Source: the human T2T-CHM13v2.0 reference genome, Homo sapiens. From it: a DNA stretch of 64,000 bases. This document shows positions 1 through 64,000 of the stretch, piece after piece. Each line of letters opens with the position of its first letter. The first letter of the stretch is position 1. A program made the translations under genes and the position numbers. The notes below the pieces were generated by a model. That model saw nothing but the letters and a program-made list of their open reading frames with translations, was not told where the DNA came from and did not search any database. The stretch lies in assembly GCF_009914755.1 (NCBI RefSeq), contig NC_060926.1; one strand, written 5' to 3'.

Positions 1-151
1 GCCACCACACCCTGCTAATTTTTGTATTTTTAGTAGAGATGGTGTTTCTCCATGGTGGCCAGGCTGGTCTCGAACTTCTGACCTCAAGTGATCTGCCCGC
101 CTTGGCCTCCCAAAGTACAGGGATTACAGACGTGAGCCAACGCGCCTGGCC
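1..151 (-). mobile_element. AluS, left arm (cut by the window edge)
   Basis: Reverse complement of Alu 5' end and linker: ...aatttttgtatttttagtagagat...gagccaacgcgcctggcc. Confidence 0.93.
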
Positions 152-3100
152 AGGAATTACCTAATCTTAATGTTCTCCGTGTGCAAATGAGGAAACTGAG
201 GCACCAGGTCTTAATTAAAATAATTTACTCAGACTCCTGACTCAAAAGTTACCACTGGGATACACTTTCTCTGTAATTACACATGTGAATCATGATTTTC
301 TTCTGAAATAAATTACCCCCGGCTCCCCATCCTCAATTTCATCTCTTCCATACCTCAACAAGTGACCTGCCACTGAGTTCAGTAATCTTAGTGTTAAAAA
401 TGCTGTCCATTTGCCTTGTGTAAAGAAATGAGACTTACAAACATCTGCAGCTTCTATTGTATATTTTTCCCTCAAGCTTGAAGTCTTTCTTCTGGATGGA
501 AACCAAATGAAGCCTTTCACTTCTAGCTCTAGCAGAGTTGCCATTCATGACAGTCTCATTTTTAGACCACTGATTCTGCAGCTTCGCCTATAGTTTTGTC
601 TAAATCTCAGATTGGTAGCAGCTGGTTTCAGTTTTATCAATTAGATCTTAGAGCATTTTGCTATTTTAATACTAGTTGAACTAATGCTTTGTAACTATCT
701 GCTTGTTTTAGTATGTCTTAGAAAGTTGTATAAAGATAGCTATTTTGATCTTAGTAAAATTTTCCCACTTTTCTTCTATGTATAACCAAAATATTTTTCT
801 TTTATCTCACACAGTTTATTTTCTGTTTTTTGTTTTTTTTTTTTTTTGTAAGTGGCTGTCAACCGCTTTTTCTTTCCATTGCCAGAATATCCTGTCTACC
901 TCATTTTCTGTATTTTCCATTTTAAACCAACCTTCTAGCTTATTTTCTGGCTACTATACTGTCCTCTAAAACATAAACATAAATGTGCACATGTCCTGTT
1001 CACTAGTCCCTGAATTCTACTCTAGAGTTTATCTAAACAAATAGCAATAATAGCCTATTTTCATGTCTTTGTAAAATCTCACTTTATGAGATATGTCGTC
1101 AAATAATTGTGTCCAGTCCTACTTGCTGTGTTTCTCTTCCATGAAGAGTGCATATATAGAGATCTCTACAGAGCACAACTCCATCACGTATTTCTAGTAC
1201 TGAGGGTTGTTTTCTCTTTTTAAATAAATAAAAATATGTGAACTGGTCCATGGGGCATTATTTTTCAAATGTTCTCCTTTCTATCTTGAAACAAATAATA
1301 GATAACATTTTATAAAGAACATGATGAGACATGGTCTATGTAAAATTTTATTACTTATCTTTATTAAATAGATCTAACTTTCTATAAGTGCTTATATATT
1401 ACAGTAAACAAAATTGAAAGTCTGCTAGGCTTTTTTTCTGGGCTAGTACTATTTTTGTGATAATAATTTAAAAGTTATCAAAAATGCTTCTAGCTACAAA
1501 ATTGCAACTATTGTGTGTAATGGTAGAATAAAAATTTATTCTGAGATACTGAAAGGAGAATCTCATAAAATAGAACTCAACTTTTAAAATTCCATTCTCA
1601 CAAATTTTTTAAGTATTCTTTTTTAAAAGATTGGCTACTTAAAAATGTTTGGCTTTCTTAAGTGAATGTAAAAACACATTATTAATGATTACTAAAGAGT
1701 AGGTATCAGTATGATACATATAATTTATTATGTCTTATAGAAGGGATTTTGAGTGGGAGTAAAGAAATATTTGTGAAATAGAAAAGAACATGAGAATTCA
1801 TAAAAGGTATTCTAAAAATTCTTAAGCTGAAAAGTTAAAGTCTGTAACAGACTAAACACATTCCAAATGCCTCTAGATATTACATATGGATGCTATCTCT
1901 CAGCATGTGGATACTTGATACATTTAATAGGAAAGATTTGTGTTGTGCTTTCAGTGCAAAACTATAAAAATATGTTACAAAGGTAAGGGTAATAATTTTC
2001 AGTGACTAAGCAAAGCTTGAATCTCTGTTTATAAAAGTCTTTAAAAGCAGTATTTTAAAGCTAGAATGCAAATGCTTTGGGTTTAGTCTTCCACAAATGC
2101 CTAAAAATGCACTATAAATTCTGTTAGTATATAAAACGTATTGCTTTTTTGTCTCTTGAAAGCCATACAACTTTCTCTGTCAACCAAGCATTTTATATTC
2201 AGACCTTATAATGCATATCTATATATAACAGTCCATATACATATGAGTGTTCATATCCTCAAATATATAGAATCATTTAATACTATATTATCACTCTAAG
2301 ATTTGTTTTGTTTTTAGCTTTTATTCCAAGCCTCTGACATAAGCTGCTTGACTGAACAAGTTTTATATATATCAGCAATATCTGGGCAAAACTCACTTGA
2401 AATTTATTACCAGATTTGAAATTTCATCATATTCCACAAATGCTGAAAACTGATGTGCTCCTTTTTGCATTTCTTAATGATAATAGGCTTGCAAAGAAAA
2501 CACATTAAAAATCAACCTAATCCACTGATGAGAATATATTTAATGTATTTATTTTAGATTGCTGATAATTTAGAGAATACTTCGTGCAGAGTGAATTCAT
2601 CATGCATTTTGCTTAATGCTGTTCTCAACTTTCCAGCAAGAAGTCAAAATTTCACCATTTTCAATTTGGAGCAGAAAGCATTTGTAGCAGCTGTAGCTCT
2701 TAATTTGACATCTAGTTTCAGGTCATTTTCATGTAAATAGGGAACAATGGAGACCGGCTTACAATTTCCATAACGTGGATGTTTCCTTCAACTTTATTAT
2801 TTTCTTATGACAATTATATTTTCTCTGTGGGATTAACGGAGCCAGTAATTGTTCACAGTTATTATTTTTAATCTTTATGAAAACTTGGTAGTTCTACTCT
2901 TTAGTACTCAAAAGCTCCCAGTGCCTTCTATATTTCAGTCATACACACAATCCATTAATGTTTCTAGCTGATCCTTTCCTTAATCAGGGGTAGGTTAGGC
3001 AGGTCAGGCTTTCTATTTCTTTCTATAATACATTTTCTTCAGGCTTTGCAACCTCTTTTTCTACCTTTACAAAAGTATAGGAGGTGAAAATTTGGAATTG

Positions 3101-3589
3101 TTCTGTTGAATAGAACTGATGCCCTATTGAAAAGCAAGTTTGAGTTTTGATTTATATTGCTTTGAACATGCCCATATGTATTACCAACTGTGGCTTCACA
3201 GCCATTATAACACGTAATTCTGTGCTTTTTCTAATAAATATTTTATTTCATTTTTCCTCTGTTCCAGAGAAGAAGCCTACTTTATGCTGAAGCATCGATG
3301 TGCTTTCTTCTGTGTTTTTTATGATCTGTACAGCAATTTTCAAGTGTGTTTTAATGGGGAAAATTTTAATTTTTGTGTACCTCTTTTAAAATATGTTGAT
3401 TTATGCAGATTAAGTTAAGTAGGAAGTTATTTTTGTAGGTAGTCATTTCCATTTGTTCCTCTTCTAGGAGTAAAAGTAAGAAATCAGATAGACTTTTAAA
3501 CATTTTGTTTTCTGGATCATCTGAACATACCAATAAATTATGTACTCTTTTGACTTTGAAGTTGTATTAGTTGATATAATCCTGAGCGG

Positions 3590-3591
<2 letters not shown>

Positions 3592-3627
<36 letters not shown>
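3592..3627 (+). repeat. (GT)18 microsatellite
   Basis: Perfect dinucleotide run. Confidence 0.97.
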
Positions 3628-3629
<2 letters not shown>

Positions 3630-3694
3630 TTTAGATGTGCTCCCTCTGTTTTTTAGCAGACACTCATTTGTGCTCTTGTTTTTTTCTGCCCCAG

Positions 3695-3781
3695 TGATAT
3701 GACAAGAACAGTGGAGATTTCTGGGGAAGGAGGCCCATTGGGAATACATGTAGTGCCCTTCTTTTCATCTCTGAGTGGAAG
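3695..3781 (+). CDS. PARD3B: PARD3B coding exon (87 nt, phase 2/2), start of PDZ1: (S)DMTRTVEISGEGGPLGIHVVPFFSSLSG(R)
   Basis: Polypyrimidine tract with cccag| acceptor and AG|gtaaga donor. The GPLGIHV carboxylate-binding loop is typical of Par3-family PDZ1. The frame joins the next exon. Confidence 0.95.
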
Positions 3782-5469
3782 GTAAGATGTTTTTCTCATT
3801 CCAGAAGCTCATGCTAATGAAAACCCTGATTTGAGCTCCTTTTCCCAAATATTTTTCACAAGGAGATTAAATGTGAATTCTATTATTCAAATGGATACCT
3901 CAAGACATACTTCTGTTGGCCACTTAAGTGTTGGAAACAAAATAAAATAATTGACTTTAGGATGTAATGGGGAAAGAAATCAATCACTGTTTCTCCATTT
4001 ACAATTAATTATGAAATACTTTCTTAAAGTATCCTTATCAGTGACACATAGTAAACAGAATCCTTGGCAAAGATGTTAACATATTGTTAGACAAATGTTG
4101 CAACTGAATTTTTTAATATTCCAGAATATACTTCAACAAGTGAGTATAATAATTCCAAATTGATATATCCTGTTATTCTTCAAGTATGTAGCATTTAGAA
4201 TAATAAATATTCTAACATTTTAAGTAGCTATATCTGATGCTGTGTATGTATGATGGCTTTATAAAAGCAATGTGTCATCATGCTGTATTTTCCTAAAATA
4301 TAATTTAGTCAATTAAAAATAATTTACCACATCCTTTTGGAATTTTTAATACATTATGTTGCTAAATCCACACTGGTAAAAATGGCATTGTAGATCGTAT
4401 CAACACTTCTTGAAATTTACATCTATCTAACTGGATTTAAAACTTGTTCTCTTGATGGAAATTAAAGTGTGTGCCACAGAGTTCATATTACCCCTGTTAA
4501 AACAATTGTACTGAACTTGTTTTAGATATTATGTCACTTTGTAATAAGACGACCACATTTAGCACTAGATTGATATTGACAAGGGTTGTCAGAAACTTAA
4601 AAGAAAATCAGTTTTTCACTAACATGACATGATTTTAGTTAACTTACTGAATTTATTTTCTTAAACACATCATTGAAAAGGGGGGATTCCTTAGTTTAGT
4701 TTAGGATATCAAAGACGAGACAAGTCAATTGATTTTCCCAAGGTCATACAAAATCCAGCTCTCCTAACTTCTCACTTCATTGTTCTTTCAAGAACTAAAA
4801 TTTTCTCAAAGGTTATATAGTATTAATTTAGTGGTTCTGAATATTTATTCAATTCAGTCTGCCCTATAGCGAAAAGAACAGATTTAGTCATGGTATTTTG
4901 GTTGGCATCATATTCAGCAGGTAGCCATCTGCTACCTGTAATTGCGAAGTCATCACCTTTTTTTTTTTTTGCAAATAACATCTGATGCCAAGCTCTCACT
5001 GGAATGAATGTTCCCCAAAAGAAATGAACCAAAAAGCTAGCAACTCTTATTGTCTCATTTCCTGTGTGTGTTAATAAGTGTGTTTATAAATGTTATGGGT
5101 TATGGCATAGGACAAACTGAGGTTGTTTTTGATAGATAGGGTGAATATTTACTCAGTTGTCATGAGAAATTCTAATGACTTTTGGCAGAAGTATACTGAC
5201 AGAATTTTGTGAACTACCAGAGCTATTAAATGACCAGGCTCTTTAGTTTAATGAAGGTGGGATAGAGCACAAGATCTTCCCAATTTCCAAAAATGAGAAA
5301 ATATACAGTGTGACAGTCACTAGACTTCATTTTCAGTAGTTCAGAAAACAAGCTGATCCTATAGATCAGAAATCACATTCTCTCACTTCAAACGAGGGAA
5401 ATACACTAAGCTTTATTGATTTCCTCCCTTCCTTTTCCTGGTTCTGATTCCTAGCACAAGCCTTGTAGA

Positions 5470-5665
5470 ATAGAAGGAAGAGTATTGGACGTGGTTTCAG
5501 AACAACTGGATTTGAATCCCAGTGTTCTTTTTTATAACCTTGAGCAAGTCCCCTAAACTTGCCCCTTTTGAGTACCTACTTTACATCAAGGTTATGGGGA
5601 TTAAATAACATTAAAAATGTGAAAGTTCCTTGTAAAACACCTAATGTATGAACGTGTAAATCATC
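5470..5665 (+). mobile_element. MIR (degenerate)
   Basis: ggatttgaatcccag...accttgagcaagtc...ggttatggggattaaat resembles the MIR consensus. Boundaries approximate. Confidence 0.6.
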
Positions 5666-8118
5666 AGTCTGATGATTATTTTGGCTAAAACCAAAAAGCC
5701 TGATTCAGAAATGTAGTTTTATTATAAGTTCATGGTTAACTGTTCAGTAACTTGGTGAAATAGTTCTATTATTTATTTTTTGCTATCCACCAGTATTATA
5801 GGAAGGAAATTTAATTAAAAAACATTAAAAATGCTATGGAAGTGGAGACATGAGCCAATAAAAGTTAAGGAGTAATGAGTACAGGCTGAAACAGCACGCT
5901 TAACTCAACCCATGTGTCTAGATGCAACTGTGTATAGAGCATGTCAGACAAGTGTCTGACTTCATAATGCCATATGGTTTCACTGTGTGAGCACAGGGGC
6001 TTCGTTAAGGTCATAGTGGTATACTTTGCTCTTAATTTCCTTCCATTTATTGGTTTGTGCCATTATTTTAAATTAGAATTTACATTTAATTTTTTTACTA
6101 AGATTACTGTAATTGGCTTTGCCTCCAATGTATTTTTTTATTTTTTTTTCTTTTAGAAAAATGTTGCCACACCTGTTGTTGAATAAGAAACCTAATCTAA
6201 GTTAGATCATCCTAATAAGTAAATTATAGTGGCTGCTCTGCTAGATAAAGCCTCAATGAATTCATTAGATACCATCGCAGAGGGGTGCTGAATGCTGCTT
6301 GTATTGAGGGCCATTGGCTTTCCCAGTAAAAACAAAGCAAACATAAAAAAAACACCAAAGTTCTTGCAACTAAAATGCAACTTAATTTTATTCAGATTTT
6401 TAAAATCAATGTGGTTTTTGTGAATTAAAAACATGAAATCTAATTCGTTTCAGTACAGATGCATAATATGCCTCAGTTTCATAGGGAAGACAGCTAAACA
6501 GGAGAGAGAAGGAGAAGGACTGGATGAAGGCTGATAAAGACTGTGAGAAGAGATGTTCAAACCAAAATTCTAAGCTGGTAGAGTCACTGAGGCTGTGTGA
6601 CATTGGGAAAAGAACAGGAAGGGGGCAAGGAGAAGATGTTGGTGCCTAAATGATAATTAGAAGAGCAAGAAGAATTGTTACCCCTCTAATTCTGTGAGGC
6701 TGTGGATTTCAGCATCCTTTATCACTGTTCATTAATGCAAATTAACTGGTTAGTCTCGGCCTATAACTCCTCGACAGCATTAATCTTTAAATTCTGCGAG
6801 TCTTGGTCCCAAATGAGACAGCTACCACAGCCCACCAGTTCAGGGCAAAGAGGATAATGAGGTATTGTTTTCTGAGCCTTCTTGTATTGGTCTGGATGAA
6901 ATCAAACTGGAGGGAATCTATCCCTTCCACGGAGCAGAGAGGGCAGAAGTGGTTTGTTGCCAGGGACCAAACTAATAAAATCAGTCAGTTTTACATTTTA
7001 CCAAAATTACCTCTGACACATGGGTTTTACAGTTGGGCTTATTCTGTCAATAAATTTTTCATGGAAAGTTAGATTATTTAGATCAGTGAGGTTCACATAG
7101 CATACTCCAGCTGTAATATGCCAGCTAAATTGCAACCCAGTGGCCCGAAAGAATTAATTCATCTCCCAAAATGTGAAATTAAATCCTAGGGAGTAACATT
7201 ACATGACTGATGATGTACTGAATTAAATTAAAGGAAGACTTGAATGCTTGTTAAAAAAATATCACTTACATAAACACGTTTATAACCACATGTGAGCCTC
7301 CTAATGAATCAAGTTATTGTGAATCCACCCTAACAAAAATCCAAAATGTGAACTCTTAGGATGCTGTTTAATTTAGGGAAAAAACCCATAAGTTTTATCT
7401 ATTATTTTAATGTGTCAAATAGTTTCATTTTTAATACTGTGTTTCAAGATTAAAGTAACACAGAATATGACTAATTTGCTAACCTACTGGAACTAGGAAA
7501 TGAACCACAAGACCCCACTGCACACTTGTGCCTATGACCCTGAGCCTTCCCTGCAGTAGATGGCATGGCTGTTTGCTGTTCTTTCTCCTGCAGCAGCGTG
7601 CTGTATTCATTTAACATTTTGAAGTGAGACCCAAATATCACTGCCATGCCTGTTGAGGTCTTGAGATGATGGGAGCTCATTAAGGGGACAGAGGTTCAAC
7701 TCCGTGGCCACTCCAAACAGGAGGACTACTTTCTCTAATACTTGCATTGTAGATTCCCCTTTTCTATGGCTGACCCTGTTATTTACACATAAAATGTACT
7801 CATGTTTTATTTAGGTTTGAAATTTAATGTGAAGGTATTTTGTAATAGCACACATGGATTTTATACAAAAGAGAGTGACAAAGTCAAAAAGCAAGAGTAT
7901 TGATAAAGTGCAGATCACAGTTTCTCCAAATGTAGCAGACTCCTCTTGCAGGACATATCTATCTTTCTTACTCTGGACACAGCTAAGCCTTGTCACATCA
8001 CGAGGAGAAGGGAAATCCCACAAATAAGAAATAATGAAAATATGTATAAGTTCCATTTCTTACGGTTTTTGGTTTAGTTTTGGTTTATATATGTAACAGA
8101 ATTGTGTATGTATGTGTG

Positions 8119-8174
8119 TACACACACACACACACACACATACACACACACACACACACACATACACACACACA
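8119..8174 (+). repeat. Interrupted (CA)n microsatellite
   Basis: CA run with two TA interruptions. Confidence 0.95.
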
Positions 8175-9145
8175 TATTTTAATTCTAGTGGCTATAGTTT
8201 TCTTTCTTCTTTCCTTCTCTTCCAACCCTCCTGATTCTAAGCTACAGCCACAAAAATCCAGAGGCCTCTTTGTATCCTCTCTAATTTAGCCTCTTCTTGG
8301 TTGAAATTTTGGACAACTCTTCCCAAAGCCTGCCTTCATCATGTCGCTGCCCTACTCGGAAGCGGGGTCTGCTAGATGCCCCCCTCCAGGTCCATCAGAT
8401 TAAGTTCATTGGCTGTTTGTTCAAAGCCTTTGTGTGTGGCACTGGTCTCCCATCTAGTTAGCTCTCAAATCTTTGAAGGCTCTAGGCTTGTTAATGTCTT
8501 TAGTTTTTGGACTTCAGCTGTCCCCCAAATGTATAGTGAAATTACCTGGTCCTGGTCCTATGACTTTGTCTCATACTCCTCCATCCTGATCACACAGGAA
8601 ACACCCAACACATACCTGATTTGGTAGCACCAACAAATGGGATCCAGCTTCCTTCTAAACTGAGTAATATGATCTGAGCTTAAATGTTTCTTTACTTCTT
8701 AAAATGCAAATTTTTAGAATAGGTAGTAAGACTGCAAAAATGTTACTGTGAATATCCTAATGCTCTCCCACTGCTAAACATCACGTTGCCACGTTGGCAC
8801 TAACTCAGACTTACTATAGTCAGGTGTGATGCCCTTCTCCAAACCACAAGTCTTTGGTGTCAACTCCAGTAAACTAGCCTTTCAATAAGTTTACTGCAAG
8901 CATGAGAAATGAAGTCGCAGATTGATGTTGGTACTTATGCATATTTATCTAGAAGGGCTTTTTCTCTTGTAGTCAGTTTTGGCTTTTTTTGGATTAGGGA
9001 TTAAAATAACAAACAGTTGCCTGAATATAAAGTAAAATTTCTTTTGTAAATAGAAATCAATATGTATTTCTGAATAGTTGCAAGTGGAGAAATAATTAGC
9101 ATTTATTATTCAGTAATTATATTTCAATCTAAATTTTGCATTTAG

Positions 9146-9271
9146 GATTCTAGGACTCTTCATCCGAGGCATTGAAGACAACAGCAGGTCCAAGCGGGAG
9201 GGACTATTTCACGAAAATGAATGTATTGTAAAAATCAACAATGTGGATCTCGTAGACAAAACCTTTGCTCA
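9146..9271 (+). CDS. PARD3B: PARD3B coding exon (126 nt, phase 2/2), PDZ1: (R)ILGLFIRGIEDNSRSKREGLFHENECIVKINNVDLVDKTFA(Q)
   Basis: tttag| acceptor and CA|gtaagc donor. Open frame with PDZ core pattern. Confidence 0.95.
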
Positions 9272-9724
9272 GTAAGCATTTTTTCATTGTTTTATTTACT
9301 TTCTTGATCCCTAGCATGGTTATAAGCATTACTGAACTCATTATGATCAAAATAGTAGGTAGAATTTCTAGTCAGTTCCCTTTGAACGATCCAGGATATC
9401 CATTTTCGAATGCTTCTAATGTTTTAGCCTACTCAAAGGTGGCCCACACATGTCTCTGGCAGGTCTGAGAATGCTAAACTACAGAATATCACAAGCCTTC
9501 CTGCCTGGCTGTCTTTACTGGGGCGTCGTTGAACGGGTTTGTTTTTCTTGGGCTATGGGTCACTTAAACTGGTATTTAACGGCTCTTTTCACAGACTGTT
9601 GGTTCAGCTTATTAATTAACTTTCTTGGTGTCAGCAGTCTTCCTTAAACTAAAAAATCTGTGAGAGATGTCTGAGGACTCACCGAATCATAGAAACAAAC
9701 AGAAAAAATAAAATACCGTCTCCT

Positions 9725-10025
<301 letters not shown>

Positions 10026-10699
10026 ATACTGTCTCCCTCAAGAAATCATCTTTCTGCATGTGAAAATGTTAAGGGAATAGCTTCCTGTACCCAGGAATTA
10101 GAGTGTATAGTAATCTGATGCATATTTTTTTAATGTGTGTTGGCATTGCAGTGGGATTCTGGACCAAAGGACTAAGTACTAATAATCCTTGGGAGTCATC
10201 ACCACCCTCTTGTTTCTGACCAAAACAGCTCCTAATACATCTTCTCGCTGGGCATTAGTTGTCAATATTGTATGCGTGTTTGTGGACAAAGATGAGTGGT
10301 TGTGGGTCGAGGAAAAGTGGGTACTGGCTGCTAAGTATGAAAAGAAATGAAACCTTAGAAGAATCTATTGTGTTAAAATAATGAATGATAGACAAAACTA
10401 TAGTTAGTAATAATTTTTAATATACTACTGTGCTTTTTCACAAGGACTTGATAATTATGCAAAGCAATCATTATTACTTCTGTTTTATAGAGGTGGAAAC
10501 TGAGGCTCATAAAAATTTAGTATAGAGTTAGTATGGAGTAGAAACTGATTCCTATGCAAGCAAAAATAACATAGGGGAACTGACCACAGGAGTTAGGTGG
10601 AGTTAGGCCTATGTGAAATCTTCCTTCTCCCCTAACAATTTGCAGAATTAAGCACTTCAGAAAGGGGGGTGCGGGGTAGGGTTTAAGGAATCAGATTGC

Positions 10700-11140
10700 A
10701 GTTGGGATTATGATTAGTTATTATGTGCTGTGGCTGCTAGGAACAGAGACCTGAAATAAGAATAGCTGAAACAAGATTAACATTAATTTTTCCTAGCAAC
10801 AAGCAAACGTGGAAGAGGGCACTCCACAGTTAGTGCGGCAGCTGCACAGCCGCCAGTGGGTCAGGCAGCTTCCGTTTTCTGCTTTGCCATCTCGCCATGT
10901 GGCTACTATCCTTCAGTGGAAAAATGGGCACAAGATGGCTGCTGAGTTTCCTCAGTCACTTCTGAGTTTCAAGAAATAGGGAAGAGAAACAGGAGAACAA
11001 TAAAAGTTTTTGTCTCTCTACTGAACCAGCCGCTTCTAAAGAGCTTTCCTTTAACGCCTTCATTTATATCTTCTGGGCAAGAAAGAGTGGGAAAGGTAGT
11101 TGTTTGACCTGGGCACAGGGCATCTAGAGGCATGAGGAAG
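10700..11140 (-). mobile_element. MLT1 (MaLR LTR, J/K-like), degenerate
   Basis: ggctgctaggaacagagacc...ttctgctttgccatc...cacaagatggctgctg resembles old MLT1. Boundaries approximate. Confidence 0.55.
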
Positions 11141-11815
11141 AAGAAAATGTTATAAGAAGTTTGAGGAAGAACACAAAGTGTTAGGTCATAAAAGTGAAAA
11201 ACACAGTTGCTCTGTGTGAGAGTAACAGGAAGGGTGCATGTTGGATTGAAATTCCACTGAGACATTTTGGCACAGCCAAAGCACCTGCCAAAATGTCTCC
11301 ATGAGCAAACATGGATGTCAAACTTGAACTTGTGTAACACAACCCATGTTAGAGAAGATCTGTACTTTAGAAGGATGTCCTAAAAGAAACCTAACTAATG
11401 ATCTGATCCAAAATATCTATTTTGCTTTTTATATTCACTTTGGTAATCACTTCTGGTTAGATTTTCATCTTTAGAAACATGTAAAAGCTGTGGGTCATTG
11501 GATAAATTATTTCATCTCTCTGAGCCTCAACTTCCATGTCCGTGAAATGAAAGCTATTTATACTTACCGAATGTGCTTTCTAAATTAGAGAAGGATGCAT
11601 GCTAATAATGCATGTATAAGCTAGTGCAGGGGCACCTAGTGCAAATAGTAAGTGGTAACTAGTATGTAGTTGGCAAAGTCATTCTGATAGGAATATTGAT
11701 CGTGTCTCCTATGATTAGCCACTGTGCTGCTCTTGGTTGCCATCCTCCTGGGGTACTTTAGAAGATGCTGCACCTCAAAGCAGGGTCATCATACATTTAT
11801 CAACTTTCTTTCCAG

Positions 11816-12174
11816 GGCTCAAGATGTCTTCCGCCAGGCAATGAAATCTCCAAGTGTGCTCCTCCACGTGCTTCCTCCACAAAACCGTGAACAGTATGAA
11901 AAGTCAGTCATTGGCTCTCTTAACATTTTTGGTAATAATGATGGCGTTTTGAAAACCAAAGTGCCGCCTCCTGTCCATGGAAAATCGGGACTAAAGACAG
12001 CAAATCTCACAGGAACCGATAGTCCTGAAACAGATGCATCAGCTTCCCTGCAACAAAACAAGAGTCCCCGAGTACCAAGGCTGGGAGGAAAACCATCCTC
12101 TCCCTCACTCTCGCCTCTCATGGGATTTGGCAGCAATAAAAATGCAAAGAAAATTAAGATTGACCTAAAGAAAG
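11816..12174 (+). CDS. PARD3B: PARD3B coding exon (359 nt, phase 2/1), end of PDZ1 and PDZ1-PDZ2 linker: AQDVFRQAMKSPSVLLHVLPP...KKIKIDLKK(G)
   Basis: ttctttccag| acceptor and AAG|gtaatt donor. Lies within ORF 11724..12185. Confidence 0.95.
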
Positions 12175-13149
12175 GTAATTATTAAATTATGCCTAATAGC
12201 ATTCTATTATTGTAACATGTAAAATTGGTTAAGAGAAATGCATTAAGGCTAATTTAGTTAATTCTCCCTTCATTTAATTGTATCAAAGAATAGATTTAAG
12301 TGTATACTTAGGTAACTTAAATTTCTTGAAATTGTACTTTTTTATTCTTTTCTTCGGAGTGTATAGATTATTTTAAACAAGAAAATAATAAAGACATGTT
12401 GGGAAGTGGAAAGAATCATTGCAAACCTGATATCAACAGAGCAATATTGTATTACAACTTAATACCAAATAGGCATGAAAATTCAGTTGTCCCTGTTCTG
12501 AGCACGATTAGTGATTCTTGAAGCATCCTTTAGGCCATGTCCAAAAAGCATATTGTTTTTCTAAGACAGTCTTCTAACAACAAAAATTTACTCCTCAGAA
12601 AGCAAATATGTAATGTTTACTAATTTCTCTGATTCAACGTCACAAACATTTAAAACATACCTAATTTCAAAAGCATGTATAATATTTTCTTTCTTCATCT
12701 TTTTCAACTTTTCTATCCATTTCAAGCACAGATCAGTGAGAAGAGATCATGTGTGTACATGCATATTTATGCAGTATTCTACACACATACATAAGCATTC
12801 ATGTGCTTCTGTGCTTTTGTTCATTTTGTAACCTCTGCTTTATATTACCTTCCCCCATTGCAACCTTCTGAAATTCTGTGTTTTTCAAGACAACTCAAAA
12901 GAAACCAAGATCTTATAGATTCTTGTCTGAATTAATAGAGAATTTATGGTCAAAAGGTAGTTTTAGAAAAACTATTAAGGTCTTTCAAAAACAAATAATG
13001 TATCATCATTTAGGATATGAAAATTATTCTGGAAAGATTCTCTGATCAAAATTTCATTCACCTATAAGAATTCTATTCTGGGAATAAAATACATTGACTA
13101 GTAGGTACAAAAATACTTCAGTGTGCTTATCAATCAGGTTTTTTATTTA

Positions 13150-14250
13150 AATGCCTCAGTTGTATTTTTTGTACAAATGATCCAGCTGTGTGTAAGACAC
13201 AGATTTGGGTGTTTTGAATATAGAAAAATGAATCAGACACAGAATCACCTTAAAAATTTATTACAAAGCCTTGAATGCAAAAATGAAAGATACGACATCA
13301 CATCTCTACTTTGGCAAGATTAATCTGACAGCAAAAAGATACACTGAAGACAAGGCCAAACAACAAAGGATAAGTAAAGGGTGCACTGCATCTGTCTAAA
13401 GGTGGAAACATAATAGGCATGCATTAATAAATGACTGGTTGTAGGAAGGAAAAAAGAGAAGAATTACAGTGATTCCTGAGGTTTTTCAGCCAGAGCAAGT
13501 TGCATAATGGAGATGTCATTGCTAGAAATTAGAATTTTAAGTAGATGAGGATATTTGAAAAGGTCAGGATCTGGACTGGAGAGGGAGGTACATAGTGAAG
13601 TTTGAAATGTGCATGATGACATCTAGGAAGCTGACATCAAAAAGAGACATTGGAGCCATAGAGATTTAGGTCTCTTTCATTGGAAGATATACTTGGATCC
13701 AGGAGCTGGCCAAGGCAGGGAGTCTAGGGGACAAACTGGTCTAAGACAGATCCTTGAGGAACATCTGTGGCTACATGGGAGGACAATGAGTAAGATTTAG
13801 AGAGAGTGATGGATGTGATGTGATCAAAGATAGGAAAATAATCAGAAAATAAAGACATGAAAACCAAAGAGAGTCAATTTCAAAAAAAAAAAAAAAAAAG
13901 TGGTGGGAATCATCAAAGCTAGACCAACAGAGATGGTCGCGGGTAGGTCACTGGTGATGGAAGCTTGAAGAAGCAGTAAGATGGAAGTAAGGATCCTTCA
14001 GGGTAGAGAAATCTGAGCATACCTTTAGACTGAGTGAAAAATACATGAGAAGGGAGAAATTGGAGATGCAGGAGAACAGGACAGGAACAACAAGATGCTT
14101 GCTGACCAGACAATGGGATGCAGCAGTACAAGGAATTGAGACACAAGTAGAGGGCTCAGCCATAGGTTGTCCAGCTCATGTAAGAGGCTGACAGAACTTA
14201 AGTCAAATGGCCTTTTGCTTCTCAGGAAGTATGAAGTCAGGTTATGGTTT
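13150..14250 (-). mobile_element. Degenerate L2 LINE fragment(s)
   Basis: Purine-rich tract with L2-like motifs (tgattcctgaggttttt...atggagatgtcattgctaga; aggtcactggtga). Boundaries approximate. Confidence 0.5.
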
Positions 14251-14515
14251 ATTGAGAAGTCAATCTCCTGGGCATCTGGATAACATGTGCATTTCTTCTA
14301 GAACCTGAATAAGCCAAAGTGTTACACATCTGGATTGGGCCCTAAATTCACTTTGATACTGTCATGGCCTGTCAGGAACTATAATCTGCATTTGAAACAC
14401 AAATAACTGAAGCATATTTAAAATGTCCCAGAATGTAAATATTTTACTGATTCTATATTAGTCTAAATTAGGTAGATCTTACTGTAAGACTGAATATAAT
14501 ATTACTCATGCTTAA

Positions 14516-14734
<219 letters not shown>

Positions 14735-15831
14735 TAAATAATGCCATTTAATTGCATTGAAATATATGTAAATATATTAATATTTTTATTTTGAACCTAA
14801 TATATATTAAAAATTATTACTTATAGACAAGATAAGAACTTTAACTATAGAACTGGTTAATGAGGAGTCTAACTTTGTAAATCCCCAATAAGGTCAGTGA
14901 TATGGGGCCAAATGATAGTGAAAACCATTTCTGATCTTCCCTCTCTTATTTCTACCTCTTAGAGTCCCTGTGAAATTTGGATTGAATCTAAGAATTCAAC
15001 ATATATTCAGTTAGGGCTAAAAAGTTAAAAAGTCTTGGTAATAGTCTTTTCAAACTTGGCCAGGACAAGCCAGAGTATCTCAGGTCATTCTATGCTTTGT
15101 CCATATCCCTATCATCTGTGCTAGGATAGCAATGAAAACAGCTGGAAGGGATTTTGCAGAGAGATATATTTGGGATACCAAAAGCAAGAGGGTGGCTGTT
15201 TGTTTTCATTTATTTTTGTCTGAGGACATTATCGTCTTGATAATTATATATTGTCCATTTACCTTTGAAGCAAACATCTTCATTAAAAGCAACACTTTAG
15301 CTTTTCATGTTGTTCTAGATCATGAAAGAAGATGCACCAAATGACTACTGTAGCTCCAAATTAGAATTTCCCTTAATCTATGATAATCTGGTGACTATAA
15401 TTTTCTAAATATGTTTAAAACCTGCAGGATTCTATTGCTAGGTTCGTATTTGCAGAGAAATTTGCCTTGTGATCATGGTTCACTCTGCTTGTTGAATTAG
15501 GCAGAAAATGGCGCTAAGTAAGCCTTTGCAATCTGCTTTCTACCTTAAGCGGAATCATTTTCTGGTATCTGTCAGTCCAGTTTCCCCCACATAAGAATGT
15601 GATGTCTTAGGAAAAACTGCTGATATTAATTACCGACTCTGAGTTCATCCAGCATCATGATGATGCATTATGGGAAATATTGTTGGGTTTTGCCCATGTA
15701 TTTAGTTATCATCTTTTCAGAGCTTCCTCAAGTATGGGAGCCCATTTGCTTCTTGTTTTCAAAAACTATCTAGTGTAGAAGGAGATAACAAGTATTGTGA
15801 TTGTGGCTGTTCATATGCTTTTATTCATTAG

Positions 15832-15960
15832 GTAAATGGGAGAGATGTCACCGGACGAACCCAGGAAGAGCTTGTGGCCATGCTCAGGAGCACCAAGCAG
15901 GGGGAGACAGCATCGCTGGTCATTGCCCGCCAAGAAGGACATTTTCTGCCCCGAGAGTTG
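15832..15960 (+). CDS. PARD3B: PARD3B coding exon (129 nt, phase 0/0), second half of PDZ2: VNGRDVTGRTQEELVAMLRSTKQGETASLVIARQEGHFLPREL
   Basis: ttcattag| acceptor and TTG|gtaatg donor. Continues ...RILE-VNG in frame. Confidence 0.95.
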
Positions 15961-16711
15961 GTAATGTTCAGATCTCAGTCTCACTGAATTTTTAATGCCG
16001 AGCTTAATACACTCAATGAACTCATTATAGCTGAGAAACGAGTTCTAAATCACAGGCTTCATTCATAACCAAAATTGAATCACACTCAGGGTATTTTACC
16101 CCATTTGGGGTATCGCATTTTTAAAACATTGATACAGCCAGTGGGTATATGTAAACAGTGATTCCGGGGCACAGATTCAAACACCTTTAGCAATAAGCAA
16201 CTATTCAACAGTATGCAACTAATTCAATAAAATATATATTGAATATGTGCTACGTGCGAAGCCCTAGGCAAAACACAGTCAGCAAAATAATTTGTGGACC
16301 TACTTTAATGAAGTTTACAGTCTAACAGGAAATAAAAAGATAGCCAAGTATTCAAAATGGCGATGAAGATTATGAAGGGAAAATGCAGAGTGCCATGATA
16401 ACATAGAACAAGGGTATTTAACCTATTCTTGAGGGCTGGGATAGACATCTTGAGAAAGATGAGTTCAAAAGCCTTATTAAAAATGTATACCCTTAGACCT
16501 AGTAACTAGACTTCAAGTAATCTGTCCTAAACTGATGATCAAAGATGTGGAAAAAATTCATGTACATTGATTTTTTCCCCTCAAGTTCTATCTATTGCAG
16601 TGATATATTGGGTCCTGTATAACTGTAAGGCATTGGTTAGATAAATAACTAGATAGCTTGCCAGTGAAATATAGAAGTACTTAAAATGGTTTCTGTAAAA
16701 AATTGATAATA

Positions 16712-16996
<285 letters not shown>

Positions 16997-17226
16997 TTGA
17001 TAATAGCATGAGAAAATGTTCATAATCTAATACTATATTTAAAAGTAGGATGTAAAATTATTTGTGCAGTATCATTAAATTACATTTTAAAACGTTAACA
17101 ACTAGAAGCAGATACATCTGGGATATTGGTTATGAGAGGTTTTCATTTTCTTTTCTTACCATAAATAAATATTATTTATTTTATTGAAATTGTGCTTTTA
17201 AGAATGCTATAGAAAATTCAAAAGGA

Positions 17227-17535
17227 GGACAGGTGCAGTGGCTCATGCCTGTAATCCCAGCACTTTGGGAGGCCGAGGCAGGTGGATCACCTGAGGTCAG
17301 GAGTTCGAAACCTGACCAGTATGGTGAAACCCCGTCTCTACTAAAAAATACAAAAAGTAGCCAGGCATGGTGGCATGTGCCTGTAGTCCCAGCTGCTCAG
17401 GAGGCTGAGACAGGAGAATTGCTTGAACCTGGGAAGCAGAGGTTGCAGTGAGCCAAGATTGCACGAGTGCGCTCCAGCCTGGGCAACAGAACGAGACTCT
17501 GTCTCAAAAAAAAAAAAAAAAAAAGGAAAAAGAAA
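17227..17535 (+). mobile_element. Full-length AluS (Sx-like)
   Basis: Dimeric Alu with A tail. TSD agaaaattcaaaagg / agaaaattcagaagg. Confidence 0.92.
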
Positions 17536-18679
17536 AGAAAATTCAGAAGGGATTTTGTAGCTAATAACAAATAGAAACAAATGTGATAAAAGGACTTGTA
17601 TTTACTCCTTGTTATTTCCTTTGAATCTGTATAAGAATTGACAAAGGCACATGTAGGTTCCCAGAGTTAGGTTATTGGAACAGTAAGGATTAGTTGACAG
17701 AACTGATGATGTTTCACTTGAAGAAGAGAAATTTTAGGAGACATGACAGTTATTATCAAATATGTAAAGAGTTATTGTATGGATTGGAAAGTAGACCTGA
17801 TCTGTTTCTTCAGACAGTTTCCAAGTTTCCTTGGCATGGAATTTTCTTTCTCCCTTTCCTTCTCTTTCCCATCATCTTACCCATTTTTCCCTTTCCTTAT
17901 TGTGTACTCTGGGGAGATCTGTAACAAAATAGGGAAAATAAGAAAAAAAGAGTGATCTGAGTCATGCAGATATAGTCCCCATTTCCATTCCTCTACTTGA
18001 CTCCTCCATACCCAACCATTTGAAAGGTAGAATCCTGAATGTCTGTCTCATCTCCTCACACTTTCTAGAGAAATGATGCAGAAACTTGGAGTCTGGATTT
18101 TTTTTCTAAAATACAGATGGATTCTTCTTTCAATCTTTTATTTATCCAAAGACCTTGGTCTTTCTCTACAAGGGTCAAAGTGAAAAGAAACAATAAAAAG
18201 GGGGGCAGTTATGTGTATGCACCACAAGAGGCCCTTTCATTTCTTGTCTGATATTTAGGTTGTTAGAAATAAAAACTCTCCAAAATCCTCAGTGGAACTA
18301 TGTGCTTATTTCTGAGATAGGAGAGCAAAGAAATAAGTTTTGACTGTGTATTCCATTGAACTGTGGTCCTGGAAGAAATAAAACCCTGCATAAAAACAGA
18401 AATATTTCAGGCAGCCCCTGAGCATGCAAAAGAATGCAACCACAGAACTCCAACTAGGAACTTAAACCCTCGAGCCTGCAGTTTCTGTCTAGTAGTTCCT
18501 TATACCTTTCTCCCATATGTCCTCTGGAATTTTTAACCCCACAGTTAATACCTTCTTCCTAGAAGCTATGCCCCTCCACCAGGTAAGGGATGCTGATTTA
18601 TCCCAGTTTGAAGCTCTGAATTCATTCCTCATCAAAGGCAATTATATCTGGAAGTTAGCAACTGGAATAACATTTAACA

Positions 18680-18890
18680 TTGTCTCTGGAGTTCACATCC
18701 CAGAATTCAACTTCTGTATCCACCACTTACTAGCTGTGTGATGTAGAGCCATTCGGAACATCACTCAGAGGCTGTTTCCTCATCTGTATTGTAAGAATTG
18801 TTGTGAAGATTAAATGAGATAATACAGGCAAAGCTTGTAGCATAGTTTCTGGCTAATTGTAAGTTCTCAAAATACGTTAGCTATAATTTT
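18680..18890 (+). mobile_element. MIR
   Basis: ccacttactagctgtgtga...tgtttcctcatctgta...gttgtgaagattaaatgagataata. Confidence 0.75.
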
Positions 18891-21800
18891 TTTTTCTAAT
18901 ACATGACCATTTCTGTAGTAGTGTAAACACAATTCTATACTCTAGATATATTATGGGGTAGATAGATTTATGCAGCCTTGCCTGGGACTAACCACTATTT
19001 TTGAACAATGATTGTTTTATTTTTTTATTATTTTATAATGTATTCTGGGATCCAAAATACTGAGTTAAAAACAACATTTTTATAACCAGTCAAATTGATA
19101 AGGGAGGCAGCTGTATGTGTTATTTCACTCTCATTTAATGGAATTTAGTGAAATTTGATTTCTATCCCAGAATGACATAGGCCAAGTCCACCAGGGAGCA
19201 TATTAAGTTAACTGTGCAACTGTGAGATTATGAGTGCAAACAAATTATTTGTTCTCATTGTTTCTAGTTCTATACTAAATTTGGAGGGTATATGCTTAGT
19301 ATTCATTCCTTTAGAAGTTTCTAGCAAATATCTAGACTCTCAAAAATAGTTGACAGTCAACCATCCAAATATGTGGAATTTTCTTTGTCACCATAGCAAA
19401 GCAAGGGCATTTGAGGTTTATAAGCACCTAAGTCACGTGGACCCATAGCCTTCCTATTGGAGAAATAAGGAAAAGCACTCTTTTTCCAGCCCAAATGCCT
19501 GCCTCGAATGCCAAGAGGCAAGAACCTTGCAGGAAGTTTAAAAAGAGGTGATGTTTGGCACGTGCTGGGCTATTTCAGTGGGAATTACTTCATAGTGTGG
19601 CATACACCGGCCTGTTTGAAAGGGCAAAATAAAGAAGTGTGTTATGTGATACATCTTTGTGTTTTCCTTTCAAAAACTTGAAGGTGATATCACTTTGGTC
19701 TCTTCTTCCTTATCATGATTGATGTACACACTTGACTTTCCATTGAAAATCTGGCAGGATGAAGGAAGGACAGCACTTCCTACTTTTGTCGTGTTCTATC
19801 TCCTTTGAGGAAAACAAACTGTGTTTATTGGTTTCCTCTTCTAAGAAACTGTCCTCTTTTGTTAAGCCTTGCTGTTCTGCGAGCTCTGTACCTTCTTAAC
19901 AGCACTGCACTGCCTAGTTTCCGACGCTTAAATCTTCCTTACTTCCTTGTTATCGTTAGCTTCTTGTAAAGTCTTAACACTTAAGCTAAGGGAGCATGTG
20001 GTCAGCAGTTATACAGGAAGTCCCAATATAGAATTGTCTCTTGGATGTGACTCTGTCATTCTGAAGGCCATGGTATCCATTTCCTGGTCATTTCTCCTGA
20101 CCTGCCACCTAAAAGAACTGTGCTGAACTCCTATATTCTAGTTCGTGTCCTTCCTGAGCAATTGATTAACGTCCCAAGTTTAGCAGCATATTTAGCCAAC
20201 CTTCTTTCCATCTGGGGCAGACCGGGTTGAAAATCAAGTGAGAGGAATTTATATAATAACATTACAACTATTTAGCTGTTTCTAGCATCTTTACCAAAAG
20301 AAGGGTATTTCAAAGATAATCTTTCCAGAATCCCATTCTGAAAGATCCTTTGGTGTCCTCACCCCCTGACTGGGTGAGAGTTTACTGAAGAGGTGTTCAC
20401 ATAAGGAACAGTTTTGCAGAAGGTACTTTGAGATTAGTTTTGGTAATAGATTTAGAATCTGAAGGCTAAACTGCTGTGTCTGTGTCTATACTTGAAATGA
20501 AAACTATGCTAGTTAATCAACTGGTGGTTTGCGTGGTCAGTTCTGTAAGAGATGTGGCCTACAAATTCTTTTCTGTCTCTGATACCTGAAATTCTTTCTT
20601 ATGCTAAATGTCAGATAAAGCCGTATTTCCACTTAAGAAAGCTCCTGAAAAACTGAAGTTTTTCTGTTAATTTCATGGCTTCATTTCTTTAAGAGCTAGA
20701 GAGAGAAGGAGAAAGTTATTTGCTATGTATGTGTGTGTACATGTGCATGTATGTGCATGTCTTCTTTTTTTATTGGGTAGAAAGGAAGATTCTGCCCTTT
20801 CTTTGTTAACCTCTTTAACGTTTCATTTTCTGACCTGCTGCCTTATTTCTAAATCATCCTGAAAATCACAGCAACCCCTGGTGGGTAAAATGAGCTTAAA
20901 AAATTTCAAATGTATTTATAATTTCTACCTGCCACGTTTGCCTGCTATTTGATGCTGGCCTCTGCAAGTGAGATTAACTGTATTTCAAGCAAGCAAGTTT
21001 CTCCTGCCTGGCATGATTGAAAACCAAAAGTTAGCCATGTTTGTCATGCTGCTTTGACCTTCACTTAGGAATATTGCTTTTGCTGAGAAAAAATGATGCA
21101 CATGCATGTGGAACCCTACTTAACAGTTGCTGAGCTTAGTGTAGTCCAACACTGTCATGGTTACCTGTCCCTGTGACTACCTTAGCATGCGAGATGTGGT
21201 TCCAACTCTTTCTTATTTTTAAGTAAAAAGTTCACATCTTGAAATGTCAAATTATTTAGCATCATAAATTATAGAATTTTGGTTTGAAATCTTAGATGAA
21301 CCTCATTTAAATGATATATTATTTCATTCCCTTTGGCTATTTGATTCAAATGATTCCATGCTTAATTAACTGAGATACTTAAGGAAAAATGAATATTATA
21401 GCAGTTATTTGTGGATAAGTAGCAGAAATTGAAAGATAATTTCAAAATGATTTTTCTACCTAAACTAATGTGCATGAGATATGTTCTGGAATTTAAATAA
21501 TTATGCAAAATCCAAAGTACCTTGCTATATTTTATGTATTCTCCAAGTAACACAGTTCATGTCTTATGATGAAGTCCTTGCTAAGACAGAGTTTCTTTTT
21601 CAGCTTTTCCCTACAATAATTTCCATTTTCTTCTTACTGCATTTTCATTCAACCAGTATGTACTGAATCTTAGTCAAGGCTCTGCAACATGAACTTCCAG
21701 AGATGAAGCTAGAAGCTTCATCTGAAGATGTGTCCTGTCTTCAAGGAGCTTCTAGCCCATAAAGAAAAGAAGAGTGATAAGTGGATCAAATGAGCAAATA

Positions 21801-22109
21801 AATTGTTACAGGGATTCAAAGTATGTCAGGAACCAAGAAAACCTTCAAGAACATGACAGCATTTGAAAAAGAGACTTGAGAATTGAATAAATTTCAAGAT
21901 GCAGAGCCACATGGGCAAAAGAAATACTCTCTTCAGTTACTCAGAGATTAGAAAGTACTAAAGTACAATAAGACCGTAAGCAGCCCAGTTTGACAGATTA
22001 CCGAACAGGAGACTAAGATGAGAAGTAGTGCTATTTTGAATAAGTTTGGAGGGGAAAAAAGATGTTGGGATATCTATTAAGAGCTTATTGTAATTCACTA
22101 GAGGGTACC

Positions 22110-22345
22110 AGTAAGGAGCTTGGGACCTGGAATCCGTCACACCTGGGTTGAGCCTTGACTCTATCACTTATTGATTAAATGGCCTTGATGAAGTTATCTC
22201 CCTGAGCCTCCATTCCTCTTCTGTAACACAGGGACTAGACTAGTGTCTACCCAAGAGACTAGTTGTTAGGATTAAATGAGATGCATGTAAAATGCTTACA
22301 TTGGGCCACAGAGAATGGGATTTAACAAATATTCCTTGTTATTAT
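22110..22345 (+). mobile_element. MIR
   Basis: cctgggttgagcc...ctgagcctccattcctcttctgtaa...aggattaaatgagat. Confidence 0.7.
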
Positions 22346-22889
22346 AACCATTGCTCATTTGAATGAGAGATATTAAGTGCACAGATTAGATTTTCCCACC
22401 TGTTAAGAATGGAGAGAAGAAAATATTGTGGTAGAAAACTTTGGTTTTGGCAACTGGTAGATGTGGGAGTGAAGGAGTGAGAAATATCAATAATTCCAAA
22501 GTTTTTAATTTGGCTGTGTTGTGATATTATTACTTGTTGCAGGAGAAAACAATTTTTATTATCCTAGAGTTTTATGACTTTCATGAATCCCAAGCTGTTT
22601 TATGGGCCAGTGAGCCTCGGCATTTTTCTTCCCCTACTCTCTACTCTCATTCCAAACTCTTCATCTTTGAAAGGGAGGACACTCCTCTCCTCCCTTTTAT
22701 CTCAAAACTCCTTAAGATATCTACTTATAGGTCATTTGCTTGGGCAAAGCTTCCTTGAACCCCCAAGTCTAGTTTATGGAACCTTACGCAGCTTTCCATC
22801 CATATTAAGGGTTCACCTCAGCATGCGCCCGAATCACACAATATTATAATTTCTCCAATAGACCTTAAGAACTATAAAGAAATAGTCCT

Positions 22890-23090
22890 TAAGATGCCAC
22901 ATTTGGGAATCTCATGGCCTGGATGTGAATCCCTGCTTTGCAGTTTCATTTAGCCTTTCAGTGTCTCAATTTCCTCATTTGTTAAAAATGAGGATAAAAG
23001 CAACACCTACCTTGTAGGGTTGTGTGAGAATTAACTGTGTGCAGCTGTTGACGCACAGTGAGTGCCAAATCATATTAATCCTTGTTATTT
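22890..23090 (+). mobile_element. MIR, followed by an L2 3'-end remnant (tgaatgaatgaa, ~23135)
   Basis: gtctcaatttcctcatttgttaaaaatgaggata...ctaccttgtagggttgtgtgagaatt. Confidence 0.65.
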
Positions 23091-23553
23091 CCTGTGCCTA
23101 GAGCATAGTGTGTGCTCAGTGGATATTTGTTGACTGAATGAATGAAAGCTACGCATTACTAAAGTTGGTGATATAGAAGGCTGGGAAACGTATTACTAAA
23201 TGAGCCATTACTGCTAGTCTGTATCTAGTCTGCATTCAGTATATTATTATCCTGTACAATTCTTTTAAACCAAATTAAAAAAATATATGCAGGGATTTTC
23301 TCTGAGCAATAGCGATTTCTGATTTACAGCTGCGTGCCACAATGAGGGTTAGGATAGTTTTCCATGTAAATGACAGCTTCAGTGGTTTAAGTTACCATGA
23401 TGACATTTGCACAATCTAGTTGTACAGTTTACTTGTAAAGACATATGAGAGCCATAAGTATCATGTTATAATTTGAAATGTTAGCGGTATTTTTACAGTA
23501 TCGTGTTAAAGTATTTTAAATGCTTCAATTTGGGCTGCAATAATTTGTTAGAA

Positions 23554-23739
23554 CAATGGTTCTCAGAGTGTGGTCTCAGGCTAGTAGTCTTGGCATCACT
23601 TGGGGATTTGGTAAGCATGCAGATTGCCAGGCTCCCTCCACACCTACTGAACCAGAAATTCTGGAGGTGGGCTTAGAAATCTGTATTGTAACAAGCCTTC
23701 CAGATAATTCTGGTGCTCACTCAAGTTTGAGAACCATTG
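23554..23739. mobile_element. MER5A (hAT-Charlie MITE)
   Basis: Perfect 12-bp TIRs caatggttctca / tgagaaccattg. Internal atgcagatt...agaaattctggaggtggg...aacaagcc is typical of MER5A. Confidence 0.88.
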
Positions 23740-24450
23740 GAATAGTGGTTTCATTATAAAGAACATGAAGCCTGTAGGATAACTTAGTGGCTATTGCTGA
23801 CTAGCTTCAGTGATCAAATTTTCAACTTTATGTCTCCTGTGAAAAATGTCTTGTTCTGGGAAAAATATTCTGTGAAATTTTTTAAGCCCAGTTGAGTTGT
23901 GCCTTTTTGGCTATGTGCCCCTCATTTTGGCAAAGGGCCAGTGCTGAGTGCAATGCAGTTACCCAACTCAATTACCCCTGATTCATTTAGGCAAACTCAA
24001 TTGTACTTGACTTTCTCAGGTCCAACTCGATTGTGCTTTAAAATTTCCACACTCAATTTGATTGTGCTCAAAATTTTTTATGTGCCACCTTGTAACTTGT
24101 AGATTCAGACACATATCACAGGAGGTACTTTTGAGAGACTTGGAATATTGGGTTGTTGGTATTTGTTTGCAGTTATACCCATTTCCCTTCTTCCTTTCCT
24201 CTTATCACCTCTATTGGAGGCTTTAGGGTAAGATATGTTCCATTGACCCCATTACATGGACAATATTCCAGCATCCACCCTTTTACTATGGTTGGACTCA
24301 AGTTAGAGATATCACAGATTCTAGGAAAGTGATCCTTAAACTGTCACAAAGCAACTGTGCTTAGTTTCCATTTATCTCATTTTAAAGATGAAAGTGAGGT
24401 ACAGAAACACTGCCCCTTACCAGCATTTACATCGTCAAAATCAGAAATAC

Positions 24451-24743
24451 GACTGGGTGTGGTGGCTCATGCCTGTAATCCCATCACTTCAGGAGGCTGA
24501 GGTTGGTGGATTGCTTGAACCCAGGAGTTTGAGACCAGGCTGGACAACATGGTGAAACCCCATCTCTACAAAAAAAAAAAAAAAAATTAGCCAGGCATGG
24601 TGGCACACACCTGTAGTCCCAGCCACTTGGTAGGCTGAGGCAGGAGGATCATCTGAGCCTAGAGAAGTAGAGGCTGTAGTGAACCAAGATCATGCCACTG
24701 CACTCTAGCCTGGGCAACAGAGTGAGACCCTGTCTCAAAAAAC
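24451..24743 (+). mobile_element. AluJ
   Basis: ggattgcttgaacccaggagttt and gaggctgtagtga...gagaccctgtctc. TSD-like tcagaaata on both sides. Confidence 0.9.
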
Positions 24744-27739
24744 AAAGTCAGAAATAGCTTTTAAGTAAGACTTCCACCTCACTGAGGTAAATGCTGTACC
24801 TTCTCTCACTTGTGCAATGTGCTCAGAGACTGGGTCCTTAATCATGGCCAGCTTTTTGAATGTGCTCAATAGCCCACAAGGCCAAGGGATTAATAGTCAT
24901 TTGCTGCTCCCTAAGAAGTACTTATATCTGGAAGAATTCTACTGAACTATTGTCAGCAAAATCTAGTCTTGATAAAATAGGTGATGATAAATGCTGTGGT
25001 TCAGCATTATTAAAACAGATGGAGGAAGTGCGGGGCTATTTTGCTGGGTTGTATGGCTTCCAGGTGTCAGAATGTAAATACTTAATGGCTTTTATCACAA
25101 GATGGGTTTTGTTGGAGATTGGAAGGTAGTGGAAGGAGGAGTGTTCTATGTTGTAAAGATCTCATGACATTTCAGAAAACTGGGGCCTAAATACGTTGTC
25201 TTGCAAAGTTAGCAGTGAAGAGCTATGAGATTTGGCCTCATTTTCATGGTGCATGACATATGTCTTATTAGTGGCGACTGTGGCTATGATTATGCTTCTG
25301 GAGACTGGAGAAAAAGAATTTTCTGAATTTATATATTTGAACAGCTCGGAAAAAGTCATATTGTGACCAACCACCTACTATATCTTATCATCCAGTTAGC
25401 CAAATGTTACCAGTAATTTAGGCCAGCTGTTGATTTGGAGCAAGCTGGATAAGAAGTTGGTTACAAAACTTAGGGGACAACCTTGATTTGCTTAATTGCC
25501 TCCATGCCTGTGATCAGTACATTTGTTAAGGTACATTTGGTGTAAGGTAAGGAAATGTGTTCATTTTGTAAAGGATCTTTAAAGATTAGGGAAAAAAATA
25601 CTACCTTAATTGATGGTGGTTGACTTTTCCAGCTGTTATCAAAGTAAATACCACACATGTGAAATTGCCACTACAGTCCATCTCATTTTGAGAGTATAGT
25701 TAGAAGTCTGAACATGTTTCATCTGCCTGGTTTTCCAGGAAAATGTGTGATCTTTATCATTAAAGAATATCAGCTTAAGATCACCTTTTTTTTTTTTTCC
25801 CCTAAGGGCTGGTAAAACAGAGATAGACACTTAAATAACAATCTGTTGCTACTTACTTCTTCTCCTGCCCTGTCCCCAAAGATTCTCTGGGCAATGACTT
25901 TTAAATATGTTCTCATTATTTTTAATGAGTGTGCAGAACATATGACACATAACGCAACAGTAGATAGGTGCCCTTTTACTGAACCTGTCGGATACAATCA
26001 AACATCGCAGGGGTTAAGATGCATTTTTCTTTAAGATACTATAATTATTTAAATTAAGATGTTCAAGTACACATCACATACTATTCAATTCTTGCTGCTG
26101 CCTAAATGATGCCCCACCACAGTCCCAGCTCTCTCTTTAAAAAGAATGTTTTATCCCAAATGTTAAAAAGACCAAAGAACATTTAATATTGTTATGTCTC
26201 TTTAAGTTTACCCTTCTTAAAATCTGTCCCGGATGGCAGGATATTCAATTATAAACGAGTTCAATGATGTTTCCTTGCCACTGATTGAGTTATATGAAGG
26301 ACTTCTATCACCTAGTCTTTCCGTAATTAATCCTTTGCATTTCTTAGAGGTTTAGCACTGCCCCCCACACACCAAAAAAAGGATTGTTTAATGGCTTGAA
26401 ATGTTGTTTCAATTTTCTTATATTTCTTCTTTCTCCCCTTTACCTTCCTCCTTTTCTTTCCATTCTTGCTTCTGACCTCCCATCGTACCTTTCTGGAACT
26501 AAGTAACACTCTATGTGTTTCTCAATTATATAGAACTTATTTACTTCTACTTCACATGAAAATGCCAGGTGGTGGTGGACATAATAGTACATTACATTAA
26601 ATTACATTAAATGCCATTGAAGATGGCAGTGATGGCAGTAGAATAGAGAAAGATATCAGCTCTGAGAACAGCAAAGCTGCCTATGCTATGCATTCGTCCC
26701 ATAAATATTGGAGCCTATGGTTCCCGGCTTATGGAAATGCCTGCCTTAGCACTCTGCAGGTAAGTTACAGACTTTCCACATGACTTGAAAGAGCTGGCTT
26801 TCACCCTTCTCTCCTTCCCAGCAGCTATATATTTCATCTTTAGACCCTTGACTTCCCACTGGAGGAGAAAAACAAACAGAAACAAATCAACAGAAAAGCA
26901 AACAAACAAAAAACAGCACAACAGAAAAACGGCCAGCCAAAACATCTTAGCCATGATTTACTTTCACTCCATCTCTCTGAAATGAAATGTTCTCTTCTAT
27001 GATAATCAAAGAAAGGTTGATGTTCAGAAGAATTGCCATCTTCCACCTCTCTTTCCCTTTTTTCTGGGTCCACATTGGAGATGACAGGAATCAATTGTTC
27101 AGCAAGTATTTACTGAACACCTACTATTCCCAGTTTAGCTGATCAAATATTTATTGAATGTTTATTTTTGCTAGATGCTGTTCCATGCAGTGGGTATTCT
27201 AAAATGTACTAAAACATGATTCTTTAACTCCAGGAGTTCATAGATAATGCTAAGTGGTATTAGAGAAACAATATAAGAATATAGCATGGTACCTGTCAGT
27301 AGGGAAAGCTAATGAAAGAAAAATAGTTGCACAAGTTTCAGGAAGAGGTTAAGGGGCTAATAAGGACATAAAAGTTATAAAAAGGAAGAAATTAAAGTTC
27401 TTTAAAGTCAAAAGACTTTAAAAGTCAAAGGACTTTAAAATCATGAAAGATTTCGTTTATGAGGTGGGACTCTGGTCAGGCCCTAGATAGATTCGAAGAA
27501 GCAAGAAGAGAAAAAAGTTCCAGAAATATGGACAAATAATGAATAACGAACATCTTTCCGAAGGCAGGAAAGAAAACTGCAGAAAAGGAAGGAAAGGAAC
27601 AGAAAGGAACATTTTTGTTAGAGTGACATGTTGTTGGCTACTTATGCTATCATTTAAAGTCGGTAACAAGACCACATTTTTTTAAAAACCCATCAGATGT
27701 GAATTTAAAATCGAACTAATGCCCTCCTTTATAAGTTCT

Positions 27740-28240
27740 ATGTTTTAGTTATCTCTTGCTATTTAACTTAACTACCCACCACTTTAAGAGTTAAAATTAT
27801 GTTTTATTATTTCTCGCAGTTCTGTGGGTTGTGTGACTTCTTCCCCTGCCAGTTTCGTTTAGACTTATGCATGGAGCTGCATTGAACCAGAGAGTCTACT
27901 GGGCGGGAAGGCCCAGAATGGCCTTCCTTACACGTGTCTGTCAGTTGGTACTCTAATAGCTGTTGGGTGGGACACCATGGTCCTCCTTCATGTGCCCTCC
28001 CACCCTCCAAAAGGCTAGTTCAGTGTCCTTACATGGCATTCTCCAAGACAACAAAAGCAGAAGATGTAGGGCTCATAAGTCTTAACTTTGGAAGTTGCAC
28101 TGTGACTTCTGCTTCATCCTTTTGGTCAAAACAAGGTCAAGTCACAAGGCCAGACAAGATCCCAGGGATGGAGGAATAGATTCCTTTCAGGATGGAAAGA
28201 GCACCAAATCACATTTCAAGGAGATATAATTCATGGAGTC
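27740..28240 (-). mobile_element. MLT1 (MaLR LTR), degenerate
   Basis: tagttatctcttgct...ttattatttctcgcagttctgtgggtt...ttggtcaaaacaag...gtcacaaggccag. Boundaries approximate. Confidence 0.65.
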
Positions 28241-31200
28241 CGATAGGGAAGTGGGAGTGTGCACTGTTCTATAGCCGAATAAGTATTGGTCAGGGATGGA
28301 AGATTCAAGTTATCAGCCCAGGACTGTCAGTAGATGGTTGAGTTTTGAATGGTCGTTTAATTTCTTGAGTCTTAATTCCGTTCATGAATTTCTTATTGGG
28401 AAATCTTTTCCCAATAATTCTTATTCTTATTTTCCCATAAATTCTTGTTTTTATGCAAATACAGTGTTGAAGATACAGAGTAGGCCAGGCATGCTCCTTT
28501 CCCCTACATTGCTGTTTAGCAGCGTTTTTACCTAAAACATTGTGGCTCTTGACATATACGTGCATTTCTCTCTTATGCTGGACACCAGTCTCCCTAGATG
28601 AAGAATGTGCTTTCCCCTCCCGTTCTTCTCCCACCTCACATAGAGAATTACTCTTTTAGACATCTACAATCTGAATTGGCATTGAAGAATAGAAGTTTAG
28701 TTGTATAGATGTTGATAAACTAAATTTTAGTATTTAAATGCTGAAATTATCAAAAAGGTAATTTGACAATAAAGAGGGAGAAGAATTTTTTTTATCTGTA
28801 AAAGGAGGAAATTGAACTGAATTGTCTTTTAAGATTCTTTCCTATTCCAAAATAACCTCTAAGTTTCTGTGCATCAAATCTTGGCATGACACTCAATACA
28901 GACAGTGCCCAAATTATGAAAGATCTGTATATATGAATGGGAATGGGCTGCATGAATTCTCTTCTTAGTGTTTGTTTGTTCCATACTTCAGAATGTCTGG
29001 GGAACATTTGACCTAGAGATTACCTTAAGTAAATGTAGAGCTAACAGATTGCCAACAGATATCTTTCTCATGGCTACCTCTTCGACCCCTGCCATGGCAA
29101 CGCTTGTTGCCATAGTAGTAGGCACAGATGGAGCCCTTCCTCCAATCCTCTACTGATGCCACCACTGCTGTGGGTAGCATAAGGGACTTCACTCCCATAG
29201 CCAGCTCAGAGGGAAGTGTGATCCTTCATTCCTGAATTGGAGGTTTCAGTGTATTCTCCCATAGAACATGGTTAACTATAACCCATCCAATAGAATGCAA
29301 ATTATTACTTACTAGTATGTTTTGGAGATACCATGGAGTAAACAAGCACTCTTGGCTAAGAGAGAAATGTAGCCAAAATTTATCAGTATTTTTTTTTTTT
29401 AAGAAAAACAAAGGCTCAACGTGCAGGCACCAAGTTTACAGACAAACTTATGGCATCAGCCTGTTTTCTAACTAGAAATTGCCTTGCCTGTACCCACACC
29501 CACAGTCATTGTCTACTTAAAGCTTGTTTCCATTACACATTAAAATGAATGAATTACAAACATTATTCATTAAGGTTTTGGCCACCTTTAATAAAAAAAA
29601 CCTCTGGGTTCTGGATTCTTCTATTAGAAAAATATGACTATGTCAACACTAGCAACTTGTTGGAAACTGGGCGTATATTTTCAGTGTAATTATTAATGCA
29701 ATCACCTCAATTCCTCTTTGGTATTAGGTTGCAAATAAATTATATAAATAAGTATTAATGCAATTATTAACTTGATAATTTTATGTACTATGTAGGCATG
29801 CAAGGAAATTAAACAAAGATGAAGGCTGCTACATTTGTTCATGTTTGGGATATACATAACAGTGACTTATTCTCTATATCATAAAGAGATAGAAGTGTAC
29901 TAGATAGAACTTTGTCTTCAGCTGTATAACTGAGTATGATTGTAAAAAAAAAAACTGAGTATGATTTTCATGGTGGTTAAGTTAATAACATGTCACTATT
30001 ATTTGTGCCCTTCTAAAACAGAAACCAAATAAATCATGTGTGTCCTAACTGGAAAGAAAGTAAAGGCAAAAAGCTGCAAACAAGCTAGTGGCTTACTTAT
30101 TAAGAAGCCAAGCTTTTGCTGTCAGATAGCAGTTCAGAGGTTCCTCTTTAACCTGTAGGGTTTCTTGCAGAAAAGAATACTGATCGCATGTGAATGTCTT
30201 ACTTCCTTCACAAACCTTTGAAAATATTTCCCAAAGATTGCGTTGCCTCTGCTCTTAGCTCAATAGCTCTCAAGGGAGTTGGCATCTCTTATCAGAAGCA
30301 CACAGCCAGGCCAGGGGCAGCCGGCACATTGAGAGGCCAGGGCGGAGTAATGGCCAAGGCCACCGGGCAGGTAGTGAAAGGCCCCTCGCTGTGTTAAACA
30401 AATGCAGTTTCCTTCCTGGCTTCCGCTGGAGCTAATTTTGTTTTTCACTTCTCTTCTGGTATATGAACAATAAGGATGTATAAGGCCATTCTGCCTGTGA
30501 GGAGATGTGCATTAGATTATCATAAATCCACAGATAAAAAGCACAGTGGTCAATGAGAACAGGCATTCTTGGATGAAATAAAAGGTTTAATTGAAAGTGT
30601 GGTCCCAGGGGAGACAGATGATTGAGCGTGGTATTGAGTAGACATTAATTACCATAGTCCAGAGAGTGAAAAAAAAAAAAAAAAAGGAAGACCGTTCCTT
30701 TTTTTTTTTTTTTTTTAAAGTTTCCAAATCTGTTTCTCTTTGAGAGAATATGGGAGATCATCCTAATAGGATGTTAGGAAAACAAAATGAGTCTTGCTTA
30801 TACACAGTATTCTTAGAATACTATTAATGTTTCTTAAGAAGTAGCAGTTGATTTTTCTAATAGATATTTTTGTTCGAAGTTAGAGATCTAGACAAAGTAC
30901 AATGTGTACTGTTATGCTGAATAATGGTTTTAAAAGATATATGCATATTGAATTATAACACATTAGTAAATGATTTGTACTTATTCATAAATCTAGAATT
31001 TTTCATTCTTTGGTTATATCTCTCAGCATTTTTTTGGTAGGCTGAGATTTTCTTCTACAATTTAGCAGAAAAAAATGAAGTCGAAAAGGCATCTGAACAT
31101 ACAGTCTTCATTAAATATTAGGCCACTAGTTTTGCATTGCTGAAATATGGCTGCCTTTATAAATCATACATGTTTGTTTAGCTAGTGCCCTACTTTTGAT

Positions 31201-32808
31201 GTGGCTAAAATTATGGGAAGAACTCTACATCCACCGGGATAACGGATGGTGTCAAGAACTGCCTTAACAAGAAAATAATTGGTCAGGTGTCTCTTTTAAC
31301 AGTCATTAGCATATTTGAATTATGAGTTTGGTTCTTCTTTCGGGTCAAATAGAGTATAAAAGTATTCTGAATTATCTGTACCTAATGTGCAACGGTTTTG
31401 AAAGGACAAAAACTGGGAGACTGAATATATTAAGAGTATGTTACTTTGTGCTTGCTTACAAACTGCTTCCCAATTCCGTTATTTAAGAAGAAAAAATAAA
31501 AAAATAAAAGCACCACCAACTGTCAGAGCAACTTTTAGTTGGCTTTTCAGTTTTATTTAGAACAAATGAATTTGCTCCCTGAGTGAATTTAAACTTTTCA
31601 ATCAATTGTTTAGATGTTGATGTAGACATAGTCTTAGTTTTAAATGTGAAAAATTGCTTTTTTTGGTTTAATTTGAACAGGGTAGTTGCCAAATAGCACC
31701 AGCTGTCATAATAAAGTAGAAGTGAATGACAGATTTACTCCACCCCATATCAAAACTCAGAAGCGGATATGGTGATCAAATGAGCCAAAGTAAATGTAAG
31801 ATCTTAGAAACATTTGCAAGCTATTTTCTTGCATAGCTCAGCCCTTCATGTGTATCAAAGTGCAAACAGGTTACGGTTATGCTTAGCACTATTATGGCAA
31901 TGGAAAAAGGGGAATCACTTTGTTACTGTAGATATGCCAAATATATTATCTAATGTTCCAAAATACCATTTGATGATGGTGATGGTGGTTATAGTGAATC
32001 TTGTTTTTACCAAATACACTACCAGTCTATAAGATGGTATTATAAAGTATTGAAACTAGAAGCTTAATTAGCAGTTTATGAACTGTTTTTTAATTTTAAT
32101 GAGAACGTGGCACATACTGAGCTACAATGGAAGAAATAACTGCAGGAGCACTTGTTGACAATGTTCTTTAAAAAATATGTACCATACACTTGTTCTTAGG
32201 CATGGCGTTGGGATAAGGGACAGTGGCATAAACATAAAAATGGAGTGGTCTCTGTTGCCCTTAAAGTCCTTAAAGATGTACATAATAATAAATAACCATG
32301 ATATAACGTGATTAGTGCTATGCTTTTATTATGTATAGAGTGTTTTGAAGACCTAGATGAGAGCCACAAACAGCAGGTGACAATTAAGATGGGATTTGAT
32401 AGGTAAGAGTTTGCTAGTGGGTGGCAAAGCAGGGTAAAGAGAGAGCATAAGTTTTAGGTGGAGAGAATCCCATTTAAATAGTTAAAGAAGGTATATGTAA
32501 CATTTGATTAATTCCAGTTTCCTTTACTAAACATGATAAAAAGTTTAGGTGAGAGGTGTTGAAAACTATGATTTTGGTAGATAAGATGAAAGACATAGTA
32601 GTCGCTTTTGGGAGGGAACTTAAATACAATTTCAAAGAGGTATTGTGGCAGAGAAGTGTCAACAAAACATGTATGAAGTCATCGCATAACGAATACTTAC
32701 TAGATGCATACATTCTGCTGGATGCTAAACAGGAATCAAAGTTGAATTAAACATAATTTCTGCCCTTGATGAGATCACAGTGGTATAGCAGAGTTAAGAT
32801 AGACAGGC

Positions 32809-33277
<469 letters not shown>

Positions 33278-34269
33278 TTATGTGCTGAGACATAAAGCAT
33301 ATTTTGAAATATTGTGCAAAGAATTCTTAATTCCATTACCCCTTCATTGTGAAATTTCTTTTCAGTTGAATATTATGTCAGCACTTGATATATACACACA
33401 TGAAATGTGTTTTTTTCCTTATGTATGATTTCATTAAGTATCGTAAAAATTGTGGGTTTGCGCCATCAGGGAAATGATTGACTAAAAAGATTCATCCACT
33501 TGTGGTGCTTCGATGAGTCTTTCTTTTTCATGTATCAGCAAGTAAAAACGGGGCTGTGATGGATTAATTTGAAAAAATTAATTCCTTAGGCATGAACTGA
33601 ACTGAGATAGTACTTGTTTAGTCTTTGAAGCATACTTAACTTTGTTGGAAAATTAAGATCCATTAGTTCAGGGAAGAAAGAAGTCCTGCTCAACCTACAT
33701 CCAGCAAAATATTGATTGGAAGTGTGCTGAACTTTTAAACTTCTTGTAATTACACACTGATTTTACAGGAATTAAGGCCATAGAAATTGCTCCCTTACCC
33801 TTGTCCTGCTTTTCTATACATATAACAGCACGGGAGAGGAACACTTGGAAGATGAATACTGAGGAAGAGTAATGTGAAATAAAAGACAATATTCAGTAGC
33901 CCGAGCCAGTATTTTAGGGCTCTGGAGCCACCTGAACAATCCCCTTCAAGAACCTGGCATGAACAGTGCAGGGATATGCAGGAAGAATTTTCCTGAATCT
34001 AGGCTATGTATTTCCCTACTTCAGGAAAATCTCACAAACCAAGATGCTACTCTGAGGTTCAGAGCCTAGAAGCAATATATGTGTCAAATAGAAAATGTGA
34101 TACCTAAGAGAAGGGAAAGATGTGATTCAGAGAAATATAAATTCTATAATATATCATTAACCCTTGATAGGTCCCATGTGTTCCACCCTCCTCCCCCTAA
34201 AAATGGCATCCAGTTGGTGGATGGGATTATTAGTTTTTATTCTTTACTTTCAAATTGCAGCATTATATA

Positions 34270-34650
34270 GCTTTGGCATAGCCCCATGGTGTTTGGAGAG
34301 TACTTTCCAACCATAGGCTGTGGACTTGGCCATGCGAATTCATTTGGCCAATAAGATGTTAGCAGATATCACGTGAGCAAATTCTTGAAAGGTTATTTTG
34401 TTTTTTCTTCCTTTTATCATGTGATAAATATACTTCAGGCATGTGGTGGTCCAAGGAAGATGGGAGATATGTGGAGCAGACGTATACCTAATTCATAGCT
34501 TGGAGGCAAGCCTACATGAGCCTAGCATATATCAGCCAAACCTCAGCCAACCTGTAGATATATGAGCCAGCTATAAATGCTTTATTGTGCATATCATAAT
34601 TTGGGGATGATTTGTTATGCAGCATTTGTGTGACAGTAGCTGACTGATAA
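34270..34650 (+). mobile_element. MLT1 (J/I-like) LTR
   Basis: tggccaataagatgttagcaga...ataaatgctttattgt...tttgttatgcagcatt...agtagctgactgata matches an MLT1 3' end. Confidence 0.7.
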
Positions 34651-36595
34651 ATTCCTTCACTTTTCCTTATGAATTAATTCTGGGTAGATTTCCCCTCTCC
34701 CTTCAATTTGTTTGTAGTATGATGATAGGAAGATATATTCACATTTTAATTTTAATGGATTTGTCATCCTCTATAAGACCTAAGTGACTTCTTATTTTAT
34801 AGTCAGTTGTATCTGACAATTTTAACAGAGTAATTGATTTAATTATTAAGATAAAAGGCAAATTATATGTTTTTATCTACAAATGACATGTTGTAGATAT
34901 GGTAAGAACTTTTTCATTAAAATAGTAAACATGTACTGTGAATTTTAAGTGGTTGTTACCCACTGAGATTTCTCAATCTCTACTTGGAATTTCGAATTAT
35001 TTATCATTAACAGCATACTAAAGGGGATTGGTATCCAGCAGGAATCACATTAGATGCAATTCAAACGTGAGAGAAAAGGATGGGGTAAAAAGGGCTATGC
35101 TTTTATTGTTTGATTTTCTTAGAAGCTTTAACCAACGAAAAGAAACTCCCCGCTCATGCCCCTACAAAAATACTGCCTCTTTTCGAGGCTGTGGTAGTAT
35201 TGTTACTACATTATAGCATAATTTAATAAATGTTACTCCCTGAGCCTTAAAGTGAAATACATTCACTGGGTCCTCTAAGGAAAATGAAGATGATTGAGAT
35301 GTAATCCCTGCCTTTAAAATCCTTGAGTTGGGAAGAAAGCTATATTATCTTTATTAAGAGAGTTATTGTACCCTAAATAATGGCACATATACCTAAACTT
35401 GAGGTGGCTGTGTAGAACACTCTCAAATTTCTACTCTACTGGTTTAAGATTATATTTTTTAACTATGGCACTTCCTAAGATCTCAGTGAAAATATCCAGT
35501 AACTAATTGTCTTTCTGTACAGAAACTTCCCAATCCAACCCTCCGCCGCCCCCGCAAAAAAAAAAGAGAAAAGAAATTTCTCATATGGAAATGAAACATC
35601 ATTTATCCATTTATGGAATAAAGACAAGACTCAATTCTACAAATTTCAGAACGTACCTGCTGCTCTGCATCTTTAAAAGCCAGCATGAGGCAGTACTCCA
35701 CTTTTGTGATACTCTGTTTTTAATACTAATTGTGAAATATGTCATTTACACAGAAGTGTGATGTAGAAATAATGGAACTGGAAGGTTTAATCATGCAGCT
35801 CTGTGGCATCTCTCAGACCTTGCTGGTGACCTACAAGGTATCTCTGTCCTCTGCTCCTTTCCCTCTAGCCCATTCTCCCCCATGTTCTCTAAGGCACCAT
35901 TGCTTTAAGTGTATGCTAGGGAAAATTTCTACGGCATGCTCCGTGTAAAGTTGTTTTCATGGCCAGGGAAGTTAGGAAACCCTGCATACTCTGTCTCCCT
36001 CTCAAAGACTCTGAATATGTTTTAACTTTAAAAATAGCCTCCAAGAAGTCAAAAAAAAAAAAAAAAAACACCTTTTCCCCCAGATTTTTTCATCATAGAC
36101 ACCCTCATTCTCTCCCCATATGCGATGGCTGAGAGCCTGTATATTAGACATTGGATTGATCCAAGTTTTAGAGGGAGCCAGTTTGGTTGCCTTCGTTGGT
36201 TTCTGAAGCCAGCCCTAAATGGGCACAGCCTTGGGCCAGACCTCCTGGGGAAGCGCCAGCAGCCTGTGGATTGACTGTCCATAGCGAAGGGCACCTGCAC
36301 ATCAGTCGGTGCCACCCTTGCTTCCTGGGTGCAAGTCTCATCTGTGGATACAGCAGGCACCGTAGCCCATGTACTCACTTTAATGAGATGCTCTGTACTG
36401 TCATTTATGTTTCATTCTTGTCCTTGATGTTGTGCTATCTTTTAAAGATGTTACATGCAGGTAGCCTGGCATCAAAGAATTTGTGATAGCAAAGATATTG
36501 GAAGTATCTTCCTAAGGGCCCAGCTTCCCAAATAGGCTACTTCTCAGGATCAGGCCCATTATGCTCCCTTTTAAGGTTATTAAATTGTTACATCA

Positions 36596-37243
<648 letters not shown>

Positions 37244-38204
37244 ACAGTCATGTATTTTAATCACTAAATTATTGCATGTAAAATATAATACTTAAGACAG
37301 GTCTAATCAGGTTTCTCTAATCTACTTTTAACAGAAAGAAGTAAAAACAAAACAAAACGTCCTATTGTTCCTCAATATAAACAAAGCAAGTTGTAGTTGT
37401 ATAATTTCATATTGTCTGAATTATAAAATTTCTATTTGTTATTTTTCATGACACAAAATATTATATTCATTTCTTTAATCTTTATCTGGAAAGAAAAAAC
37501 TTCCTTGTGTCACTAAACATTGAATTTTCTGATCTTTCAAGGTTATATACTATATTCGGGGGAGAGGGTTACTGTAGGAATCTTAAATCTGACTTGCTTT
37601 ACTTTTGTTAGTTTTAATCTCTGACTTAATATTATATTAAGGTACAATATTACATTAAGGTACTGACTAAATATTACATTGAACAGGCAATATGGAATGG
37701 CCATTTTCTGATTTTTATTTTCTAGTATTAGATTAATCCTTTACTTAAAGAAAATTGGTTTTTGGTAAGTTGAGTCAGAGATCGGCTCTTGCTTTTAGTA
37801 GTTTCCTCCCTCTACCCCCTTTCATGGGGATGGGTTTTTAAAAACATGAAAAAAAATGTCTGAATTATAAAGAATGTCTAGAATTGTCTCACTCATATCT
37901 GTCTTCGAAAATTATTTCAAAGGAATAGATACAGATTTCAGGAAGTCACATAAGGACGTATATTTAAGATAGTCACATTATTGGACTAACTATAACCTAT
38001 ATCTTAAAAGTTTTCTTTTACTGAAAGTAAATACCAGAGCTGGTTACACCGAGCTCTGTGAAACTCTTCTCTTATTTATTGCAACGTTAACTTACATTTT
38101 TCCTTTCTTTATGAGTGACGTAATATTGAATTTTGAGTTAACTCTCAACAAATTAGAGTACAATTCAGATGTGTGTGGGTTTTCTAATATATATCAGAGA
38201 TCAT

Positions 38205-38410
38205 AGGGCTATACAGACAATACAGACATACATAGTCTATATTCTAATTTATTTTTGTTGTCTATAGCTAGACAATATAGAGTATATATAATATTGTCTG
38301 TATTCTAATGTATTTTGCCCTCTAGACTATATAGTCCATATTGTCTATCTATCTATATATTCTATTTTCTATCTATAGTCTATCATCTATATTGTCCATC
38401 TATATAGTCT
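38205..38410. repeat. Degenerate low-complexity TCTA/TAGA-rich region
   Basis: Recurrent gtctat, agacaata and tctatcta motifs in both orientations. Confidence 0.6.
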
Positions 38411-39503
38411 GTGTTGTTTAGAGGGTGAAATACTTTAAAAGATCATCTACATACTTGTAAATCACCAAGATTACATCAGCAGTAGTAAGGGAAATGTCCT
38501 TTACTATTTAGTATAATAAAAATGATCCTCCTTAGATCACCTTTTTCTTTGACATGTGCCTGCTCATCTCTCATCTTTTTCTTTTCTTTACCCTCAGAAA
38601 AGTACAATTGAAAATAAAATGCCTCCCTGCTGTTGAAATGAGTCTCTGATCCCTACTCTAGGATGATATCCACATTCTGAATTTTATATAATCCAATTGG
38701 CCAAAAACCTTTCATGCTTATAATAGCTACCCAGTGCTTCTTCAGAAGATTAAATAATTTCAGAAAATTAAGTGTCTTGCAGGTGTCTTATCCTTTCATT
38801 GTTGTGAAAATTTATTTAGCTGTAACAAAAGTTTTGTCACCTTAAATTTCTTAGAATTTACTTAGGCAAAAGTTAACAATGGATAAGCTTATTATAAAAT
38901 ATCCTGGCAGAATTGCCAGATATGGCTTTTGCTTTATATATTTTAAAAGTTATTCTTTTTTTAAAAAAAAAAAGCTCTTTTGTTTGAGTTTTGGTAATTG
39001 ACAAAATGATTGCATGTGAAACATAATTCTTACATAAAGTAAGCTGCTCACAACACAGACTAATTACACATTTGGGAGGCAAGGCAAAGACATCCAGAGG
39101 TTGCTCGTGCTGAGCCAAGAGCACAGCATTTAATGAAATGAGGGCCATAAAAGGTTCAGCATGGATGCTTTCAGGTCTGAGCTGGGCTTCTGGGAAATTG
39201 GATGTTGGCCCTGTGGACTGGTGGATTCCCCTGGGCTTTGAAAGGCTGGGTTATTACCACTTGCATGCGTGAATCAGGCACTGCTTTGCAGTACAAGACA
39301 TTTGTGATTCCAGAGATGGCCTTATTTGGAACACTCTTAAGGTAATAGTATGGATGTCTCCCCAGTCATCCATCTTCCTTCCTCTCTTTCTTCCTCTCAT
39401 GCCAAGTAATTACTTTTGATATTTGTTTTCTAAAAAATGGTTAGTATATCTAGCGAGGCCTGACCAGGTAGACTCTTCAGTTTCCTCTTTCCGATTCTTA
39501 AAC

Positions 39504-39605
39504 CCATGTTGGCCAGGCTGGTCTCAAACTCCTGACCTCAAGTCATCTCCCCGCCTCGGCTTCTGAAAGTCCTGGGATTACAGGCATGAGCCACTGTGCC
39601 TTGCC
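39504..39605 (-). mobile_element. Alu left-arm fragment (about nt 1-100 only)
   Basis: ccatgttggccaggctggtctcaaactcctgacctc...gagccactgtgccttgcc, with no right arm or tail. Confidence 0.88.
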
Positions 39606-40017
39606 CCATCCTGGATTCCTATATAAGTAAAAGGAAACATTTTATATATGTACCAATAAGTTTGTTTTCTACCACCCGTCCTCCTCTGTTCATCCCACAG
39701 AGATCATACTTCCTCTGGAAAATTAGCTGCCATGTAACTAGAAATATAACAATTACAGGATTCTCCAGCAGTTCATTCTGACCAACTAAGTGTTCAGTCA
39801 TGAACCTGTGGATCTAACACTTTTTCATCTTAATTGTGCTGAAGTATCTCCTATTTTCTCCACTCAGAGATATCTGGCATCCCTCACAGTAAAAACTGCC
39901 ACCCCTTCCTGGGACTTGGAAACATATGAACAGGCAGCAATGCAGCCTGTTGCTAAAACACCTTCTGGGCCCTGGTTGCTTTGAATTTGACTGCATTTGC
40001 CAATTGTTGATTCAGGG

Positions 40018-40233
40018 CAGTAGTTCTTAATTGGAAGTGATTTTGACCCCAGGTAACATTTGGCAATGTCTGAAAGCATTTTAATTGTCACAGCTTGGGG
40101 AAGGGGGTACTGCTAACGTCTGGTGGGTAGTAGCCAAGGACTTGGTCAAATATCAGGCACTGCATTGGACAGACACCCACAACAAAAAATTATCAGGCTT
40201 CAAATATCAGTTGTGCCAAGGTCAAAAAAGCCT
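40018..40233 (+). mobile_element. MER20 (hAT-Charlie)
   Basis: cagtagttcttaa...gattttgaccccaggtaacatttggcaatgtctg...ttgtcacagcttgggg...ttgtgccaaggtc. Confidence 0.85.
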
Positions 40234-40436
40234 AAGTTGAAGGTTCTGTATGACCAGCCCTGGGCAGGTGCTGGGCATTAGGCCTACACCTATGCAGGGG
40301 AGGCATTAGAGCATCCATTCTGGGCCTGGCTCTGGGAATCTCAAGGACAGAGCCTCTAGTGGCAAAGAATAACAAGTAATGAAAAGATTTAAAACTAAAT
40401 GAAATTCACAAGATTTCCCTTACTACGCCAGCCAGG

Positions 40437-40439
<3 letters not shown>

Positions 40440-40485
<46 letters not shown>
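40440..40485 (+). repeat. (TG)23 microsatellite
   Basis: Perfect run. Confidence 0.97.
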
Positions 40486-40486
<1 letters not shown>

Positions 40487-41039
40487 ACACGCTTGAAATC
40501 TGTGAGTGGAAAGAGCTGTTGCCTGAAAGATGGAAACCAGGAGAATCCGAGGTCTAGATGTGCCACTGCTTGGGGGTTCGTCATATCACTAAGGTCTGGC
40601 ATTTAGGGCACTTGGTAGTACTTTATACCCATTTCCATTTTGCTACAAAATGCTGTCTGGCAAGATTTGAGTTTAATTTTGAGAGTTACTGGTTGAACCA
40701 GGATTCTTGGAGGGAGGCATTCAGCATATTGATTTTTTTAATGTTAGATAAAGGGACATTTATTTCTAACAGAGGAAATGGCTGTGTTAACTACTGTAAT
40801 GGTTTCCTTTACCATTTGGGAAGTTTGCTATTATTAGAGGGCACTAATTATGGCTTAAGCCTGGTACAGCATAAGAAAGATATAAAACATAACTGTACTT
40901 GGGTGGAGAATGTAAATGGCATAGTGTCTTACTGTCATTGTAGAAATCTGTCCTGGAATTTCTTGAGGGTCAAATCATGGAATGGACAAAAGTTGAGACA
41001 CAAGGATACAGTATAGTATGGCAGTGAAGAGTCTGACAG

Positions 41040-41363
41040 TTGAACTCACAGAGTAGAATGGTGGTTACAGGCACAGAGGAGGAGGAGAGTGGGGAAATGT
41101 TGGTCAAAAGACACAATCTCAGTTAGGAGGAATAAGTTCAAGAGGTGTATCCTACTACATAGTGACTATAGTTAATAACGTAGTTTATACTTGAAAATCT
41201 CTAGGAGAGTAGAATTTAAGTGTTCTCAACACACACACATACAAATTCGTAAGAATATAAGGTAATGCATATGTTAATTAGCTCAATTTAGCTATTCCAC
41301 AATGTATACATAGTTTAAAACACCATGCTGTACTCCATAAATATATATAATTTTGTTTTGTCA
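41040..41363 (+). mobile_element. Old L1M (L1MA-type) 3' end, interrupted by the L1PA insertion; it resumes at about 45762-45812
   Basis: gagtagaatggtggttac...aggaggaataagttcaaga...gtgactatagttaataa...ttccacaatgtataca...aattttg(t)tttgtca, continued by attaaaat after the second TSD copy. Confidence 0.8.
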
Positions 41364-43631
41364 TGATTTCTGTTCTTTTACATTTGCTGAGGAGTGCTTT
41401 ACTTCCAACTATGTGGTCAATTTTGGAATAAGTGTGATGTGGTGCTGAGAAGAATGTGTATTCTGTTGATTTGGGGTGGAGAGTTCTATAGATGTCTATT
41501 AGGTCTGTTTGGTGCAGAGCTGAGTTCAACTCCTGGATATCCTTGTTAACTTTCTGTCTCATTGATCTGTCTAGTGTTGACAGCAGGGTGTTAAAGTCTC
41601 CCATTATTACTGTGTGGGGGTCTAAGTCTCTTTGTAGGTCCCTAAGGACTTGCTTTATGAATCTGGGTGCTCCTGTATTGGGTGCATATATATTTAGGAT
41701 AGTTACCTCTTCTTGTGGAATTGATCCCTTTACCATTATGTAATGACCTTCTTTGTCTCTTTTGAACTTTGTTGGTTTAAAGTCTGTTTTATCAGAGACT
41801 AGGATTGCAACCCCTGCTTTTTTGTTTGTTTGTTTGTTTGTTTTCCATTTGCTTGGTAGATCTTCCTCCATCCCATTATTTTGAGCCTATTTGTGTCTCT
41901 GCATGTGAGATGGGTCTCCTGATGTGTCTTGACTCTTCATCCAATTTACCAGTCTGTCTTTTAATTGGGGCATTTAGCCAATTTACATTTAAGGTTAATA
42001 TTGTTATGTGTGAATTTGATCCTGTCATTATGATGTTAGCTGGATATTTTGCCCATTAGTTGATGCAGTTTCTTCCTAGCCTGGATGGTCTTTACAATTT
42101 AGCATGTTTTTGCAGTGGCTGGTACCAGTTGTTCCTTTCCATGTTTAGTGCTTCCTTCAGGAGCTGTTGTAAGGCAGGCCTGGTAGTGACAAAATCTCTC
42201 AGCATTTGCTTCTCCGTAAAGGATTTTATTTCTCCTTCACTTATGAAGCTTAGTTTGGCAGGATATGAAATTCTGGGTTGAAAATTCTTTTCTTTAAGAA
42301 TGTTGAATATTGGGCCTTACTCTCTTCTAGCCTTTACAGTTTCTGCCAAGAGATCAGCTGTTAGTCTGATGGGCTTCCCTTTGTGGGTAACCTGACCTTT
42401 CTCTGGCTGCCCTTAACATTTTTTCCTTCATTTCAACCTTGGTGAATCTGACAGTTATGTGTTTTGGAGTTGCTCTTCTCAAGGAGTATCTTTGTGGCGT
42501 TCTCTGTATTTCCTGAATTTGAATGTTGGCCTGCCTTGCTAGGTTGGGGAAGTTCTCCTGGGTAACATCCTGAAGAGTGTTTTCCAACTTGGTTCCATTC
42601 TCCCTGTCACTTTCAGGTATACCAATCAGACACAGAGTTGGTCTTTTCACATAGTCCCATATTTCTTGGAGGCTTTGTTCATTTCTTTTTACTCTTTTTT
42701 CTCTAAACTTCTCGCTTCATTTCATTCATTTGATCTTCAATCACTGATACCCTTTCTTCCACTTGATCGAATCGGCTACTGAAGCTTGTGCATGTGTCAC
42801 GTAGTTCTCTTGCCATGGTTTTCAGCTCCATCGGGTCATTTAAGGTCTTCTTTATACTGTTTATTCTAGTTAGCCATTCGTCTAATCTTTTTTCAAGGTT
42901 TTTAGCTTCCTCGCAATGGGTTCGAATATCCTCCTTTAGCTCGGAGAAGTTTGTTATTACCGATCTCCTGAAGCCTACTTCTGTCAACTTGTCAGAGTCA
43001 TTCTTTGTCCAGCTTTGTTCTCTTGCTGGTGAGGAGCTGCGATCCTTTGGAGGAGAAGAGGTGCTCTGGTTTTTAGAATTTTCAGCTTTTCTGCTCTGTT
43101 TTTTCCCCATCTTTGTGGTTTTATCTACCTTTGGTCTTTGATGATGGTGACCTACAGATGGGGTTTTGGTGTGGATGTCCTTTTTGTTGATGTTGCTCCT
43201 ATTCCGTTCTGTTTGTTGGTTTTCCTTCTAACACTCAGGACGCTCAGCTGCAGGTCTGTTAGAGTTTGCTGGTGGTCCACTCCAGACCCTGTTTGCCTGG
43301 GTATCACCAGCAGAGGCTGCAGATCAGCAAATATTGCAGAACAGCAAACGTTGCTGCCTGATCCTTCCTCTGGAAGCTTCATCTCAGAGGGGCACCCGGC
43401 TGTATGAGGTGTCAGTCAGCCCCTACTGGGAGGTGTCTCCCAGTTAGGCTACTTGGGGGTCAGGGACCCACTTGAAGAGGCAGTCTGTCTGTTCTCAGAT
43501 CTCAAACTCCATGCTGAGAGAACCACTGCTCTCTTCATAGCTCAATTGGAAAGGCAGAAATCACCCGTCTTCTGTGTCACTCATGCTGGGAGCTGTAGAC
43601 TGGAGCTGTTCCTATGTGACCATCTTGGAAC
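41364..43631 (-). mobile_element. Inverted 5' segment of an L1PA5/6-like element: 5' end, spliced 5'UTR, disrupted ORF1, and ORF2 endonuclease part
   Basis: ORFs 42703..43110 (MGKKQSRKAENSKNQ, ORF1p) and 41278..41871 (KAGVAILVSDK...GDFNT...YSKIDH, EN domain). The L1 5' terminus gttccaagatgg..ataggaacagctcc reads from 43631 on the minus strand. Confidence 0.93.
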
Positions 43632-45298
<1,667 letters not shown>

Positions 45299-45763
45299 CA
45301 AATTTAGGTTATTCTTATTTCAGAATATGAGCTCACTCACCCACACAGATGCTAGTTCTTGAATTTTGTTTGTACTAAATGAAAAACAACTTATTGGTTG
45401 GTTGACACATTTACCCCACTGGGGCCTGAATTCAGCCCCTTTTAGGAGGGACAGTTTCAGAATATGCCATGAGGTGTCTGCGGTGTAGATCCATGCTCTC
45501 TGCAAATAGGGGCAGCGGCTCTATAGCTGAGTCCTTTCCCAGACTCCTTTAAGAAATTTCAACAGGCTTTCACAGAGCTATGCCTGCTCCAAAATATACA
45601 TTGACATAATAAACCACAATGGATTTAAGTGTTTAAAGTCAGAAATACACTTTTAAAAATAAGTACTTCAGTTGGCCAGTGGAGCAGTAATACCTGGATG
45701 CTAAATTGAATTTGTTTAGAATAAACCACAGAGTAAACTTTAAAAAAAATGAAAATAAAAAAA
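45299..45763 (+). other. Putative L1 3' transduction with its own AATAAA (45720-45725) and A-rich tail (45742-45763)
   Basis: Non-L1 sequence between the L1 poly(A) and a second A tail, which is followed by the TSD copy aattttgatttgtca (45762-45776). Confidence 0.75.
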
Positions 45764-45855
45764 TTTTGATTTGTCAATTAAAATATACATTTATAAAGAA
45801 AAAATAATAAAACACTTTCCACATCATAGTTTATCTATAGAAAATGTGTCACCTT

Positions 45856-46658
45856 CCACAATGGTTGAACTAGTTTACAGTCCGACAAATATTGTAAAAG
45901 TGTTCCTATTTCTCCACATCCTCTCCAGCACCTGTTGTTTCCTGACTTTTTAATGATTGCCATTCTAACTGGTGTGAGATGGTATCTCATTGTGGTTTTG
46001 ATTTGCATTTCTCTGATGGCCAGTGATGGTGAGCATTTTTTCATGTGTTTTTTGGCTGCATAAGTGTCTTCCTTTGAGAAGTGTCTGTTCATGTCCTTCG
46101 CCCACTTTTTGATGGGGTTGTTTGTTTTTTTCTTGGGTAATGTACCCAAAGGACTATAAATCATGCTGCTATAAAGACACATGCACACGTATGTTTATTG
46201 CGGCACTATTCACAATAGCAAAGACTTGGAACCAACCCAAATGTCCAACAGTGATAGACTGGATTAAGAAAATGTGGCACATATACACCATGGAATACTA
46301 TGCAGCCATAAAAAATGATGAGTTAATGTCCTTTGTAGGGACATGGATGAAATTGGAAATCATCATTCTCAGTAAACTATCGCAAGGACAAAAAACCAAA
46401 CACCACATGTTCTCACTCATAGGTGGGAATTGAACAATGAGAACACATGGACACAGGAAGGGGAATATCACACTCTGGGGACTGTTGTGGGGTGGGCGGG
46501 GGGGGAGGAATAGCATTAGGAGATATACCTAATGCTAAATGACGAGTTAATGGGTGCAGCACACCAGCATGGCACATGTATACATATGTAACTAACCTGC
46601 ACATTGTGCACATGTACCCTAAAACTTAAAGTATAATAATAATAAAATTTAAAAAAAA
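45856..46658 (+). mobile_element. 5'-truncated, 5'-inverted L1PA3-like element (inverted part ~45856-46135, sense part ~46136-46658)
   Basis: Perfect 17-bp TSD agaaaatgtgtcacctt at 45839-45855 and 46659-46675. 3'UTR ttaggagatatacctaatgctaaatgacgag. Confidence 0.92.
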
Positions 46659-46859
46659 AGAAAATGTGTCACCTTAAAATTGTATACTTTTGTTGAAAAT
46701 GGATATTGAATAATGTCAAACATGAAAATGCAGCAGACCACTCAGAAGTATTCACTAGAGGAAAAGATAAAAAAAAAAAAGAGAGTCTGACATAGGAACC
46801 ACACTGTGCTTGAGCCCCACAAAGCTTCCACATTGCAAGTCTTCTGGGCTGTAAACATG

Positions 46860-47000
46860 GCGTTTATTTGCTGTGCACCTCAGTTTCCTCATCTGTGGAA
46901 TGGACATGACAATAAACCTCACAGGTTTGTTGTGAAGCATAAGTGTATTAATATGTGTAAAGTACTCAGAAATGAAGTAGTCAATCATTGTTAGCCTCTA
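46860..47000 (+). mobile_element. MIR core
   Basis: ctgtgcacctcagtttcctcatctgtggaatgg...cctcacaggtttgttgtgaag. Confidence 0.75.
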
Positions 47001-48944
47001 GTATATTGTTTCTGTTGTATTCTTGAATCTCAGATGTCAGAGACTTAAAAAAAATTTTCAAAAGAAAAGATAATGATAATGCAACCTGATTTCTATTTTG
47101 CTTCTACCACTTAAATAATAAATGATAAGTGTTAGTGCAAAGAGTGGTTGTCAGTCTTGCTAAGAATTAAATATAATTGCCAAAAGAGGAATGATTTAAT
47201 CATAAAATGAAGTGATTTGAAGGTATTACTAAAGCAAAATTAGTTCTTGTCTCTTTGTCTCTGATAGACAAAAGCCAGAGAACCTTTCTAGTTTTTCTCT
47301 TGAAATGGTGTTCACAAACTTACAGTAGGATGGTTTTTCTTTAATTTGCACTTTAATTCAGTGGAACTTTATTAGACTGAAATTAAGCAAATCCCAGAGA
47401 GGCCTGGAAACATAAATGGTTTTGAAATGTTATGGATTCTAAATTGGGCATTTTGAAAGACAAAGGTGAAGGCTAATAGTTTACATTTAGTACGAAACTC
47501 TGGCATTCCAATGGAAATTGGAATCAAATAATGGGATTTGTTTTTTAGGTAATAATATAATGAGTTAGCTGAAAGAGCTAACTTGTAATAGATTTATTAA
47601 GCCATAAAGTTTCATTTCTTTGAACAACATATTGTCAAAATCTTCACAGACAACTTCACTTATAAGAAAATTAAATGAAAGAACTATTTCTTTAAAAGTT
47701 AGATGTGGATTTTCTCTATTTGGGGAGGGGTTGAAAATGCCGCGTCAATGGATCTGGCTGTGATCCGACCTCTTAATCCTGTTTTAATTATGGGTTCTTT
47801 GCTACTTCTGATTTTATAGTTATATGTGACTGACATTCAGACATTCATAGTAATTTTTTAAATATGTAATTTTACATAAGAGTCCCTTCAATGTGACCTT
47901 AAGATGGGAGTCTCTAGATATAATTATAGAGAGGAAGGAACCGACCTAGAATGAGTTGATCATTTCCAGGAGTATCTCATTGTCAGATTTTTCAGTTGAA
48001 CACTGTGGCAGTTTCACATTTCTACAAGCTTGAGAGGAATGCAGAAGGGAGACCCACAAAGATGCTCATGTGGACAGCACTTGTCTGTTCCCACTGCTGT
48101 ATATTTGAAAACACTGGGGACCAAATATGATTAACCACATACTTCTCCCTGGAGACCTGAACCCTAAATATGCCTTTTTCCACCATACTCTGTGTTTTTT
48201 GAGACCAGTATGCTTGCGGCTAGGTGTCATTTATCAAATATGACATGAATGTTTGTTGTGCATAATCATTTTTGTTTAGGTTTAAAAATTTAATGGCAGT
48301 GAGTTATACTACCTGAAGATGCAGGCTGAAAGCATGAGTTTTGACAAAGTGAAATTTCATTTGATGATATCCATTATAAATCGTTTTTCTCTAACTTTAA
48401 AGTAACATCTCATTTTTACTGTGTCTTATTAACAAACTTTACCAATAGTGTTGTTTCCATAGTAAATGATATGTTTTAAATTATATATGCCCCATATTTT
48501 CCTGAAATTTTAAGACGTTTCTACACTAAGCTCTGTTCCTTCATCTGTAAAGTGAAGATGTTAAGACTCCATTATCTCTAAGATCTCTTCTGATACCCAG
48601 GGCACCCTAAGTCTAATGTCCAGCCTTTTTTATTATGGAGAATATCTTAGTAAATTTCCAAAGGCTTGCGAGGTGTTTCAGATTGCATCGCTCTGACTTG
48701 CCAAACGATCCTCTCTATTGACCATTACCGAATAGTATTCCCTGAAACCTCTTCCCCTGCTCCATGGATGTGACTGTGGCTCCTTGTGGAGAGCTAAACC
48801 CAGCCTTTGCCTGCCAGGAGCCGATTACAGCTGTGAGAGGTCCAGTCATCCTGTCCTACTGATTGCATCTGTGTCTGGTCATCTGAGAGAGTGAAATATT
48901 AATCTGCTTTCTTCTCTTCACTCTTTTCATGTGTATTCCCCTAA

Positions 48945-49202
<258 letters not shown>

Positions 49203-49699
49203 TGAATGGAGAAAGTGTCTGAAGACTTGAGGCCACTGAGACTTTCCCGCCAGATACAAAAAATATATGTGTGAACAGATCTGGGAAATAACTGGCTGCT
49301 GTTTTTGTACCTTAACTGGTTATTTTTACTTCTTAGAGTTACCTCTAAAAACCCAACATGATTCACATTCTTTTTTGCATACTTTTTATTACTGTAATAG
49401 GATTCCTCTGGATTTGTAAACTGACAAGAGTTGAGCCTAAAAGTACACAATCAGAAAAACAAAACTAAAAACAAGTAAACATAAAGGCAGCAAATAAGAC
49501 AGTTGTGCTTGCAAGAATGAAAGCTCAGTGGAGCCTGAGAGTGATTGTAGTATAAATTAAAGGCCATTTATCACATTTTATACACTTGAAGAAAACCATG
49601 GTGCCCAGAATGCATATTTCCTTTTGTATACTTAGAGAAGCTTAGTTTTCTAGGTTTCCAGAAAAAGAAGGAAGATCATGCTTCAGTCCTTTCACGTTG

Positions 49700-50170
49700 A
49701 GGTGAGTATAGTGTACTGGTTAGCTAGATGGCTGGTGTTCAAGTCCAGCTCAGTCCTTGCTAGCTGTATGGAAATGTAGGCAAGGGTCTTGACCAGCTGT
49801 CTCCCATTTCCTCACCGGTAGAATGGTGATAATAAATAATAACTACTTCATAGGCTTCCAGGATTAAATCACACAATGTGATGAAAACAATAAAGTGATG
49901 ATAGAGGAAGGATACACGTTTGCACCTCTTGCCACCCTCATTATTATCTCACACCGTGCAAGGAGACTTCTTGAGTTTGAATTCTGCCTTACCTACTCTC
50001 TCCCTGTGCATGTAGGTAAGCTGCTCAGCCTTGACATGCCTCAGTTTCCTCATTTGTGAAATTAGCAGTGCCTGGTTCCTCATGCTGCTGTTAAGACTAA
50101 AAGAGACAATATGTGTCAAGTGCTTAGCACAGTGCCTGTCACCAGCTGCTGATAAATGTTAGCCATCTGA
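49700..50170 (+). mobile_element. Two MIR fragments (~49700-49870 and ~49970-50170)
   Basis: tttcctcaccggtagaatgg...ggattaaat and gcctcagtttcctcatttgtgaa...aagtgcttagcacagtgcctg. Confidence 0.7.
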
Positions 50171-50389
50171 AAATAATCGTGATATGAATAATGTCTATCC
50201 TCTCCCACAGCAAAGCCAAGAAGGCCCCGTTACACTCAACAGAGCACCCCTGCACCTAGAATTCTGGCTTTGTTGAAGCAACTGTCGTCTCACACTTACC
50301 CTTCCACTTTTGTTTCAGACTAGATGTGGAGATAATGCCTTTTTCACTGGGAAATAAATGTACTTTGGACAGACACCTCTTCAGTTTAC

Positions 50390-50830
50390 TCCTTGGTTTA
50401 GTTAGCTTTTGTCGCATAATAAATAGTCATAATTTTTCAGTAATATACACATCAATAAGCCTTTATTTTTCTCATAGCTCTGTGTGGGGGAGCTGGGGTT
50501 TGGGTAGGATTCTGATTCAGGCTGGTGTCTCTTGATCCCACTGTAACTCTGCAGATCTGAGTGTGCTGCACTTCTTTCTCCTGCTCCTTGGATCAGCAGG
50601 CTAGCTGGCGCATGTCCCTCTCATGCCTCGAGCTGTCAGAGGGCCAGCGGCAGTGGGTGAATCCGCGGGCTCCAAGCTAGCACACTGTCACCCCACACAT
50701 AGGCCACTGGTCAAAGCAAGTCATATGGCTGAGTCCAAGGTTGAGCAGTAGAAAACACACTCCACCCACGATGAAGTTATGGCAAAGATGTAGATACAGA
50801 GAAGGGTAAAGAATTGAGTCCCATCACTCC
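50390..50830 (-). mobile_element. MLT1 LTR, degenerate
   Basis: ttagttagcttttgtcgcataataaa...ctttattttttctcatagctctgtg...ggtcaaagcaagtcatatggctgag. Confidence 0.6.
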
Positions 50831-50899
50831 ATCTATAAAACTGGCTCAGAAATACATAAGCAGGAGCAAAAGCGAAATAGTAGTAATAGCAACAACAAC

Positions 50900-51130
50900 A
50901 ATAGCAATGAACATTTATTGTGCTTAGTATATGCTGGACACTAGGATAGGTGTTTTATATGGGTTATCTAACTTTATTCACATTTACATTGGATTATTTT
51001 CAGTCCATTTTATCAAAGTGGAAATTACAGATTAGACCCTTTAGTGCCTTTCCTGTGGTCAGATAGCCAGGAATTACTTTAAGATTTGAATCCAGGCAGT
51101 CTGACTCCAGAACCTGCGTTATGCTGCACT
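50900..51130 (-). mobile_element. MIR
   Basis: aacatttattgtgcttagtatatgctggacact...gatttgaatccaggcagtctgactccagaacc. Confidence 0.75.
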
Positions 51131-54100
51131 GAAATGAAGCTCTTCCATATGATCCATTCATGTTCCTAGAGAGCAGGGCCTGTTCGCCTGGAGGTGTCTT
51201 GTATGGTGCTATCATCCTTAGCCAAGCCATCTAGGTTTGAGGATGAGTTCTTGGTCATGTTTGTGGATACCAGCTTGAAATTAGTCTTCTTATTCCTAAT
51301 GACAGCTCTATTTGCAGAATTTACTCCAAGTAAAATTGAAACTGAGATGACTTTTCGGAAATTAAAAGCAAACATCTTAGCTTTTTTATGGGCAATAACT
51401 TAAGCTCAAGCAGATATTGGCGAGCAGGTTTAATATGTATATCCATGTTTGTGTAAGTGAGCATCTCCTTACCTAAGCAGTTTCTAACAGTCCTGTTTCT
51501 TGCAGAAAGATTTCACTTTCCATTTATGTAAATTTCTTTCCTGACACTGGTCTGCTGAGTCAGACAATCACACCATTAAAAACCACTGGACAGCATATTT
51601 ATAGCTGATCTTAAACAGTAAGAGGCATCAGTCATGAACTTAGCCTTCTTGTGAATGTTTAGTATCCATTTGTCTTGTTTACCTTTTGCAGTGTAAAGGG
51701 TAGAGGCCTGAGATTTGTTCACAAAAAATCTGATTAACCAGGGGAAAAAAAAGTATTTTTCCATTCTCCTACTGTTGTTCCAGTAATCCACTGTTACTCC
51801 TCGGAAAATTGCCACCCATTCTATGATTCAGGATTCTGTCTTAGGAAAATTGTTTTGAGACTTTGTTCCTGTCCCTGTTGAGAGGATACACATGTAACAG
51901 ACTACAGTGTCTCTGGGGCAGAGGAGAGATCAGCACTGGGAACATCTTTGTCTCAGCATTTGGCCCTAGGTTTTTACCCGGAATCAACAAAATAATCTTT
52001 CAACCAGAGCACAATCTTTTTCTCCTCGCCCTTCATACCACTAATTAGTTCTCAAGGTGTTTTTCCCTTTAGGGAAGGTGGATTTTTTGAAAACTAAACT
52101 ACTTTGAAAGATATGACCAAATTCTTCCTGTGCATTCTGTGTGCTGGATTCTCCTGGGGGCTTCCATTGGTCTAAACAAAGATAGGCTACTTCTTGCCAG
52201 ATGTAAAACCCCTGAATACCTCGACTCTAATTGAGGGCATTGCTTTGTTTTGTTTTGTTTTATTTTGTTTTCCTTAATTCTCAGTCTACTGCTTTCTGTC
52301 ATGTCATCTCTTGTTTGAATTATTTCTAATAGAGGATGTAAATCTCTATTTGGAAACAAGAGCAGCCAGCTACTCTAGGACGCCCTCTTGGAAGTGAGTC
52401 CCTGACTCATTCTAAAAACCAACAGAACAATAATTCTACCCTGCTCAGAATTATCCAAATGCTTAATCTCAACTTGATATTTAACTTCAAGTCTGTACAT
52501 TAAGAAATAAAGCCCAGAAACTCTTCTGTGCATGCATCAGGCTGCACCACTTTTGATTACAGGCTGTTTTGTCATACGGAGCTCTTCATAGGCCCCTCTG
52601 AAGCATAACTTGTAGCTATGCCTCTTAGTGTACTATATGGCCATTGACCATAACAGCGGAATATTGCTTCTTAGAGTATTGATGCCAATGTGCCTAAGCA
52701 CTAGCATGCATTACATGTTTGTGGTTTCATTTAGTTACTGTCTTTCTTCCTGGGCGTTTGCCCCTGACATACAGTGTAGTTGCTTCTAGAACTAAAATAT
52801 ACTAAATACAAGCATATATGTCAACTGCTTCTGAAAGAATTATGAGCAGAATGAAGTTACGACATCCATGAGAATGATTTTCTAAAATGTTGCTTTTGTG
52901 GTTGGAATTTATGTGGTAGTGCTGTTGCTGTTCAATAAAAAGAAGTATCAGCTCTGTTGCAGTTAGAAAAAATACCTTTCCCTAAATCCACATCAAAATG
53001 TCCCTAAATCCACATCAAAATTTGCGTTTTATTTTGTCCAGGAAAGCACAAATGAAGTCTAAATGATCCGTCTGAAGATGTTAGATATTTTTATGTTCAT
53101 TTGCTAAACATTTTAAATTCATTTTGAGATCAGTGGTTTTTCTTTGCTTTGCTTTTCATGTACCATATTAACTGAAAATTTTTAGTAAAAATTTTTACAT
53201 CTATGGACTACACTTCCTTAAGTTGCTTGTTTTGCTACCCTAAAGAATTACTTTAAAAATGTATACATAACTAGAATAGTGCTTTCTTTAAAGTTAGGTA
53301 AGATATTGTAAGAACACACTGTAGTGAGAATAAAAGTCCCATGAAGTCTGTTGTACCAGTTCTGAATGGTGTTTTTGACTTCACTATGCTGACTTTGGGA
53401 GTGGTATGTCTCCTACTGAAACTTTGACCTAGTAAGGTAAGAATTCAAATTTACAGGAATTTTTGCTAAAGGAAGAATGTCGTATATCAGGTAGATTGTT
53501 TAGGGGCTGCTAAATAGAGAGAATACATTTAAGACTATCAGTTATTCTCTAGAGAATTAATTAGCCAGGTTTGTGCTTAATAAATTCTCTTGATGATGAA
53601 GAAATTAAGTGAAAGAAAAATGCCTGACATGGCTAATTGTAAATGTATGCACTCAGAATATGAAATAGACATAATTGAAGTAATTTGATTCTTGTGTGCT
53701 TAGGAAATTTGGGATTCTCCTTCTGAAGGATGCAGGATTTCATAATCTGCACTGTTTAGTAATGGGCAAAAGAAAGAATTTGGACCAATACAAGCAATCA
53801 TGATATTTTTAAATGACTAAACTCTAAATTTTTGGAGAGAAAATGCACATCTCTAGAATATCCAGAAACATGGCGCTTGATCCTGAATCTCCATGTCTCA
53901 TTGTCATGTGAGACATTTAACAGCATCCAAACTACTTAACTCCAGTAGGAGCTCCCAGCGTGACTAATTTCCACCCCCATCTCTGCCGGTATCTATAAAT
54001 CATGTGATAGATCTATAATTAATGAATTCAAAGGAAGATAAAAGGGACAGCTTTTTAAGGAAAACTAATGTTAAATGATTTCTTCAACTGGCCATTTTTC

Positions 54101-54547
54101 TTAAAATTTATAATGTTTTCTACTGGTGGGAGAACCTTGAGGATCCTTACTGGTAGTCAGTGACTTCTAAGCTGTTACCTCTGGCAAAAGGACCAGATAA
54201 TGTGAGAATGTCAAAATGCTATTGAAACTCCTCAAATGTAAGAAGCCAAACACTAACATTTTATTTCTAACCACAAAGATGTGATACATTTTAAGGACTT
54301 TAAAAGCAGGAACTTTGCCTGGAAATATACATAAATTCATAATCACTATATATCCAATAAGAATTTGACCTTAAAAAAGGAAGTTATTAATTTAAGCCTA
54401 GGAAAAATACATTTTAGCTAATTTTCCGTTTTAAAAAAATCTGAAAATGTTAGCATATGTTAATTCACATAGTCAGGCTTATTTATGAATTTTCTACCAT
54501 AGTAACTATTAAAATGTAATATAACATTACTTTTAAAATCTCAAAGT

Positions 54548-54705
54548 AGCTGGCACAGTAATGGGCACCTGTATTTTCAACTAAGCAGGAGGATCACTTG
54601 AGCTCAGGAGTTCCAGACTGTAATGCAGTATAATCGTGCCTGTGAATAGTCACTGTGCTCTAGGCCTGGGCAACACAGCGAGACCCCATCTCTTTTTTTA
54701 AAAAA
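54548..54705 (+). mobile_element. FAM (fossil Alu monomer)
   Basis: Monomer with the 7SL-type 3' end cgtgcctgtgaatagtcactg...ctgggcaacacagcgagaccccatctctt. Confidence 0.75.
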
Positions 54706-55045
54706 TCCCATAATTCCAGCATCTATCATTGTTTTTTCTTGCTGATCTTTATCACTTTTGCATTTTTATTTCATGAATGGAAATGCAAACAGGAAATAAA
54801 TTTACATGTACACTATACTGAATAAAATTTTGGAATGCTACAACATTTTGATGTGTATTTTGGACTCCGTGATTGTCTCAGTGGGCTTGAAAAAATTTAA
54901 GGGTTGATATTCCTAATGAAAAAGGAAATTATAATCTACAAAAGTTGATATAGCATGGTAATGATGCTTTGGCTCTGAAAATAGTAACTTTCCCCTGAAA
55001 AGCTATATTCGTCTTCATTATGGGTACCTATAGGCCATATATATG

Positions 55046-55047
<2 letters not shown>

Positions 55048-55086
<39 letters not shown>
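55048..55086 (+). repeat. (AC)n microsatellite, about 19 units
   Basis: Perfect run. Confidence 0.95.
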
Positions 55087-55088
<2 letters not shown>

Positions 55089-55734
55089 AAGACCAGTCAC
55101 TAGGAAAATGGACACAAACCAGAATGCTCAAATAAAACTCTGACCACAGTATGAACTCTGCATACATATACACACATGTTTTTGTTCTAGCATTCTGGTT
55201 GTACCCATTTTTATAGTGACTGGTTTTAAGCAATCTCAGTATAAGCAAGTGCCAAGTGCATAAAAACCACCACCAAGAAGTAAATCAATAAGATAAGTAT
55301 GTTGAAATGGCTTCCGAAATTCTAACCTAGTTAGGCATTCATGCAAATTATTCTTAATTCATATATAACATATATGCTTTAACAAGCTTCTTTTTAATCT
55401 GGTTTTCTAGGCCAAAGTAAATTAAGAGCAGAAAATCAGGAAGGAGATAGGAAAGGATGGAGAAGAAACTGGAATGACAGGAAAGAAAAAAGTGTAAAAC
55501 AAGCACAGAATGTTATTATTGTATGGTACACCAGAGAATATTTCTGATGGTTTGAAGTCAGTATTTCTCAAACTTTCTTGCAGAAGAAATTATAAGATTC
55601 AATGTGGCCATAGTAAAGGCCATAAGTTGCAGTATATCTGTTTATGCCCCATATTTTTCCAGAATGATTTTAAAATGAAAAGATTTATAATACATTTTGA
55701 AAGCATTATTTCAGAATGGTTTATGCATATGTTA

Positions 55735-56037
<303 letters not shown>

Positions 56038-56289
56038 TTACATAGAAATGGAGTGAGGTTCTTAAGACAATAACTGAATTACATAAATTTAAATTTTACA
56101 ATTTCTGAACAAGTAGAGATAGGGGCAGTATACAGAACGTAATCAAACTTTTTTTTTCTTTTTTGGAATTCTGAAGGTTCTCTGAATATGCCCTGGCATA
56201 TTCAAGACAGCTTAGGTTCGTGACTCTCTCATAGTTACAATTTGTAGATGAAACTTAACACCAGGACCAAAACACCTGATTGACTTAAT

Positions 56290-56690
56290 TTAGCAAGCAC
56301 TTCTTGAACATTTAGAGTGAGTTAGGCAACAGTGTATAGTGGACTAGACACCGCATACTTAAAATTACCCATTCTATAATCTAGGAAGGTAGTAACACAA
56401 TACATTAAATATATGAAAAACACTAATATGATAAGAGCTATGATAGGCAAATGTGAGAAGTATCGTGGGTGTTGAGATGATGAAGCATTTAATTCTGTCT
56501 GGGGAGAAAACTATGAAAGGAAGGCAATTGCGAGGCTTGCTTGGGGTGAGGAGTAAGTAGACTTTGAAGAGGTGAGCAGGAATGCAAAGGGCATTTTGGG
56601 TAGAAGAAAGAATGTGGGCAAAGTCACCAAGGTATGTACACCAAAGTACAGTCTGTTGTGCCTGGAAAATAGAGGTCTTATTTGGGAAGA
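56290..56690 (-). mobile_element. Degenerate L2 fragment
   Basis: tttagcaagcacttcttgaacattt...ataagagctatgatagg... purine-rich L2-like tract. Boundaries approximate. Confidence 0.5.
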
Positions 56691-57679
56691 ATGGACCTCT
56701 TCACATAAGCTGAAATGATGTGAAACATGTAGTAGCTTTTTTGCTTTAACAACTGTACTTTAAAAATCTTGATTCATTCTTGCCCTTCCATTGCAATTGT
56801 TTTTAAATGAAGGTAAATGATTTCAATCTGGAATACAAGGTTCTTTTCTTTGTTTAGGGTTTTGGGTTTTTTGGGGGATTTGATTTGTTTTTTCAAAAAA
56901 TGCAGTAGACAGATGTTGTCATAGAGTGATTGTAGGGCCATGAGAAGGATTCGTTGAGGATAATTCTCTCCCTGAATCAGGTGCCATCTTGCCTGGGGTC
57001 CAGCCCTATTCCAGGGAACATCTGCTCTGCAACCTGAAGTCAAGCTTTGGGGTTTGGGACCTGGGAGTTGATAATATCCCAGGAGGCCGTACCAAGGGCC
57101 CCGTTAGAAGCATGCAGAGGCAGAAGCCAACATCTGGTCATGATTAATCCTCTCAACACCCTGGACTAATGTGGACTGGCCTTGGGCCACAGCCAGCTAC
57201 CCCTGGGAAAGCCAGCCCACTTTCTCATGCTTCTCTCATATTCTTCAGTGGCTAGTTCAGTTCTTTGCCTTGGCTTTCTTACTTTTCCTCTGTATTCATT
57301 AGAATTTTAGAGGTAACAGGGCAGTTGAGGGGAGGGTTTAACAAAAAATTTGCCAAGCCAGGTGGATTAAGCCACACAACATTGCCAGTAATCATGGCAG
57401 AGGAAGTACCCAGGCACCAGTGAATATACCACAGGGGATGAACTACAAGGTCATTGCACCCCCCAGCAATCATAAATAAGCTTTAGAGGACACATGGAGT
57501 AGCCTACAGCATACATAACGACCCCTCACTCCAAAGAATTATCTGGCCCAAATGTACAATTGTGGAAAGACCCTGGTGTAAATATTTTTTTTTTCAAAAA
57601 TGAGTATCTGTAGCTTTTATTAGATTCTCAAAGGAGTCTAAGAACCCATAAAGGCTAAAAATCACTAGCAGATTGTTTG

Positions 57680-58160
57680 AAAACATGGGCTGCAGAGTGA
57701 CCCAGACCTAGTTCACATCTGCTTTTAGAAACATGACTTGTAACAATTCATTTAACCTCTCTGACTGCAATTTCTTCTTTTATAAAATGGGGGCAGCAAT
57801 CTCAAATATACAGGGTTTCTATAAGGAGTAAATTGTCTGCTACATGTAAAGGGTTTAGCATGATGCACAGAGTAGAAACTCTTTGTCATTAATATAGTGC
57901 CTTTAATAATCTCTAAAAGTCTGAATGTAGAAGCAACGTAGCATAAAGGATTCATGTCATTAACCTGAGAGATGAGGAGACCTGGCTATGACCATACCCT
58001 TTGACAAGTCACTTAATTTCTCTGAGCCTTCATCTTTACATCTCCTAAATAGCAGAGAGTAGCATTTATATCACAGGGTTGCTGTAAGAAATGAATGGGC
58101 AAATATATGCAAAAGACATGCTCAAGGACTAGCCTACATTAGGTGTTCAGTAAAAGGGAG
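57680..58160 (+). mobile_element. Two MIR fragments (~57680-57880 and ~57990-58160)
   Basis: tttaacctctctgactgcaatttcttcttttataaaatgggg and gacaagtcacttaatttctctgagcc...cacagggttgctgtaag. Confidence 0.65.
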
Positions 58161-58501
58161 ATGTCATACTCAAAGGTCTTGTCTCCTGGTCCTCTGTGCA
58201 TCCTACTGTGATAGGACCAGCTAAAGCTGATGAGATTGAAACCATGCCAGGACATGGAGAAGACCTAACCTCATACCAGGTTTTTTCGTTCTAAAGTGCA
58301 CTGAAGAAGTTACATTTTGTCTTTACTCTGTCCTCCTGATTCTTTTTAATATGTTTTCCTTCCCTTTGGGAATTTCCTTTACTCCTTTCTAGCTTGAGGA
58401 TGGAGTTGGTTATGGGGGGATGCCAGAAGCGGGGAACATAATTGAAGTATTTTTGCTTAGGAGTCTGATGGGAGTAATAGAGGAAGAAAAAGGGGTGAGA
58501 A

Positions 58502-58504
<3 letters not shown>

Positions 58505-58543
<39 letters not shown>

Positions 58544-58557
58544 TGTGTGTGTGTGTG
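58505..58557 (+). repeat. Compound (AG)n(TG)n microsatellite
   Basis: About 18 AG units directly followed by about 8 GT units. Confidence 0.95.
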
Positions 58558-59922
58558 AATATTGCAAGCATAACCCAGGTGAAATAAATATCCTAGAATT
58601 ACCAAGCAACATCCTTGAATATTTGAATTCATTTATGTAAAGTCAATTGAAAGTTAATATTCTCATGCCTAAATATTTACTAGAATTTAATATTAATTTT
58701 AAAAACCATAAAAAGCTGATTGTCTTTGTCCAAATTATTCCAAAGCAAATGGGACATACACAATTTTGAGAGAGATTTGATGAGTTTTTGAATAATGAGC
58801 TCCTCATTGAATCAACTTCATTTTAGGTCAAGACTGGACATAGACGTGCATGTATGGATGTCTAGCTAAGTAGGTAGACAGCCTTTTTTTTTTTTTTTTT
58901 CCCTCCTCTGGGTTGCTCTGCCATGCCCCTGCACAGTTTCCTGTCTCCATATCTTCTGTTGTGTGTCTTGATTTTATATTGTCTTCCCTTCCAGGAGATA
59001 TCTGGTAGCATATTGTCCTCTCTGGTTCTGAAAGTCTTTTTTTTCTTGAAGCATTACCCCTTTAGGGGCTTGTCATTGTCATCTATGTAGAATATAGAAT
59101 GGTTTGGTGAATAGGGACGCTGTGGAATTCAGAACTTGGGCTGTTCTGTTCCAATTCTGACCTTAACTAGCTGAACAAGTCTAATATCTGTGGAAGTGCC
59201 TTTTCCTAATAGGTGTTCGATAAATGGTTTCTCATCCTCTTTGGGCATCCCATTATTCATCTGTAAACGGAAGAGGTTGGATGAGATGACCTCTAAGGAC
59301 CCTTCCAGCTCTAAATTCAGTGATTATATTCTAAATGTTAGGACAACATGGTGCTTACTGGCATCGCCATTAATGAAATTACACATCATTTATCTTATAA
59401 AGAAAAAGCACACACCAATAACAACAGACCAGCCAAGCCTGACAGTGAGAGTGTGTGGATTTTTATTGCACCCACAACTCTCTGGTGATGCTTGTGATGA
59501 ATGTGAATGTCTTTGAAAAAAAATTTCAGCTGCCCTGAGGTGACCTGAACTGTCTTTTTGTTTGGGACTTGGTTACAGGAAACATGCCCTACTTCAGTGT
59601 CATTCTGCATGCTTGAGATTTAGAATGTAACTGAAAATAAAAAAATAAAAAATAAAAAGTTTGTGCTTAGTAACTGTTGATAGATTTTACCAAAAGTTCT
59701 CCTATCTTCTTGTCTGTTATCTACCTCTTCACTCTGACGTTGTCTCATACTTCACAGAAAAGGTTCACAAGAGATTACCAGGTGGGATCTCACTCATATT
59801 TCCTTCCCTCCATCTCTAGAGGTTCCCATAAAGCTTCCATCTTTATCTTGTTTCTTCCTGTCGTAGCAGATGAGGTGTCCTGCCAAGACAAAGCACTGCA
59901 AAATCTCAACATTTCCTGTTAA

Positions 59923-60454
<532 letters not shown>

Positions 60455-60785
60455 CGTCATATCCCATTTCATGTAGCCTTATGCTTTTTTGTGCCTCACT
60501 CAAAATTGGATAACAGAAATGAAGAGATTTCTTTCTTGTTTGGCCTTTCCTGTAAATCTCATTTCCGGACTTGCTTCAAATTAGGGTAAAGGTTAAGTGA
60601 AATGGGAAAACAAGAGGAAGGCAGGGGACATTAAGCTCTGAGGAGGCGGTCCACTTAAACGGTTTACATCTCTGACTTGACGCCTTTGTCTATTGATCCC
60701 ATTACCCTGCCATCTCCATTTCTTCCCCGAGTGGGTGTGTCCTCCTATGGGCGGCCCCTGCAATCCCACGTGGCTAACACCCTCT

Positions 60786-60798
60786 CCAGCAGGCGGCG
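60786..60798 (+). promoter_or_regulatory. Candidate CTCF motif CCAGCAGGCGGCG in a locally CpG-retaining patch
   Basis: One mismatch to the CCASYAGRKGGCR core. Motif match only. Confidence 0.4.
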
Positions 60799-61389
60799 TG
60801 GGCAGTGTGTCTTCACCAGGGCATTGGCTCTGGGGAACAGCAGCTCTCACCATGCCCTCCCTTTTCTCCACTATCAGCAGAGGGACTTCCTCGGGCCATC
60901 TGCTACTGCATTAGTCCGAGTTTAACGACCCGTCCGCACAGTTTCCCTCCCAAAGCTGTCTGGTTGGTTTCTATTGTTCATTGTGTGTGTCTGGCTATCT
61001 CATTTCTTTTTTTTTTTTTTTTACTTTTTTTTTCTTTTACATTTCATTCTGTTAATTTGACCACAAATCCCAGATACTTCTCACCACTAGAACTCTTTAA
61101 TATTTTCCTTTCCCTATTTTTGTGTTGCGCAGTTGTAGTCTAGAGACAAGAAACAAAGGGAATTGTCGTGGAAGAACTAAAGAGTCAAGATTCATGGAAA
61201 CCTTTGACTCACTTTCGTGGCCTGGAACAAGTTACATTTTGTGCCTCAGTTTCCTTTTCTGTAAAATGTTTCTGAAAATATAAATCTTAAATTCTTAGGT
61301 TCTGTGAGAATCACTAGAGGTAATTTATGGAAGAATTCTCTGTAAGGGTAAACTGTTACACACCTGCTGTTAATTCTGTTGACTTTATT

Positions 61390-61411
61390 AGCAGCAGCAG
61401 CAGCAGCAGCA
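61390..61411 (+). repeat. (AGC)7 / CAG trinucleotide repeat, intronic
   Basis: agcagcagcagcagcagcagca. Confidence 0.93.
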
Positions 61412-62436
61412 TGATAACATTCGTAATCACAGCTGTGCTTTATAGCAAGCACTTTCTACCTGAGTGTAGAATAGGTAGAGAGCATATCCCCTGAGTCTGG
61501 CTGTCAACATTTCAAGCGTCTTTGCTCCTGGGCTGCCTTTGGGGAAATGCACTGTGGTCCCTTCAAGTTCTGTTCTAGGCAGAGCAGGCATCCCAGTGTG
61601 TCAGCCACTGATCTAGGCCTCTGCTTATGGGGGACTTCTGGCTGGAGATGGTCAGTGCCTCATTCACTCAAAAGTGAATGAGACCACAGTCTGGGCTGTG
61701 TATTCATATGCCGAGGTTCTTTGTGCTTTGTAGTAAGTGGTATTTCTTCCTGAAGATGCTGGTTGAAAGTACTCATTCATCAGAGCCTCTTTGAAAAAAC
61801 CTTGACAATTCTTTTTGTCAAGCTTTTCCACCAGAAGATATCAGGGCGAACTGGCCCTTTTCTACACACCTCTGTGTTCTTTGGCAGACGAGCAACTTTG
61901 TGGTTGTGTTAGACAAAATTATGTGGTTGTTTTTTTTTAGTACTGTTCAGTAGAGCTAGCAATGATATCAGGAGATACATTACTACTGTCAAGCACACAG
62001 CATTTATGCATGATGCCTCTTTGTGCCTGAAAAGGCAAATTCTCCTTTCAAGAGTTGTGACTACCTCCTTTGGTTTCCAAACCCCCTTCCCTTGAGTCAA
62101 CAACATGGTCTCCGCCAGAGCAAATGGCAGAATCAGGTCAGATTAGCATGCTTGCCAAAGATTTAGGTAAGAGGCATTATACAAATGTCTAAATTATTGC
62201 AGCTCAGGACTCTAAGATTTCTAAAAAATACTTTCACACAATTCATTATCACTGGTATTTGTGACTATTTGATAAGCTCCAGAGCCTTTTTCTGCCATGG
62301 AAAATAAATCACTTCTAACAGCTAGGTTTTCTTTTTTTCTTTTTTTCATTTTTAAACTTGAACTTTTCCCCAAAACGCCACATGTCATCACCATACTTTT
62401 CTCTGTTGAATATTGTTTTTCTTTCTTCTGCCTTAG

Positions 62437-62676
<240 letters not shown>

Positions 62677-64000
62677 TAGTATGGCAGCTAGATTCATATC
62701 GAGAAAATATGCCCCAGAAGGGCTTTGATGGGAAACAGGTGGTTGTGTATTTTAGGTATAATAGAAAGGTGTAAAAATGTGCATATAAAGTAAGTCATTT
62801 ATCAGATGTAACAGGTCTATAATTTCTAGTTTTTTCCCCCAGAAATTCCAAGAGCTCTGAACTTGTTCATAAACATCTTTATATACTTTTTTGGTTGATA
62901 TGCTAGCAGTGTCCATACCTTAGAAAGTGTCTAATCACATGTGTACAATGTTTAATGTGGAGATCATTGTAATGCAGTCAGCTCTCTGTATTCTCTTCCA
63001 TAATCTGCATATAAATAATGCAGACCTGAGACTTAACTAATTTAACATTTGATTTATTAAACAAGCTGCTTGCTCATGTTATTAAATAAATGGGAGTCTT
63101 GTTTTTTGAAATCTTTTATTATTTTTTATAAGTTTTTTAAAATATCAAGAATATTTTCACTTACACATGGAGTCTAGGTGTATGATAGCTTTAATAATAA
63201 TATTCCTAACATTATACATATAAACATAAAAATACCTAAAACATTATTTTCTCTTATATGAAGAATAATTATTAAATGCTCATAAAATAATTTTAGAAAA
63301 AGCTAAGAAGAAAAAGTTAATAGTACTGAAAGTTTAGAAAAACATCAGCAAATCACACATTTTGTCATATCAGGATATTCTCTAAGGCCAAATTGTGTTT
63401 GTGTAATAAAATAATATACAAAATTTAAAAAACTATTTAAAAAGCTAATATAAAGTACTAGTTTTAATAAAGAGTTCAGCTTAATAATTGAAAAATGAAA
63501 GCTTTATCAAGTTAATCAAGAGTTAATGGTAGTGGGGCTCATTGTAGTTAAAAGCTTCAGCTCTGGAGTTTCGAATTGCTTGGGTTTCAATCCTAGATTT
63601 GCTATTTCCTGGCTATGTAAGTACATACATAATTTAGTGCTTGGTATTCATAGATGACAGATATTGCTGTCTGTTTTATCCCTTAATGTGTCCTTGGTTT
63701 CCACATGTAGTAGATGCTTGATAAATATTGAGTGAATGAAAATGTCACATCTGAGACTTACTTCATCTCAGAGAGTAAACTTGAGTAGTAAAGTTATATA
63801 CTCTATCTTACTTTATTCTATTATCAGCTACTGGCAAGGAGTAGCTATACCTTTTATGCTCTCCTTTATATAAGCTCGTAGATGTTAAATAAATTTAAAT
63901 TGGCCAATTACTGGAGACTAAATATAATGAACTTATTTTCAACATTTGTGTCTGCTTAAGTGACAGTGTTCCATAAATATTTAATGGGCTTTACTTATGT

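What the first reader, a model, noticed from the sequence alone, without database searches (positions are those of the whole stretch)
43500..43631. SpIRE97/622-type splice junction in the L1 5'UTR
Seen: the minus strand reads ...GATTTCTGCCTTTCCAATTGAG|CTATGAAGAGAGCAGTGGTTCTC..., with the junction between 43541 and 43540. Established (recalled consensus): L1 has a donor ...CCAWCTGAG|GTACC near nt 97 and an acceptor ...GACAG|CTTTGAAGAGAGCAGTGG near nt 622. Their precise joining defines spliced integrated retrotransposed elements (SpIRE97/622). The excised ~520 nt contains most of the CpG-rich sense promoter, the antisense promoter and ORF0. Inference: this copy should be promoter-dead in both directions, which may explain why it is tolerated within PARD3B.
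Basis: partly seen in the sequence, partly recalled or inferred. Interest (0 to 1): 0.7.

Follow-up and report, generated by a model that had tools for sequence, protein, structure and literature searches.

The report
Spliced, flipped LINE-1 carrying chromosome-8 DNA
A dead LINE-1 copy in a PARD3B intron lacks a 510-base piece bounded by splice-site letters, so it was likely copied from a spliced RNA; it is also half-flipped and carries 444 bases from chromosome 8, likely picked up from a parent element missing from this reference genome, which makes it an unlisted member of a known class rather than new biology.

Summary
The junction is real. Against 25 unspliced relatives, the copy lacks 502-527 nt (median 510) between 43541 and 43540. 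The missing piece starts GT in 22 of 25 and ends AG in 21 of 25. This is the SpIRE97/622 junction. The locus is absent from Larson 2018 S1 Table. The spliced 5' part (5'UTR, ORF1, start of ORF2) is inverted up to the L1 5' end, about 1.7 kb of ORF2 is missing, and the sense 3' part is followed by poly(A), 444 nt matching one chr8 site (94%), and a second poly(A). No L1PA lies upstream of that chr8 site. Best reading: one spliced, read-through L1PA5-like RNA inserted by twin priming from a source L1 now absent at chr8. 'Promoter-dead' is overstated, since Larson measured weak residual sense activity. 'Tolerated because promoter-dead' has no support. Side result: 185 junction matches genome-wide against 116 catalogued, and the gap lies mostly in older copies (28 of 63 listed versus 59 of 66). 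Verdict: new member of a known kind.

The parts
41349..41363 (+). left target-site duplication (15 nt); its last bases also match the L1 template at the internal priming point
   Evidence: 14 of 15 identical to right copy; 1 of 1492 random window pairs and 0 of 1000 shuffles reach 15; 6 of 7 match to the relative's sequence at that point
41364..42028 (-). start of ORF2 (endonuclease region, name recalled), cut at about position 2,800 of the full-length relative
42092..43110 (-). ORF1, broken (first stop after codon 135, further stops after)
43111..43540 (-). 5'UTR downstream of the acceptor (exon 2 part)
43540..43541 (-). SpIRE97/622-type splice junction; about 510 nt GT-AG piece absent
43541..43631 (-). 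first ~90 nt of the L1 5'UTR (exon 1), reaching the usual 5' start of full-length relatives
43629..43633 (.). inversion junction: L1 5' end joined to ORF2 position ~4,516 with a 3-nt shared stretch and one extra A; ~1.7 kb of ORF2 is in neither half
43633..45275 (+). sense-oriented ORF2 3' part and 3'UTR
   Evidence: 92.5% to the chr6 relative
45276..45297 (+). degenerate first poly(A) tract (the source element's own tail)
45298..45741 (+). 444-nt unique segment matching G000:C8:56608298-56607851 (minus strand); acceptor-like stretch at 45311-45326; AATAAA at 45720
   Evidence: (417 of 443 aligned bases identical)
45742..45761 (+). second poly(A) tract, absent at the chr8 site
45762..45776 (+). 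right target-site duplication; the interrupted older repeat resumes after it
   Evidence: 3 of 3 relatives of the host repeat continue with an AT-then-A-rich end like the right flank, not with L1PA sequence

Best explanation
This is one LINE-1 insertion (41349-45776) whose 5'UTR lacks an exact GT-AG piece, likely because the RNA was spliced at the 97/622 sites before it was reverse-transcribed. Shown: the GT-AG gap, the shared TSD around the whole unit, the inversion, the 1.7 kb gap, the two poly(A) tracts and the single chr8 match. Inferred, in order: (1) an L1PA5-like source sat at chr8 ~56,608,298 (T2T) and was transcribed through its own weak poly(A) signal to an AATAAA about 420 nt downstream; (2) the RNA was spliced; (3) at the PARD3B site the poly(T) end primed about 2.1 kb of cDNA, while the second nick primed internally near position 2,800 and ran to the RNA's 5' end; (4) the two cDNAs joined over a 3-nt match, dropping 1.7 kb; (5) the source allele was later lost or never fixed. 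The copy was dead on arrival: ORF2 is split and gapped, and the promoter is crippled.
For: Exact GT-AG boundaries in relatives. Same junction recurs at 185 places, control 0. Spliced copies are scattered among unspliced ones in the tree: 9 label changes, 0% of bootstrap trees with 1, as expected for repeated splicing. TSD significant, with host-repeat continuity. Both halves are about 92% identical to the same chr6 element. Short matches at both twin-priming joints, as described for 5'-inverted L1s (PMC2912911). The unique segment has one other match in the genome, limited to the same 448 nt; poly(A) and TSD are only at chr2, so chr8 is the parent.
Against: No L1PA 5' or 3' end lies within 8.7 kb upstream of the chr8 site (only an older, 79%-identical L1 end 2.1 kb away), so the source is inferred, not seen. 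The 1.7 kb gap is far above the 14.5-bp median for twin-priming deletions, and the inversion point lies far 5' of the reported 5.15 kb median (10.1101/2024.08.27.596794). The nick site implied by the TSD (AATT/A) is not the TTTT/A consensus, though Larson lists the same variant. The tree is star-like, with 7 of 53 branches well supported, and its sampling was biased toward the query.
Confidence: 0.8

Rival explanations
1. Splicing and twin priming as above, but the chr8 segment came from a separate polyadenylated chr8 RNA: reverse transcription began on that RNA and switched onto the tail of an unrelated spliced L1 RNA.
For: No source L1 at chr8 in this genome. Template switching is a described route to L1 chimeras (10.1101/2025.02.02.635956 passages).
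Against: The L1 3' end is complete and followed by its own A-rich tail, the order expected from read-through. The chimeras in the passages read carry the foreign RNA at the 5' side. The chr8 break (TTGT/A on the opposite strand) resembles a relaxed endonuclease site (weak).
Confidence: 0.12
2. The 510-nt gap is a DNA-level deletion over the shared AG, or inherited from an already deleted source element, with no splicing in this event.
For: The two ends share AG. A SpIRE that borrowed a host promoter and moved again is on record (RAP1GDS1), so the source itself could have been a SpIRE.
Against: Identical endpoints at 185 places and 29 of 29 inspected loci. No clade of spliced copies around this one. 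No foreign 5' sequence ahead of the L1 start.
Confidence: 0.04
3. The two L1 halves are separate insertions or a later rearrangement lying head to head, not one twin-primed event.
For: The 1.7 kb gap is unusually large.
Against: One TSD brackets both halves, and the host repeat resumes exactly after it. Both halves diverge equally from the same relative (91.6% and 92.5%). The inverted half has no tail or TSD of its own.
Confidence: 0.04

Closest known systems
SpIRE97/622 (Larson et al. 2018, PMC5860796)
   Same: Same donor and acceptor, GT-AG removal within the 5'UTR, TSD, poly(A), intronic site, L1PA1-6 age range. Larson also lists single copies with an inversion (nos. 52, 100) or a 3' transduction (nos. 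13, 16).
   Different: Not among the 116 listed. About 510 nt removed instead of 524. No row of S1 Table notes both an inversion and a traced 3' transduction.
5'-inverted L1 by twin priming (PMC2912911; 10.1101/2024.08.27.596794)
   Same: Inverted 5' part and sense 3' part inside one TSD of 15 nt, with short matches at both joints and an internal deletion.
   Different: The inverted cDNA (2.27 kb) reaches the L1 5' end, so there is no 5' truncation. The gap is 1.7 kb versus a 14.5-bp median.
L1 3' transduction (PMC9311842 passages; Larson S1 Table)
   Same: L1, poly(A), unique DNA with AATAAA, second poly(A), TSD; 444 nt is within the reported 7-997 nt.
   Different: Old (6% diverged from its parent site), and no source L1 is present at the parent site in this assembly.

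Membership tests
SpIRE97/622 | 5'UTR deletion starting at the GT donor after about nt 97 | tested here: met
   GT in 22 of 25 unspliced relatives at the join
SpIRE97/622 | deletion ending at the AG acceptor before about nt 622 | tested here: met
   AG in 21 of 25; junction words match catalogued copies
SpIRE97/622 | flanking TSD of about 6-25 bp and 3' poly(A) | tested here: met
   15 nt, 14 of 15; two A tracts
SpIRE97/622 | insertion at an L1 endonuclease site (TTTT/A or variant) | tested here: inconclusive
   implied AATT/A, a variant also listed for SpIRE 58
SpIRE97/622 | L1PA1-L1PA6 subfamily | tested here: inconclusive
PA6 is not excluded
SpIRE97/622 | strongly reduced sense promoter activity | not testable with these tools
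   measured only for an L1.3-based construct
twin-primed 5'-inverted L1 | inverted 5' and sense 3' segments within one TSD, with microhomology at both joints | tested here: met
partnered 3' transduction | unique DNA between two poly(A) tracts inside the TSD, with a parent copy elsewhere | tested here: met
partnered 3' transduction | full-length source L1 directly upstream of the parent copy | tested here: not met
   none within 8.7 kb in this assembly; other primates could not be searched. It is built like a transduction, but the source is not shown

The most novel reading that the evidence does not exclude
The insertion delivered a ready-made terminal-exon cassette into PARD3B: an acceptor-like stretch at 45311-45326, about 415 nt, AATAAA and poly(A), all sense to the gene. 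PARD3B RNA uses it to make a truncated isoform. The cassette is also the only trace of an extinct source L1 on chr8.
Probability: 0.07. Interest if true: 0.6.

Novelty: new member of a known kind. Interest (0 to 1): 0.3.

Why it matters
The junction itself is textbook. Two things add modest value. First, one insertion records splicing, read-through, twin priming to the RNA's 5' end and a vanished source, so the chr8 tag gives a precise address at which to look for a lost L1PA5-era source in primate genomes. Second, the published SpIRE97/622 catalogue appears to miss about half of the older copies. By exact motifs the spliced share is 1.6% in the older junction type and 2.2% in the younger, so the reported fall-off toward L1PA5-6 is likely in part an effect of the >95%-identity L1.3 probe. 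That can be tested with one alignment pass over full-length L1PA4-8.

Tried and rejected
MAFFT alignment of the junction with unspliced copies misplaced the short first exon and was not used; pairwise and BLAST results were used instead. A CHCH-domain search to name genes near the chr8 site found nothing there, so the parent site is given by coordinate only. Rfam found nothing in 41000-47000. A panel of subfamily-labelled reference copies could not be fetched, so PA5 versus PA6 stays open. Two papers (Speek 2001; one on transduced sequences) were not held and were not seen. Rejected: that the unique 444 nt is plain host intron (it has a chr8 parent and lies inside the TSD); that chr8 is the derived copy (no tail there); that siblings carry the same tag (2 of 2 candidates are chr8 and this locus); a single spliced lineage.

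Full report
Observation. The minus strand shows the quoted join between 43541 and 43540. A search with the 841 nt downstream of the join returned 40 scored matches, of which 30 were fetched: the locus itself, one spliced copy, three lacking the first 5'UTR piece, and 25 with both flanks. In those 25 the intervening piece is 502-527 nt (median 510), starting GT in 22 and ending AG in 21. Larson et al. define SpIRE97/622 by donor G98U99 and acceptor A620G621. The two ends share AG, so one copy alone could not exclude a DNA deletion. Recurrence does: 29 of 29 other loci fetched with the junction have the same join, and a 24-nt pattern has 185 matches with 0 in the reversed control.

Is it listed? 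I read S1 Table whole: no PARD3B row. The nearest chr2 SpIRE97/622 entry is 12.6 Mb away, while assembly offsets on this arm are about 0.5 Mb. A term search of all 8 held supplements for the gene name and two coordinate stems found nothing; S1 Data was searched, not read. Larson required >95% identity to a 100-nt L1.3 probe, and this copy is at most 93% identical to any relative compared. Paper searches for PARD3B with LINE-1 (3 listings, none about this element by title or abstract start) and for SpIRE97 with L1PA5 (0 papers; that spelling also missed Larson's own paper, so it is a weak search) found no description. Supplements of the bioRxiv preprints were not seen and could list the locus.

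Anatomy. A 15-nt repeat (14 of 15) at 41349-41363 and 45762-45776 brackets it. Random window pairs reach that length in 1 of 1492 trials and shuffles in 0 of 1000, and 3 of 3 relatives of the older host repeat continue with an AT-then-A-rich end like the right flank (the family name L1MA is recalled). Inside, against a full-length chr6 relative: 41364-43631 is the spliced 5' part on the minus strand (positions ~1-2,800; 91.6% for the long block, 86% for the 93-nt first exon); 43633-45275 is ORF2 from ~4,516 to the 3' end on the plus strand (92.5%); 1,709 nt lie in neither. The TSD end matches the L1 template at 6 of 7 bases at the internal priming point, and the inversion joint shares 3 nt with one extra A. 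ORF1 has a stop after codon 135. This fits twin priming, with two unusual values: the inverted cDNA reaches the 5' end, and the gap is 1.7 kb against a median of 14.5 bp in tumours.

The chr8 segment. After the first A tract, 45298-45741 matches one other place, C8:56608298-56607851, at 417 of 443 bases. A 1,560-nt query from chr8 recovers only the same 448 nt at chr2. AATAAA sits 16 nt before the second A tract; chr8 has the signal but no tail, and keeps 10 CpG against 2 at chr2. Chr8 is therefore the parent. The 8.7 kb upstream holds Alu-like repeats and an older L1 end (79%, 2.1 kb away) but no L1PA. A source that was polymorphic and lost is my inference from how transductions form; two narrow searches for such cases returned nothing. 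A template switch remains possible.

Age and lineage. In a tree of 56 of 58 sequences (two under 1,200 aligned nt dropped), the copy has a 0.065 end branch (median 0.058) and falls in a weakly supported group of 20 unspliced and 7 spliced copies. The spliced label needs 9 changes, against 19 in shuffles; that clustering is expected from how the two sets were drawn. One neighbour is matched by coordinate to a Larson PA5 entry; that match is my arithmetic on chrX offsets and is less secure than those. L1PA5 is likely and PA6 is not excluded.

Function. Larson found 7-fold versus 267-fold activity over empty vector, so the sense promoter is crippled but not silent. The primary antisense start near nt 400 lies in the removed piece. 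In relatives, CpG density is 1.9 per 100 nt in the removed piece, 2.1 in exon 1 and 0.8 downstream, so most CpGs are removed. Nothing links this to tolerance: 3,759 and 2,916 copies keep the two intact donor words. Because of the inversion, the L1 3' end, the tag and both tails point with PARD3B, 3.2 kb before the exon at 48948. The hub's table shows no exon there for the one transcript of 18 displayed.

Catalogue gap. Exact 17-nt junction words give 63 older-type and 66 younger-type hits. Matching by consistent coordinate offsets, read by hand, places 28 of 63 and 59 of 66 in Larson's table (one of the 59 rests on a repaired chr21 coordinate). Only the loci fetched were checked by alignment, some are segmental duplicates (L014, L018, L029), and the assemblies differ. 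Spliced shares are 63 of 3,822 (1.6%) and 66 of 2,982 (2.2%), from words of 17 versus 16 nt, so they are rough.

Papers seen. PMC5860796: abstract, Results parts 1, 2 and 4, Discussion part 1, the BLAT methods, supporting legends part 1, S1 Table whole. PMC4908685: one section and passages. Passages only: 10.1101/2025.02.02.635956, 10.1101/2024.08.27.596794, PMC2912911, PMC9311842, PMC7110667, PMC9022269. Speek 2001 and Denli 2015: not seen; ORF0 position is recalled.

Verdict. The functional gloss is overstated, and the more informative features were missed. New member of a known kind, interest 0.3.

Noticed in passing
window 45839-46675: A second, younger-looking 5'-inverted L1 (inverted 45852-46134, sense 46150-46642) with a perfect 17-nt TSD at 45839-45855 and 46659-46675, only 62 nt beyond the SpIRE's right TSD; its tail also lies sense to PARD3B.
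   Followed up: partly
genome-wide: About half of the older-type SpIRE97/622 junctions (35 of 63 exact hits) have no match in the 2018 catalogue; five more lie on chr2 alone.
   Followed up: partly
L003:851-1298 (C8:56607851-56608298): The parent segment keeps a CpG-rich patch (10 CpG) that decayed in the chr2 copy (2 CpG), hinting that the chr8 site is unmethylated or constrained.
   Followed up: no
L014, L018, L029 (C9) and L050, L057 (C2): Near-identical copies, likely segmental duplicates; the three C9 copies share a variant junction.
   Followed up: no
L017, L025, L027, L031, L032, L033: Six spliced copies form a 100/100 clade with an internal branch of 0.019; probably a younger subfamily group with no unspliced members sampled, but a shared spliced source was not tested.
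   Followed up: no
window 36590-37249: Two Alu-like repeats in opposite orientation about 40 nt apart (family name recalled).
   Followed up: no
L035 (C6, within the 5'UTR): A short tandem duplication makes this relative's removable piece 527 nt instead of about 510.
   Followed up: no
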